From assembly GCA_034530615.2 (NCBI GenBank), contig JAVRCV020000028.1, forward strand, positions 1 to 64,000: DNA of 64,000 bases. Direction: 5' to 3'. Below are positions 1 to 64,000 of the stretch, in pieces (positions within the stretch are counted from its first letter, which is position 1; every line of letters begins with the position of its first letter). Below the pieces are notes generated by a model. That model had not been told where the DNA came from. It made no database searches and saw only the letters and a program-made list of their open reading frames with translations. A program made the position numbers and the translations under genes. This DNA is from Aulosira sp. ZfuVER01. Its GTDB lineage: Bacteria; Cyanobacteriota; Cyanobacteriia; Cyanobacteriales; Nostocaceae.

Positions 1-80
1 GCGATGCAATGCGATCGCAGGGCGATGCATTAATATAACAAGGCAATGCGATCGCTTAAAATTGGCAATATCTCAAATTT

Positions 81-152
81 ACTTTTCACGCCACAACTAG
101 ACAACAAATTCGATTTCGTCTAAAAACCGGACGGTTTATCACAAATGTCTGA
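81..152 (+). pseudogene. 3' remnant of a small toxin-like gene (partner of the DUF2283 protein)
   Basis: Frame reads TFHATTRQQIRFRLKTGRFITNV* and its stop (150-152) overlaps the start of the next gene. There is an in-frame TAA at 57-59 and no start codon. Resembles C-termini of genes found upstream of DUF2283 genes (recognition from memory). Confidence 0.4.
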
Positions 153-390
153 CATCAAGCAACAATTGCCACAAATAAACTACTTCAAAGAAGAAGATAT
201 TCTTCATTTGCTCATCTCGGAAGAGCCAGAATCAGCAAGTATTGAAATTAGCCCAAATGTCACTGCTGAACTGAATGCAGATGGAGAGTTAATTGGCGTA
301 GAAATTCTCAATGCCAGTAATTATATGCGAGATTTTATTTTAGAATCTGTTCATGGTAAGTTGTTGAACTTGGTTCGCAGCAACGTATAG
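145..390 (+). CDS. DUF2283-family protein (putative antitoxin)
   Basis: 81 aa; Y..EEDILHL...ELNADGELIGVEILNAS pattern typical of DUF2283. Confidence 0.8.
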   Translation: MSDIKQQLPQINYFKEEDILHLLISEEPESASIEISPNVTAELNADGELIGVEILNASNYMRDFILESVHGKLLNLVRSNV

Positions 391-456
391 CCAGCGATCG
401 CATTGTCACGCTATGCAATTCAATTGCAGATCGATACATTAATATAACCAGCCGCT

Positions 457-491
<35 letters not shown>

Positions 492-514
492 GTTGTTGAC
501 TATATTCAGTATAG

Positions 515-1966
515 TTAGGTGGAAAATGCTGGTTTTACAGCTAAATTAAGGTTGACACTTTCTTCGCTTAACTCGGTAAGTTTGCCAACTGTAGCATCAA
601 TATTTTTCTTGGCATCGCCAAACAACATCAGGGTATTGTGCTTGTAGAATAGTGGGTTTTCTACTCCGGCGTAGCCACTAGCCATACTGCGCTTCATGAC
701 TATTACAGTACCAGCTTTCCAAACTTCTAGTACTGGCATTCCGGCTATTGGGCTATTGGGGTTTTCTAAAGCGCTGGGATTAACAGTGTCATTAGCACCA
801 ATAACTAATACTACATCAGTCTCAGTGAAATCCTCATTGATTTCATCCATCTCTAAAACGATGTCGTAGGGCACTTTCGCTTCTGCCAAAAGCACGTTCA
901 TGTGTCCTGGCATACGCCCAGCTACGGGATGGATACCGAAACGAACTTTAATTTTGCGATCGCGCAATCGTTTGACAATTGCTGAGACTCCATGTTGTGC
1001 TTGCGCTACTGCCATACCGTAGCCAGGGACGATGATTACACTCTTGGCACGGGATAGAAGTTCAACTGTGTCTTCTACTGTGGTGGAGGTAACTTTACCC
1101 TCTATTTGTTCGCCATCTCCAGCAGTTGCATTTGTTTGAGCGCCAAAACCTCCTAAAATGACGCTGATGAAGGAACGGTTCATGGCTTTACACATGATGT
1201 AGCTGAGGATTGCCCCACTACTGCCTACCAAAGCACCTGTAATAATCAGTAAATCGTTTGATAACATGAAACCAGCAGCAGCAGCAGCCCATCCAGAGTA
1301 ACTGTTGAGCATGGAAATCACAACTGGCATATCTGCACCGCCAATTGCCATGACTAGATGAATGCCCAAGATTGAGGCAATTGCAGACATGATTAATAAA
1401 GGTTGCAATCCAGTTGTTGCTTCTGCACCAATAAATTGGCTACCAAGCCAAATTGCCGCCGCAAGCATAGACAAGTTTAACAAGTGCCGTGCTGGTAGTA
1501 GTAAAGGTTTGCTGCTGATGATACCCCGCAGTTTACCAAAGGCAATAATCGAACCTGTAAAGGTGACTGCACCAATAAATACACCGACAAAAATTTCGAT
1601 TTGGTGAATTGTGGATTCTACAGGCGTGAGCGATCGCGTTTCTTGGAGATAATTGGCAATACCTACCAGAACTGCCGCTGCACCAACAAAACTATGGAGA
1701 ATTGCCACTAGTTCCGGCATGGAAGTCATCGCTACCCGCGAAGCGACAATTGCACCAATTACGGCTCCAGGGATAACGACTGACCCCAAGATGCCGTAAG
1801 CTTTCATATCTAGAGAGAGTGCGGTAGCTACGAAGGCAATCACCATGCCCACGATGCCGTAAACATTGCCTTTGCGAGCCGTTTCCTGGTCAGATAGTCC
1901 CCCTAAGCTGAGAATGAAGAGGGCGCTAGCCACAATATACGCTACTGTCAGTAAATTGTTTGACAT
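515..1966 (-). CDS. pntB: NAD(P) transhydrogenase beta subunit
   Basis: Hydrophobic N-half; [34 protein letters not shown] and [18 protein letters not shown] motifs. Confidence 0.97.
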
Positions 1967-1975
1967 AATTTCTTT

Positions 1976-3565
1976 CTATTTTTGGAACATTTTGAGCATA
2001 CGTTGGGTGACTAGGAAACCGCCGGAAATGTTAATCGTTCCTACAAGAATTGCGATCGCTCCCAGAATAGTTGTATATGAACTCGATCCGCCTGAGATTT
2101 GCAGCATCCCGCCAATAATGATGATGCCGCTAATGGCGTTGGTGACGCTCATCAGTGGTGTGTGCAAAGCAGGTTTCACATTCCAAATCACTTGCCAACC
2201 AATAAAGCAAGCTAAGACAAATACGATGAAATGCGAAAGGAATTCTGGCGGCGCATTAATACCAATACCAACTAAGGCTAAACCAACTAAGAGCAGCCAA
2301 AGAAAGTTACTTCCACCTTTTGCAGAACTAGGAGTTGGGGCGGCTGGGGCAATTGTTAAGACTGGGGTAGGCTGTTTCTCTTTTTCTTTTTGTTCGCCAA
2401 CCTTCTCTTGTATTACCTCTACTTTTTTCTCAACCTTTGGTGGCGGGTAAGTAATCTCGCCAGCATGAACAACTAAAGCACCTCTAATTACCTCATCTTC
2501 AAGATTGACTTGGAAATTATTCGCCCCACCCATTTCTTCAAGCAAATTGCATAGATTGTTACCGTAAAGCTGACTTGCTTGTTGTGCCATTCGGCTGGGC
2601 AAATCGGTCAAACCTACTATTGTGACGCCATTGTAACGGTAAACTTCACCAGGATGAGTACAAGCGCAATTACCACCTTGCTCTGCTGCCAAATCGACAA
2701 TTACTGACCCTTCTTTCATGCTCTCAACCATTTCTTGGGTAATCAGCACAGGTGCTTTTCTCCCAGGGATCAGGGCTGTAGTAATAATGATGTCCACTTC
2801 TTGAGCTTGAGCAGCAAACAGTTCCATCTCAGCCTTGATGAATTCGTCGCTCATCACCTTGGCGTAGCCACCCTCACCAGTCCCATCTTCAGCAAAGTTG
2901 AGTTCGAGGAACTCTGCACCTAAGCTTTCTACTTGCTCTTTCACTACCAAGCGGGTATCAAAAGCCCTTACAATTGCACCCAGTCCCTTAGCAGTACCAA
3001 TTGCTGCTAATCCAGCGACACCAACGCCAATAATCATCACCTTAGCAGGTGGTACTTTGCCGGCGGCGGTAATTTGACCGTTAAAGAAGCGCCCAAAGTG
3101 ATTTGCAGCTTCAATTACCGCACGATAGCCTGCAAGATTCGCCATTGAGCTTAAGGCATCTAGCTTTTGCGCCCGACTGATGCGTGGTATCGCATCCATC
3201 GCCAATACTGAAGCCTTGCGTTTTACTAGTTTTTGTAGCAAATCTGGATTTTGAGCCGGCCAGATAAAACTGATTAACTTGCTTTGTTCACGTAGCAAAT
3301 CCGTTTCATCTTTGCCTAGTTCTGGGTGCATTTGGGGTGGACGAACCTTAAGTACAATATCCGCCTCTGCCCATAAAGTTGCCGCATCGGGAACAATCTG
3401 GCATTTTGCTTGAGTATAGGCATCATCTGCAAAGTTTGCCCCACAGCCCGCATTGCTCTCCACAATTACATCAAAACCAAGCTTTTCCAGACGTTGGGCT
3501 GTGTCTGGCGTAGCTGCTACACGATGTTCGCCAGGGTAGACTTCTTTTGGAATACCAACCTTCAT
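1976..3565 (-). CDS. pntA: NAD(P) transhydrogenase alpha subunit
   Basis: [31 protein letters not shown]; GxGxxG; C-terminal [14 protein letters not shown] membrane domain. Confidence 0.97.
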
Positions 3566-3684
3566 TGGCGTTCTCCTTTTGATTTAGCTGAGTTCCCCAA
3601 ATAAAGAGAGACACTAAAACAATTCAAAATTCAGCAAGAAAGACAGAAGTTCAAGGGCAGACGGCAGAAGGTAAGATCGTTGTC

Positions 3685-3713
3685 TTCTGCCTTCTGCCTT
3701 CTGCCTTCTGCCT
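3685..3713. repeat. Short tandem heptamer repeat (TTCTGCC)n, STRR-type
   Basis: About 4 tandem copies, with complementary GGCAGA(A) copies just upstream. Confidence 0.75.
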
Positions 3714-4300
3714 TTTTCAAAATCTAGTTGTTGATAGCTATCCTGGCTGCTGGCTGTATGCAAGTTAAATTGGAACCCTGAGATAACAAAGGGTCTACAA
3801 AATGAAGGATTCCAGTGTTTATTTTATTATGTTGCTAGTAGCGATCGCTGCTAGCCGGAGGTTTATATCTTGCACCAACCTCACAAATACCTTGAAATAT
3901 ATTTTGGGACGCTCATTGCACGCCACTTAAGGGAATCTTTCAGGTGTCTACAGCGCTAACTGCTCCAACAACCCTTGTAAACAAAGTGTCCTTGCTTTTT
4001 GCCTCCCCTACTCAGGTTTTATCTTTTATTTGGTTGAATTACTTATGTTAAACATACTATTTACTCTAGTCGATTGTATCTAGATTTGTATTAATTCTTC
4101 ACAACTTTTGCAGAGATGATTTGCAGATAAAAATTATTGCCACTTTGATGTTTCAGAAGTTAAAGTTTAATTTAAAAACCAATACTTTTGCTAATATAGT
4201 ATTTTAAATACTATAGTTTAAGAAGTTGTTTTCTAAAGTAAATAAGCCATTATACTTAATGGCTGATATGTGGTTATATACTTATACTCCAGCAAAACAT

Positions 4301-4395
4301 ATACAGCAGATTGCAACTTAGTGAGCTACAGATAGTCGTAGGGAACATGGCTGTGCCCCTACCCGTGTACTTCATTTACCTGAAATATGCTGTAT
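4301..4395. mobile_element. MITE-like element with an internal REP-like palindrome
   Basis: Terminal inverted repeats ATACAGCA...TGCTGTAT; internal GTAGGG...CCCTAC hairpin. Confidence 0.55.
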
Positions 4396-4604
4396 GTAGC
4401 AATACACTTGGATTTTTGAACTTACTTGCCTAAGCAAGCAATAGAGAAGATAGAGAGGGGCGAGTTCATGGAGATTATCATGAGTAATCGATCGTATTTT
4501 CAAATCTGCTCCTACTGATTTTGTTTGCAAAATAAAATAGGATATTTTAGATATCTAACCACAGATAAACAGCACTATTTATCTGTGTTGATAAGTATGA
4601 TGGC

Positions 4605-4719
4605 AATACAGTTCGGATAAGCAATTTTCATCTCCCTTTTGGTTTGGGAAAAGGTTAAGGGGTAAGGGGGAAAGGTTTAAATTTAGCCTTTTCCCTTTCC
4701 CCCTTAACCAAACCGTATT
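4605..4719. mobile_element. MITE-like element
   Basis: Imperfect 17-bp TIRs AATACAGTTCGGATAAG / CTTAACCAAACCGTATT (14/17) enclosing AAGGGG/CCCCTT repeats. Confidence 0.55.
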
Positions 4720-4794
4720 GGGTGCTGTTGCGTCTCCCGCCCAACAAATGCATCTATAGCTTTCTTTTTTCAAATTAGTCTTACTTGAATCTTT

Positions 4795-7700
4795 TTAAGC
4801 CTTAATCGGCAATTTAATGACAAACTCTGTCTTTTCTCGGGGAATAGTATCTACTTCAATTGTACCTCCATGTGCTTCAACCACAATCTGACGGGCGATC
4901 GCCAATCCTAATCCGGTTCCTTTGCCAACAGCTTTGGTAGTGAACAAATGGTCAAATATCCTTTGCTTCACTTCCTGGGACATTCCCACTCCGTTGTCTG
5001 CAATCCGAATCTTAATGTGCTGACCTGATTCATCTACACGGGTTTTGATTGTAATGCAATTAGGTTTAGCAGCGATCGCTTCCATACTCTTGCCTTGATT
5101 AGATTCTTCTAGAGCATCAATGGCATTTGCTAACAAGTTCATAAATACTTGGTTGAGTTGTCCGGCAAAGCATTCTACTAGAGGTAGTTCACCATAATCT
5201 TTAATCACCTCGATTGCTGGACGCAATTCGTTAGCTTTTAATCGGTGTCTGAGAATTAAAATTGTGCTGTCAATACCGTCGTGAATGTTGAAGGGCACTT
5301 TGTAATCTTTATCGGTTCTAGAAAAGGTGCGCAAACTGACGCTGATACTACGAATGCGATTAGCACCCAGAGTCATGGAATCGAGCAACTGGGGTAAATC
5401 CTCGCGCACGTACTCCAAATCGATCGCTTCAATTTCATCTTCGATTTCTGAGCCAGGATCGGGAAACTTTTCTTGATAAAGATTGATTAGTCCGAATAAA
5501 TCTTGGACATAATCTTTAGCTGGTTGAATATTGCCAGAAATAAAGCCGACGGGATTGTTGATTTCATGTGCAACGCCAGCTACTAGATTTCCCAAGGCTG
5601 ACATTTTTTCATTCTGCACTAATTGCAGCTGCATCTGCTGTACCTCTTGCAGCGATCGCTCTAATTGTTGACTGTAGTGTAGCGATTGTTGACAAGATTG
5701 CTGCGATTGTTGATACAAACGGGCATTTTCTAGAGAAATAGCGGCTTGAGTACAGAGAAGATTCAGGATATCAACGCGATCTTCAGTAAACGCGCCAATA
5801 GAGTGATTGTTTTCTAAATACAAAATCCCTAACAACTTACCCTGATGCAAAATCGGGCTACACAAAATACTCCTGGGTTGATGCTTCTGAATGTATGGGT
5901 CATTGGTAAATCTAGGATATACAGTTGCATCAACAATCACCAGTGGTTGCAAACTCCGTTTCACCGTATTGATGGGGCTAAAGGGTACTTCTAAGCTTTC
6001 TTCCATCGGTTGTGGGTGGAGTAGCGTTGCGGAATTATCGATATTGGCGATCGCTTGGACAAGTAAACGGCCATTTTCAGACAGCAATAACGCACACTTA
6101 TCAGCGCCAGCATTTTCCAGAGCAACGTGCAGCAAAGTAGAAACGAGTTTTTCTAATTCAATTTCCCTAGAAAGGGTTTGAGAGGCTTTGAAAATCACTG
6201 CTAAATCTAAAGCAACAGAGGCGTTGCTATTACCTGAAGAAGAGGAATTTTGAGAACTTCCCCCACCTGATAAAACAATTGTTTCGTTAGTTGAAAAAGC
6301 GAAAGGCGCTTGTTTGAGGATAGGAGCTAAAAGTTGGGGATAGCGAGTTTCTAAATCGGCAACTTTGGCTTTAGCTCCCCAACGGGTATAGCAGTAATAA
6401 GCCTCGATCATGTAGTTTTGCGCAATGTGCTGCTTGCCCCAGTCGAGATAAAATTTGGCTGCGAGTTCGTTGGCGATCGCTTCTTGCTGAATATAGCCCT
6501 GCTGTTTGGCATTTTCTATAGCTTGGTCATACATTTCGATGGCAGCGGCTTTATTACCCAGCACCCGGTTTCTTTCTGCTTCCACCAAACACCACAGATG
6601 TTGATAGTTCATTGGGGCATGAGTTGCCCAGTGCTGCATCTGTGCTTGGTTTTTAGCTACTTGTTGGAGGTATTGCTGCTGCTCTTCGGCTGATACATCT
6701 GGGTAATGTGCCAAGAGTGAAAGAGACGAATATAGGTTATACTTCACGCTATGGATTGTTGCTATAGCAAAGTTTTGGTATGGTTCTGCTAGTCGCAGAT
6801 TTTCCACCGCATCACCATAAGCTGCAAACAAGTAGGCAAGAATCAGTTTGTGTAAAAATACAATAAATAATATAAAGCCCAGCTTATTTTTAATCCAGAT
6901 TGGTAACATTTCTGTTTCATTGCAACTTTCACCATCCAAACGCAATTTATCAATTGCGCGACCACTTAAATTTAAGAGAAATTGTCTGTTTACTTGAATA
7001 TAAATTTGCTGAAACTCTTGTTTTAAATTTTGAATAATCTCAAGATACTGTGTCTGCTTGTAAAGCACTGTTTCTAGCTCGGACTCAGTGTGAAAACAAA
7101 AATCGCAATATGTCGTAGCATTGTAACAAGCAAATTCTAAATCCCCAGTTTCCAAACCAAGATGAAATCCTTCCTGCAAAGGTGTCAAGCTGGCTTGAAA
7201 GTGTTCTTTCCAGTAGCGAATGTTGCCATTAAACATCATGTAAACTTTAGATTTCAGCTTCCTGCTATCAAAACGCTCTAACAACTCGATCGCCATCTGA
7301 CCAAACTTATAACCAGACTCAATATCCCCCCCAGCACAGAGTAATAATCCATAGATGACATAGGCATAAGCTGCAAGGTTAGAATTGCCATATCTCATGC
7401 ACAGATTGACCATTGTCAAGACAATTGACGGATACATTGGGGGATTAGCAAGGTAAACTGCAGGCCCAACGGTCATCAAAATTCGCTGTGCTGCTAGTTT
7501 ATCCAGGTCGGTCATTTCTGGTAGGTCGATTAATGCTTCAATCTCTAAGGTGGCGATCGCCTCTGACTCTAAAGTTACACCTAACGTCTGCAAAACTTCT
7601 AAGGCGATATCTACAGCTAATTGCAACTGATTCTGAGAAATTAAAGATTGAATTTTAATTTCGTAAACTCTGGCTTTTTGTAATGTATCCTTAACATTTT

Positions 7701-10245
7701 CTAGAAGCGTCTCTATTTGCAGATTTGCTTGCTCATAATTCGTATTCAGGTATTCTGTTTCTGCGGCTGCTAAATACAAATTAAGTGTTAAATCGTACTG
7801 AGTCTGCCAACTATGGGGTTCTAGGAACATTATGCCTGTATTTAAATATCTCAGTGCAGCTTCGTATGCTGTTGCAGATTTTGCCTGACGACCGGCTATC
7901 AGATTGAGATTTGCTAATTGTTCTCGTTCACTAGCATCAGTAATCAGTTCAGCACCCAAGTTGAGATGATTAATAATATTAAAAATTTTCTCGTGCTGGT
8001 CTGCTGCTGATGTATTGTTTAACAAGCGTCGCCCAATTTTAAGGTGAGTGGCTTGCTTCTGGTCTTGGGGAATCAATGAATAAGCTGCTTGCTGGACGCG
8101 ATCGTGCAAAAATTTATAGCTGGTGGTGATTTTAGCTGGTTGATCGTTTGCCAATGACTCGCGATCGCTCAAGAATATTTCTTGTTGAAAAAACTTATAA
8201 ACATCATTCTGCGGTAAAATCAACCCATCTTTTAGAGCTATCCACAAATGGTTAGCGGTTTCGTTTGGGGATTGTTCGTAGACGATCGCTAATGTTTCTA
8301 AGTCAAAAGAGTTACCAATACAAGCCGCTAACTGCAACACCTCTTGAGTAGCTTGGGGCAACTTCTGAAGTTGAACTGCCATAAACTCTACTACATCATC
8401 AGTAAGAGCCAGCGATCGCACCTGTGCAATGTCACACTCCCAGTAACCACCATGAACATTGAATGTAATTAAACGATCTTCGTATAATGCTTTGAGAAAC
8501 TGAGTTGTGAAGAAGGGATTTCCTTGAGTTTTGCTAAATATCAACTGTGTCAATGGTAAAGCTAGTTCCAGCGAACAACTGAATGTATCAGCAACCAACT
8601 GATTTACTGACAACCGATCTAGGGTTGCAAGAGTAATTGTATTGACTGTAGCCTGTGACTTCTCAATTTCTTGGAGTGTCAGCATCAGTGGATGAGTTGC
8701 AGAGACTTCATTATCCCGGTAAGCTCCAATCAGCAAGAGATATCGACTATCTATTTCACTCATTAACAGTTGTATAAACTTGAGAGAAGCAGAATCCGCC
8801 CACTGCAAGTCATCGATAAAGATCACCAGAGGATGATCTTTCGTCGTGAACACCTGGATAAATTTTTGAAATAGGATGTTGAAGCGGTTTTGCGCAGCAC
8901 TACCAGAGAGTTCGGGTACAGCAGATTGTTTACCAATTATCCGCTCTAGTTCTGGGATCACCTCAATAATGACTTGAGCGTTTTCTCCCAAAGCCGAGAG
9001 AATTTTCTGTTTCCATTGATCTAATTGCGTATCAGTTTCACTCAGCAGTTGTCCGATCAGATCGCGAAATGCTTGTAAAAAAGCAGACAGAGGAATATTG
9101 CGCTGAAACTGGTCAAATTTACCTTTAATAAAGTAGCCTTGTTGCCGTAAAATCGGTTTGTGGATTTCGTTGACCACAGCAGTTTTACCGATACCAGAGA
9201 AACCTGCCACAAGTATGAGTTCGCTGCGTCCTTGAGAAACTCGCTCAAAAGCCGCTAGTAAACTGGCTACTTCGCTATAACGACCATAGAGCTTTTCTGA
9301 GATGATGAAGCGATCGCACACATCGCGTTGTCCAATTTCAAAGCTATCAATCTGCCCAGTTGTTTGCAGTTGGTTCAGACACCTTTCTAGATCGTGTTTC
9401 AGCCCCAAAGCACTCTGATAGCGGTCTTCTGCATTTTTCGCCATCAGTTTCATCACTATGTCACATAAAACTTGCGGAATTTCTTCCCTTCTGCCTTCTA
9501 ATAAGGGTTGTTTAGCAATATGACAGTGAACTAATTCCATCGGATCGTTAGATTGGAAAGGCAATTCTCCGGTGAGTAGTTCAAAGAAAGTCACCCCTAA
9601 AGAATAAAAATCACTGCGGTAATCAATTCCTCGGTTCATCCGTCCGGTTTGTTCTGGCGACACATAGGCGAGAGTACCTTCCAAAACATTAGGATTGCGA
9701 ATTTCTTGGGTTTCTCTAGATAGTAAAGAAGCTAGGCTGAAATCAATCAACTTCACCTGCTGGGTATCTGGGTTAATTAAAATGTTGGCAGGCTTGATGT
9801 CTTTGTGAACAATCCGCTGGCGGTAGAGTTCATCCAGAATTGTCGCTAAGGCGATCGCAATCTCCAAAAACGCTTTCAGGCGATGCTCCCAAAGGGAGCC
9901 GCCCAAAGGGCGATCGCCGTTGTTGTTAATTTCTTTGTATATCCACTCTCGTAAAGAAATCCCACCAAAGTCCTCCATCACCAGTGCATAGCTGTTTTGG
10001 TAAGGTTCCAGACTGTAAAGACGAACAATACCTTCAAAGTCGAGATTTTTGGCAATGGTGTACTGATTGCGGAATTGCAGCAGTTCATTGAATGTCGGAT
10101 ACTCCTGCTTGAGTATCTTGATGACCACTGGCAGTTGATCCACCTCCCGAATTGCTCGGTAAACTAAGGTTCTAGAGCCTGCATACAGTCTCTCGCTAAT
10201 TCGATAACCCAGAATTTTAGTAAGTGACTCAACTGCTGTAAACAT
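4795..10245 (-). CDS. Hybrid Ser/Thr kinase - AAA ATPase - GAF - histidine kinase (HstK/Pkn type)
   Basis: HKDIKPANIL kinase motif, Walker A GFSGIGKT, IDDLQWAD, GAF region, H-box AHEINNP, G-box GTGLGL. ATG at 10245 preferred over TTG at 10266. Confidence 0.93.
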   Translation of the reverse strand: MFTAVESLTKILGYRISERLYAGSRTLVYRAIREVDQLPVVIKILKQEYPTFNELLQFRNQYTIAKNLDFEGIVRLYSLEPYQNSYALVMEDFGGISLREWIYKEINNNGDRPLGGSLWEHRLKAFLEIAIALATILDELYRQRIVHKDIKPANILINPDTQQVKLIDFSLASLLSRETQEIRNPNVLEGTLAYVSPEQTGRMNRGIDYRSDFYSLGVTFFELLTGELPFQSNDPMELVHCHIAKQPLLEGRREEIPQVLCDIVMKLMAKNAEDRYQSALGLKHDLERCLNQLQTTGQIDSFEIGQRDVCDRFIISEKLYGRYSEVASLLAAFERVSQGRSELILVAGFSGIGKTAVVNEIHKPILRQQGYFIKGKFDQFQRNIPLSAFLQAFRDLIGQLLSETDTQLDQWKQKILSALGENAQVIIEVIPELERIIGKQSAVPELSGSAAQNRFNILFQKFIQVFTTKDHPLVIFIDDLQWADSASLKFIQLLMSEIDSRYLLLIGAYRDNEVSATHPLMLTLQEIEKSQATVNTITLATLDRLSVNQLVADTFSCSLELALPLTQLIFSKTQGNPFFTTQFLKALYEDRLITFNVHGGYWECDIAQVRSLALTDDVVEFMAVQLQKLPQATQEVLQLAACIGNSFDLETLAIVYEQSPNETANHLWIALKDGLILPQNDVYKFFQQEIFLSDRESLANDQPAKITTSYKFLHDRVQQAAYSLIPQDQKQATHLKIGRRLLNNTSAADQHEKIFNIINHLNLGAELITDASEREQLANLNLIAGRQAKSATAYEAALRYLNTGIMFLEPHSWQTQYDLTLNLYLAAAETEYLNTNYEQANLQIETLLENVKDTLQKARVYEIKIQSLISQNQLQLAVDIALEVLQTLGVTLESEAIATLEIEALIDLPEMTDLDKLAAQRILMTVGPAVYLANPPMYPSIVLTMVNLCMRYGNSNLAAYAYVIYGLLLCAGGDIESGYKFGQMAIELLERFDSRKLKSKVYMMFNGNIRYWKEHFQASLTPLQEGFHLGLETGDLEFACYNATTYCDFCFHTESELETVLYKQTQYLEIIQNLKQEFQQIYIQVNRQFLLNLSGRAIDKLRLDGESCNETEMLPIWIKNKLGFILFIVFLHKLILAYLFAAYGDAVENLRLAEPYQNFAIATIHSVKYNLYSSLSLLAHYPDVSAEEQQQYLQQVAKNQAQMQHWATHAPMNYQHLWCLVEAERNRVLGNKAAAIEMYDQAIENAKQQGYIQQEAIANELAAKFYLDWGKQHIAQNYMIEAYYCYTRWGAKAKVADLETRYPQLLAPILKQAPFAFSTNETIVLSGGGSSQNSSSSGNSNASVALDLAVIFKASQTLSREIELEKLVSTLLHVALENAGADKCALLLSENGRLLVQAIANIDNSATLLHPQPMEESLEVPFSPINTVKRSLQPLVIVDATVYPRFTNDPYIQKHQPRSILCSPILHQGKLLGILYLENNHSIGAFTEDRVDILNLLCTQAAISLENARLYQQSQQSCQQSLHYSQQLERSLQEVQQMQLQLVQNEKMSALGNLVAGVAHEINNPVGFISGNIQPAKDYVQDLFGLINLYQEKFPDPGSEIEDEIEAIDLEYVREDLPQLLDSMTLGANRIRSISVSLRTFSRTDKDYKVPFNIHDGIDSTILILRHRLKANELRPAIEVIKDYGELPLVECFAGQLNQVFMNLLANAIDALEESNQGKSMEAIAAKPNCITIKTRVDESGQHIKIRIADNGVGMSQEVKQRIFDHLFTTKAVGKGTGLGLAIARQIVVEAHGGTIEVDTIPREKTEFVIKLPIKA

Positions 10246-10700
10246 TTTACGTAACCTTTGTGACAAATAAACTTATCATTTCCAGTATGTTTCCCAAATC
10301 TGAACGGGTTCTAACTCATCGAAATAGTATTGAACAATCAGTAATGAATAATGAATTTTGTTTCTTGCATAGATGTGCAGCCGCCACTCTACGTCCAGAG
10401 TTATGGGGTTACACTCAGCAGTATGAACCTTGCTTTTCGTCTGGTAAAAGTATTAAGAAATATAAAGCTTTACCTTTAACCACTGGGCACTAGTTGAAGG
10501 ATGATAACCCGATCGGCTATGGAATTAAATTTAATATTTTTGTTGCTAATTAGAGTATTTAATTGACGTTATTCGCAATAAATTATTGTAGCTAGCCTTT
10601 AGAATACAAAGCTTTGTGTCTTTGTGCCTTTGTGTTTAAAAAAGCATTTTTCATCACAGAGGCACAAAGAAGAGAATATTCAGTTTTAATTAATCAAAAA

Positions 10701-11633
10701 TCAAGAATTAGTGGCAGTTTTTGTTCCAGGTTTGAGTTGTGTCGGTTGGTTAAGACTGCGGAAGTATAAGCTACCTACCATGACCCAAAACAGGATATAC
10801 CCGATCGCCTGAACGAGATATAGTTTTTGGGTATAGCCAAATAAAGTTTTGAGCAAAATACCAGGAAACTGTTTATCAGGTAAGATTGCTGATAAATCCC
10901 AAATTATGGGGCCGAGAAGACAAGAAGTGTTTTCTAGTCCGCAAGTATAAGATACTGAAGGCTTGATTTGGCTAAAAGCGATCGCAGCTGCATCTAAATG
11001 TCGCAAAGCAGAAATCACCAATCCAGAAACAATCAGCAGCAGTAATACACCCATAACTTGGAAAAATTGCTTCAAGTTAATGCGAATGCTCCATTTAAAT
11101 AGCAGCATACCAATGACAACTGCCATAGCTAATCCACCTATAGCACCCAGTACAGGTGTCCAACCTTGTTGAAACTTAGCGACGATAAACACCGCAGTTT
11201 CTAAGCCTTCCCGAAATACGGCAATAAAAATTAGACTAAAAATCGCCCAAGCTGCGCGGTTGTCTTGTCCTAATGCACTTTTGACAGAACCTTCGATTTC
11301 GGCTTTGAGAGAGCGTGCTTGTTTTGTCATCCAGATTAGCATCCAACTAAGCATAGCGATCGCAACTACACCCAGTCCCACCTCAAATAATTGCTTGAAG
11401 ACAGGCGCATAGAGTAGATCCGATGTCTGCAATCCTTGGATACCTAAATTGAGTAATAGACCTACCACAAAACTAGCTATAGTGGCACTAAAAATTCCTA
11501 AATATACCCAACGATGCAATCTTTGTTGTTCCGCTTGTTGTAAACAGGCGAAAACAATACCGACAACTAAAGCAGCTTCTACACCTTCTCTTAAGGTAAT
11601 AAAGAAAGTTGGTAATGCAGCACTCCAATCCAT
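10701..11633 (-). CDS. FTR1/EfeU-family iron permease
   Basis: Two RExxE motifs (LREGVEA, FREGLET) and multiple TM helices; start MDWSAALPTF. Confidence 0.92.
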   Translation of the reverse strand: MDWSAALPTFFITLREGVEAALVVGIVFACLQQAEQQRLHRWVYLGIFSATIASFVVGLLLNLGIQGLQTSDLLYAPVFKQLFEVGLGVVAIAMLSWMLIWMTKQARSLKAEIEGSVKSALGQDNRAAWAIFSLIFIAVFREGLETAVFIVAKFQQGWTPVLGAIGGLAMAVVIGMLLFKWSIRINLKQFFQVMGVLLLLIVSGLVISALRHLDAAAIAFSQIKPSVSYTCGLENTSCLLGPIIWDLSAILPDKQFPGILLKTLFGYTQKLYLVQAIGYILFWVMVGSLYFRSLNQPTQLKPGTKTATNS

Positions 11634-11935
11634 AGCTATTTCAATGCTTTCAGTAGGTGATACCTCCACGGTTTTAACAGCCGCAGATTCTTTACCTTTA
11701 GCAGATTTTTCCTGGTTTGAGCGATGCTTTAATTTCTGAGACTTATGTTTGTGGCTTTTTTCCTTTTTGGCTTTAGTCTGTCAAGGGTGCGCCAAACCTG
11801 CGGCTGCTAATCAGAGTATAGCTGCGATCGCCGTTAAAAAACTCTCCAGTACATAGCTTGATAACCTTGCTGCTTCTACATACCAAGAGTTAGACAGATA
11901 CACATAACAGAAAAATAACAGCTTGGTTATTGATG

Positions 11936-12928
11936 TTATGCCTGGTTTTGAGAGACAGAAGACAAAAATTGTTGTAGTTCTTCGACTGTCTGAGAAGTTT
12001 TGATAACCTGTTGAATTGCTTTTAATTGTTGTAAATCATTAATTTGCGAGACAATTGGCATCAGTTCTAAGCCCAGAGTGCCAAATTTAATCTCTAATGC
12101 CAATTCAATACCACTTCGCAAGCCGCGTTCCTCACCACGTTGTTCACCGCGTTCTTCCCCACGTTTCTCACCCTCGCGTAAAATTTCTTGATACCAAGGT
12201 GACTCGCGTAAAACAGCCATATCCCACCTCATAATTTCCTTGACTAAGGCGCTATCTAGTACAAAAGTAGCAAAAAAAGCTAAAACAGTTTCCAGTTGAT
12301 TTAATTGTTGATCGGCACGCAAAATTTGTAATGCTTCTCTAATTATCGATTCATTTTCACCACCTTTAAGTATGGGCACAAACGGAAGTAATGACGGTCA
12401 TGGTTGTTGAAAGGCAATGTTAACATCGACTTCCCACAGGTTAATCACACGGTAATCTTGACGTGCTTGTAACCCTGCGACATTTGATGTGTAAGTTGAA
12501 GGTATTTCTGCGTTACTAACTTTGAGAAGATTAATGAGTACCGGATATATTGGTAAGTTATATTTTTCTTCTGCAAGACCAGCATAAGCACGCATTCGAC
12601 GCGGCATTTGTGGCTGATAGCGTAATTGTAATTCGTTGAGAACCAAAAATTCCCCTACTTGGGGACTACTAACGCGGATTAAAACGTCACCCTACGGGTT
12701 CGCAGTCGCTACAACGGGGAGGCAGCCGCGTGGGCGGGTTTCCCGACTTGAGCGGACTGCCGTGGGAACCCCCGCAACGCGCTGCTCACTTTCTCTACTA
12801 ATCCATTGAAATTCGGAATTGAGTATTTCTGTAGCTGTCACATCAGGAATCTGAGTCACCCATCTTACCCAATTGTCAGGGGCGAGGCTAATTAACTTTT
12901 TGGTGCTGACATCTGCCGATTTTGTCAT
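11936..12928 (-). pseudogene. Rpn-family (recombination-promoting nuclease / putative transposase) pseudogene
   Basis: Three in-frame fragments join to ...WISRES|DVLIRV...LNELQLRY..MPRRMRAYAGLAEEKY...LRESPWYQEI. Disrupted by a 99-bp insertion (12691-12789) carrying a TAG, and by a TGA at 12398-12400. Confidence 0.88.
12691..12789. mobile_element. Very small dispersed mobile repeat with a second copy nested inside
   Basis: TCAC duplicated at 12687-12690 and 12786-12789; removing the insert restores AGT GAC GTT (S-D-V); inner 44-bp unit at 12720-12763. Confidence 0.85.
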
Positions 12929-12984
12929 AAAACAGTTCTATTTAAAAGCAAGAACCTTAACTAAAGGTAGTGGTGACTAATGAC

Positions 12985-14337
12985 TTATAACAGCTTTGCT
13001 GACTCATACAAGCGTTTGAGCATGGCGGTAATCTTAGCACCATAATCTAAATCTGCTGACCAGCGCCCTGATAACTGATCGATTAATGGAGCAACACCCC
13101 GCGTCACAAAACGAAACCTCGGATCGACAACTTCGTTGACCAAAGGTTCTAAACTGGCGTAAGCTTTCAAATGTTGAATGTGCGCTCTCACTCCAATTCT
13201 GGCACTTTCAAAAGATGCTGCTTGTGAACTACCGCCAATTGTACCTAAACCAGCAAAGTTATTTTGCTCTGGTCTAATATCACTACCAAAGCGTAAAAAT
13301 CCAGTTTCAACACACATTTGGCAAAAAGCAATATCGTAGTTTATGCCCTCTGTTTTTGCTTCTTCTTGATAGAGTTTTGGGATGTCGGGAAATTTCACTA
13401 ACCCATTTTCATTGTTATTGCTGAGAAATACTTGTAACTCTTTTTCTGAAGTATTACCATTTGATACAATACGGTCAAATTGACCAGGGCAGACAACTAA
13501 AATTGAACGCAAACTTACAGTGCGCGTTGCAGCGTCCCAGCCTACAGAAACATTAAAATCTCGCAGTTCGATGGCTTTGACATACACTACTTTATGATAT
13601 GTAATCCGCCGAACTTCAGGTATTTTTGATAAGTCAACTTGTAAGCGATCTACTAAATCAATTGGGATGTAAGCATTGCCATTAATCAGTATTCCTTGTT
13701 CTGAGTATTTTTGCCCGTTAATGGTGATATTAATGGGTGGATAAGTTGGTTCTGGGGGAGGCCCTTGATTGGGGTCGATCGCCCGACTCCAAGATGCTAA
13801 TCCATCAGCAATTCCCAAAGCAAAATCGCGGCGACGAGTTTGTAATAAAGACCTATCTTCAGGACTGCTGAGAAAACCTACCTGCATTAACAAAGAAGCG
13901 ATCGCAGTTTGTCTGCAAAATATTAACCGACCCAATCCGCTATCTGTATCTGGTTTAACTCCCCGATTTGGTAACTGAGGTACGCGGCGCAACAGTCCTG
14001 TCAGCAAAAGTTCAGCATTGCTTTTGCGTTGATTGTTACTGGCAATGTAGAAAACGCTAGCCCCCCGTACACTAGGATTGCTGGCTGCATCAGCGTGAAT
14101 TTCTAGCGCTACATCAGTCGAACGACCACGAGAATTGATCCAGGCGATAGTATCAGTCGCACTCAGGTCATCGGGAACTGACAAAACTTCAAAACTCCGC
14201 GCTCTCAATTCGGTTACAATCAAATCCCGTAACAGAATCATCTCTTTAGCTTCAGTTGTCCCGCCTGCGATCGTCCCTGGATCAATTCCTCCAGCTTCTT
14301 TGCCTCCGTGAGCAGCAGAAATAAAAATACGCCCCAT
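12985..14337 (-). CDS. tftA: N-acetylmuramoyl-L-alanine amidase/glucosaminidase-domain protein (TftA-like)
   Basis: MGRIFISAAHGG..amidase_3 N-terminus (H, E, H); C-terminal QMCVETGFL..QNNFAGLG glucosaminidase-like domain. The symbol is from memory of Nostoc orthologues. Confidence 0.75.
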   Translation of the reverse strand: MGRIFISAAHGGKEAGGIDPGTIAGGTTEAKEMILLRDLIVTELRARSFEVLSVPDDLSATDTIAWINSRGRSTDVALEIHADAASNPSVRGASVFYIASNNQRKSNAELLLTGLLRRVPQLPNRGVKPDTDSGLGRLIFCRQTAIASLLMQVGFLSSPEDRSLLQTRRRDFALGIADGLASWSRAIDPNQGPPPEPTYPPINITINGQKYSEQGILINGNAYIPIDLVDRLQVDLSKIPEVRRITYHKVVYVKAIELRDFNVSVGWDAATRTVSLRSILVVCPGQFDRIVSNGNTSEKELQVFLSNNNENGLVKFPDIPKLYQEEAKTEGINYDIAFCQMCVETGFLRFGSDIRPEQNNFAGLGTIGGSSQAASFESARIGVRAHIQHLKAYASLEPLVNEVVDPRFRFVTRGVAPLIDQLSGRWSADLDYGAKITAMLKRLYESAKLL

Positions 14338-14490
14338 CTTCAGTATTTCCTCTTATAAGACTCAGCCTAAGCAATCCTATATTCATTCTTGGTTGAGCAA
14401 CAACAATATAATAGCCATCAGGAGTCCTTTATCATTTGTCCTTTGTTATTTTTCCCAAGTTCTTGAAAAAGGCAGTCACAAGGAAAAAAG

Positions 14491-14568
14491 AGACAAGGGG
14501 GATGAGGGGGACAAGGGAGACAAGGGAGAAATGCCCAATGCCCAATGCCCAATGCCCAATGCCCAATG
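14491..14568. repeat. Tandem GACAAGGGA repeats and (ATGCCCA)n STRR
   Basis: Visible 9-mer repeats followed by about 5 heptamer copies upstream of dnaG. Confidence 0.85.
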
Positions 14569-14575
14569 ACAAAAT

Positions 14576-16504
14576 ATGCAAATTCCTCGCTTGCACCCAG
14601 ATACGATTGAAGAAGTTAAACAACGTGCTGACATTGTAGATGTCATCTCAGAGTACGTAGTTTTACGCAAGCGCGGTAAAGATTTTGTGGGTTTATGCCC
14701 CTTCCACGATGAGAAAACTCCTAGCTTTACTGTCAGCCAGACCAAGCAAATGTACTACTGCTTCGGCTGTCAAGCTGGGGGAAATGCGATTAAGTTTTTA
14801 ATGGACTTGGGAAAGCGTTCCTTTGCTGAGGTGACTCTAGATTTAGCACGGCGTTACCAAATACCTGTGCAAACCCTAGAACCTGAGCAAAGGCAAGAAT
14901 TACAACGTCAGATTTCTTTGCGCGAACAGCTATATGAAGTTCTCGCTTCGACATCACAGTTTTATCAACACGCCCTCAGACAATCTCAAGGACAAAAAGC
15001 ACTACAGTATTTAAAACGCGATCGCCTCCTGCAAGAAGAGACAATTCAGCAATTTGGCTTAGGTTATGCTCCCGCAGGTTGGGAAACACTCTATCGTTAT
15101 TTGGTGGATAGCAAACACTACCCAGTGCAGCTGCTAGAAAAAGCCGGATTGATTAAACCCCGCAAAGAAGGGGGCGGTTATTATGATGTGTTCCGCGATC
15201 GCTTGATGATTCCCATCCGTGACATTCAAGGGCGGGTGATTGGCTTTGGTGGAAGAACTCTCACCGATGAGCAACCAAAGTATCTCAATTCCCCTGAAAC
15301 CGAGCTTTTTAGTAAAGGTAAAACTCTATTTGCTCTCGATCAAGCTAAATCTGGGATTTCGCAACTCGATCAAGCTGTGGTAGTGGAGGGATATTTTGAT
15401 GCGATCGCTCTCCATGCTGCGGGGATTAATAATGTTGTTGCGTCCCTTGGTACTGCCTTAAGTTTAGATCAAGTAAGGTTAGTATTACGCTATACCGATT
15501 CAAAACAATTAGTTCTCAACTTTGATGCCGATAGGGCAGGTACTAATGCCGCAGAAAGAGCGATCGGGGAAATTGCCGAACTGGCATATATGGGCGAAGT
15601 TCAGCTTAAGATTCTCAATATCCCTGATGGTAAAGATGCCGATGAATACTTACACAGCCATACCCCAGAAGACTATCGTCAACTATTAACCAATGCTCCC
15701 CTGTGGTTAAATTGGCAGATCGATCAAATCATCAAAGACCGCGATTTAAAACAAGCTACAGATTTTCAGCAAGTAACTCAGCAGATAGTAAAATTGCTGA
15801 AAAATATCGTTAATAATGATACACGCAATTATTATATTTCTTATTGTGCCGAAATCCTCAGCTTAGGAGATAGCAGACTAATTCCCCTAAGAGTGGAAAA
15901 TTTGTTGACTCAAATTGCGCCTGCTAGCAGTTACTCTCAGCCCCTACCATTCAGGAAAAAGGGGGAGAATGGTGGTAAATCGGTCAGTCGCCAATCTCCA
16001 ATTCCTGGGGGCGAACGCGGTTTGTTAGATCGAGCGGAAGCTTTATTGCTCCGGATTTACTTACATTGTCCCGAACAGCGCCAAGTTATTTTAGACACAT
16101 TAGAAGAGAGAGATTTACAATTTAGCCTTTCTCACCACCGATTTTTGTGGCTACAGATTGTCGAAGTACCAGGAGGAATGGAAGTAGATTTAGTTTCAAC
16201 TCTGCAAGACAAATACCCAGAGTTTCCTGAAGAGATGGCGTTAGTGTCTCATTTATTTCATCTTAATGAGAAAAGCCAGAAAGAAATATTGCGTACTCCC
16301 CAGGTAGTTCAGGCTGCGATCGCGTGTATGGAAAGAGTATTGCGAGAAAAGCGCTATCGTCACTTTTTGGAATTGTGGCAAGAAACCGATCCAGAAGCAG
16401 AACCAGAGAGATGGCAATCATATTATCAAGCCTTTTATACCGAAAAACTGCGACTTCAAGAACTAGATCGTCAACGGCAATTTTCAATCACAGACTTACT
16501 TTAG
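14576..16504 (+). CDS. dnaG: DNA primase
   Basis: CPFH..CFGC zinc finger, FRDRLMIPI, KYLNSPET, TOPRIM EGYFD and DADRAG. Confidence 0.98.
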   Translation: MQIPRLHPDTIEEVKQRADIVDVISEYVVLRKRGKDFVGLCPFHDEKTPSFTVSQTKQMYYCFGCQAGGNAIKFLMDLGKRSFAEVTLDLARRYQIPVQTLEPEQRQELQRQISLREQLYEVLASTSQFYQHALRQSQGQKALQYLKRDRLLQEETIQQFGLGYAPAGWETLYRYLVDSKHYPVQLLEKAGLIKPRKEGGGYYDVFRDRLMIPIRDIQGRVIGFGGRTLTDEQPKYLNSPETELFSKGKTLFALDQAKSGISQLDQAVVVEGYFDAIALHAAGINNVVASLGTALSLDQVRLVLRYTDSKQLVLNFDADRAGTNAAERAIGEIAELAYMGEVQLKILNIPDGKDADEYLHSHTPEDYRQLLTNAPLWLNWQIDQIIKDRDLKQATDFQQVTQQIVKLLKNIVNNDTRNYYISYCAEILSLGDSRLIPLRVENLLTQIAPASSYSQPLPFRKKGENGGKSVSRQSPIPGGERGLLDRAEALLLRIYLHCPEQRQVILDTLEERDLQFSLSHHRFLWLQIVEVPGGMEVDLVSTLQDKYPEFPEEMALVSHLFHLNEKSQKEILRTPQVVQAAIACMERVLREKRYRHFLELWQETDPEAEPERWQSYYQAFYTEKLRLQELDRQRQFSITDLL

Positions 16505-16665
16505 TAATTGGATTTGAGTATTGATATATGAAATTTTCGGAATCAATTATCCAAATAAATCAATCACAGGGTCACGGAGAAATAAGAGAGAGAGAATATT
16601 TTTACACAATTTTTTGGAGATTTTTTTAATTGTAAGTCCCGTTAAGAATTTATTTTGAAAATTAT

Positions 16666-17121
16666 ATGGATGATTCAAAGTTTTTTCTGATATTTGGTTC
16701 TATATTTGCTGGTATAGGTAGTATATTTGCTGTAACAGGCGTTATCTTTGTCGTAAATACTCATTCTTTTGTTGGCACAGCAGAATCTATACAAGGAACT
16801 GTAATTGATTTAAAGCTACGTTCATCAACTGATAGTAAAGGTCGCTCCTCTTCTGCTTACTATCCAGTCGTTAAATTTACTCCAAGTGCTGGTGAACCAA
16901 CTATATTTGAATCCAATACAGGTAGTCAACTACCATCATTTACTAAAGGTCAGCAAGTAGAAGTTATATACAACCCTCAAAAGCTAAATTCTGCTATGAT
17001 TAATTCTTGGTTTGAACTATGGTTTTTACCTACAATGTTTACTGGTATGGGATCACTTCTTGTTCTAATTGGAGGATCTGTACTAGTTACATATTTTCGG
17101 AGATCGGTAAGTTTAAAATAG
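16666..17121 (+). CDS. DUF3592-family membrane protein
   Basis: TM - beta domain (YYPVVKF...GQQVEVIYNP) - TM layout. Confidence 0.8.
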   Translation: MDDSKFFLIFGSIFAGIGSIFAVTGVIFVVNTHSFVGTAESIQGTVIDLKLRSSTDSKGRSSSAYYPVVKFTPSAGEPTIFESNTGSQLPSFTKGQQVEVIYNPQKLNSAMINSWFELWFLPTMFTGMGSLLVLIGGSVLVTYFRRSVSLK

Positions 17122-17230
17122 AAATGATATTATCTGGCTATAAGGCCTCCCAACGTAAGCAGTTTAAGGTTTTGACCCAACTTAATTATATTGCATAATA
17201 GCAATTCTATAGCCCGAAATTTGATAGGTT

Positions 17231-17770
17231 TCAATGATTATCAAGAATAAATCTTTGATATCTTTTGAGAATAAATGTGTTATTTTTTTTGATCAAATCA
17301 CCAGTTAAAAGTACTGGTAAACGCTCTTGATAGGCTTTAATAGCAAGAATATATGCTTGTCCAGCTAGTTCTGTTTTAATTAGACGCAATTTATCAAAAA
17401 CTACACCAAGTAATGTAATTTCCCCACTTAATTGGTCGGCATTAGGAGCTTCAATTCGCATAATTACTCCCTGAATTGTAATATTAGAGACATTAGTTAT
17501 TAGGTCACTTAAAATGTCAATCTGTGACCGATTTTCAACTTCTTCTAATATTTCAATAGCTTCCTGGATGCGAGTAGGATAATCACCTAGATGTTGATTA
17601 TTTGGTAACAAAATTTCAAATTCATCATGTTCTGGTTCTGGTTTAAGCCAAACTGTAGCATGATCAAGAAAAGGACGGTCTTCATGCCAACCATGAGATT
17701 GTAAGTAGTCCTTTAGTTGTTGTGGTTCGATAGTTTTGAGAATTTCTGCATCCCGCACAGTAACTTTCAT
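17231..17770 (-). CDS. Hypothetical protein, partner of the DUF4365 gene
   Basis: 179 aa; YL...GW..EILLP...LGDY N-domain; ATGA overlap with the upstream gene. Confidence 0.75.
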   Translation of the reverse strand: MKVTVRDAEILKTIEPQQLKDYLQSHGWHEDRPFLDHATVWLKPEPEHDEFEILLPNNQHLGDYPTRIQEAIEILEEVENRSQIDILSDLITNVSNITIQGVIMRIEAPNADQLSGEITLLGVVFDKLRLIKTELAGQAYILAIKAYQERLPVLLTGDLIKKNNTFILKRYQRFILDNH

Positions 17771-18264
17771 GGTTTTATTCCTTGACCAATTCCTTGCATA
17801 ATTGATTGAAGCGCGGCAACTGTAAATTGATTGGTTCTTGGTATGTTAATAGTTACAGCAGTTGTGTTCTGTGTTAAAACCATTCCCCTAAGAGATACCC
17901 AATATCCGCAATATCTCATGCAGAGTTCTGTTTCCGACTGTTGCAAGTAGTCGGCTAAGTTATCAGGGATTAACACCACAAGTAAAATTCTGGGAATGGC
18001 GAAGTTATCTAATCTCAAGTCATTGTAGTTTTTGAGTTTGAGAGGATAGCGAATAGCATTGTTGTCGAGAACGTCTCTTGATGTCGATTTTAACTGTAAT
18101 TCTAAGCGTGGCGATCGGATGCGTCCCGTACCTCCCTTAGCGGCTATACCTAAGTCTACGCTGTCATCGTCTACTTCCGGTCTGTAGACAGAATAGCCAG
18201 CAACTGATGCAACTGCTCGGACATAAGCGTTACTGAATTGTTCTTTTTGTTGATTAACATCCAC
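17767..18264 (-). CDS. DUF4365-family protein (PD-(D/E)XK nuclease-like fold)
   Basis: QKEQFS.AYV.AVA..AGY, DDDSVD, LELQLKST, YNDLR. GTG start at 18264 with GAGG RBS. Confidence 0.82.
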   Translation of the reverse strand: MDVNQQKEQFSNAYVRAVASVAGYSVYRPEVDDDSVDLGIAAKGGTGRIRSPRLELQLKSTSRDVLDNNAIRYPLKLKNYNDLRLDNFAIPRILLVVLIPDNLADYLQQSETELCMRYCGYWVSLRGMVLTQNTTAVTINIPRTNQFTVAALQSIMQGIGQGIKP

Positions 18265-18301
18265 GCTTACGCCGCCTCTATTTTTGAATTTTGAATTGGT
18301 A

Positions 18302-19567
18302 TTACTCCTCTTCATCCCAATCATCATCTTCGCTCCAGTACTGTTGCGGTGCATCACCGTGAATTTCTAAAATCTTGGCTTTTTTAATTTTGTTATCTGG
18401 CGGATCAATTCTTTCTAATTGCACATAAAATTCCCAATTGTCGCCAAAATCATAAAGATAGGTCATGCTTGTACCTGGTTCTAGAGCTAAATCACCAATG
18501 CGGACTTGATCGGCAAATGGGGGTGATTCCATGTAGGGATGACCAATTTTACAAGTGCGACCAAAACGGTCTTTATAACTAAATTCGTATAGGTGATCGT
18601 AGTCAAAATCAAAAGCATCGAGAATTGTACTAGCTAGTGAGCTTAATTGCCTTTTTGCAGGTATCGCAATACGTCGCCAAGACCTAGAGACAGATACTTT
18701 AAAAATATAAATCCCATCAGTGAAGCTTTGTTTGGGAAGAGTTAAATTATGCTCCCATTCGGGGAAGAATGGTTTAAAAATTGGCTGCAATTCGCCAAAA
18801 TTTATATCTACCTTATCCTCAAACTTTCCTGCCATACCAATGGGAAAGAGCAACCTAAATATAGCATCACCAAGAGATAAACGTTGCACGCTAGTAATGC
18901 GCCATCCTTTACCTTCTTGTGGTTTTCCTTGTTTGATAGCTAAGAATCCAAATAATTCTAACAGAGCGATATTATGCAATCCAGGATAATAGCTCACATC
19001 CTGTTGGTCTTCATATTTGGTAAACTTTAATCCTTTATCTGGTACACGCGCCCAAAATTGAATACACTTAAATAAATTATTCCATGTATCTTGACGTTCA
19101 CCTAAAATCTCGTTATTTCCCCAAATTAACCAGGCTTCTAGTAAAGTAAAATAACGTTCTGTTAAATTGAGGCTAGACCAAGATTCTAAGACAGCTTCAT
19201 CTAATAATAAAATCTGTTTTTTACCTTGGGATCTAAGTTGGACTATTCCCGAACTGCGTAATAATAAATAAAGTCCATTGATGTAAGGGTATGATTTTTG
19301 GACAGGACGTTTAAGTTTAGTTTCGATTGGGTGACTTAAACGTGAATTTAGTTCTGATAATACTTTTAAAGGCAGAAGATGATTAACACTACTTACTTCC
19401 ACGCCTTTCGGTTGGAGAAAATCTATTAAGATTTGAAAGTCATGCAGAATTTCACCGGGTTGATTTTCATCAATGCTTAGTTCTTTGAGAAGTTGTTGCT
19501 GTGACTCTGTTAAGGAAGGTAGTTCGGGATTGAGTGTGCGTTCTAATCTCGCAAATAAGTCTTCCAT
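18302..19567 (-). CDS. Plasmid pRiA4b ORF-3 family protein
   Basis: C-terminal WRRIAIP...ILDAFDFDYDHLYEF...YLYDFGDNWEF motif. Confidence 0.85.
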   Translation of the reverse strand: MEDLFARLERTLNPELPSLTESQQQLLKELSIDENQPGEILHDFQILIDFLQPKGVEVSSVNHLLPLKVLSELNSRLSHPIETKLKRPVQKSYPYINGLYLLLRSSGIVQLRSQGKKQILLLDEAVLESWSSLNLTERYFTLLEAWLIWGNNEILGERQDTWNNLFKCIQFWARVPDKGLKFTKYEDQQDVSYYPGLHNIALLELFGFLAIKQGKPQEGKGWRITSVQRLSLGDAIFRLLFPIGMAGKFEDKVDINFGELQPIFKPFFPEWEHNLTLPKQSFTDGIYIFKVSVSRSWRRIAIPAKRQLSSLASTILDAFDFDYDHLYEFSYKDRFGRTCKIGHPYMESPPFADQVRIGDLALEPGTSMTYLYDFGDNWEFYVQLERIDPPDNKIKKAKILEIHGDAPQQYWSEDDDWDEEE

Positions 19568-19715
19568 AATTAAAAATTAAAAATTGATTTAAAATAAAAA
19601 ACTTAACCTTTCCTGTAATCCTCTGCTTTTTATACCGCGAATGCAGAACTGCTCAATATGAAATATTTAATGGTAATATTTTCGCTTGCTAATTGAAAAC
19701 CCTAGAGATTTTGCT

Positions 19716-20267
19716 ATGAATAGTAACACTCGTCTCCAGATGATTCTGACTGACACACCTATAGGCATGATATTACCTGCGATCGCGCAGCTTAATCTAC
19801 CTGACTGGTGGTTAGCAGGTGGTGCGGTGCGAAATACAGTTTGGCGTTCAATTTTTGGTGATGACTGCGGGTTAGTTATCAAAGACTTTGATATTGCATT
19901 CTTCGATCAAAAAGGAAACCGTTCACAAGAACTAGCAGCAAAAGCCACCCTCACAGAACAGTTTCCTCATAATGAGTTTGATGTCAAAAATCAAGCTAGT
20001 TTTGCCCGTTGGCGTCCTGGTCGCAGACCTTACAATAGTACAGAGGACGGAATCAAAGAATGGTTACATACTGCTACTGCTGTAGGAGTTCGGCTAGATG
20101 CACAAAGGCAATGGCAATTTTTTACCCCTTATGGGTTGGATGATTTATTTAGTGGCATTATCCGAACTACGCCTGTGCATACTTATAACCCAAATGCTCA
20201 TCAAAAAGCATCTGGTTTTCTGCAAAAGTGCCCTTATCTGCAATTAGCACAAAGCAATTCTATTTGA
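19716..20267 (+). CDS. Nucleotidyltransferase-family protein (DUF925-like)
   Basis: WWLAGGAVRNTVW, IKDFDIAFFD, DVKNQA, PYGLDDLF. Confidence 0.82.
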   Translation: MNSNTRLQMILTDTPIGMILPAIAQLNLPDWWLAGGAVRNTVWRSIFGDDCGLVIKDFDIAFFDQKGNRSQELAAKATLTEQFPHNEFDVKNQASFARWRPGRRPYNSTEDGIKEWLHTATAVGVRLDAQRQWQFFTPYGLDDLFSGIIRTTPVHTYNPNAHQKASGFLQKCPYLQLAQSNSI

Positions 20268-20382
20268 GTAGAGATATTTTTCGTGATGGTAGCCAAGTAG
20301 GTGTAGTAGGGTGAGCAAAAAAGGTAAAAATTTCTTTAAATCGAGGATTTTCCTTTTAATCACCCAAAATATTCATATCTAT

Positions 20383-20586
20383 CTACAATCCTCTATCTGC
20401 CGCCAATTTTCGCAATCTTTGAACTAATTCCCTGCCACTTCCCAGCTTATGTTTAGATCCTAAGTCAATGAGTTCGCGTTCGATTTGTTGCCTGTCAATT
20501 GCATCCCCATCTAAATAAAACCCAAACACTATATCTACCATTGCATCTGTGTTTTGGTTGGTTAACCGTATCAAATTTTCTATCAT
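20383..20586 (-). CDS. Small hypothetical protein
   Basis: 67 aa ORF with ATG and GGAG RBS upstream; protein-like composition. Confidence 0.55.
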   Translation of the reverse strand: MIENLIRLTNQNTDAMVDIVFGFYLDGDAIDRQQIERELIDLGSKHKLGSGRELVQRLRKLAADRGL

Positions 20587-20764
20587 TGCCTATCTCCCAT
20601 AATTACTTCTAACAAGCCTGGAGTGCGAAAAACAGCATAATCAGATGTATAGTTCTCCCAGACTTATGCTATTCTTCCCGTGGTTTTACTTAAAATAACA
20701 AAGTATATGTTAAGAAAAATTTTGATATTTAAGTAGCTAAATATAGCTTGGTATTTTTTTGTAC

Positions 20765-20792
20765 AAAAAAACCGTAGCTGGCGACTACGGTT
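20765..20792 (-). terminator. Intrinsic terminator (minus strand)
   Basis: Minus strand reads ACCGTAG-TCGCCAG-CTACGGT followed by a T-run. Confidence 0.7.
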
Positions 20793-21164
20793 ATGTTGAG
20801 CGAACTGAATCTAATTTGCTGTGAGAAGATGGGAGTATTACAACGTGAGCAACTCGGCGTTGTGCAATGTCTTTGAAAACATAGTCTACTTGCTCTGTTT
20901 GCATCTGTCATTACTTAGGTAAGTGAATTAGGTTGGTGAGATATTTATCTAAGTCACCGTAAAATTTTGGTTAACAGGTAATGTCAACAAAGGTAATTTA
21001 GGGAGTTTAACCGTAATAACACAGTAACTTTTTTAAGTTAAAACACTTCACTATCGTGTGAGTGTTATCAGTAACCACAATTAACACCGTAACCGTAGCG
21101 GAAAATTCAGTAGGCTTATGTAATATTTCTTTAAACTTACTGTGAATTGCTTTTAGGCAATATA

Positions 21165-21186
21165 AAACCCTGAGTAACCCCAGGGC
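21165..21186 (-). terminator. Probable terminator of the NRPS transcript
   Basis: Minus strand CCCTGGG-GTTA-CTCAGGG-TTTT about 150 bp after the NRPS stop. Confidence 0.5.
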
Positions 21187-21334
21187 AGGCTAAAAAGTAA
21201 TATACCAGCGTTAAACATTATCAATTTGCTGGACATAGTATTGTTTCGTCCATTGGGTATATTTATTGATCTATCAAAAGACTTAAATATTAGACAAATC
21301 ACAGATACCCAATGTCAAAATTAACTTTGAGCTT

Positions 21335-24300
21335 TTACGCTTCCGTACCCTTGGTTAAGCAATTCCGCAATTTTTCTGCAAGAACTTTTACAGATGGTTC
21401 GTTGAGTAAAGTCAAGTGAGAGCCAGGAATATAATGAATATCTATACCGCCAGTTACTAACTGACCCCAACCAAATTGCGGATCGTATTTTACACCTACT
21501 GCCTCACTTCGTGTCTCATCCTCAGTGCGCAGGAGAACGATTTGACCAGGATAAACTTGGAAATTATATTTTTTGACAGCTTGTAAATTAGTTTCCATGA
21601 CTTCTATATGCTGGTCAGTCTCCAATAGATGTTGAGTAATATCTAATAAATAATTAGGCCGTTCATTCTGGAAACGCTTATATCTTTGCTGCAAAAAGTA
21701 CTTGCCTCTATTGAAATTATCTTTTGCCCAATTGCGCCAAACTTCCGCCCTTTGCCAAAGGTAAGCTGGCCCTAGCTGTAAAAGATTATTGAAATGCTCA
21801 ACAATTCGCTTGAGGAATGGCGATCGCTGGTCACAACCTGGAATACTACTATCTAACATCGCCAGAAGAGCGACTTTTTGCCCTTGGCGTTGGAGTTGTT
21901 GCGCCATCTCGAAGGCAACTATACCACCAAAGGAGTATCCTCCCAGATAATAAGGCCCTTGAGGTTGAAGGGTTTGAATTTCTCGAATATAGTGGGCTGC
22001 CATGTCTTCAATTCGAGTTAGGAGAGGCTGTTTACCATCTAGCCCTTGTGGTTGTATTCCGTAAAATGGGCGATCGACTCCTAAATGCATTGCCAATTCC
22101 CGGAAACACAGCACTTCACCACCCAACCCATGTATACAAAAGAAAGGTGGTTTATCGCCTTGGGGTTGAATTGTCACCAAAGATGACCAAGCTGCTGGTG
22201 TAGTTACATTCAATCCTGTTTGCGGTTGCAGAATTTTCGCTAAAGATTCAATTGTTCCGGCTTGAAATAGGGTTGCCAATGGCAAATTTTTACCGAAAGC
22301 CTGCTCAATTTCCCAAAACAGCTTAATTGCTAACAGTGAATGTCCGCCCAATTCAAAGAAATTATCTCTCACCCCTATCGGCTGTACGCCCAAAACTTGT
22401 TGCCAAATTTCCACTAGTTGCTGTTCTACTTGATTCCGGGGTAGCACAATACTGACAGCAGAATTCCCACTGGCTGGTGCGGGTAGGACGCGGCGATCTA
22501 CCTTGCCATTCGGTGTCAGGGGTAGCTGTGGCAGAAAGACAAAGGCAGAGGGCACCATATATTCCGGCAATCTCTGTTGTAAATAGCGCCGCAATTCCTC
22601 TTGGCTGGGTGATGGTTGCGATTCAGCCACCAAATAGGCAACTAAGCGTTTGTCTCCGGGAACATCTTCTCTAGCGATGACTACAGTCTGCTTGATTGCT
22701 GGATGTTGCTCAAGTATAGTTTCAATTTCGCCCAATTCAATGCGGAAACCGCGCAACTTCACTTGATAGTCCAAGCGTCCGAGAAACTCAATATTGCCAT
22801 CACTCAGATAGCGACATAAATCTCCAGTTTTATAGAGTCGCTGCGATGCGAAATTCTCCCCAGGATAAACAATAAATTTTTCCTTTGTCAGTTCTTCTCG
22901 GTGCAGATAACCTCTAGCCAAGCCATCACCACCAACATACAATTCCCCAGGAATGCCAATTGGTAAAGGCTGCAAGTTACGATCGAGAATGTAGGTTTGG
23001 CTATTGGCGATCGCTCGACCAATCGGAATCGAACCTGTAATTTGGCTATGACTGTCGAGACTATAGCAACAGCTAAAGGTGGTGTTTTCTGTAGGACCGT
23101 AGCCATTAATCAACCGACAATTGCCGCCTGCTTGCAAGAGTTTTTTAACATGGGGTACAGATAACACATCACCTCCAGCTAACACTTGCCGCACTTGTTT
23201 AAGTTGGTCAACGTACTCATCTACCATCAGGTGGAACAGTCCGGCGGTTAACCACAGGATCGTCACTTGATAAGTAGCTAGTGCTTGTGCTAATTCTGGC
23301 AGCGTTGGTGTTTGGGGCGGCATAATTACCAACCGGGCACCGTTGAGCAAACATCCCCAAATTTCAAAGGTAGAGGCATCAAAGGAGATGGGTGCTAATT
23401 GTAAAAATACATCGGCGGCAGTGATCCTGACATAGTTGGTATCTTTGACCAAACGCACTACACCGCGATGGGTGACACTCACACCTTTAGGTTTGCCTGT
23501 GGAACCTGATGTGTAAATAATATATGCTAAGTTCTCGGCTGTAGTTTGGCTCAGGGGATTTTTCTGAGAGTAGGAAGCGAATACCTCAGCATCAGTATCA
23601 ATGTAAACTACCTTGGCTCCATATAAGGGTAGCTTACCTACTAGATGTTCTTGGGTGAGCAATACCTGAACTTGAGCATCTTCTAACATCTTACAAAGAC
23701 GCTCTTGGGGATATTGGGGGTCTAATGGCACATACACTCCACCAGCTTTCAGAATTGCCAATAACCCAATGACCATTTCTATTGAGCGTTCGGCAGCCAA
23801 TCCTACCATGACTTCTGTCCCCACACCCAAGCTTTGCAAGTGGTGGGCTAATTGATTGGCACGCTGATTTAATTGTTGATATGTTAGTTGTTGCTGCCCA
23901 AAGACGAGGGCTACAGCATCAGGTGTGGCTGTTACCTGGTTTTCAAATATTTGCTGGATGCTCGCTTGTCTTGGGTAGTCGGTTTGAGTTTGATTCCACT
24001 GCCATAATTGCTGCTGTTCAGCAGTTGTGAGTAAGGGGAGGTGGGAAATGGGTTTTTCTGGTTGAGCGATAATCGCTGTCAATAATGTCTGGAAATGCCC
24101 CAACATCCGGCTGATGCTTCCATCTTCCCAGAGGTCGGTGTTATATTCGACGCTGCCTTTGATGCCTGTGGCGGTTTCGCTGAGTTCAAAGGTTAAATCG
24201 AATTTGGCTGTGCCTGTATGTACTGGCAAGGTGGTAATGTCGATTCCTGGTAGTTCCAGTTCTTGGTTGAAGGCGTTCTGGAGGACAAACATCACCTGGA

Positions 24301-27274
24301 AGAGGGGATGGTAACTTAAAGAACGCTCTGGTTGCAGGTGTTCGACAAGTTTTTCAAAGGGCAGGTCGGCGTGGGCATAAGCATTTAATGCCACTGTCCG
24401 CACTTGCCCTAGGAGTTGGCGAAAGCTGGGATTGCCTCCTAGATGGCTGCGTAATACTAAGGTGTTGACAAAAAAGCCAATTAGCCCTTCGGTTTCTGCA
24501 TGGTTGCGTCCAGCGATCGCTGAACCAATTAAAATATCTTCTTGTTGGCTATATCGGTAAAGCAGAGTTTGCAGTCCTGCCAACAAAGTCATGAACAGAG
24601 TGACGCCTTCTTGCTGTGACAGCTTTTGCAAGGCTTGAGTTAATTCCTGGGATAAGGTGAATGTCTGCCTTTCACCCTGGTATGTCTGGACTAGAGGCCG
24701 GGGGCGGTCTGTGGGTAATTCTAGTAATGGTGCAGCGCCTGCTAGTTGCTGTTGCCAATAGTTAAGTTGGTTTTCGAGTACTTCACCTTTTAGCCATTGT
24801 CTTTGCCAAACAGCATAGTCGGCATACTGAATCGGCAATTCGACCAGAGGGTTGGGTTGGTTGTGGGCAAACGCTGGATATAGTTGGGTTAACTGTTGCC
24901 AGAGGATACCCATTGACCACCCATCACTGGCGATGTGGTGCATCACTAACAGTAAGATGTGTTCTTCTGCGTCAAGTTGGAGTAAGCAGCCACGCAACAT
25001 CAGGTCGGTGGCGAAGTTGAAGGGTCGTTGTGTTTGCTGCTGTAGTAATTGCTCGATTTGAGCGGGGCGATCGCTCTCTGGTATATCTTGGAGGTTGAAT
25101 ACTAATAGTTCTACGGCACGGGGTGGTTGGATAACTTGGATGGGGTTGCCATCTTCGATAATAAAGTTGGTGCGTAGGGCTTCGTGGTGCGCAACTATTG
25201 CATCTAGGGATTTTTGCAGAATTGTGATGTTAAGCGCACCTTGTAATTGCAGTGCTTCTGCAATGTGATAAATTGAGTTGCCCGGTTGGAGTTGTTCCCA
25301 AAACCACAAGCGCTGCTGGGCGAATGATAAGGGTAGTGATGTGCGGTTAGCTTTAGGTATTTGCCGTAACTGCTGGGTGTTGTGCGATCGCTGTGCGATG
25401 AACTGTGCTAACTGGGCAATTGTGGGTTGGGCAAACAGCGATTGTAAGGCGATTTCTACTTTAAAAGCTTGGCGAATGCGCGAAATCGCTTGAGTTGCTA
25501 GTAGGGAGTGTCCGCCTAGTTCAAAGAAGTTGTCATTGATACCGATTTTTTCTCTTCCCAGCAGTTGCGACCAAATGGCAGCGATTTTTTCTTCTGTAGT
25601 GGTGCGTGGCGCTACATAATCGGTTGCTAAACTTACTGACACTATTTCTGGCGCTGGTAAAGCTTGCCTGTCTATTTTGCCATTGGGATTTAAAGGTAGA
25701 GCATCTAAAAATACAAATGCGGCAGGCACCATGTAGTCAGGTAGCTTACCTTGCAAAAAGCTGCGCAATTCGCTCTGGGTAGGAACTTGTTTGGATTGAG
25801 CAACAATATATGCTACTAGCTGCTTGTTGCGGGACACATCTTCTCTATCTATAACTATGGCCTGTTTCACCGCCAGATGTTGAGCGATCGCGGTTTCAAT
25901 TTCTCCCAATTCAATGCGGAAGCCACGGATTTTTACCTGGTGATCGATTCTTCCTAAAAATTCTATGTTTCCATCTGGTAAGAAACGTGCTAAATCTCCA
26001 GTTTTATATAGGCGGGTTCCGGCTTCGCTATCAAAGGGGTTAGGTATAAACTTCTGCTTAGTTAATTCTGGACGGTTGAGATAGCCTCTGGCTAAACCCA
26101 TACCACCAATGTGTAATTCCCCTGCTTCTCCCACTGGTACAGGCTGTAAATCTTCATCCAGAATATAAATTTGTGTATTGGCAATAGGGCGACCGATCGG
26201 TGCAAAACTGTAATCAGTTCCTCGTTGGCAAGTCCAAAAGGTAGCATCAATCGCCGCTTCTGTTGGGCCATAGCAATTCACGAGAACATTATCCAACTGC
26301 AAACGGGCAAAGAACCGTTCTACAAGTTCAATAGGTAACGCTTCGCCGCCACTGGTAATGTGTCTGAGACTTTGACAATTCTCGATTCCCTCCTCTTCCA
26401 GTAATACACGCATCATGGAGGGTACTAAAGCCATGACGGTGATTTGCTGCTTGGTAATTGTCTCGATCAGGTAGGTTGGATCTTGATGCCCACCTGGACG
26501 AGCCATAATTAGCTGTGCCCCAAACAACAAAGTCCAAAATATCTGCCAAACAGATGGGTCAAAGCTAAAAGAAATAGTCTGTAAAACTTTATCTTGCGGA
26601 GTTAATTTAAAGGTATTTTGTCGCCAGTAAAGCGTATTACAAATACTACGATGGGCGATCGTTACACCTTTGGGCTTTCCTGTAGAACCTGATGTATAGA
26701 TTACATAGCTTAAATTATCAAGTGTGACTTCAGTTACAGGATTTTCTTGGCTATTATGAGCAATAATTTCCCAATCTGAGTCTAAACAAACAACTTGTGT
26801 TTGAGCTGTAGTTAGGTTCTTAGCTAATGACTTTACAGTTAAGATTAAAGGCGTTTGAGTATCTTCTAATATAAAGGTTAAACGTTCTTGAGGATAGGCT
26901 GGGTCCAAGGGTACATAAGCTGCACCCGCCTTGAGGATACCTAACAGACCGACCACCATTTCCAGAGAACGTTCTAAACAAATGCCAACCAATACCTCTG
27001 GGCCAACGCCTAAGTTTTTTAGATAGTTTGCCAGTTGATTAGCTCTGGTATTTAATTCACGATAAGTCAATTGTTGGTTGCCAAATATTACAGCCACCGC
27101 ATTGGGTGTCTGCTCAACTTGTGCCGTAAATAATTCATGAAGACACAAATTTGTAGTGTGAATTCCTTCAGTTTCGTACCACTCCTGCCAAATTTGCCTA
27201 TCTGCGTGAATATTGTGCTGATATTCAAATTTTCTACTAACTATACTCATAATAAAAAAAATTAATCTATTCAA
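21335..27274 (-). CDS. Two-module non-ribosomal peptide synthetase A-T-C-A-T-TE
   Basis: Two YTSGSTGKPKG/YGPTE/YKTGD A domains, two GGHSL carrier domains, C domain HHIASDGWS, TE GYSFGG. Start may be the ATG at 27250. Confidence 0.96.
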   Translation of the reverse strand: MNRLIFFIMSIVSRKFEYQHNIHADRQIWQEWYETEGIHTTNLCLHELFTAQVEQTPNAVAVIFGNQQLTYRELNTRANQLANYLKNLGVGPEVLVGICLERSLEMVVGLLGILKAGAAYVPLDPAYPQERLTFILEDTQTPLILTVKSLAKNLTTAQTQVVCLDSDWEIIAHNSQENPVTEVTLDNLSYVIYTSGSTGKPKGVTIAHRSICNTLYWRQNTFKLTPQDKVLQTISFSFDPSVWQIFWTLLFGAQLIMARPGGHQDPTYLIETITKQQITVMALVPSMMRVLLEEEGIENCQSLRHITSGGEALPIELVERFFARLQLDNVLVNCYGPTEAAIDATFWTCQRGTDYSFAPIGRPIANTQIYILDEDLQPVPVGEAGELHIGGMGLARGYLNRPELTKQKFIPNPFDSEAGTRLYKTGDLARFLPDGNIEFLGRIDHQVKIRGFRIELGEIETAIAQHLAVKQAIVIDREDVSRNKQLVAYIVAQSKQVPTQSELRSFLQGKLPDYMVPAAFVFLDALPLNPNGKIDRQALPAPEIVSVSLATDYVAPRTTTEEKIAAIWSQLLGREKIGINDNFFELGGHSLLATQAISRIRQAFKVEIALQSLFAQPTIAQLAQFIAQRSHNTQQLRQIPKANRTSLPLSFAQQRLWFWEQLQPGNSIYHIAEALQLQGALNITILQKSLDAIVAHHEALRTNFIIEDGNPIQVIQPPRAVELLVFNLQDIPESDRPAQIEQLLQQQTQRPFNFATDLMLRGCLLQLDAEEHILLLVMHHIASDGWSMGILWQQLTQLYPAFAHNQPNPLVELPIQYADYAVWQRQWLKGEVLENQLNYWQQQLAGAAPLLELPTDRPRPLVQTYQGERQTFTLSQELTQALQKLSQQEGVTLFMTLLAGLQTLLYRYSQQEDILIGSAIAGRNHAETEGLIGFFVNTLVLRSHLGGNPSFRQLLGQVRTVALNAYAHADLPFEKLVEHLQPERSLSYHPLFQVMFVLQNAFNQELELPGIDITTLPVHTGTAKFDLTFELSETATGIKGSVEYNTDLWEDGSISRMLGHFQTLLTAIIAQPEKPISHLPLLTTAEQQQLWQWNQTQTDYPRQASIQQIFENQVTATPDAVALVFGQQQLTYQQLNQRANQLAHHLQSLGVGTEVMVGLAAERSIEMVIGLLAILKAGGVYVPLDPQYPQERLCKMLEDAQVQVLLTQEHLVGKLPLYGAKVVYIDTDAEVFASYSQKNPLSQTTAENLAYIIYTSGSTGKPKGVSVTHRGVVRLVKDTNYVRITAADVFLQLAPISFDASTFEIWGCLLNGARLVIMPPQTPTLPELAQALATYQVTILWLTAGLFHLMVDEYVDQLKQVRQVLAGGDVLSVPHVKKLLQAGGNCRLINGYGPTENTTFSCCYSLDSHSQITGSIPIGRAIANSQTYILDRNLQPLPIGIPGELYVGGDGLARGYLHREELTKEKFIVYPGENFASQRLYKTGDLCRYLSDGNIEFLGRLDYQVKLRGFRIELGEIETILEQHPAIKQTVVIAREDVPGDKRLVAYLVAESQPSPSQEELRRYLQQRLPEYMVPSAFVFLPQLPLTPNGKVDRRVLPAPASGNSAVSIVLPRNQVEQQLVEIWQQVLGVQPIGVRDNFFELGGHSLLAIKLFWEIEQAFGKNLPLATLFQAGTIESLAKILQPQTGLNVTTPAAWSSLVTIQPQGDKPPFFCIHGLGGEVLCFRELAMHLGVDRPFYGIQPQGLDGKQPLLTRIEDMAAHYIREIQTLQPQGPYYLGGYSFGGIVAFEMAQQLQRQGQKVALLAMLDSSIPGCDQRSPFLKRIVEHFNNLLQLGPAYLWQRAEVWRNWAKDNFNRGKYFLQQRYKRFQNERPNYLLDITQHLLETDQHIEVMETNLQAVKKYNFQVYPGQIVLLRTEDETRSEAVGVKYDPQFGWGQLVTGGIDIHYIPGSHLTLLNEPSVKVLAEKLRNCLTKGTEA

Positions 27275-27949
27275 TTAATACATGACTAAAGATTCCTTCT
27301 TCAGTTGTAGTTTTGCTAAAGCTAAGGCTTGATGAGCATTCTCGAAATTATTGTCATCTTTAAATCTTTTTTCAAAGCGCTTTAAATAAGCTTCAAGATA
27401 CCGAATCCTAACATTTAAATCATCTGCACTCTGAATAAAGGGAAGATCCGATTCAACCATAAAGCGGATAGCTAGCATGGGAATAGGACTACGAAGAGGA
27501 CGAAAATTGGGATTGTGCAAACCAGGAGTTTGATTGCGCTTGTGAAATTCTCCTAGCATCAATCCTGATTCTACAAATAAAGGTTTAAGTTGTTTTTGAA
27601 CACTATCAATTAGTCTAGGCGCATCGTCATGACTAATGTCGGGAAAAAGAAGTAATATTGCTTTATTTAACGAATCTTCTTGCTCTCTTGGTTCTAACTC
27701 TAGAAAAGTATTTAGGTACGGTAGAACTATATCTACAACTTGCTGCTGAACCAAATTATGAGAACGAATAACTCTCAGGCGAATGTAATCTAATTTTATA
27801 GCTTTTGGTGCAAATGGACACACAGGCCCAGGTCTACCTAAATCAGGATGAGGTCTAGCTAAAAACGTTTTCAACCATTGAGACGTTTCTATTAAATATG
27901 GTAGATCTTGCTGGAGTTGTTCAATTTCACTAAGGGTATATAGTTCCAT
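27275..27949 (-). CDS. DUF6875-like putative tailoring enzyme
   Basis: HPDLGRPGPVCPF, GLMLGEFH, GLHNPNFRPLRSPIPMLAIRFMVESDLPF motifs; abuts the NRPS. Confidence 0.75.
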   Translation of the reverse strand: MELYTLSEIEQLQQDLPYLIETSQWLKTFLARPHPDLGRPGPVCPFAPKAIKLDYIRLRVIRSHNLVQQQVVDIVLPYLNTFLELEPREQEDSLNKAILLLFPDISHDDAPRLIDSVQKQLKPLFVESGLMLGEFHKRNQTPGLHNPNFRPLRSPIPMLAIRFMVESDLPFIQSADDLNVRIRYLEAYLKRFEKRFKDDNNFENAHQALALAKLQLKKESLVMY

Positions 27950-28999
27950 TTTACCTTAATAGATATAATTTACTTGTTTGGGATCTAGGAATTAAACTAT
28001 ATAGGCTATTCCTAGTGGATTTTTTAAATTACAAAATGAATAAATGCAGAACTATGCTTTTGTTTGAATTATTTTTTCGCATTTAGACATTAGGCAAATT
28101 ATTTATATTAAATTTGAAACCTCTTTTCAAGTAAATCTATCTAAATATATAACCTCTATCTGATTTTTGCGACGCTTGATACACCTCTAATGATTTACTT
28201 ATTGTTCCTCATTACATCATTTTAAGAGTAATTTCAGGAAGCAAATGTGATTGCTAGATGATATATATACAATCAGAATTCATAAATATCTTAAGATAAT
28301 CACCAAAAACTATTATTTTATCTTTGTGTTAGTTAAGATCCAATAATAGATAATTTATGGACACTATCAACTAATTCAAAGCAGTAGAATCAATAAAATA
28401 AGTTTTTGTGGATCGAAAGAATATTCATAAAGCTGAAAGTAACTTTAAAAATCGTCTTATTAATGATTTACATAAATCTACGAAATCCACAATATTACTG
28501 ATGTTATTTCATACAATCTTTATGTATGAGCCTCATTTATGCAGTTACTAGCTAGCTATTAGAGGGTTATTTGCTGTATTGGGTAAAGCATTCGTGACGA
28601 ATGAAGATGATATTTTTCAAAACTCAATATTTTTACGTAAGTATAAACTGAGCCTACGAGTTCAAGCTTGAGACTTCTAACAGAATCGGCAGGAGGTCAC
28701 TTTTAGATACATTTGGGTAGCAGGATAGGAGTGCAGAGAGCAGTGGGCAATCAAGCGCCTATTTTCTTTAAAGACAGTGCCTCATCTTACTCAGCAAAAC
28801 CAGTACTCTACTAGAATCCGCCTGAACTGTGTCTACGCTACTACGTTGCTAACACCATGCGACTGGCTCCTCAGTATACTGTTTCGGTGAGCCAAAGCCG
28901 AAACAGCAATCGAGACCACTGAGAGAAACTTAATTCACCTGCGAGAAAATAGCCTTTTCTGGGAAACCTAATCAATATGACGGGTATGAAAGTACTCAC

Positions 29000-29641
29000 G
29001 TGGTTTCTTTAAACAATTCAAGTTTTATGCAACAGTTCAAAGATAAAGTTACGAATAAATTAGAGCGAATGTTAGAGCAACATTTAGTACCGCGTCTAGT
29101 AAAGTGGGGAGAATACTTAGAAAATAAAATCAGGCGTTATAAACATCAACAACTAAAGTCCCAATTGAAATTTTGTGGTTCAGGTGTGCGGTTTAAGCGA
29201 GATCTTAGAATTGACAACCCTCAAAATATATCTCTAGGAAATCAAGTCTACATTGGCCCAAATGTTTTATTAGATGGTCGTGGTGGAATCACAATTGACG
29301 ACAACACCACACTTGGATTTAACGTTGTTATCCTCTCTGCTAACCATGACTATCAAAGTAACGATCTTCCCTATGAATATAATGTCTACATTCATAAACC
29401 TGTGGTTATCGGTCGCAATGTTTGGATTGGCGGAAATGTCCTAATTATTCCAGGAGTTACGATTGGTGATGGTGCGATTGTGGCAGCTGGTACTGTTGTA
29501 ACTGCTAATGTTGAACCTTTAGCAATTGTCGGGAATCAACCTATGCGAACAATCAAATACCGCGATCGCGAACACTATGAACGACTTGCTAGCAAGCAAA
29601 AAACTCAAACTGAAGTATTAGCTCAAAATTTCGATAGCTAA
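29000..29641 (+). CDS. Hexapeptide-repeat O-acyltransferase (LbH, maltose/galactoside acetyltransferase-like)
   Basis: ILSANHD; PVVIGRNVWIGGNVLIIPGVTIGDGAIVAAGTVV. Confidence 0.88.
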   Translation: MVSLNNSSFMQQFKDKVTNKLERMLEQHLVPRLVKWGEYLENKIRRYKHQQLKSQLKFCGSGVRFKRDLRIDNPQNISLGNQVYIGPNVLLDGRGGITIDDNTTLGFNVVILSANHDYQSNDLPYEYNVYIHKPVVIGRNVWIGGNVLIIPGVTIGDGAIVAAGTVVTANVEPLAIVGNQPMRTIKYRDREHYERLASKQKTQTEVLAQNFDS

Positions 29642-29703
29642 TCTCAATTCAAATAATGTCTGCGATACATAAATTATTAGTCAGGGCATAATATTGATCA
29701 TAC

Positions 29704-29897
29704 GTGTCAACTTAACGCGAAACCCTGTTAGCGCAAGGAACTTCAGTTCCTTGCTAATAGCAAAAGTCATCTGAAGATGACTAAATATCCTCAAAATCTT
29801 GAGTCTACTTCAGTAGACTAGGGCTATTAGCCTGAGAATGAATTCTCAGGCGGGCGACAAAGCTAACACAGAAGCTATTTTTAGCTTAAGTTGACAC
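29704..29897. mobile_element. MITE with 12-bp TIRs carrying four short palindromes
   Basis: GTGTCAACTTAA...TTAAGTTGACAC; hairpins at 29733-29754, 29765-29782, 29802-29819, 29830-29851. Confidence 0.8.
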
Positions 29898-30029
29898 CAA
29901 TGAATATTGTTTTGCCCCTACCCATCTGTTGCATTACTCTTTAAATTAGTATAAATCTAAATCTATAAGATTGATAAAGTTCCCCCTTTGCAATAATAAA
30001 TTGAAATTAAGGGGGAATTTGCTGTTGAC

Positions 30030-31409
30030 TTAAACTGCTACTGGCGTACTTGCACGCTTTATTTGAGGTCTGGCAATCATTCGCATTCCTGCCGGTGGGG
30101 CGACAGTTAAACCACGGCGCACAGGGTATACAGGATGTTTGCTAACCCCTGAAACTTGAAAATGCGACAGAATTGTTGCTAAGACAATTTTCATTTCATA
30201 CTGAGCAAATGCTAAACCGATACACCGACGATTACCGCCCCCAAAAGGTAAATATTCGTATGGGGAAAATTGTCTTTCTAAAAAGCGTTCTGGTTGGAAC
30301 TTTTTGGGATTTGGATAAACTTCTGGGCGATGATGTGCTAAGTAAATACTGGGGATAATTACATTTTTCTCAGGAATTGTGTAGCCAGTAATTTCAATTG
30401 GGGATTTCACAATCCTTGGTACACCATTCATCACGATTGGATAAATCCGCAAGGTTTCTTGACAAACTGCTGTTAAATAGGGCAATTTTGCAATACTACT
30501 CGGATCTGAGTTGATAATAATAGTATCTAGTTCTCGCAGCAACTTTTCTTGAACTTCTGGTAACTGGTCAATCCAGTAAAAAGCCCATGTTAATGCAGAA
30601 GCAGTAGTTTCATGTCCTGCAACTAACAATGTCATTAATTCATCACGCAATTCTATCTCAGACATTGGTTGCCCATCGTCATAACGAGCAGCCATCATTA
30701 GGCTAAGAATATCTTGCCGATTTTGCTGAGTTTCCGTCCGACGTTCCGCAATCAAAGCATAAATGAGTCGATCAATTTGCTGTATTAAGCGCATCACTCG
30801 ACCCCACGGACTCCAAGCTCCTAAATCTTTTTGTAAGAAGCTAAAAAAGAAGGCACTGGACATCAAGGGAGCACCCATGAAATCTAACAAAGAAGATAGC
30901 AAATGCCGAAGTTCTTGAAAACGCTGTCCTTCATCTAAGCCAAACACCACCCGTAAAATGACGCGCAAGGTGATTTCTTGCATTGAACTACGGATATTGA
31001 AAGGTTTGCCTATATTCCATTCATTACTTACCTGCTCAGTTATTTTACGAATGTCTTCACCGTAGGCGCGCATTCTTTCGCCATGAAAAGGCGGGGTTAA
31101 TAATTGACGTTGGCGCTGATGGCGATCGCCATCGAGTAAAATCAAAGAGTTATCGCCCAGTAAAAATCCTAAACCCCCACTACCTACCCCAGACACAAAA
31201 TGCTTGGGATCGGCAGTAAAAATCTGCTCCAGTGCTTCAGGTTGGCTAAAGTAGATAATATGAGTATCTTTGCTACCCCAAATAGTAAAGCGATCGCCGT
31301 AGGTTTGAGCAAAATCTTCCACATATTTCACAGGCTGAGTAATAAACTTGACCAGCCGCAAAAAACGCGAGACTTTGGGGCCATCAGGTAGACTATTAGT
31401 GACTGTCAT
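30030..31409 (-). CDS. Cytochrome P450 (CYP110-like)
   Basis: AGHETT I-helix, ETLR, PERF, heme motif FGGGNRRCIG. Confidence 0.95.
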   Translation of the reverse strand: MTVTNSLPDGPKVSRFLRLVKFITQPVKYVEDFAQTYGDRFTIWGSKDTHIIYFSQPEALEQIFTADPKHFVSGVGSGGLGFLLGDNSLILLDGDRHQRQRQLLTPPFHGERMRAYGEDIRKITEQVSNEWNIGKPFNIRSSMQEITLRVILRVVFGLDEGQRFQELRHLLSSLLDFMGAPLMSSAFFFSFLQKDLGAWSPWGRVMRLIQQIDRLIYALIAERRTETQQNRQDILSLMMAARYDDGQPMSEIELRDELMTLLVAGHETTASALTWAFYWIDQLPEVQEKLLRELDTIIINSDPSSIAKLPYLTAVCQETLRIYPIVMNGVPRIVKSPIEITGYTIPEKNVIIPSIYLAHHRPEVYPNPKKFQPERFLERQFSPYEYLPFGGGNRRCIGLAFAQYEMKIVLATILSHFQVSGVSKHPVYPVRRGLTVAPPAGMRMIARPQIKRASTPVAV

Positions 31410-31626
31410 ATCAACACAGAGGATAAGTTCCGGATTTTATTGTTACAAGTTTTTTGATGATTGACAGCCATTTGTCATTAGTTACTAGTCAATGAGTCAA
31501 GACTTATTAGTTATTTCTCCCTTGTCCTTCTCATCCCTTACTTACCGATTGTAAGTAAGTGTTAGCAAAATAAGTCTTCGAGGCACAAAGCAGTATATTC
31601 TTGTATGGCAGCGTCGGAAGTGAACA

Positions 31627-32259
31627 GTGCCAAAAATCATCGCTATACTCAACGGTAAAGGAGGTGTCGGGAAAACGACTACCGCAGTCAATCTAACTGC
31701 AAACTTTGCCCAAGAAAAAAAGGTGATTCTGATTGACGCAGATATTCAAGGATCTGCCAGTTGGTGGTTTGGGCGTAATCAGAATGGTATGGGATTTGAT
31801 TTGTCTCAAGAAACTAATCCGAAACTTTTAGGTGATTTAAGAAAGCTAACCGGTTACGATTTAGTAGTAGTGGATACGCCTCCGGCGCTGCGCTCTGAAG
31901 CATTGGCGACGGTAGTAGCGATCGCAGATTATCTGGTTTTACCTACACCCCCAGCAGCAATGGATCTAGCTGTCCTAGTTGAGACAGTCAGAAAAGCTGT
32001 CACTCCGGTGGGAGTTCCCCATCGGGTGCTGCTGACTAAAGTTGATACGCGGAGTTTGGGGGAAGCAGTTGAGGCACAAAACACTCTCATGCGATTAGGA
32101 ATTCCTGCTTTTAAAACCTTTATCCGTGCCTATAAAGCGCACGAACGAGCAGCACTTGAGGGTGTACCCATTACTCAATGGCGAGGAAAACACGCACTGG
32201 AAGCGGAATCTGACTATCGCCGTGTGGCCAATGAATTACAGCTTGACTGGAGGAAATAA
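31627..32259 (+). CDS. mcdA: ParA-family ATPase, probable carboxysome-positioning McdA
   Basis: Deviant Walker [15 protein letters not shown] double Trp, DTPP; coupled to a McdB-like gene. Confidence 0.78.
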
Positions 32260-32882
32260 TGGTTAAGAAACGTCTCTCCGATTTATTACAAGAAGAAGCA
32301 CAAAAATTTACCCCTCCCGAAGGTGAATCAGCTATCGAAGTTACTGCTGAAACAGTTAGCGAACAAAATGTGCCAGCAGCGGAAGAATTATCAACACAGA
32401 CACCTGAACAATCAACTTCAGCTAGGCGTACAACTGCTACTAAGGCTGATTTAGAAGTAACCATCAAAGAGTTAAAAGAAACTCTTGAACAATCTCACCA
32501 GAAGGAAGCCACTCTCCAAAAACAAGTTGTAGATTTACAATCAGCTGTATCTGAACAGAAAGCATTAGCAAAACGGCTGACGAAAGAGCTTGATGAAGCG
32601 AAAAAAGCCGCATTGCACCTTGCAGAATCTAATTCCAAGCTTATAGAAGAAATTAACTCTTTAAAACAAGAAAAGGAAAAATTTGCCGAAGCTAACGCCA
32701 AGCTTGTAGAACAAGTAGAACAAAGTAGCGCCTTGAAGCCACAACAGGAAACTTATAAGCCAGTCAAACAAACCTATCACCAAGATAACTACAGAAAATC
32801 TTACCGAACTTCGGAAAAGCTAGCGACAACACAACCAGATGAATCTGAAGATACTTCTTCTCAAATGTGGTTACTGGACTAA
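32259..32882 (+). CDS. mcdB: Coiled-coil protein, probable McdB
   Basis: Basic N-terminus ([10 protein letters not shown]), long E/Q/K coiled coil, Trp in the last four residues (MWLLD); 1-bp overlap with the ParA gene. Confidence 0.72.
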   Translation: MVKKRLSDLLQEEAQKFTPPEGESAIEVTAETVSEQNVPAAEELSTQTPEQSTSARRTTATKADLEVTIKELKETLEQSHQKEATLQKQVVDLQSAVSEQKALAKRLTKELDEAKKAALHLAESNSKLIEEINSLKQEKEKFAEANAKLVEQVEQSSALKPQQETYKPVKQTYHQDNYRKSYRTSEKLATTQPDESEDTSSQMWLLD

Positions 32883-33003
32883 AGTTTCAGCAAGTTAATA
32901 GCGAAGAAACATTGTAAGTAGATTATCTCAGGGAATACCAAACAATAAAATATCCCATCTTAAAGAAGGTGCGTTAATGAAATAATGTACCTTCTTTATT
33001 AAA

Positions 33004-33834
33004 TTAATCCCACCAAAAGTACCAGACTTTTCTGTGTAGCAAGAGATTTGCTAATTTATTTAGGGTTTGTACTCCTTGGTCTACAATATCGTAGCAATAG
33101 ATATACTGTTCTTGAGCCAGTTGAAATGCAGCCTCACGATTTTTAGGAGGATGATTAACCCACATTTCTACAACATCATTGGTAATCCCAACTACCTCTG
33201 CACCATACTTCTGATGCCAATACTTCATCAGACAAACGTGTATTGCTGATTCAGGACAGTCATTCCAATTGCCAAACTTGAGAAAAGCCGGAACTTCCCA
33301 ACTCGATATTGTTGGAACTAATGCCAAAACTATGCTTGGATGTGGTAAACCAGTCAAAATATCATAGGGAATTGTGTATTTTTCATCAACAGCAGAAATC
33401 AGCTCGTTCCACTCACCTATTTCTGCTAATGTTAGTGGATCTAAAATTATATTTTTATCATATTCCCTAAAATATTTCCATTCTTCCCGTCGCTCTTGCG
33501 CTGTATTGTTCAGCCACTCGTTAGCATTTAAAGAAATTCCCTGTTTGATGATTTCAGCAATAGTTAAAGTTTGATCTGTTGAGGAATCGTGAGTGTAGAA
33601 TTGCAGAGTTTGTAAGTGAAATTCAACTTCATTTTGATTACCTAATAATAAAGGATAGTGTTCTGTCTCATCAACAAGCTGGCGAAGTTGCTGCCAAAAC
33701 TGAATAGCTTCAGAGCCGAGAACTCTCAATCCGTAAATCTTGTGTGAGTCAACTTGCCAAAGTAATTCTAGAGCATCCGAGTTCACACTATTTTTGGCTA
33801 ATGTGGCTTTTAGCTGGCTGTGATTGAGAACCAT
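33004..33834 (-). CDS. DUF4253-domain protein
   Basis: FGNWNDCP, WHQKYGAE, LAQEQYIYCYDIVDQG, terminal WYFWWD. Confidence 0.85.
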   Translation of the reverse strand: MVLNHSQLKATLAKNSVNSDALELLWQVDSHKIYGLRVLGSEAIQFWQQLRQLVDETEHYPLLLGNQNEVEFHLQTLQFYTHDSSTDQTLTIAEIIKQGISLNANEWLNNTAQERREEWKYFREYDKNIILDPLTLAEIGEWNELISAVDEKYTIPYDILTGLPHPSIVLALVPTISSWEVPAFLKFGNWNDCPESAIHVCLMKYWHQKYGAEVVGITNDVVEMWVNHPPKNREAAFQLAQEQYIYCYDIVDQGVQTLNKLANLLLHRKVWYFWWD

Positions 33835-33961
33835 AATGTTTACCTAGTTACCTGACATCCAGTTTCTACAAGTTAACTTTGTGTGTAAATCCTGATTTTC
33901 CAGACAGGGCGACCTATTCCGGTAACATGAGTAATTATCAATAAGTCTTAATCAATAGCTT

Positions 33962-34315
33962 ATGTCTTCTACTCCCCTAAAATTGAATCTAGTTGAAGGT
34001 TCTGTCTCTTTGAGTTTTTCACCTCAAGGCGCACAGGAATTAAAAGGAGCGTTGGATGAATTGATGGCTCGCCTCAAAACTGTGGCTGCTAAAACGACTC
34101 CAGGTAGCGGAAAAGTCACTCCTCAGGCTCCTGTCGAATATCGCTACACTGGTGAGGTATTTTTGGAAATTTTCTGTAATCCAAATATCTGGCCTACCCC
34201 CTTCGCTGCTAAAGTCCTACTCACCGTCCGTGATGTCAATATTCGTCTCACTACAGAGGCGGAATTGACTCGCGTGATTGAAGACGTTAATCAGTATTTA
34301 GAGCAAGTTGGCTAA
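33962..34315 (+). CDS. Conserved cyanobacterial hypothetical protein
   Basis: 117 aa; FLEIFCNPNIWPTPFAAKVL motif; followed by a hairpin at about 34330-34363. Confidence 0.75.
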   Translation: MSSTPLKLNLVEGSVSLSFSPQGAQELKGALDELMARLKTVAAKTTPGSGKVTPQAPVEYRYTGEVFLEIFCNPNIWPTPFAAKVLLTVRDVNIRLTTEAELTRVIEDVNQYLEQVG

Positions 34316-34599
34316 GTTGGTTAAAAATTACCGGAGCAGTCTACAATTGGAAACTGCCCCGGTTAGGGAATGTACATACTATACTCAGATGGCGGCATCG
34401 GAAGTAAACAAAAACTAGGATGCCGATGCGATCGCTACTGGAAAAGTTGTATAAATTCGACTCTAATGCTTCTCTCTTAATGGGGGAATTGAAGATCCTG
34501 GATCGGAGTAATGTTAATTAAAACCAGAGATTATCCCTCAAATTTGGCTCTCAATCCAAAATCTGAAATTGAGTCAAAATCTGAAGTTGAGTTTATTGA

Positions 34600-34836
34600 T
34601 TAGTCGTTGTCCCATTCTTCACGACCAATCAGATCGCCAATGCGATCGCGTAACAAAAAGTCACATTTTTCTAACTCACATTCAACGCAAACCCACTCTC
34701 TCGCAGGGATGTATTGGCAGAGTGTATATATTGGCTGTTGCCGGCTGACCATTCCCTTCTGCACCAGTCGGCGTGCTTCGTCTTGAATTACATCTAGAGA
34801 GTAGTAACTGATAGAGGGCACCGTATTCACACTCAT
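34600..34836 (-). CDS. DUF4327-family protein
   Basis: YSLDVIQDEARRLV..G.VSRQQPIY.LC..IPAREW..E.ELE...FLLRDRIGDL...EEWDND. Confidence 0.85.
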   Translation of the reverse strand: MSVNTVPSISYYSLDVIQDEARRLVQKGMVSRQQPIYTLCQYIPAREWVCVECELEKCDFLLRDRIGDLIGREEWDND

Positions 34837-34925
34837 GATTTTTACTCACAAATTACACGTAGATAGTGTTCCCGATATTTACTTGGAACAAACATGACCA
34901 GAAATAGACTTGTAGCTAAGGTTTT

Positions 34926-34939
34926 GTAGTTTGCTATAC
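34926..34939. promoter_or_regulatory. Possible NtcA box upstream of the DUF4327 gene
   Basis: GTA-GTTTGCTA-TAC fits GTA-N8-TAC. No canonically spaced -10 found, so it may be chance. Confidence 0.25.
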
Positions 34940-35632
34940 GGAACTAATTTCATTTTGACGCTACATATCCTCAAATTATCTAAAGAAATGTTAATAAAGT
35001 CAACATATTCTGACATTAGTAGTCAATCTGCTTCATATAAGAATACCAGGGTAGTTAACATAACCTGCTATATAGATTTTTTGTTTTTGATTCAAAAAGG
35101 TTCAAAAGCAGGCAACAAAAGGCTTGAAGCATATTTGAGTAAATAGGAATAGTACATAGGAAACAACTCGGTACTGTAAAAGCTGGTCTAGTTTTGCTGC
35201 TAATTATCTAGATGAAAACCAGGCAGTAATCTCTGGCAAAAAGTCGGGTATAAACTATTGCCAAATATTAGGGCTAACGTACACCAGGAAACCTGACAGC
35301 CTCTCATCTGTTAATTATTTCTTAAAGAAATTCTTATTTGCCGTGTTAACTTAGGCACTTAATGCAACTCAAATTCTCTGTGGGATGATTTACTTTTAGG
35401 GTAGCAATAACTTGGGTGAAGCGATCGCTAATTACTCGTAATACAGACCAGGATAAATTGTTGAAAGTCTCTACAATTAGCGATCCCCGCATTACTACAA
35501 AGTAATTCCATCAATTCCCAGACACGAACAAAAACTACATTATTATGCATCTATGCAGAAGTAAAGGAACGATCCCCAAGAGATTGCAGTGTTTGCAGTA
35601 GGTTGAGAAGACTCAGACAAACAAACAATGTA

Positions 35633-35763
35633 TAAGTTAAGTCGGCAGAATGCACAAAACCATATTACGAAACGTAAACACACATAAAATCCTTACCAAT
35701 GACATAAGACAAATGACAAATAACGAGCTTCACTAGTTAGCTTTATTTGTGCCGATCTACTTA
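35633..35763. mobile_element. Degenerate MITE-like element
   Basis: Imperfect TIRs TAAGTTAAGTCGGCAGAAT / ATTTGTGCCGATCTACTTA with internal ATGACA repeats. Confidence 0.5.
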
Positions 35764-35893
35764 AACTTATGCAAAACACTCTTCCCTAAAGCTATAGTCA
35801 CATTGAAACAGACGTTATCTAGTCACGTCTGTAAACTGGTTGGCGAATTTTCAGGGATTAATTGTTCGAGAAGTACTTTGTTGTTTAAGTCAC

Positions 35894-36316
35894 TTATTCC
35901 GAGATTTCATCATCATCTTTGTCTGCATTGCTGTCATCCTCTGCTGACAAATTTTCGGCTGGACGCTCATACTTGAGTTGGTTCAACAGCGTCAACACTC
36001 TTGTACCGCGTTCTAAAGAACGGTCTTCAATAAATATCACTTCTGGGGTGCGACGTAGCCTTACCCTAGCACCAAGCTCGCTGCGGACGTAACCAGTTGC
36101 CGATTTTAAGCCCGCCATTGTTTCAGCTTTGGCTTCTTCTGTGCCATAGATACTGACGTAGATTTTGGCGTGTTGTAAATCCCCAGAGACATCAACATCA
36201 GTCACACTGACCATTCCTGTACCCACACGGTCATCCTTAATGCCGTGAAGTAGCATTTGGCTAACTTCCCGTTTAATCAATTCAGCAACGCGGGAAACGC
36301 GGCGATTTGTAGCCAT
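35894..36316 (-). CDS. rbfA: Ribosome-binding factor A
   Basis: [46 protein letters not shown]. Confidence 0.97.
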
Positions 36317-36423
36317 AAAAATTCTGCCTCCTCACAGAGGTTGTACAACATAACAATAGATAGAAATCAGGTAGGATAGTCCTTGCCCAACTGTCTGGAG
36401 GGCAAACCTCCTATAGCTCCAGC

Positions 36424-36630
36424 CTAGATTGTATTTAAGCCCAGCATGGCGCGGAGGGTGAAAGTAATGAAGGCTAGGCTACCAAAAAATAAACCTATGA
36501 GGGCAATCAAGGTGACTGGGCGTTTCAACAATGGAAACAAAGGCTCAAACGTGTTCAAAAAAATCCCAAAGATGATAGTAATCAAGTAGCGGGGGTAGCG
36601 CAGGACGTTATCCCAGAATCCGTCAAACAT
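36424..36630 (-). CDS. DUF751-family membrane protein
   Basis: FWDNVLRYPRY...TLRAMLG; usual neighbour of cyanobacterial rbfA. Confidence 0.88.
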   Translation of the reverse strand: MFDGFWDNVLRYPRYLITIIFGIFLNTFEPLFPLLKRPVTLIALIGLFFGSLAFITFTLRAMLGLNTI

Positions 36631-36782
36631 TTATTTAGACTGCCTTGTTATAGACTATAAGTTTGTTTTGATATGCGTGTTTAATTCAATTGTAATCGAT
36701 AGGGCCTGAAAATTAATAAATTCCTATAAAATAGGATTCGTTAGTTTATAGTGGTTAGGTTTAGTAAGTAAGTTGCAATGAA

Positions 36783-37613
36783 ATAGTAAGCCAAATTCTT
36801 AAAGAAATTTGTCCAAGTCCCTCTTGGAAGTGGGCAAGTGGTAAAAGTCGGTTAATTCAGCAATATATTCCTTATTTGCCCATAAAATATCACACTTACT
36901 TTGAGACATTTATTGGTGGGGATGCCGTTTTTTTCTATCTTCAACCACAAGCAGTAGTTATTACTGATATTAATGCGGAATTGATTACTACCTATCGCTG
37001 CGTTCGAGATAAAGTTGAAGAATTAATTTCCTTATTAAAAAAACATAAATTTCGACATAATCGAGACTATTATAGCGTCAGAGCTAATCCTGGAAGCACC
37101 GATATAGAAAAAGCTGCGCATTTAATTTATCTGAATAAAATCTGTTTTAATGGACTTTACAGAGTCAATTCCAAGGGTCAATTTAATGTGCCCATAGGCA
37201 GATACGAAAATCCTAATATTTGTGACTAAGACTTACTGCGAGCAGCCTCAGCAGCCCTTACATCTACGGAAAATAAACAGGCTGATTTTGTATAACTGTT
37301 AAATTATGTAACCGATAGCGATGATTTTGTCTTTTGCGATCCGCTTTATCATTCTATAGGTAGTACTAGTTATTTTACAGGTTACAATCGTGATTCTTTT
37401 GATGAAGAAGACCAAGAAAGTTTAAAAGGTATTTGTGCTAAATTTCCTAATAGGGGTGTTAAAGTGATATATGTAATTCAGATTGTGAATTTATTAAATA
37501 TATATATAATATAATTAAGTTTAATATTTATTCCGATCGCGGCAGCAAGGTCGATTAATTCTAATACTAAAAAACGCGGCACGATCTACGAATTATTAAT
37601 CACTTCCTATTAG
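36783..37613 (+). pseudogene. Dam-family (D12 class) DNA adenine methyltransferase pseudogene
   Basis: KWASGK, ETFIGGDAVF, FNGLYRVNSKGQFNVP, DPLY (37338-37349). Start appears mutated to ATA; stops at 37227 and 37293; frameshifts near the 3' end; ends ELLITSY*. Confidence 0.9.
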
Positions 37614-38086
37614 CAATATTTATTTGCCCAGGCTATAAATCTATCTAAGCTGTAAACCCCTAATAAATTTCGATTATACTTAACCTGTTGCCTGAGCCAA
37701 TTAATTGCTCCTTCTCTCATCCCTTCACCGCCAATAACCACAATAGTTGGTGCTGGGTAAGAATTCTGAATATTCAAATTTAAATAAGGAAACTTTTCAT
37801 CAACAGAACCTCCACTTTCCTGCCATTTGCACTCGATAATTAACCCTGACGGGTTTGCTGATAAACCAACAACATAAAAATCAACTTTTAGGGCAGTTTG
37901 ATAAATTCCTGCACCAATATAAACCTGTTTTGCATAGCGTTTTGGCAATAAAGTCGCAGTTAAGAGAAATTCTTTTGTGACATGGTTTCCAATTTGGAAA
38001 TAATTATGTCCGTTCAAGACTGCTTCTATATTTCCTTCTAGAATATTTCCAGACTTATTTGCCCGTGCGCCTTGAGTCATAGTCAT
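37610..38086 (-). CDS. PD-(D/E)XK nuclease superfamily protein (restriction endonuclease-like)
   Basis: AN.SG..LE, KVDF, IIECKWQESGGSVDEK motifs; uninterrupted frame. Confidence 0.82.
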   Translation of the reverse strand: MTMTQGARANKSGNILEGNIEAVLNGHNYFQIGNHVTKEFLLTATLLPKRYAKQVYIGAGIYQTALKVDFYVVGLSANPSGLIIECKWQESGGSVDEKFPYLNLNIQNSYPAPTIVVIGGEGMREGAINWLRQQVKYNRNLLGVYSLDRFIAWANKYC

Positions 38087-38506
38087 GCTGAATCCTTCTG
38101 CCAAAATCGCCTCTGATTCTAGGATTCCACGGCAGGAGTCACAGATGCTATGTTACTTAATATGAATTTTCAATTTTGCATCAAAAAAGCTGAATTAAAA
38201 GATAGAAACTTGAATTTTTTTAGTACTTTTGTACCAATTTATCTTAATAATTTTTGATTACTGTATAACAGTTACTTCACCCCCATTACTCTCTTTTGTA
38301 ATCAGAAGGTACGGAGGTAAAGTTACATATTTGATTTTTTTCCACGAGATGAATTTGATAGGAGATTAAATCAGAGAAAGACAGACGAGATGGCTGAAAA
38401 CCCGATACCAATTTACTTTTACTGCTACATTTGAAGATTCATCAACGGGAGCAGGGAAGGAAGGTATGGGGAGATGTAGATGCCTGAAAGGCGGCTTTAG
38501 TAGGGT

Positions 38507-38543
38507 AGGGGACAAGGAGGACAAGGGAGACAAGGGAGACAAA
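38507..38543. repeat. Tandem GACAAGG(G)A repeats
   Basis: Same 9-mer family as at 14491-14530. Confidence 0.7.
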
Positions 38544-38571
38544 TAACTCTATTGCCTTCTTAACCATTGAC

Positions 38572-39792
38572 TCAGCCTGTCTGAGCTTGAGTATTACCGT
38601 TGCGGATAGCCCATGCGAGGTCTAACAGTTGAGTCCAACGCTTTTGCAGTTGTTTGGGGGTGCATTTGAGGGTTTTGGCGATCGCCTGATCGCTGTGGCG
38701 TGCAGTTTTTAATTGTAAAATTTGCTGTTGTTGTTCTGATAGCAGACCTAAAAATGTTTGCCACTGTTGAGCAGAAAGACCCAATCTATGCTCTAAACCT
38801 GCGCCTAGCCATTGATGTACCAATTGCCATTGATGTTGCTTGGCAAACTTTTCTACATGGTATTTAAAACGCTGTTGCAGGTAGTCACGCTGACGGCTGC
38901 TCAAACCAAGAATTTGGTCAATTTCTGGTGCAGAAAGGTCTTGCAGCTTCAGAGTGAGGTAATCTACACAGTCGGATTGACCTTGTGATTCTAAATAATT
39001 GATTAATTCTGCAATTACGCGATCGCGTTCTGATTCTTCTGAGGGATCGAAGTTATTTTGCGCGATCATCTGCGATCTTAGCTGTTGCACCGCCGAGTTA
39101 CGCTGGTAAGCTTCGCCTTCTTCACTCTTAGCCGACTCTACCGCCATTTCGATATCTACGGTAGTTTCTTGCGGTTGGCGACGGGCAAAACCTTGGGCGC
39201 GTAAGATAATTAACTGCTGACTAGCACTCCCAGGTAAATTGATGCGGCGCTTGGCATATTGTTCTGTAAATGCCATGTATTCCGCTAATTGCAGCTGAGT
39301 GCGGGGCGTGTAATCTTCAGCTAGTTCGTTTTCCCGACGGAAAGCTTTGATAGCTTCGATATAAAATGCTTGTAAAAAATCTTCAATCAGGTTGTAACGT
39401 CCCTGAAATCCCATATCTGAGCCGGAAATAGTAACGTGGCGATAAACCATAGCACCCAGATTGCTATGTAATTCTACACGTCCTCTGCGCGAACCTAATT
39501 GGTAGTAACGCAGACACTTTTGCAAACGATGTCTTGCTAGCGTCAACTGCCAAGATTGGATTTCTCCTGATGTTTGGATGCGGGTGCTTTTATCACAAAT
39601 GCGTTCCACTTCTCTAGCTATACGTTTCGCTACCGCTTGCACACACCCAGGTGCAGCTTTTACTTGAGCTTGGATTTCTTCTAAGAGCAGTTGCATCAGA
39701 GTATCGATGTTGCTGGCTGTTACTTCTGTGGTTGAAGCGTGGAAGTTAAAAGCGGATGTAGAGATTGGCAGATTAGCAAGGTTAGCTTTCAT
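38572..39792 (-). CDS. HetZ-related DNA-binding protein
   Basis: YYQLGSRRGRVELHS.L, LIEDFLQAFY.E, LAEYMAFTEQYAKRRI, QRDYLQQRFKYH, C-terminal HTH. Confidence 0.85.
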   Translation of the reverse strand: MKANLANLPISTSAFNFHASTTEVTASNIDTLMQLLLEEIQAQVKAAPGCVQAVAKRIAREVERICDKSTRIQTSGEIQSWQLTLARHRLQKCLRYYQLGSRRGRVELHSNLGAMVYRHVTISGSDMGFQGRYNLIEDFLQAFYIEAIKAFRRENELAEDYTPRTQLQLAEYMAFTEQYAKRRINLPGSASQQLIILRAQGFARRQPQETTVDIEMAVESAKSEEGEAYQRNSAVQQLRSQMIAQNNFDPSEESERDRVIAELINYLESQGQSDCVDYLTLKLQDLSAPEIDQILGLSSRQRDYLQQRFKYHVEKFAKQHQWQLVHQWLGAGLEHRLGLSAQQWQTFLGLLSEQQQQILQLKTARHSDQAIAKTLKCTPKQLQKRWTQLLDLAWAIRNGNTQAQTG

Positions 39793-40159
39793 AACTTTTA
39801 CTAGGAGTGGTATTGCACCGTTATAACAATGTCCGTTCAGCACCTGAGTCTAGTCTTGGTTGATAAATTGGGTATTCATCCATCAAGACTCGCTGTGAGC
39901 AGTGCTCACATATATGACTGTACGAAATCTGAAAAAGTTACAGGTTAGCATTGTGTCGGTTTTTTCACAAGCAACCTCATCCAGGTGGCACAGAGGTATT
40001 GACCATGTTCTCAAATTGGCCCAAAACGATTACTGTGGCGAACTTTGTCGTCATCCGTTTCTACCTGCTTTTGGCCCCTGTAATTAGGACAATTGTTAAA
40101 CTGGAGCTTCTTTACTTAGATTTTCCGAAATTGAGGAATTAGCTTGTGAAGTTTAGTGA

Positions 40160-40816
40160 CTAAACCCATGCTGCTGCTGCTTCCCAACCTAAACCTCGTC
40201 TTGTAATCATTGGTTGATCTCCCGTCAAATCCAAAATTGTAGACACATCATATGTAGGTTCCTCGCCAGTGTCCACAATTACATCTACTAAGTTATCTAA
40301 ACGGTCAAACAGTTCCACCTGAGACAGACTAGATTTTGGATTGGCTCCGCTCCCATCACCTACCTCATCTGGCGGCAGATGAGCCGAAGTGGAAATAATG
40401 GGATTACCTAGGGCTGTCAGCAATGCCAAACATACAGTATGGTCTGGAACTCGAATACCTGTAGTTTTGCGTTTGGGGTTTTGCGCTAGTCTTGGTACCA
40501 ATTTAGTAGCAGGTAATAAAAATGTGTACGGTCCTGGAATTAGGCGCTTCATTATTCGATAAGCTGTATCACTTACGAAGGCATAAGTTGCCACATTTGA
40601 TAATGAAGGACACAAAAATGTCAGCGGTTTGTCATTCGCTAGCTGCTTAATTTGCCGTACTCGTTCCACCGCCGATTTGGCATTTAAATCACAACCAATT
40701 GCATAGACCGTATCAGTAGGGTAGAGCATTACTGCGCCGCTAGAGAGTGCCGATTTTATTTCCTCTATACGGCGGATTTGAGGATTATCAGGATGGACTG
40801 TGAAAATTTTTGCCAT
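40160..40816 (-). CDS. Sua5/YciO/YrdC-family protein (threonylcarbamoyl-AMP synthase-like)
   Basis: YPTDTVYAIGC, PGPYTF, GIRVPD, ISTSA, STILDL. Confidence 0.92.
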   Translation of the reverse strand: MAKIFTVHPDNPQIRRIEEIKSALSSGAVMLYPTDTVYAIGCDLNAKSAVERVRQIKQLANDKPLTFLCPSLSNVATYAFVSDTAYRIMKRLIPGPYTFLLPATKLVPRLAQNPKRKTTGIRVPDHTVCLALLTALGNPIISTSAHLPPDEVGDGSGANPKSSLSQVELFDRLDNLVDVIVDTGEEPTYDVSTILDLTGDQPMITRRGLGWEAAAAWV

Positions 40817-41016
40817 AAAAAATTTGGGAAGAAAAATTGGGGGTTGTACATTGTCAGAAAAATATAAAATTGAATACTAGATCGAGTGGCAGTAAATACG
40901 ACTATATTAAGGCTGTTAATCAGGAATAATCAGTTATTCAGGTGTCAGTCGGCAGTTATTAGCTTGTGTACTGTGTACTGTTAACTGATTACTATGTACT
41001 GATGAGAAATTCATAT

Positions 41017-42288
41017 ATGACCAAAGTTGCTTATCTTCAATGTCCATCGGGGATTGCCGGTGATATGTGTTTGGGAGCGTTGGTAAGTCTGGGTGTTCCT
41101 TTAGAGTATTTAGTTGAAAAACTCAACAAATTGGGCATTCAACAGGAGTACCAGTTAAGGGCAGAACTTGTCCAGCGTCATGGTCAGCAAGCGACTAAAG
41201 TCCATGTGGATTTAGCACACGAACATGAACACCATAACCACGAACACCACCACCATCATGCACGCCTTTTGCCAGAAATTGAGCGGATGATTCTTCAAGC
41301 AGAGTTGCCACCAAGGGCAGAAGCTTGGAGTTTGGCAGTATTTCGGCAACTAGCAGTCGCAGAAGGTGCTGTCCACGGTATAGCCCCAGAAAAGGTTCAC
41401 TTTCATGAGGTGGGTGCTGTGGATGCGATTGTGGATATTGTCGGCACTTGTTTGGGGTTAGATTGGTTGGGTGTTGCCAGTAATGACGAAGGATGGCCTC
41501 TACTCTACTGTTCAGCGTTTCCCACAGGTGGGGGAACAGTCCGCGCTGCACATGGACAAATGGCAGTACCCGTACCCGCAGTTTTGAAGTTGTGGGAAAT
41601 GCGGGGTTGTCCAGTTTATAGCAACGGTATTGAACGAGAATTAGTAACACCTACAGGAGCCGCGATCGCTACTACTCTAGTCAGAGACTTTGGTTCGCCA
41701 CCACCAATCACTATTCAGCAAGTAGGATTGGGAGCAGGTTCGATAAATTTGCCCATCCCCAATATACTAAGGCTCTGGCTGGGTGAAAGCAGCAGTTTAC
41801 AGTCAGATTTTACCAAAAATGGCGATACAAGCCCAAGTTTAGAAACTATTTCTGTTCTCGAAACCCAAATTGATGACTTAAACCCCCAAGCAATTGGCTA
41901 TGTATTTGATGCATTGTTTGCGGCGGGTGCAGTAGATGTGTTTACTGTGCCTATAAGCATGAAAAAATCCCGTCCGGGGATATTGCTAACTGTGATTTGT
42001 CATCCAGAAAATTTACCTAACTGTGAAGCAGTTTTATTTCGGGAAACTACAACTTTAGGAATTCGCCGCACAACTCAGCAACGCGCCATCTTAAAACGGG
42101 AAATTCAACAGGTAGAAACTGAATATGGTACAGTGCGTGTCAAGGTAGCTTGGCAGAAAAAAGATGCGATCGCTAACGTGCAGCCAGAATACGAAGATTG
42201 TGCAGAATTGGCACGCAAACATAATATTCCCTGGCGGGAAATTCAGCGGCTAGCATTACACAATTGGTATTTGCAAAGACCGAATTGA
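41017..42288 (+). CDS. larC: Nickel pincer cofactor biosynthesis protein LarC
   Basis: SGIAGDMCLGAL, His-rich tract, VHFHEVGAVDAIVDIVG, ELVTPTGAA, MKKSRPG, PEYED. Confidence 0.94.
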   Translation: MTKVAYLQCPSGIAGDMCLGALVSLGVPLEYLVEKLNKLGIQQEYQLRAELVQRHGQQATKVHVDLAHEHEHHNHEHHHHHARLLPEIERMILQAELPPRAEAWSLAVFRQLAVAEGAVHGIAPEKVHFHEVGAVDAIVDIVGTCLGLDWLGVASNDEGWPLLYCSAFPTGGGTVRAAHGQMAVPVPAVLKLWEMRGCPVYSNGIERELVTPTGAAIATTLVRDFGSPPPITIQQVGLGAGSINLPIPNILRLWLGESSSLQSDFTKNGDTSPSLETISVLETQIDDLNPQAIGYVFDALFAAGAVDVFTVPISMKKSRPGILLTVICHPENLPNCEAVLFRETTTLGIRRTTQQRAILKREIQQVETEYGTVRVKVAWQKKDAIANVQPEYEDCAELARKHNIPWREIQRLALHNWYLQRPN

Positions 42289-42384
42289 TATCCTGTGTAG
42301 TGAAGGACTATACAGGCTTTGCTATATCTTGAATGCTCAACTGAGCGCTTAAAATGCGATCGCGTCACTACAAAAATAAAAAAC

Positions 42385-42407
42385 GGGGTAAGCATTTCGC
42401 TTACCCC
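42385..42407 (-). terminator. Intrinsic terminator
   Basis: GGGGTAAGC-ATTTC-GCTTACCCC with an A-run on the left (T-run on the minus strand). Confidence 0.7.
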
Positions 42408-42438
42408 TATCTTTAACCGATGAGTGATTTAAATTAAC

Positions 42439-43032
42439 TTATCTAAATGTGCCTTTGACTGCGTCCGCTGCATCTTCAGCTGAACGTTGAACATTTGTCT
42501 TGGCATCTTCGCCTACACGTTGGGCATTTTTGCTCAAACCTTCAGCAGCATTCTGGGTGTTTTCTTTAATATTTGCAATGCCGCGCTTGGTTCCCTTACC
42601 AACGCCTTCCCCTACTTCTTGAGCAGAGCTACCAATATCTTCTCCCAAGTTCTTCACTCTTTGACCAAAGGGTGTACCTTGGCGATAATTTTCTACATAT
42701 TGCCCTGGACTATCAATACCCTTTTCATCAACGTTTCTCTGAGCATTGTCCCGCAGAGCCTTTGCTCTGGTTTCTGCTGCGCGTTGATCTCTCTCTGCTC
42801 TAGCATCTACATCATTAAAGTTGTTCATTCCACCTCGAGGAGAATTGAGATCGTAGCTTTTTGTGGGATCGTATCTTTCAGCATTAGGTGGCTGAGAACT
42901 GGGTTGTGATGGCTGTGCAGCTATTCCGGGATTATTACAAGCTTGTGTCAGCAATAGGAAGAGACTGGCTACAAAAGCCGTTAAAACTTTCGCGGGACGA
43001 ATGTTTGTAAACCAAGCAATAACTCGTTTCAT
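42439..43032 (-). CDS. Putative lipoprotein with LEA-like hydrophilic repeats
   Basis: Signal peptide with LTQAC lipobox; GGMNNFNDVD; A/E/K/G-rich helical tail. Confidence 0.7.
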   Translation of the reverse strand: MKRVIAWFTNIRPAKVLTAFVASLFLLLTQACNNPGIAAQPSQPSSQPPNAERYDPTKSYDLNSPRGGMNNFNDVDARAERDQRAAETRAKALRDNAQRNVDEKGIDSPGQYVENYRQGTPFGQRVKNLGEDIGSSAQEVGEGVGKGTKRGIANIKENTQNAAEGLSKNAQRVGEDAKTNVQRSAEDAADAVKGTFR

Positions 43033-43129
43033 TTTGCTACTCCTTACGTCGTTTTGCGGAATTTAAACTTTAACCAAGATGGTTTTGGGGATGTTTACCC
43101 TTTTCAAGTCCAGTGGAAAAACAAAAGTT

Positions 43130-43708
43130 TTATCTGCCTACTGCTGGATCTTTTTGCAATTCGGGTCTAGCACTTGCTTCATTTGCTTTATCTTTTAAAA
43201 AGCTAGAAGCATCTTGGACAGTTTCTTTGACAGTTTCAAGGCGCTCTTTGACACGAGTGCCTACATTTGGTTCGCGCTGAATTAAACCACCTGGTTCGGG
43301 TTGTTGGAAATTCTTTTCTGTAATTAGTGGTAATTCTGCTTCTTTTTGTAATCTACCTGCTGGTGTTTCTGCACCAGGGTAAAGTATTTCGGATTCGCGA
43401 TTTCCTGTAGTTGTGGCAATCAATAGTGGTGAACTTGGCTCTGGCAAGCTAGCTTGATCGCGCTGATTGCGGCTGCTAGAGTTAGTAACTTTTGGATCGG
43501 TGGACATTCTATAACTGGTATATTTATCCCCACCGTTTTTATATGGATTGTTTGCTCCGCCAGCTTGTACGGCTGGATTTTGAGGATTTGCCCCTTGAGC
43601 ATTTGCTCCACTACAAGCAGTGCTAACTATCAACAATAGACCGGCTAAAAATACAGTCAAAATCTGTCGCAGCCGCAGTTTTTTCAATAAAGCTGTCAAA
43701 CGATTCAC
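43130..43708 (-). CDS. Putative lipoprotein (DUF6658-like)
   Basis: LRQILTVFLAGLLLIVSTAC lipobox; GTG start with GGAGG RBS. Confidence 0.7.
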   Translation of the reverse strand: MNRLTALLKKLRLRQILTVFLAGLLLIVSTACSGANAQGANPQNPAVQAGGANNPYKNGGDKYTSYRMSTDPKVTNSSSRNQRDQASLPEPSSPLLIATTTGNRESEILYPGAETPAGRLQKEAELPLITEKNFQQPEPGGLIQREPNVGTRVKERLETVKETVQDASSFLKDKANEASARPELQKDPAVGR

Positions 43709-44295
43709 TAAGTCCTCCTTTCAACTATGAGCAAGCCAACTTTCGCTGAACATTATTGATTGCTCAGTGAAATTCGCTGCTTTTAATTGACTATTGTTGT
43801 TCAACAATTATTTAGAATATGTGTTTAAAAAAAGCTTTCCCTCTAGCGTAGGTCACATTTGTGATATGCCCAATCCACTATTTTTATCTAACTCAAGAGA
43901 GATATTATCTAAGTTAATTAGTTACTGTTCCCGATTACAGCTATTTAAGCTATTTTCGGTAGTATATACTTTTTCTTATAAATTCATCTCTCTATTTATG
44001 TTTACTAATAAGAGTTTGTTACGGAATATTAAATATAGATGAAATTATAAATCCTATTAATTAATAGACTTTTGATATGTGAGTATGTAAAATCTACAAC
44101 GCTGATTCTCTGATATTTTTATTTGATGATAAAATTTTAGGAATTGTAGTTAAAATTCCATAAGTTCGTTAAAAGAAATACATCAAATGATTTTAATTCA
44201 CCAGTATTGTTGCTCGAATAATTTGTTGATATAGCTGATGTAGCCTAAAATTTGAGATGTTCAGCCCTAGAAGATTTAACCGTTAAATTACTGGA

Positions 44296-45210
44296 ATGTG
44301 GAAGAAAATTTTACGTTGGATGATTTTAGGCGGGACGCTGTTTTTTTTGGGGAAAGCCTTAAAGGATCACTGGTTAGAGGTAATCAATATCCAGATTGAT
44401 GCAATGGGATGGGCTATTTTGGCGATCGCAACTGGTGTAACTTTACTAGCACATACTTGGGCAGGCTGGATCTGGACTTGGGTACTACACGAGTTGAATC
44501 AACCTGTACAATCTTTAGAGTTCATCCAGGTTTACCTCAAAACCAACGTAGCCAAGTATTTACCAGGTAATGTCTGGCACCATTACGGGCGAATTATCGC
44601 CGCCAAAAATGCTACAGGTTCTATAGGTGCGGCTACATTAAGCGTGGTGTTAGAACCACTGCTCATGGCGGCAGCAGCTTTAATTATTATTGTGTTATTT
44701 GGTACTGAATTTGCGGTTGCCAATACTAATATTGTGTGGCAAATATTACAATTTCTCTGTTTGGCTGGGATACTTTGTGCGCTTCATCCCTGGTTTTTGA
44801 ATCCAGTTATTCGGTTTGTACAGAGATTGAAAGCAAAAAAGCTTGAGAAAGATAGCAACTCCAGCTTTAATCTCAAAATTGAACGTTATCCCTTACGCCC
44901 GTTGTTAGGAGAATTAGGTTTTTTGGGACTGCGTGGTACAGGATTTATCTTAACTCTCTTTGCTTTGGGACCTTTAAACGCAAGCCAAATTCCCTTATTG
45001 CTAGGGGCTTTTAGTTTCGCTTGGTTGTTAGGGTTTGTGGTTCCGGGTGCGCCTGGTGGGTTAGGTGTGTTTGAAGCAACCGCGATCGCGCTTTTGCAAC
45101 ATCATTTTCCAGCAGCCTTAGTGATTAGTGCGATCGCACTATATCGTCTGATTAGCATTATCGCTGAAACTGCCGGTGCTGCCCTAGCTTGGCTAGATGA
45201 GCGTTTATAG
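44296..45210 (+). CDS. UPF0104 / lysylphosphatidylglycerol synthase TM-domain (flippase-like) protein
   Basis: AKYLPGNVW, PGAPGGLGVFE, LYRL; multiple TM helices. Confidence 0.85.
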   Translation: MWKKILRWMILGGTLFFLGKALKDHWLEVINIQIDAMGWAILAIATGVTLLAHTWAGWIWTWVLHELNQPVQSLEFIQVYLKTNVAKYLPGNVWHHYGRIIAAKNATGSIGAATLSVVLEPLLMAAAALIIIVLFGTEFAVANTNIVWQILQFLCLAGILCALHPWFLNPVIRFVQRLKAKKLEKDSNSSFNLKIERYPLRPLLGELGFLGLRGTGFILTLFALGPLNASQIPLLLGAFSFAWLLGFVVPGAPGGLGVFEATAIALLQHHFPAALVISAIALYRLISIIAETAGAALAWLDERL

Positions 45211-45228
45211 CTGAATGCTCATCCAGTC

Positions 45229-46560
45229 TTACGTTTGTGCATCTACTTTTAATTGTGAAAATACACGGTAATCATCTAGATTTTGAGAATTACAACTTTG
45301 GTTATCTTCTTTCATTTTAATCAAGTTGTATTCTACATTCTCAGCATAAATTGCAAATGTAATATTAAAAAATTCTAGAAAATTAATAAACCAATTACAT
45401 TCATTTTCGGGATAGCTTTCGTAATAATTAATTAAATCAGCAATCCGAATTTCTAAATGGCTGCGAGCATTTCTACAAATTAAAATAATTTTTAGCAGGA
45501 TAATTACTAATGTCAGAGGATTGCCTCCAGCCAGTAATAAAATAAATAATGGCGAAGGTTCTTTGCCAGTTTCTATTGTTAAAGAATCGATGACTCGGGT
45601 ACAAGTTCTTAATATTAAGTTATTGGTAATAATGTCTTCATTAGATTCTTGTTTCCAAGGATAAAGCTTTTCTGATAAGTGCTGCGTTACAGCAGTTACT
45701 AATTCTTTGTTTTCTACTGTAAAGAATAAATATTTTTGAATACTTTCCTTAAAGTTTTTAAATGTTTGATTTTTTGTCTGCTTGAGAAATATGTTGGCAA
45801 GGTTTTCATAACTAAATACACCTTTTTTCAGTACTATCATTTTGATAATACGTAAAACATTATCGCCCAAAATGCTGGGATTTCTATAGCGGTTTGTACT
45901 TGAAGCCGCAGACTGAGAACGAGCAATATACATTGCTAGTTCAAACTTGTATTTATCTTTCATCTGTTTGGAAAGCTTTCTGGCTACTTCTTGCTGCTCT
46001 TTTGGTCTTTTAGCATCATAAGATTGAGCTACTAATAAATAAGAAGTGTAGCGATTAGCCCAATTATTTTTTCCTTCTTGCTTGAGTGCTTGTTTTTTGT
46101 ATTTAGAAGCTAAAACCTTGAGTGCTTTATAGTCTTGACTTCCAACAAAGTTTTTCAACCAGCCTTGGAAAATCTGAGTGCGAGGATCGGTTGTATCTAT
46201 CGAGGGTTTATAGGTGTCAAATAATTTAATTAATTCTTGGATTTGCTTGTATTTTCTTTGAGCTTCCCAATTATTAACTATGATGTAAAAACAACGTTTT
46301 ACTGTGTAATAAAAATCTTGCTCGGTTTCTAAAAAGGAAATTTCGTAGATTCCTGTAGCTTTACCGAAATTAACTGAGTCAAGAAAATCTATAAATAAAC
46401 GTTTAAACTCGCGTAAAACATCCTCTGACGGCCATTTTTGGACAATTTCTACCAAAAAGCTGTAAAGCTTTTCCTGGGGACTTTGGAGACTAATCTGTTT
46501 AGGTTTAGACTTAACAATATCTTGATGTCCCTGACTACTTTGTAAACTATTAGTTGTCAT
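45229..46560 (-). CDS. Conserved cyanobacterial hypothetical protein
   Basis: Long intact ORF; W.NRYTSYLLV.Q, KFELAMY.ARSQ, NPSILG motifs; no recognisable catalytic motif. Confidence 0.7.
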   Translation of the reverse strand: MTTNSLQSSQGHQDIVKSKPKQISLQSPQEKLYSFLVEIVQKWPSEDVLREFKRLFIDFLDSVNFGKATGIYEISFLETEQDFYYTVKRCFYIIVNNWEAQRKYKQIQELIKLFDTYKPSIDTTDPRTQIFQGWLKNFVGSQDYKALKVLASKYKKQALKQEGKNNWANRYTSYLLVAQSYDAKRPKEQQEVARKLSKQMKDKYKFELAMYIARSQSAASSTNRYRNPSILGDNVLRIIKMIVLKKGVFSYENLANIFLKQTKNQTFKNFKESIQKYLFFTVENKELVTAVTQHLSEKLYPWKQESNEDIITNNLILRTCTRVIDSLTIETGKEPSPLFILLLAGGNPLTLVIILLKIILICRNARSHLEIRIADLINYYESYPENECNWFINFLEFFNITFAIYAENVEYNLIKMKEDNQSCNSQNLDDYRVFSQLKVDAQT

Positions 46561-47037
46561 GCCTGCTTTAAAGACCCAGAAGCTTGCTGATTTTATTGTT
46601 ATCAGCTTAACCTTGGTAAACAAGAGCTTCAATCTGTTATTCAAAAATTAAGTAATTTTTTTGGCTAAATTTGTTTAGGAATAGTAAAATTTCCGAGAAA
46701 TTACGGAAGCTAAATTTTAAAAATTAACTTAATCCTTTGCACCGAGAGCAGTTCAGAGGAATTGAGTAAGAGACTTCTAAATAAAAAATATCCCATCGCG
46801 TTGAGGGTAGGGGGCTTCCAGGTAGTGTATTTCGAGTCTAGTGAAGACTTGGAAATGACCGCAAAAAACCCAGTTACTAGAAGCAATTAACAGCGAACTC
46901 CTAGAACCTGCGATCGCAAAACTAAAAAAAGTTTAGTAGTAATTATCGAGGGGATCGGGGTTTCAGGCTTCAGTGCGTAACAAAAAAAGGGGCAGGCAAC
47001 CCCACCCCATTTATCTAAACCAGGAAACCCAAACTTT

Positions 47038-49251
47038 CTATACCAGAACCTTAGCCAAAATTGGTTCTACACTGGTAGCAATTTCTGGGACATACACCTG
47101 AGAAACGTAGTCTGCAATCATTCTGTCGGTGTTGAACAGTGGAGAATTTGTCTTAATTGATGCTTTCATCATCTGCACCCAACGCTGGGGAACACCTTGA
47201 GCATTTTGGTCATAGTACAGGGGAACAATTTCTTCTTCCAACAGCTGATAGAGCGATCGCGAATCTATGCGATCCTGTAATTCTTGATCGCTAGTATGCG
47301 CATCTTCACCAATTGCCCAACCATTAAGTCCTTTGCCATCGCTGCCGGCTTTGTAGCCTTCGCACCACCAGCCATCAAGGACGCTGCAATTCAAACCACC
47401 GTTAAAGCAGACTTTTTGCCCACTTGTACCAGAGGCTTCTAAAGGACGACGGGGGTTATTTAACCACACATCCACACCTTGCACCAGTTTTTGTCCGGTG
47501 TAAATGTCGTAATCTTCAATAAAGGCGACTCGGTTAATAATCGCTGAATTGTGACACCACTCCATCAATCTTTGGATAATCCGCTTGCCTTCTTCATCGG
47601 CTGGGTGTGCTTTACCTGCAAAGACAATTTGTACTGGACGTTGGGTATTGCCAAAAATTTTCAACGCCCGTTCGGCATCACGTAAAATTAGATCTCCACG
47701 TTTGTAAGGGCTAAAACGTCGGGCAAATCCAATAGTGAGTACGTCGGGATCGAGTAGGGTTTCAGTCGCTTGAATTAGTTCGTAACTTTCACCCCGTTGT
47801 TCCCGTGCTTTTTTGACTTTATAACGGGTGAAGGCAATCAATCTTTCCTTCAGCACTCGATGTCGCCACCACAGTTCCTCATCGGGAATTGCATCAACCT
47901 TCGCCCACATTTCGGGGTTCATGGCCTGAGTTTTCCAATCTTCTCCCAAATACTGATTGTACAAGTCAGCTAATAAGGGAGCAGTCCAAGTAGGTGCATG
48001 AACGCCATTAGTAATGTAACCAATGGGGACTTTAGCTTCGGAATGTTGGGGATAAAGAACTGTCCACATTTTGCGGGAAACTTGACCGTGCAATTCACTT
48101 ACGCCATTACAAGCACGAGTCATCCGCAACGCCAAAACGGTCATACCAAAGGGTTCCCAAGGATCGCCCAGTCTTCTCGCACCTAATGCCAAAAATTGCT
48201 CGCGGGAAAGTCGTAATTGCGTCCAGTAGTGCGCAAAGTAGGAATCGATTAAATCGGGTGAGAAGACATCGTGTCCGGCGGGAACGGGGGTATGGGTGGT
48301 GAATACGCAACGATTCCGTACTGTGGCTTCAATGTCATAGAAAGATTTGCCAGTCCGTTCGATTTCTAAACGGGCAACTTCTAATGTACAGAAGGCGGCG
48401 TGTCCTTCGTTGAGGTGATAGACAGCAGGTTGAATTCCTAAAGCATCTAATGCTCTGACACCACCAATACCTAATACTACTTCTTGGGCGATGCGGGTTT
48501 CTAAGTTACCGCCGTAGAGGTGTCCAGTTAACCAGCGGTCAATGGGATCGTTGTCTTCGCGATCGCTATCGAGTAAATATAATGTGACTCGCCCTACTTG
48601 TACTTTCCAAATTTGAACTTTTACCAGCCGTTGGCGAACTTGTAATTGGATAGTCAGCGGTTCCCCATTTTGAGTTCTAATTAACTCAATTGGCATCCTT
48701 TGGAAGGGGTTATCAATGTAGTAATCTTCTTGCCAGCCATGACGATTTAAGCGTTGGCGGAAGTAACCTTGGCGATACAGCAAGCCCACACCCACCATCG
48801 GTACGCCTAAATCAGACGATGATTTCAGGTGATCCCCGGCGAGAATGCCTAAGCCGCCAGAGTAAACTGGTAGGGATTCATGAATGCCAAATTCTGCGCA
48901 GAAATAGGCGATAGGGTGTTCTTTGCTAAGTTGCGGTGCAACGCGACTTACCCATGTATCTTGCTGAAGCAGATATTGGTCAAACTCACGCGCTAAGGCA
49001 GATATCTGCTTCAGATAAAATGGGTCTTCTGCTAATTGAGTCAAACGTTCGTAGCTTGCTGACTCTAAAATTGCCACTGGGTTATGCCCACAGCGTTCCC
49101 ATTCTTGGGGATCAATAGTTTGGAATAAGGCTACGCGATCGCCACTCCAACTCCACCAATAGTTATAAGCCAAATCTGCCAAACGCTTCAGCGGAAAAGG
49201 TAACTTTTCACTTAAGCGTAAAGCTGCGTTAATTGCACTACTATGAGCCAT
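47038..49251 (-). CDS. glgP: Alpha-glucan (glycogen) phosphorylase
   Basis: YSGGLGILAGD, HLNEGH, FTTHTPVPAGHD, EASGTSGQK PLP site. Confidence 0.96.
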   Translation of the reverse strand: MAHSSAINAALRLSEKLPFPLKRLADLAYNYWWSWSGDRVALFQTIDPQEWERCGHNPVAILESASYERLTQLAEDPFYLKQISALAREFDQYLLQQDTWVSRVAPQLSKEHPIAYFCAEFGIHESLPVYSGGLGILAGDHLKSSSDLGVPMVGVGLLYRQGYFRQRLNRHGWQEDYYIDNPFQRMPIELIRTQNGEPLTIQLQVRQRLVKVQIWKVQVGRVTLYLLDSDREDNDPIDRWLTGHLYGGNLETRIAQEVVLGIGGVRALDALGIQPAVYHLNEGHAAFCTLEVARLEIERTGKSFYDIEATVRNRCVFTTHTPVPAGHDVFSPDLIDSYFAHYWTQLRLSREQFLALGARRLGDPWEPFGMTVLALRMTRACNGVSELHGQVSRKMWTVLYPQHSEAKVPIGYITNGVHAPTWTAPLLADLYNQYLGEDWKTQAMNPEMWAKVDAIPDEELWWRHRVLKERLIAFTRYKVKKAREQRGESYELIQATETLLDPDVLTIGFARRFSPYKRGDLILRDAERALKIFGNTQRPVQIVFAGKAHPADEEGKRIIQRLMEWCHNSAIINRVAFIEDYDIYTGQKLVQGVDVWLNNPRRPLEASGTSGQKVCFNGGLNCSVLDGWWCEGYKAGSDGKGLNGWAIGEDAHTSDQELQDRIDSRSLYQLLEEEIVPLYYDQNAQGVPQRWVQMMKASIKTNSPLFNTDRMIADYVSQVYVPEIATSVEPILAKVLV

Positions 49252-49858
49252 AAAACTTTAAACTCTCTGTTAGTTTTTTCTATTTCACTTCACATTTGAT
49301 GCCCAAATAATTGCTCTTCAGGTTAATTGCAACTGAGTCTTCTTTGATGATTTATCACCTGAAGTCGGAGTAGGTTATCGACATCAACTCCGAACCAATT
49401 TAATGGTTTTTCTTTTTTCTATCTTTTACAGATTATCTCTGCTTTTGAGTATTTTTTTTATCAATTTCAATCACATTATTTTAATTAAGCTATTCTCTTG
49501 TTAAGAATTATTTTGTAATTGTAATATTCAAAAATAATTTCAGATGAAACTTGACTGAACAAAGGCAGAGGGGCTTTATTATGACATCTGCCTTCCTACT
49601 TCTGCCTTCCTAACATTGTCATTACTAAACTAATTTTTAACAGTTAAATACTGTATTTTTACTGTGATTTATCGAAAATTTGAATAAATTCCCTACACTT
49701 AAACTTTAAGTCAAATTAATGTGAAATCGGCGGTTAGAAACCACATCTACACAAACAAAACCTGCCGACTCAGGGCTTGAAAACCTTAAAGTCGGGAATC
49801 TGACCAGCTGGGATCGGGTGTAGAATGGCAGCGACACAACCTTTCACAGGAGAGATAC

Positions 49859-50509
49859 GTGAGCATTTATCTCGATTCGGCAATCATCGCTGAAGCCCAG
49901 GCTGCTCAGAAATTGGGTTGGGTAAAGGGGATCACAACCAACCCAACTCTTTTGGCAAAAAGCGATTTACCAGTAGAGACTGCACTCAAACAACTGGCAC
50001 AGTTGACTACAGGCCCCGTGTTTTACCAGTTGATGTCATCTGACTTTGATGAGATGTTGGCAGAAGGACGGGCGGCTTTTGAAATTATTGGCAAGCAGAC
50101 TGTATTGAAGATTCCCGCATCATTAGTTGGCTTTCAGGTAGTTGCAGCATTAGCAGGAGAAATTTCCTGTGCTGTCACAGGAATATATCATGCATCCCAA
50201 GCAGCTGTAGCCAGAGAGGCGGGTGCAAAATATGCGATCGCTTATGTGAATCGAGCTACTAAACTTTTAGGTGATGGAGCAGCCTTGGTACAGCAGATGG
50301 CTAGTGTGGTGGCAGGTAGCAGTACAGAAATTATGGCAGCTAGTATCAAATCTCCCGAAGAAGCAGTAGCATCCCTCCAAGCAGGTGCTAATCATCTGAC
50401 TCTACCTTTGGGAATGTTGCAAGCTATGACCACACATGAACTTTCCCTGCAAACTATTGATGAATTTGCCAAAAATGGGCGTGGCATTTGGATATCTTGT
50501 AAGTTGTGA
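49859..50509 (+). CDS. Transaldolase / fructose-6-phosphate aldolase family protein
   Basis: YLDSA, GITTNPTL, VLKIP, YVNR, AASIK. Confidence 0.9.
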   Translation: MSIYLDSAIIAEAQAAQKLGWVKGITTNPTLLAKSDLPVETALKQLAQLTTGPVFYQLMSSDFDEMLAEGRAAFEIIGKQTVLKIPASLVGFQVVAALAGEISCAVTGIYHASQAAVAREAGAKYAIAYVNRATKLLGDGAALVQQMASVVAGSSTEIMAASIKSPEEAVASLQAGANHLTLPLGMLQAMTTHELSLQTIDEFAKNGRGIWISCKL

Positions 50510-50599
50510 GTCCAGAGTTCAATGACCATTGACAGACAATTAACACCTTAATAGCACCACAAGCAGATTAGGATATAATTGCAGCGCTTTGGGAAAATA

Positions 50600-50806
50600 A
50601 TGGCAGAAAAAATCACTGCTGTATTTGATGGCAGGGTGTTCTATCCTACTGAATCAATAGCCTTACCAGCCAATACTCGTGTACGGCTGAGTATCGAAGT
50701 TTTACCGCAGGAGAAACAGGAGAGTGTATCATTTCTAATGACCGCGCGATCGCTCAATCTCTCAGGGCCAGCTGATTGGTCTACCAAAATTGACAAATAT
50801 TTGTAG
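50600..50806 (+). CDS. Antitoxin (AF2212/DUF104-like)
   Basis: ITAVFDGRVFYPTESIALP.NTRV; GPADWS..IDKYL C-terminus; precedes a PIN gene. Confidence 0.78.
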   Translation: MAEKITAVFDGRVFYPTESIALPANTRVRLSIEVLPQEKQESVSFLMTARSLNLSGPADWSTKIDKYL

Positions 50807-50822
50807 GGTCTAAAAATTCAGC

Positions 50823-51251
50823 ATGAGGTCTGAAGTCTTTCTTGATACAACATTTGCGATCGCCTTGGCTGCACCGCAAGATAACTTGCATCGGCGTGCT
50901 GTCCACCTAGCAGAACTTTTAGAAACAGCAGGCACACGGTTAGTGACAACACAAGCCGTGATGTTAGAAATTGGCAATATTTTATCTAAACAACCATTAC
51001 GTCATGGGGCAGTCACCTTATTAAATGCCCTAGCCGCAGACTCTAGAGTAGAAATTGTACCTCTATCTCAGGAACTCTATGATAGAGCTTTCCAACTATT
51101 TTGCGATCGCTCTGAGAAAGAGTGGCAATTTAGTGATTGCGTATCTTTTATTGTCATGCAATATAGCGGAATTACCGAAGCTTTAACTGCCAATGAACAT
51201 TTTCTCCAGGCAGGATTTCGGGCATTATTGCGAGAAGAGTTACCTTATTGA
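50823..51251 (+). CDS. PIN-domain (VapC-like) toxin
   Basis: VFLDT, VMLEIGN, SDCVSF..M, ALT.NEHF.QAGF. Confidence 0.88.
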   Translation: MRSEVFLDTTFAIALAAPQDNLHRRAVHLAELLETAGTRLVTTQAVMLEIGNILSKQPLRHGAVTLLNALAADSRVEIVPLSQELYDRAFQLFCDRSEKEWQFSDCVSFIVMQYSGITEALTANEHFLQAGFRALLREELPY

Positions 51252-51302
51252 AATAGTTAGCACAAACGAAGTACCATTTGGCAATTTACATCCAGAGGCG
51301 AT

Positions 51303-51707
51303 GTTTCAATCCCCTTGCGGGGTAATAGTTAGCGGAAACTCCGTAGGTTTAGGACAACATCCCATACGGCAAGTTTCAATCCCCTTGCGGGGTAATAGTT
51401 AGCGGAAACTTGGCAGACCACCGGGCCGTTCGTTTAGAAAATGGCGGTTTCAATCCCCTTGCGGGGTAATAGTTAGCGGAAACTTATGGTGGTCGCGCCG
51501 ATGCTGGCATGATCGTAGAACGTTTCAATCCCCTTGCGGGGTAATAGTTAGCGGAAACTCCCCAATTCACCCTGCAAAAAGCTTGATATCGACCCGTTTC
51601 AATCCCCTTGCGGGGTAATAGTTAGCGGAAACACTGTGGTTGATGCTGATGGAAAGGTAGTAGCGGCGATGTTTCAATCCCCTTGCGGGGTAATAGTTAG
51701 CGGAAAC
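51303..51707 (-). CRISPR. CRISPR array: 6 identical 37-bp repeats, 5 spacers of 33-38 bp, plus one extra spacer and a truncated trailer repeat at 51252-51302
   Basis: Repeat on + is GTTTCAATCCCCTTGCGGGGTAATAGTTAGCGGAAAC, at 51303, 51373, 51447, 51522, 51596, 51671. Minus-strand reading ends ATTGAAAC and has a CCCC-GCAA-GGGG hairpin. Confidence 0.98.
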
Positions 51708-51930
51708 CCTGCGGTATTGAAACTGTTACAGAGCAAGGTTCCTGGGAAGGGTTTTGGCAGAGCGAAAATTTTGGTCATTTTCAGCCGACCTTATTGCAAC
51801 TAATTTGCATCTTCCCAAAGTTTTAAAACGCTGCAATTATTGATTTGTCAAGGTTCTGGCGATTTTGGCGCAGCCCTGGAGTTTTTGCCCCCACTTCGAC
51901 TTGCCAAAAATTGATTTAGTAGCATCATAA
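51708..51930 (-). promoter_or_regulatory. CRISPR leader
   Basis: Non-coding flank opposite the degenerate repeat; repeated CAAGGTT motif (51734, 51849). Boundaries are approximate. Confidence 0.65.
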
Positions 51931-51985
51931 AATGCTCATCGACTTTTGTCGAGATGTTAGTAAACTACACCAATTTGACAAAAGT

Positions 51986-52064
51986 AGGACTTACGCAAGA
52001 ACTCTCTCAAACTCTTATAGCTTCGTGTCCTTTGCGTCCTTTGCGGTTCGTTTTTGTAAGTTCT
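51986..52064. mobile_element. Short MITE-like element
   Basis: AGGACTTACG...TGTAAGTTCT imperfect TIRs around CTTTGCGTC tandem repeats. Confidence 0.5.
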
Positions 52065-52232
52065 GAAAAGAATACCACAGATACATTTGTAGGATCAGGC
52101 TTTCCCAAATGTAACTTTCGCCACTTTTATGATCTTTTCATCTGTACAAGGCGAACAGAAAGAGATTTGCCAAGTTTGATACATATTTATTAAGAATAGT
52201 TACAAAAGCCGTAACACAAGGAAACATTTCTT

Positions 52233-53594
52233 ATGGTAAATTCGCTTGATAATAACCCACCCCATCAGGTTGTTATAGTTGGTGGTGGCTTTGGGGGGTT
52301 GTATGCAGCAAAAGCACTTGCCAAGGCTCCGGTTAACGTTACGCTTATTGATAAACGCAACTTTCATTTATTTCAACCACTGCTGTACCAAGTCGCCACA
52401 GGTAATTTATCACCCGCTGATATTTCCTCACCCTTGCGATCGGTGCTGAGTAAGAGCAAAAATACTAAAGTATTGCTGGGATCTGTAAATGATATCGATC
52501 CAGAAGCACAGAAAGTGCTGGTTGACGGTGAAGCAATACCTTACGATACGTTGATTGTAGCTACAGGTGCCAAGCATTCCTACTTTGGTAAAGACGACTG
52601 GGAAGAATTCGCGCCTGGGTTAAAAACAGTGGAAGATGCGATAGAAATGCGTCGCCGGATTTTTACAGCATTTGAAGCAGCAGAGAAAGAACCCGATCCC
52701 GTAAAACGCCGTGCCTGGTTAACTTTTGTGATTGTCGGTGGTGGCCCTACAGGGGTAGAATTAGCAGGTGCGATCGCAGAGTTAGCATACCAAACCCTCA
52801 AAGAAGATTTTCGCAACATCGATACATCAGAAGCCAGAATTCTTTTATTAGAAGGTATGGATCGTATCCTGCCACCCTTTGCACCCGATTTATCACAAGC
52901 AGCAGAAAAATCTCTCAAAGAATTGGGCGTTATTGTCCAAACAAAAACATTAGTAACAAATATAGAAGATGATATTGTTACCCTTAAACAAGGTGATGGA
53001 CTTAGAGAAATTGCCTCAAAAACAATATTATGGGCAGCAGGTGTGAAAGCATCCCCAATGGGGAAAGTCTTAGCAGAACGTACAGGGGTTGAACTCGATC
53101 GTGCAGGACGAGTTATTGTTGAATCTGACTTAAGTGTTAAAGGATATGCCAATATTTTTGTAGTTGGTGACTTAGCAAACTTTTCTCATCAAGATGGCAA
53201 ACCTTTACCCGGTGTTGCACCAGTAGCCAAGCAAGAAGGAGAATACGTTGCCAAACTAATTGAACAGCGACTTCAAGGTAATATTTTGCCACCGTTTAAT
53301 TACATTAACCGGGGTAGTTTAGCAATGATTGGGCAAAATTCGGCTGTTGTAGATTTAGGATTTATTAAGCTTAGAGGTTTCTTTGCATGGCTATTTTGGC
53401 TCTTAGTGCATATATACTTTTTAATTGAGTTTGATAACAAATTAATAGTGATGATTCAGTGGGCATGGAACTATATCACCCGCAATCGTGGTGCAAGATT
53501 AATTACAGGAGCAGAATCGCTAACCCTAACAACATTTGACGATAGTCATAGTTATTACTCGTCAGAAAAAAGTAAACAAGCCATTAACGTTTAG
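52233..53594 (+). CDS. Type-2 NADH dehydrogenase (NDH-2)
   Basis: Two GxGxxG motifs (GGGFGG, GGGPTGVELAG), FQPLLYQVATG, PGLKTVEDA, LPGVAPVAKQEG. Confidence 0.92.
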   Translation: MVNSLDNNPPHQVVIVGGGFGGLYAAKALAKAPVNVTLIDKRNFHLFQPLLYQVATGNLSPADISSPLRSVLSKSKNTKVLLGSVNDIDPEAQKVLVDGEAIPYDTLIVATGAKHSYFGKDDWEEFAPGLKTVEDAIEMRRRIFTAFEAAEKEPDPVKRRAWLTFVIVGGGPTGVELAGAIAELAYQTLKEDFRNIDTSEARILLLEGMDRILPPFAPDLSQAAEKSLKELGVIVQTKTLVTNIEDDIVTLKQGDGLREIASKTILWAAGVKASPMGKVLAERTGVELDRAGRVIVESDLSVKGYANIFVVGDLANFSHQDGKPLPGVAPVAKQEGEYVAKLIEQRLQGNILPPFNYINRGSLAMIGQNSAVVDLGFIKLRGFFAWLFWLLVHIYFLIEFDNKLIVMIQWAWNYITRNRGARLITGAESLTLTTFDDSHSYYSSEKSKQAINV

Positions 53595-53699
53595 TAATTC
53601 AGTCAACAGGCCAACACAGATGAACCTGATTCTTTATCGGTGTTCATCTGTGGTTCATTGTATGATATTCGTGTTTTTGCAATAATTTTAATAATTAAT

Positions 53700-53823
53700 A
53701 TGATATCCGGTTGAACACTTGTCATTGCGACCGGAGGGAAGCAATCGCAAATATCTTGGGATTGCGTCGTTCCACTTCGTTGCACTCGCAATGACATATC
53801 ACAACTAATTTAGCGGACATGAT
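53700..53823. mobile_element. MITE-like element with a long palindrome
   Basis: TGTCATTGCGA (53720)...TCGCAATGACA (53796) inside imperfect TIRs ATGATATCCG / CGGACATGAT. Confidence 0.55.
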
Positions 53824-53933
53824 ATAAACGCTGATAAACACCGATAAATCAAGATATATCATCAATATCGGAGATTTCTGATAACCCAACATACCTTAAC
53901 TGAACAGTATTAATCCATCACCAATGGCAATAA

Positions 53934-55067
53934 CTAATTATTTCCAATCGGTAAATTAACAATAAACGTTGTACCAATTCCCGGTTTACTAGCAAAAGAA
54001 ATATCTCCACCATGCAACTCTACATAATGTTTCACAATTGCTAAACCCAAACCATTACCGGGAATATTGCCTACATTACTACATCTGTGAAAAGAATTGA
54101 ACAAATTTTCTTGATCGGCTTCAGGGATACCAATACCTTCATCTTGAATCCGGAAAATAACTTCGCCTGGTACATAAAAAATTTCAAAATGAACTGTGCC
54201 GCCTTTTGGTGAATATTTCACAGCATTTGTTAGCAAATTAGTCAAGATATGGCGGAGCATTTTTTCATCCAAGCTAATCAACTGTGAATTTTGTGTGGTG
54301 ATAGTATTTTTTGTACTGACGCTGCTTCCTTGAACAGTGAATATAATATTGTGATTTTCGCTAGCACTTAATTTAATATCCGCTATTAAATTTTTGCAAA
54401 ATTTTGCTAGATCCAATGGCTCTGGATTAAATTGAGCTTTACCTGTTTCTGCTTTACCCATCAACAGAATATCACCCAATAAATGCTCCAGGTGTTGCAC
54501 AGAATTTTGAATATGAGTGAGATATTCATCTTTCTTAGCTTCGTTTAATTGATGGCTATGATCTGTAAGTAATTCAGTACAAGTAAAAATATTACTTAAA
54601 GGATTACGGAATTCATGACTGATCATCGAGAAAAATTGGCTTTTTGTTTTTTGATGTTCTTTCTCTTTTTCTAACGCTTTACGCATTAGAACTTCAGTCT
54701 GATGCTTATTCAGAGCAATTTCAATAGTAGTAATTAATTGAGTTTCTTCAAATGGTTTAAGTATATAGCCAAACGGCTGGGTAGTCTTGGCTTTTTGTAA
54801 GTTACTCTGATCTGAATAAGCAGTCAGATAAACCACTGGGATATTAAAACGAGTGCCAATTTCAGCAGCAGCTTCTATACCACTCATCTCACCTTTTAAC
54901 ATGACATCCATCAAAACTAAATCTGGAGATAATTCTCCGGCTTTGATAATTGCTTGTTCTCCATAAGCAGCAATCGCTGGAACGGTATATCCTGCTTTCT
55001 CTAGACAAGATTTGATATCACAGGCAATAATTATTTCATTCTCAACAACCAGGATTTTTTCCTTCAT
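53934..55067 (-). CDS. Hybrid response regulator - histidine kinase
   Basis: REC (ILVVENE, DLVLMD, KPF), H-box SHEFRNPL, NAVKYS, GNGLGL. Confidence 0.92.
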   Translation of the reverse strand: MKEKILVVENEIIIACDIKSCLEKAGYTVPAIAAYGEQAIIKAGELSPDLVLMDVMLKGEMSGIEAAAEIGTRFNIPVVYLTAYSDQSNLQKAKTTQPFGYILKPFEETQLITTIEIALNKHQTEVLMRKALEKEKEHQKTKSQFFSMISHEFRNPLSNIFTCTELLTDHSHQLNEAKKDEYLTHIQNSVQHLEHLLGDILLMGKAETGKAQFNPEPLDLAKFCKNLIADIKLSASENHNIIFTVQGSSVSTKNTITTQNSQLISLDEKMLRHILTNLLTNAVKYSPKGGTVHFEIFYVPGEVIFRIQDEGIGIPEADQENLFNSFHRCSNVGNIPGNGLGLAIVKHYVELHGGDISFASKPGIGTTFIVNLPIGNN

Positions 55068-55080
55068 TTTTAGACTATCC

Positions 55081-57807
55081 TTAGTTTTGTTCGCTAAAAG
55101 TAATTGTGAATGAAGTTCCTAATGACGTATTAAATGTAATCATTCCTTCTAACTGCTCTACCAAACTCCAAACTAATTTCAAACCCAGTGATTGATTTCT
55201 ATAGATTTCTATGTCTTTAGATAACCCCACACCGTTATCGCTAACAATTAATGAATATTGGTTTTTATCTGTCTCTATAAGTTCTACATAAATATCACCT
55301 TGCTGGTTATTTGCAAAAGCGTGTTTTATGGAATTAGTGACTAATTCATTGAGAATTAAACCACAGGAAATGGCAGTATCTATTTTTAACGAGATATTTT
55401 TAATATTTAAATGGATTTTGTTTTTAGAGTTTACTCCATAAGAACGTAATAAATTATTAGTTAAGCTCCTTACATAATCACAAAATTCAATTTTTGTGAT
55501 GTCATGAGACTGATATAAGTTTTCATGAATTATTGCCATAGCTCGGACACGATTATGGCTATCTTGAAAAATTTCTAAAGTTTCACCATCTTTAACGTAT
55601 CTTGTTTGTAGACGTAACAAACTGGAGATAATTTGTAAATTATTTTTAACGCGATGGTGAATTTCTTTTAAGAGAATTTCTTTCTCTTTTAAAGATACTT
55701 TGAGTTTATTTTCTACTTGTGTTCTAGCAGTAATATCAGTATTTGAACCAGCTATAAAACACTCATTGCTTTGGGTATCACAAAGGAATGTACCACGGCT
55801 GAGGAACCATATACAGCTACCATCTTTGTTAAGCATTCGATGCTCAATTTCGTATTTCGGAGTGATTCCTGCTAAATACTGATTTAGGGCATTTTTTACA
55901 TACTCAATATCATCAGGATGAACAAAATTTAACCATTCATCATAAGATTTAGGGATTTCCTGATCTGTATAGCCAAGCATAGCTTGCAAGTTGGGATCTA
56001 TGTAAATTTCATTAGTTTTAATATTCCATTCCCATATACCTACTTTCCCCGCATTAATGGCTCGAATATATCTTTCTTCACTGATTCTGAGTGCTTGCTC
56101 TACACGCTTGCGTTCTAAAGCATTTCCGAGAATTTCTCCTACCATTTTTAGCATGGTAATACTATCTGCTGTCCAAGTTTTTGTAGTTTTAACTGAGTCA
56201 AATTCTAAATAGCCAATCAGCAAACCACTACATACTATGGGCACAATAATTAGTGATTGAATATTTTGTGTAGTTAAATCTAGTTTTGTTGTGCTGACTG
56301 TCACTAGCAAGTCATTAACATGAGGAAGATGAAGAGTTTCAAAGTTACTTAGTTTTTCTCTTCCCCAGGATAAAACTACATCTCTAATATCTTGTAAGTT
56401 ATCAATTTGCTTTTCTATACCATCGGCATACCATTTATAGGTATCGTCTATCTTAGTATCTTCATCAAGTACAAATACATAAGCACAATCGACATTAGTA
56501 ACTTCGCCAATTAGCTGTAATGCTTGGTTAATACCGTTCTCAATCTCATCAGGAGCAAGATTAATAAAATGGGTTGATATAGCAGTAATCAGTTTTTCAA
56601 GTTCAACCCGATATCGTAAGGCCTCTTCGATACGCTGGCGTTCACTAATTTCTTGTAGCAAACGGCTATTAGTATCTTTTAATTCTTGTGTTCTCTCTTC
56701 AATGCGAATTTCTAGTTCTCCTTTAGCTTTCTGCAATGCTTCTTGTACTTGCTTGCATTCAGAAATATTGCGGATAATGGCAATGATTTGATGCTGAACT
56801 GATGGTAATAGCCGTGCTTCAAAAGTTGCTTCTTCTCCCGCTATTAGCAAAGAATATTCAATTGCTACAAGGGAATTTGTTTGCTGTACTTGCAAAATAG
56901 CTTTGAGGAATTTAGCACCAACATTCGCTGGGAAAACCTCTTGCATTTTTTTGCCGATAAAATCTTCTGGAGGTAGATAAAATTCTGAAGTTTGTTTAGC
57001 GTAGTAACTCAGAATTGTCCCATCTTGATCGAGCCGAAAATATAGATCGGGAAATACTTGAAATATTTCTTGTAGTTCAGAAGTAGTTTGCAGGAGTTGT
57101 GCTTCTATAGTAATGCGATCGCATATTCCTTGTTGCAACTGCTTATTAGCTGCTATTAATTCTGTAGTTGCTCGATCAATGCGTCTTTCTGACTCTTCTT
57201 CAGCTTTTTTTAAGCTCATTTCTAATGAACAACGTTGTGCAATTTCTAATTGCAAATTTTCTGTGATTTTGGCAAGTTCTTTTTGCAAACCAAAAGCCAG
57301 GCTTTCTGGTGTAACAATTCCTAATAATTGTCCTTGCTCATTCACAATTGGTAGATGAGTTATGCCATACTGCTGTATGAGAGTCAATGTTTTATTAACA
57401 TCAAAATCTGCCGCTAAAGTAATCACAGGTTCTCTCATCACTTCAGCAAGTTTAACTGCTGCCAAATTCATTCCAGAATTAATAAGCCTGATTACGTCAG
57501 CAAGTGTAACTATACCTAATAATTGCAATTTATCTACAACATATATGCAATCAATAGGCCGATTAATTTGATTATTTGGTGAAGTTTTTTTGCTAACACC
57601 AAGATGATTGAAAGTAGGCAGCGATTGTCCTGCAACTACTTTAACTTGGCTGCGGTAAGTATGTAAACTGTGAGCAGCCACAAATGAGCCATTATCTATG
57701 CCAATGTTTTCTCCTGCTTGTCCCATATAAATGAGAATTTCTTTTAAAGGTGTGTGAGGAGCAAAAGTCAAGATAAAGTCTTGGATGACATAGTCTAATA
57801 CAGGCAT
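55081..57807 (-). CDS. CBS-PAS-GAF-PAS sensor histidine kinase (HisKA_2 type)
   Basis: CBS pair (LLGIVT), PAS (VHPDD), [29 protein letters not shown]. Confidence 0.9.
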
Positions 57808-58549
57808 ATTGGCAACTTTTAATAACTACATTAATGCTGTAGCAACTCATTCAGTTGAAGAGTTAAAAATGTCAAGAATAATTATCGTCTAGCTCAATTA
57901 TTCTCCATAAGGCTGATAGAATGGAAATTCTAAATTCCTCTTAATCTAATTATTCATCTGAAGAATCAAAAATTACAGCGTTTTCAGTAAAAGCTATCTA
58001 GGAAATATTACTGTTAACACCAAGCTATAGCACTTCAAGATCGCAATTGCTCTCATCAAAAAGTGCAAAGATGAATAAAGAGGACGAAATAATCTTTACT
58101 ACTAGAACGCTAATAGCAGTTTTTAGTATAATTGCTTATTCATGAAGATATCATACTCAGATAAGCGTAAATGCTGTCTCACATCAGACCGATCTGATGT
58201 GGTATGGTGATAGATTGATGACATTGCTACCCTGAAAAATAAATATACGATTTATGGTCATATAACGCCTATATCGGTCAAATATGACTAATATAGATTT
58301 TAAGATGACAATTTCCTATAGTCAGCTTAAGTCATCATTAGTGTTATTTCTTCCGTGTTTATACTTAAAAATTTTTATCGAGTATTAAGTTAAATTAGAA
58401 ACTTTATATTCTAAAATTGCCGCATTTTCGCAGCCCCTAAACATGGAAATTCCTTATTGCCTGAGAAAAGTTCCAATAGCTAAAGGCACTCAGCACTTTT
58501 TTAGTGAAGTTAGCCAGTAAATTAGAGATAGGGCGTAAAAAATAAACTG

Positions 58550-59836
58550 ATGAAAGCGATCGCTTCTAGTCTGGCATCTATCGTCAATGAAGAAAATGCT
58601 GTCTATCTCTGGGAAAATCTTGAACCCACACGTAAAGAATCTATCCAAAAGGCAATGGCTACTGGTAGATACCCCAGTTGTATTGTCTATCCCCGCACTC
58701 AAGAACAACTAGCCGCCATTATTGCAGAAGCACACCGCCAAAATTGGCGTGTCCTCCCCTGTGGTAGTAGTAGCAAACTTAGCTGGGGTGGTTTGGCTCA
58801 GGATATTGATGTGGTAGTGAGTACAGAACGCATCAATCAACTGATTGAACACGCCGTTGGAGATTTGACTGTCACGGTAGAAGCTGGCATGAAGTTCTCC
58901 GAACTCCAAGGAATTTTGGCAAAATCTCGGCAATTTTTGGCGCTTGACCCCACTGCACCAGAGTTGGCAACCATTGGCGGTATAGTTGCTACAGCTAATA
59001 CAGGTTCCCTCAGACAACGTTATGGTAGTGTGCGCGACCAGTTGCTAGGTATTACCTTTGTACGTGCTGATGGTCAAATTGCCAAAGCTGGGGGAAGAGT
59101 AGTGAAAAATGTCGCAGGATATGACCTGATGAAGTTGTTTACTGGGTCTTATGGCTCATTGGGGATTATCACTCAAGTAACATTCAGAGTTTACCCGCAG
59201 CAAGAAGCTTCAGCAACGGTGGTACTAACTGGCACAGCAGAGACGATATCTAACGCTGCTGCTACTTTACGAGGTTCGGCGTTAACACCAACCCAAGCTG
59301 ATTTACTATCTACTAAACTCGTATCTAGCTTAGGTTTGGGTAAAGGATTGGGATTAATTACCCGGTTTCAAAGTATTAGCGAAAGTGTCAACGAACAAGC
59401 AAATCGAATGTTGGAAGTTGGGCAACAATTAGAATTAGCTGGAAACCTTTATGTAGCCAAGGATGAAGCTAATTTATGGCAGAGATTGCCAGAACAAATG
59501 CACTCTTCTGTTACAGATTTCCCGATTACTTGCAAAATAGGAGTATTACCTAGTGCTGCTGTTGAAGTTTTAAATAAAGTAGAAATGGGGTTGATTCACA
59601 TTAGTAGTGGATTGGGAGTTTTGAGTTTAAATAGCCAAAAACAAGCTTTGAAAATGCGCGATATCTGCCAAGTTCATAGTGGGTTTCTTTCTATTTTAGA
59701 AGCACCAAATACAGTAAAAGAGAAATCTGATGTGTGGGGATATACGGGTAATGCTTTGGATTTGATGCGCCGTATCAAAGCACAGTTTGACAGTAAGAAT
59801 ATTTTAAGTCCTGGTCGATTTGTGGGTGGAATTTAG
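58550..59836 (+). CDS. glcE: FAD-binding glycolate oxidase subunit GlcE-like
   Basis: DLTVTVEAG, ATIGG, GGRVVKNVAGYDL.KL..GS.GSLG, ILSPGRF. Confidence 0.85.
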   Translation: MKAIASSLASIVNEENAVYLWENLEPTRKESIQKAMATGRYPSCIVYPRTQEQLAAIIAEAHRQNWRVLPCGSSSKLSWGGLAQDIDVVVSTERINQLIEHAVGDLTVTVEAGMKFSELQGILAKSRQFLALDPTAPELATIGGIVATANTGSLRQRYGSVRDQLLGITFVRADGQIAKAGGRVVKNVAGYDLMKLFTGSYGSLGIITQVTFRVYPQQEASATVVLTGTAETISNAAATLRGSALTPTQADLLSTKLVSSLGLGKGLGLITRFQSISESVNEQANRMLEVGQQLELAGNLYVAKDEANLWQRLPEQMHSSVTDFPITCKIGVLPSAAVEVLNKVEMGLIHISSGLGVLSLNSQKQALKMRDICQVHSGFLSILEAPNTVKEKSDVWGYTGNALDLMRRIKAQFDSKNILSPGRFVGGI

Positions 59837-59859
59837 GTTTTAAACGAACCGCCAAGACG

Positions 59860-59903
59860 AGCCAGTGCGTTGGACGGGTTTCCCGGCTTGAAGCAACTGG
59901 CGT
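59860..59903. mobile_element. 44-bp structured dispersed repeat (same family as 12720-12763)
   Basis: AGCCAGTGCGTTGGACGGGTTTCCCGGCTTGAAGCAACTGGCGT, sitting in a GCCAAG tandem repeat. Confidence 0.75.
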
Positions 59904-59939
59904 AGCCAAGGAAGCCAAGAGAGAGGGGATAGGGGTTTT

Positions 59940-61295
59940 ATGCAAGTTTCAGAAAATTATGTTAATAATACGGCAAGTTTGAAGAATTTACAGGGTTTCG
60001 ATGGAAATCATCCACCAGATCCAAAGTTAATTGATAGTTGTGTGCATTGTGGATTTTGTCTTTCGACTTGTCCTAGTTATCGGGTGCTGGGTAAGGAGAT
60101 GGATTCTCCCAGAGGACGCATCTATTTAATGGATGCAATTAATGAAGGTGAAATTGCACTTAATACGGCAACGGTAGAACATTTTGATTCTTGTTTGGGG
60201 TGTCTGGCTTGTGTAACAACTTGTCCTTCTGGTGTACAGTATGACAAGTTAATTTCTGCAACTCGTCACCAAGTTGAACGTAACTATACGCGCAGTTTGC
60301 CAGATAAATTAGTTCGTCAACTCATATTTTCTCTGTTTCCCAACCCTGATATTTTGAGAATTTTACTCGTACCATTATTGCTTTATCAAAAGTTGGGTGT
60401 TTCCAAATTCATTCGCGCTACGGGTTTACTCAAAAATATATCTCCTCGTTTGGCAGCAATGGAATCAATTCTGCCAGAAATTACTTTGAAAACTTTTCAA
60501 AATAATTTACCGACGGTTATTCCAGCACAGGGTAAGAAGCGTTACCGAGTCGGGGTAATTTTGGGATGTGTGCAACGGCTATTTTTCTCTCCCGTTAATG
60601 AAGCTACGGTGCGGGTATTGACAGCGAATGGTTGTGAAGTTGTGATTCCGCAATCGCAAGGTTGTTGTGCGGCCCTTCCCGAACACCAAGGACAAACCGA
60701 ACAAGCGAAAGCTTTAGCCAGACAGATGATTGATAGTTTTGCAAAGACTGATGTAGATTTTGTCATTATCAATGCTGCTGGTTGCGGACATACATTGAAA
60801 GAGTACGGTCACATTTTAGAAGATGACTCAGAATATCGAGAAAAGGCGAAAGAATTTGCGGCTAAGGTAAAAGATGCTCAAGAATTTTTGGCAACTGTGG
60901 GTTTAACAGCGAAACTATTGCCGATAACAGATAAACCTTTGAATTTGGTTTATCAAGATGCTTGTCATTTATTACACGGACAAAAAATTAGCGTGCAACC
61001 GCGTCAGTTATTGCGACAAATTCCTGGTGTGAAGTTAAAAGAACCCTTGGATGCTGCTTTGTGTTGTGGCAGTGCGGGTGTTTATAATATGCTGCAACCG
61101 GAAGTTGCAGAAGAACTAGGTCAGCAAAAGGTACAGAATTTGCTCAATACTGGTGCTAATTTAATTGCTTCTGCTAATCCTGGCTGTACGTTACAGATTA
61201 CTAAGCATTTGCAGTTGCAAGGTAAGAATATTTCTGTAATTCATCCGATGGAGTTGTTGGATTACTCGATTCGGGGCGAAAAGTTGGCAGTTTAA
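59940..61295 (+). CDS. glcF: Glycolate oxidase iron-sulfur subunit
   Basis: Two CxxCxxCxxxCP motifs and two CCG domains (GCCAA, CCGSAG). Confidence 0.9.
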   Translation: MQVSENYVNNTASLKNLQGFDGNHPPDPKLIDSCVHCGFCLSTCPSYRVLGKEMDSPRGRIYLMDAINEGEIALNTATVEHFDSCLGCLACVTTCPSGVQYDKLISATRHQVERNYTRSLPDKLVRQLIFSLFPNPDILRILLVPLLLYQKLGVSKFIRATGLLKNISPRLAAMESILPEITLKTFQNNLPTVIPAQGKKRYRVGVILGCVQRLFFSPVNEATVRVLTANGCEVVIPQSQGCCAALPEHQGQTEQAKALARQMIDSFAKTDVDFVIINAAGCGHTLKEYGHILEDDSEYREKAKEFAAKVKDAQEFLATVGLTAKLLPITDKPLNLVYQDACHLLHGQKISVQPRQLLRQIPGVKLKEPLDAALCCGSAGVYNMLQPEVAEELGQQKVQNLLNTGANLIASANPGCTLQITKHLQLQGKNISVIHPMELLDYSIRGEKLAV

Positions 61296-61429
61296 CTTTA
61301 TTTTCCACTTAAGTTCAGATCCCTGGAAGCAGGAGATCTGAACTTTTCAGCATACAGTCAAATAATTTCTTTTTGCATAAGTAAGTAGACGAGAAAAATC
61401 CAATATATGCAAAGAAATATAAATTATCG

Positions 61430-61514
61430 GTAGGGTGTGTTATGCCGTAGGCTAACGCACCTTTAAAGGTTAATGGTGTGTCGGTGCGTTGCGCTGCGCG
61501 ACAACACACCCTAC
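61430..61514. repeat. REP-like palindromic element
   Basis: GTAGGGTGTGTT...AACACACCCTAC with internal AACGCACC/GGTGCGTT. Confidence 0.7.
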
Positions 61515-61559
61515 ATTTAAGACTACATTTAAGACTTACTTATTACTTACTAAATAACT

Positions 61560-63659
61560 TCAATTTTTAAATTGTAAAATTAAATGATTGCGTTGCGTTA
61601 ATATTGCTTTCCATCCCGGTTCCACTATAATTGTGCTGATTTTTTCGGCAATAATCGCAGGCCCATGAATACTATCTTCAGGTTGTAAATCTTCCCGCCG
61701 ATAAACTGGTGTATCATGCCATTGTTCAGCAGCAAACATCTTGACTATTTCAACAGATTGGGGGGCTGCATTTAACGGACGTTTACGAATAATTAAGGGT
61801 TCTTCGGGAGTATCCATTTTCTGAATTACTTCCACTGATACAGATTCAACAATTAGGCTTTTTTCTAATTGAATAAAGCCGTAGCGAGATTTATGTTCAA
61901 CCTCAAATTTTTCTCGCATTATTGCCACTTCAGAGACGAAATCAACGCTCAAAGTAGAGTTTGTAGCTTCATATTTTAAATTTAATTTTTGAACTACTTG
62001 ATTTTGACTGCTATCTTCATAATCGCTGAGTTCACTTCTCGCCTGAATTGCTAAACTCTCCATTAACTGTTGTAATTGCGGAATTAATGCTGGAGTTAAA
62101 GGCTGTTCTACTCCCTTTTCTCTGATGGCGCGGACATCTGCTAATCCCATTCCGTAAGCAGAGAGAACTCCAGCATAAGGATGTAGAAATATAGTTTTCA
62201 TCCCTAAAGTATTGGCAATTAAACAAGCAACTTGTCCACCTGCGCCGCCAAAACAACAAAGCACATATTGAGTGACATCATAACCTCGTTGTAGACTAAT
62301 CTTTTTAATTGCATTTGCCATATTTTCTACAGCAATAGCAATAAAACCCGCAGCTACGTGTTCGGGGGTAGGAGTGTTTCCTGTGGCTGTTGCAATTTCT
62401 TGAGCTAATTGTTGAAATTTAGATATGACAATATCTTTATCTAATGCTAAATTACCCTCAGTTCCAAAGACTGAAGGAAAATATTGCGGATGAATTTTGC
62501 CTAACATGACATTAGCATCAGTCACCGCTAAAGGGCCACCACGCCGATAACAAGCAGGCCCGGGATTTGAACCCGCCGATTCCGGCCCAACGCGATAACT
62601 AGAACCATCAAAAAATAAAATTGAACCGCCACCAGCTGCAATGGTATTTATCGCTAATACGGGAACTCGCATTCTCGCGCCAGCAATTTCTGATTCTAAC
62701 TGTCGTTCATACTCGCCTTTAAAATGGGCAACATCGGTACTGGTTCCGCCCATATCAAAGGTAATGACTAAGTCGAAACCTGCTCTTTTACTAGTTTGAA
62801 CTGCACCAACAATTCCGCCAGCCGGGCCGCTTAAAATGCTATCTTTACCTTGAAATTGTTCGGCTGCAACTAAACCGCCATCAGACTTCATAAACATCAA
62901 TCTGACTCCAGGTAACTGACTAGCTACTTGGTTAACATAGCGCCGCAAAATCGGAGTTAAATAAGCATCTACAACTGTTGTATCACCTCGGCTAACCAAT
63001 TTCATTAAAGGGCTAACTTTGTGAGATACTGATATTTGCGTAAATCCAATTTCTTGGGCAAGTCGCTCAACTTGTTGTTCGTGCCCATGATAGCGATCGC
63101 TATGCATAAATACAATGGCACAACTCCGAATCCCTGTGTTGTAAACTGCTTGTAAGTCTTTTTTTGCTTGTTCGCTATTTACAGGAATTAATTCTTTCCC
63201 ATAAGCATCATAGCGTTCGTCTACCTCAACCACCTGCTCATAAAGCATGGTTGGTAAAATGATCTGACGGGCAAAAATATCAGGACGGTTTTGGTAGCCA
63301 ATTCGCAATGCATCTTTAAATCCTTTGGTGATGAAAAGGGCTACTCTATCACCTTTTCTTTCTAACAGTGCATTTGTAGCTACTGTTGTCCCCATTTTGA
63401 CTACTTCTATAATTTCAGTAGGGATAGGTTCGTTACTGTTAAGACCGATAATATCCCGAATACCTTGGATTGCTGCATCTTGATATTGTTCGGGATTTTC
63501 TGAAAGTAATTTATAGACTATAATCCATTCGTGATTAGGCAGAGGCACAATTAAAAAACGTTCGGGATGTTTTGAAATTCTTTCTATAATTGCCCGATTA
63601 TTAGTAACAGCGACAATATCTGTAAATGTGCCACCCCGGTCTGCGAAAAATTTTAACAT
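61560..63659 (-). CDS. Hydantoinase A / 5-oxoprolinase N-terminal subunit
   Basis: [49 protein letters not shown]. Confidence 0.92.
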
Positions 63660-63739
63660 TACTTGGTGTATTAAATTATCTAGAAGTAGGATAACGAGGT
63701 AACTGCAAGGATCTCTACTTCAAGTTTGGATTATTGTAG

Positions 63740-63997
63740 CGGACTAACTTAAATACAGAAAAGTCAATTCAATTAAGTTTAGAAACCAGCCGGAAAGGAT
63801 AGTGGGGTACAACCACAAGATATAAGTCTACAGCTATTTCTCCAAGCGAAGATTTTCAGCCGTATGAAGCACGCGCGCATTTTAAGAAAGAAACTGATTC
63901 TGCTAAGGTTCAAATTACTGTGCAATTTGAAACTAGCGGCATTCTTCAGATTAGAAATATTGAATTGCTACAAGCCCCAGCTAAATCATGCTCCTAA
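63740..63997 (+). pseudogene. Possible 3' gene remnant
   Basis: Protein-like frame (..DFQPYEARAHF..SAKVQITVQFETSGILQIRNIELL..) with internal TAG at 63800 and no start codon. Confidence 0.3.
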
Positions 63998-64000
63998 TCA

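Follow-up and report, generated by a model that had tools for sequence, protein, structure and literature searches.

A cytochrome P422 gene beside a two-module peptide synthetase in Aulosira: one version of a common cyanobacterial gene pair proposed to make hydroxytryptophan peptides

In the window analyzed here (64,000 nucleotides of Aulosira sp. ZfuVER01, contig JAVRCV020000028.1), we found a real and intact two-gene unit that joins a cytochrome P422 (DUF6875) gene to a non-ribosomal peptide synthetase (NRPS) gene. The unit is one version of a gene pair that is common among filamentous cyanobacteria, and the genomic coupling of P422 to the type of adenylation domain that opens this NRPS (A1) was observed across genomes. 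We propose, and hold to be rather more probable than its alternatives taken together, that the P422 makes hydroxytryptophan (hydroxy-Trp), that A1 loads it, and that the product is HO-Trp-Val in linear or cyclic form. The pair does not represent a new kind of machinery, since the P422 family and the NRPS logic are both known.

An intact two-gene locus

The locus covers 6.6 kb and holds two genes, with no further conserved gene. Its features, in window coordinates, are the following:

27275..27949, minus strand: P422 (DUF6875) ORF, 224 aa, putative Cys-heme tryptophan hydroxylase
21335..27250, minus strand: dimodular NRPS, A1-T1-C-A2-T2-TE, 1971 aa with the ATG at 27250 as start
25640..27154, minus strand: A1 domain, code DPWATGCIDK, of the P422-linked 'DPW' group, proposed hydroxy-Trp loader
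25397..25591, minus strand: T1 carrier, GGHSL, Ser590 of the 1979-aa ORF
24005..25345, minus strand: condensation domain, HHIASDG
22502..23962, minus strand: A2 domain, code DAFWLGGTFK, exchanged relative to close relatives
22205..22441, minus strand: T2 carrier, GGHSL, Ser1646
21392..22147, minus strand: thioesterase, GYSFG Ser1781 and His1953, of the DPW-NRPS TE group
28448..28526, minus strand: conserved non-coding element of ~80 bp, ~500 bp upstream of P422
21167..21186, minus strand: weak terminator-like hairpin, ~150 bp past the NRPS stop

The longest NRPS ORF (21335-27274, minus strand, 1979 aa, TTG start at 27274) abuts the P422 stop codon without a gap. Sequence comparison makes the ATG at 27250 the more likely start, because the NRPS ORFs of relatives begin 22-26 nt past the P422 stop (L001, L002, and L083) and because the N-terminal residues MSIVSRK line up with MSIVNRN in L206. 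The two-gene operon of the original prediction was confirmed as an intact unit, a P422 ORF followed by an abutting NRPS ORF on the same minus strand, and the gene spacing suggests that the two are co-transcribed. The GC content, 44-47% across the NRPS against 36-42% in the flanks, does not suggest foreign DNA.

Pfam identified a pair each of AMP-binding and PP-binding domains in the NRPS, along with a single condensation domain and a single thioesterase. The A, T, C, and TE domains lie in a single ORF with intact catalytic motifs (GGHSL twice, HHIASDG, GYSFG, and GSH), so that a TE-type release unit is present, as had been claimed. Likewise, no methyltransferase, epimerase, or reductase family was detected by Pfam at E<=0.01, in agreement with the earlier reading. 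Extracting the pocket codes again by alignment returned the same DPWATGCIDK for A1 and DAFWLGGTFK for A2; the latter, which we take to be a Val-type code, clusters with like codes in the A-domain tree.

The first enzyme is a cytochrome P422

The DUF6875 family has been described as cytochrome P422, a group of Cys-ligated heme enzymes that use ferredoxin and its reductase to hydroxylate free L-Trp (bioRxiv 10.64898/2025.12.11.692455). In the portion of that preprint covered here, regiochemistry is assigned as N1 for 41 enzymes, C7 for 18, and C6 for 15, with C-S bond formation as the other outcome; the named enzymes are Mc170 (N1), Ss890 (C6), Ba855/AcmE (C7), and ThnD (C-S), and 10 cyanobacterial P422s were assayed (bioRxiv 10.64898/2025.12.11.692455). 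C7 hydroxylation has also been assigned to another family member (PMC13307353).

By sequence, the protein encoded here is a member of this family. It matches PF21780/DUF6875 with E 1.1e-66 and 224.8 bits (curated cut-off 24.5), and all four motifs given in the preprint text are present with spacing identical to that of the published family: the heme motif RPGPVCP (R39, C44), which fits RxGxVCP with its axial Cys, SBR1 RFMVESDLPF (R162), which fits Rx(M/L)x3Dx2F, SBR2 DSVQKQLK (Q118, K122), which fits Dx2(Q/H)x3K, and SBR3 MLGEF (M131, F135), which fits MxGxF. The residues R53, C58, Q132, K136, M145, F149, and R176 named there for Mc170 are all matched at a constant offset of 14, and these seven counterparts, as well as the heme-motif residues R39, G41, C44, and P45, are invariant in 36 cyanobacterial homologues. 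The match is not due to chance: when 5323 stop-to-stop frames of 150 aa or more from the genome were screened, all four motifs occurred together in just two, this gene and a stand-alone paralogue on contig C41.

In the AlphaFold model of the protein (pLDDT 91), four core strands lie among helices, an arrangement like the one given for Mc170 (PDB 9X39). When this model of 27275-27949 was compared with known structures, the arginine N-hydroxylase AglA, a YqcI/YcgG Cys-heme enzyme (PMC12866846), was the only match with Z>=8 among 48,161 chains (Z 9.4, rmsd 3.9 A, 146 aligned), and Foldseek matched it with E 1.3e-3, pointing to a YqcI/YcgG-like Cys-heme fold. At the sequence level AglA was matched by neither phmmer nor a profile (identity 10%), the YqcI/YcgG Pfam family was not detected at E<=0.01, and PDB sequence searches gave no real match. 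The suggested kinship with YqcI/YcgG enzymes therefore stands for the fold and not for the sequence. AglA is a four-stranded alpha/beta sandwich of the Cys-heme type, as the modeled P422 would be, but AglA acts on the guanidine group of arginine and belongs to another Pfam family.

The proposal that the enzyme hydroxylates a free amino acid, possibly tryptophan, fares well: by analogy to the homologues in the preprint, and given the motifs, oxidation of free tryptophan is most likely.

P422 and the A1-type domain occur together

A scan of genome contigs for P422 returned 49 loci, nearly all labeled cyanobacterial. A DPW-code A domain, adjacent or fused, was readable in 32 of them; the others had no such domain within the DNA covered, or the locus ended early. 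In the phylum set, P422 was present in 12 of 301 genomes, and these were exactly the 12 with the best matches to a 154-aa A1-core query (E<=1.5e-60, a threshold that we reused for the family set); the eight next-ranked matches that we fetched had Ser- or Gln-type codes.

Across 201 genomes of the family, counted on the best A-domain candidates (at most 19) per genome, 69 contained both P422 and an A1-type domain and 126 had neither; P422 occurred alone in 5 and the A domain alone in 1. These genomes are related, so that such counts overstate independence, and the DPW codes were verified for the loci that we fetched. With P422 above the cut-off in 74 of the 201 genomes, the unit is not a one-off. 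The two genes lie within 10 kb of each other in 57 of the 69 genomes; several of the 12 unlinked cases lie on near-complete chromosomes, and both genes are kept even when unlinked. As for the exceptions, P422 sits at a contig end in G402 and G419, G391 is a 1010-contig assembly, and G330 and G373, from one genus, contain P422 with no A1-type match among their best candidates (at most 19 each). The only genome with the A domain alone (G301, 93% complete) has a split NRPS whose code carries D331E. In the mixed genera (g1, g7, g19, g137, g140, g152, g157, and g171), presence or absence of one gene matches that of the other in the listed genomes, and in two proteins (L009 and P0271) P422 is itself fused to A-T-TE. 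Co-occurrence across genomes thus supports the idea that A1 is dedicated to the P422 product, as far as genome comparison can indicate.

Outside cyanobacteria, P422-linked NRPSs bear other codes (DAGDMGHVCK and DVLLIGHICK) and lend no convergent support to this reading of A1. For three plasmid P422 regions, one of which lacks annotation, no DPW-type NRPS was listed.

The A1 pocket

In the A-domain tree A1 sits near Ser- and Gln-type domains, and the node that unites the DPW group has very low support. Judged from its code, a bulky substrate for A1 is not obvious, with Trp239 at the bottom of the pocket and Ser- and Gln-type codes as the nearest. A1 might accordingly load a small polar residue as these relatives do, with which it has W239 and D331 in common, while P422 catalyzes a separate, linked step. 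We regard this as very unlikely, since it leaves unexplained why this A type almost never occurs without P422 (1 of 70 genomes, the split NRPS with D331E), and since A1 departs from the Ser code at 5 of 10 positions, mostly with smaller residues. The residues at 278, 301, and 322 are among the smaller ones and would make room in the pocket. A single-sequence AlphaFold model of A1 reached pLDDT 35, and no characterized A domain with the A1 code was found in the literature searched for pocket codes.

The DPW module is placed first, in the middle, or last in NRPSs and keeps Asp235, as expected for an alpha-amino-acid building block. Together with the genomic coupling, we infer that A1 loads hydroxy-Trp.

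Position of the hydroxyl group

Variable SBR1 residues decide the regiochemistry of P422s, and subclade II-b, mainly from cyanobacteria and Pseudomonadota, comprises N1-hydroxylases in NRPS clusters; Ss890 from Scytonema sp. HK-05 turns free Trp into 6-OH-Trp (bioRxiv 10.64898/2025.12.11.692455, in the part covered here). A public DUF6875 protein of Scytonema sp. HK-05 (P0379), which is likely Ss890, is 62% identical to the P422 studied here without gaps and has RPMTEADLTF as its SBR1, a motif that also occurs beside a DPWG-type NRPS in L133. Unlike that motif, the SBR1 of the Aulosira enzyme (RF..LPF) is of the majority cyanobacterial type.

Among 72 linked pairs of P422 and A domain, position 278 of the A domain varied with SBR1: RF..LPF enzymes were paired with A278 in 46 of 49 cases (G in 2, T in 1), and the other SBR1 types with G278 in 14 of 23 and A278 in 9 of 23. 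This co-variation may reflect one or a few events. The combination of RF..LPF and A278 in Aulosira favors N1, whereas in the P422 tree, built from a set without assigned N1 enzymes, the protein nests beside the RPMTE (HK-05-type) clade, a position that favors C6 over N1. On balance we lean toward N1, with C6 as the clearly weaker candidate.

The same co-variation bears on the order of events. A1 could load plain L-Trp, with P422 oxidizing it afterwards, either carrier-bound or in the released peptide, which would account equally well for the co-occurrence and for the P422-A-T-TE fusion. Some P422s accept N-acetyl-Trp and abrine (bioRxiv 10.64898/2025.12.11.692455, part covered), so that a C-terminal Trp of a released peptide could serve as well. 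Nevertheless, we consider late oxidation unlikely here: the SBR2 Gln and Lys, which grip the free carboxylate of Trp according to the same preprint, are invariant, Trp would be N-terminal to Val so that its carboxylate is never free once loaded, and co-variation of position 278 with the P422 motif fits an A domain that meets the hydroxylated product. Hydroxylation before loading is hence the simplest order, given that the P422 pocket needs a free carboxylate and that the residue is N-terminal in this NRPS.

The DPW module is constant and its partners change

We compared 87 distinct DPW-NRPS proteins, leaving out those cut by the end of a locus. The commonest form was a single A-T-TE module (36 of 87), 2 of 87 were P422 fusions, and the remainder combined the DPW module with unassigned modules or with modules that we take to be Gly-, Ser-, or Pro-type, up to a total of four. 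The A*-T-C-A(Val)-T-TE layout was absent from the 87, and the X-Val dimodule was observed only here, but the X-Val order occurs in split forms (L098, L112, and L114) and X-Gly-Val in L097. In the P422 tree, the deepest-branching cyanobacterial enzymes pair with single-module forms.

The closest complete relative, L206, has a P422 that is 87% identical, and its NRPS corresponds to A1 and T2-TE of the Aulosira protein joined precisely where the A domain ends. In other close relatives, A1-T1-C and T2-TE are retained and A2 is a different one. The DPW module is thus the constant part and Val a local choice. The X-Val product of the original prediction remains the likely one for this locus, going by the A2 code as read, but Val is not fixed in the group, where relatives exchange, add, or lack a second module.

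The A-T-TE layout is also that of MysE, the minimal NRPS of shinorine biosynthesis (PMC12232313), which has a related Ser-type A domain. By a similar route, the TE could transfer the aminoacyl or dipeptidyl group to an external acceptor (mycosporine-glycine, for instance) to yield a UV-screen conjugate. We find this highly improbable: MysE differs in code, TE clade, and gene context; the TEs from six MysE-like loci cluster tightly in a clade of their own, with 34-39% identity to the TE here; and no mys genes were present among 66 neighbor proteins scanned. The TE groups with those of DPW-type NRPSs, apart from the six MysE-like ones, and we rejected a MysE-type origin for it.

A single A-T-TE module must also do more than lead to hydrolysis in order to be useful, which is one reason to consider that hydroxy-Trp is a reactive intermediate, where loss of N-OH or attack at C2 gives a cyclized or dehydrated alkaloid, or single modules produce dimers. 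A pyrroloindole-type Trp-Val compound of this kind would have a computed [M+H]+ of 284.139. N1-hydroxylating P422s indeed drive C2 ring closure when given a thiol nucleophile, and 1-OH-Trp loses water in MS (bioRxiv 10.64898/2025.12.11.692455). However, ring closure is demonstrated there, in the part covered, for a thiol substrate only, and no conserved tailoring gene was found beside the pair among its neighbors, leaving this a quite unlikely outcome.

Proposed pathway

We propose that P422 would bind heme b via Cys44 and, with electrons from host ferredoxin and FNR, would hydroxylate free L-Trp, with the indole nitrogen as the most likely site. A1, as a Ser/Gln-related A domain with an opened pocket, would adenylate hydroxy-Trp and load it onto T1, while A2 would place L-Val on T2 and the C domain would join both residues. 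The TE would then free HO-Trp-Val, presumably as the linear dipeptide (computed C16H21N3O4, [M+H]+ 320.161) or as the diketopiperazine (computed C16H19N3O3, [M+H]+ 302.150). The genome encodes a PPTase and 11 ferredoxin-family matches. TDO was not found in the genome, which disfavors a kynurenine-type route or substrate.

A broader reading, which we offer tentatively and think somewhat less likely to hold than to fail, is that P422 and the DPW A domain form an old cyanobacterial cassette that makes and loads 1-hydroxytryptophan, that it yields an unrecognized family of N-hydroxyindole peptides of one to four residues in about one third of the sampled genomes of the family, and that a shift from 1-OH-Trp to 6-OH-Trp as the building block follows when P422 SBR1 changes together with A278G. 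If true, it would provide a specificity code for ring- and N-hydroxylated Trp and a natural module-shuffling series.

Relation to known systems

The enzymes of the P422 preprint share with the protein described here the Pfam family, the heme motif, the three substrate motifs, and the NRPS neighborhood of subclade II-b, and the preprint predicts that cyanobacterial P422s in NRPS clusters make undiscovered N1-hydroxy-Trp peptides (bioRxiv 10.64898/2025.12.11.692455). Its main text, as far as covered, contains no characterized partner NRPS, A domain, or peptide product. P422 also adjoins an NRPS in soil Proteobacteria (L165-L196), but these operons are larger, with an unrelated candidate A domain (DAGDMGHVCK, ~40% identical), and some related P422s carry a fused kynurenine-monooxygenase-like domain. 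Lyngbyatoxin LtxA is a cyanobacterial two-module NRPS with Val and Trp, in the opposite residue order and with N-methylation and reductive release, whereas the NRPS here has no methyltransferase or reductase domain by Pfam.

In the literature searched, which covered few subscription journals, we found no description of the cluster, its pocket codes, or its product, nor of such a cluster for cyanobacterial hydroxy-Trp or N-hydroxyindole peptides; in a cluster survey of strain HT-58-2, neither the word 'tryptophan' nor the P422 locus number of that strain occurred. The products of the pair appear not to have been identified so far. Within that literature, the view of the locus as an undescribed system holds for the cluster and its product, and not for the enzyme family or its cyanobacterial NRPS link, both of which are already in the preprint; what we did not find in print are the A-domain group dedicated to P422, how widely it is spread, and the series of shuffled modules.

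With two genes in 6.6 kb, the locus is about the smallest test case for the predicted N1-hydroxy-Trp peptides. Our comparison picks out an A domain that probably accepts hydroxy-Trp, and the relation between residue 278 and regiochemistry is a testable rule. If confirmed, the pair would represent a common, overlooked class of cyanobacterial metabolites and offer a hydroxylated-Trp module to NRPS engineers.

Neighboring genes and flanking sequence

Apart from the DPW NRPS, no neighbor was recurrent beyond local synteny in the scan of 66 selected neighbor proteins. Two genes were rejected as parts of the unit: the acetyltransferase (29000-29641) matched only the window's own locus among the loci compared, and the P450 (30030-31409) had one partial match. 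The number of terminator-like hairpins (9, against a shuffled mean of 7.9) was not above background, and a promoter scan was at chance level (21 versus 20.4). The element at 28448..28526 is present in one copy in this genome and also lies upstream of P422 in close relatives; it is a probable regulatory site.

The second P422 and adenylation domains in other genomes

The Aulosira genome encodes, in addition to the window copy of P422 (the putative Cys-heme tryptophan hydroxylase of the DUF6875 family), a stand-alone paralogue that is 65% identical to it. Its SBR1, the motif tied to regioselectivity, reads RCMTEADLPF and is near the HK-05 type. If this paralogue is a C6-hydroxylase, two hydroxytryptophan isomers may reach A1, the first A domain of the window NRPS, in one cell.

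Features outside the window
Aulosira contig C41 (locus L062), 102004-102777: P422 paralogue
L113, 2251-9675: DPW-group-derived A domain, code DPMATGSIEK
L118, 4976-10822: likewise, DPVNTGYIAK
L119, 3558-8000: likewise, DLLNTGCIEK
L202, 5555-8936: A-T-TE and P422 pair
L204 (Rhizobium etli p42d), 9947-11249: P422, then a YbaK/EbsC (tRNA-editing-like) gene
Aulosira contig C28 (the window's contig), 86772-90851: further stand-alone C-A-T-TE NRPS

The A domains in L113, L118 and L119 derive from the P422-linked DPW group, and P422 is absent from these three loci; they have possibly been re-specialised. The L202 pair, on a contig at 51% GC, is independent and carries an unrelated code (DVLLIGHICK), which suggests that the minimal P422 and A-T-TE unit has more than one origin.

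Surroundings of the window P422

Close relatives have, upstream of P422, a divergently oriented glycogen phosphorylase gene as its neighbour. In the window that gene occupies 47038-49251 and shares the strand of P422, consistent with an inversion of ~21 kb (about 28700-49550). A conserved ~80-bp element upstream of P422 (window 28448-28526) occurs once in the Aulosira genome; L083 and L123 have a weaker second copy between two NRPS genes. Downstream of the cluster, a low-GC block (17231-19567) with DUF4365, a pRiA4b ORF-3-like gene and a 179-aa ORF without a family looks like mobile or defence cargo.

Other DUF6875 contexts

P422 is likewise followed by YbaK/EbsC in L031, L034, L037 and L038; rhizobial symbiosis plasmids carry the pair close to nodD, and some Leptolyngbya-like loci have it as well. 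Rhizobium plasmid records matching P422 number 42. Among the fusion-bearing proteins (P0272-P0282, P0284-P0318, P0305, P0317), those of Lysobacter-like bacteria combine DUF6875 with a kynurenine-monooxygenase-like FAD domain, and those of several eukaryotic microbes combine it with AhpC/TSA-type domains. One protein, possibly a self-sufficient enzyme, joins it to flavodoxin/FAD/NAD reductase domains, and another to a PLP decarboxylase.
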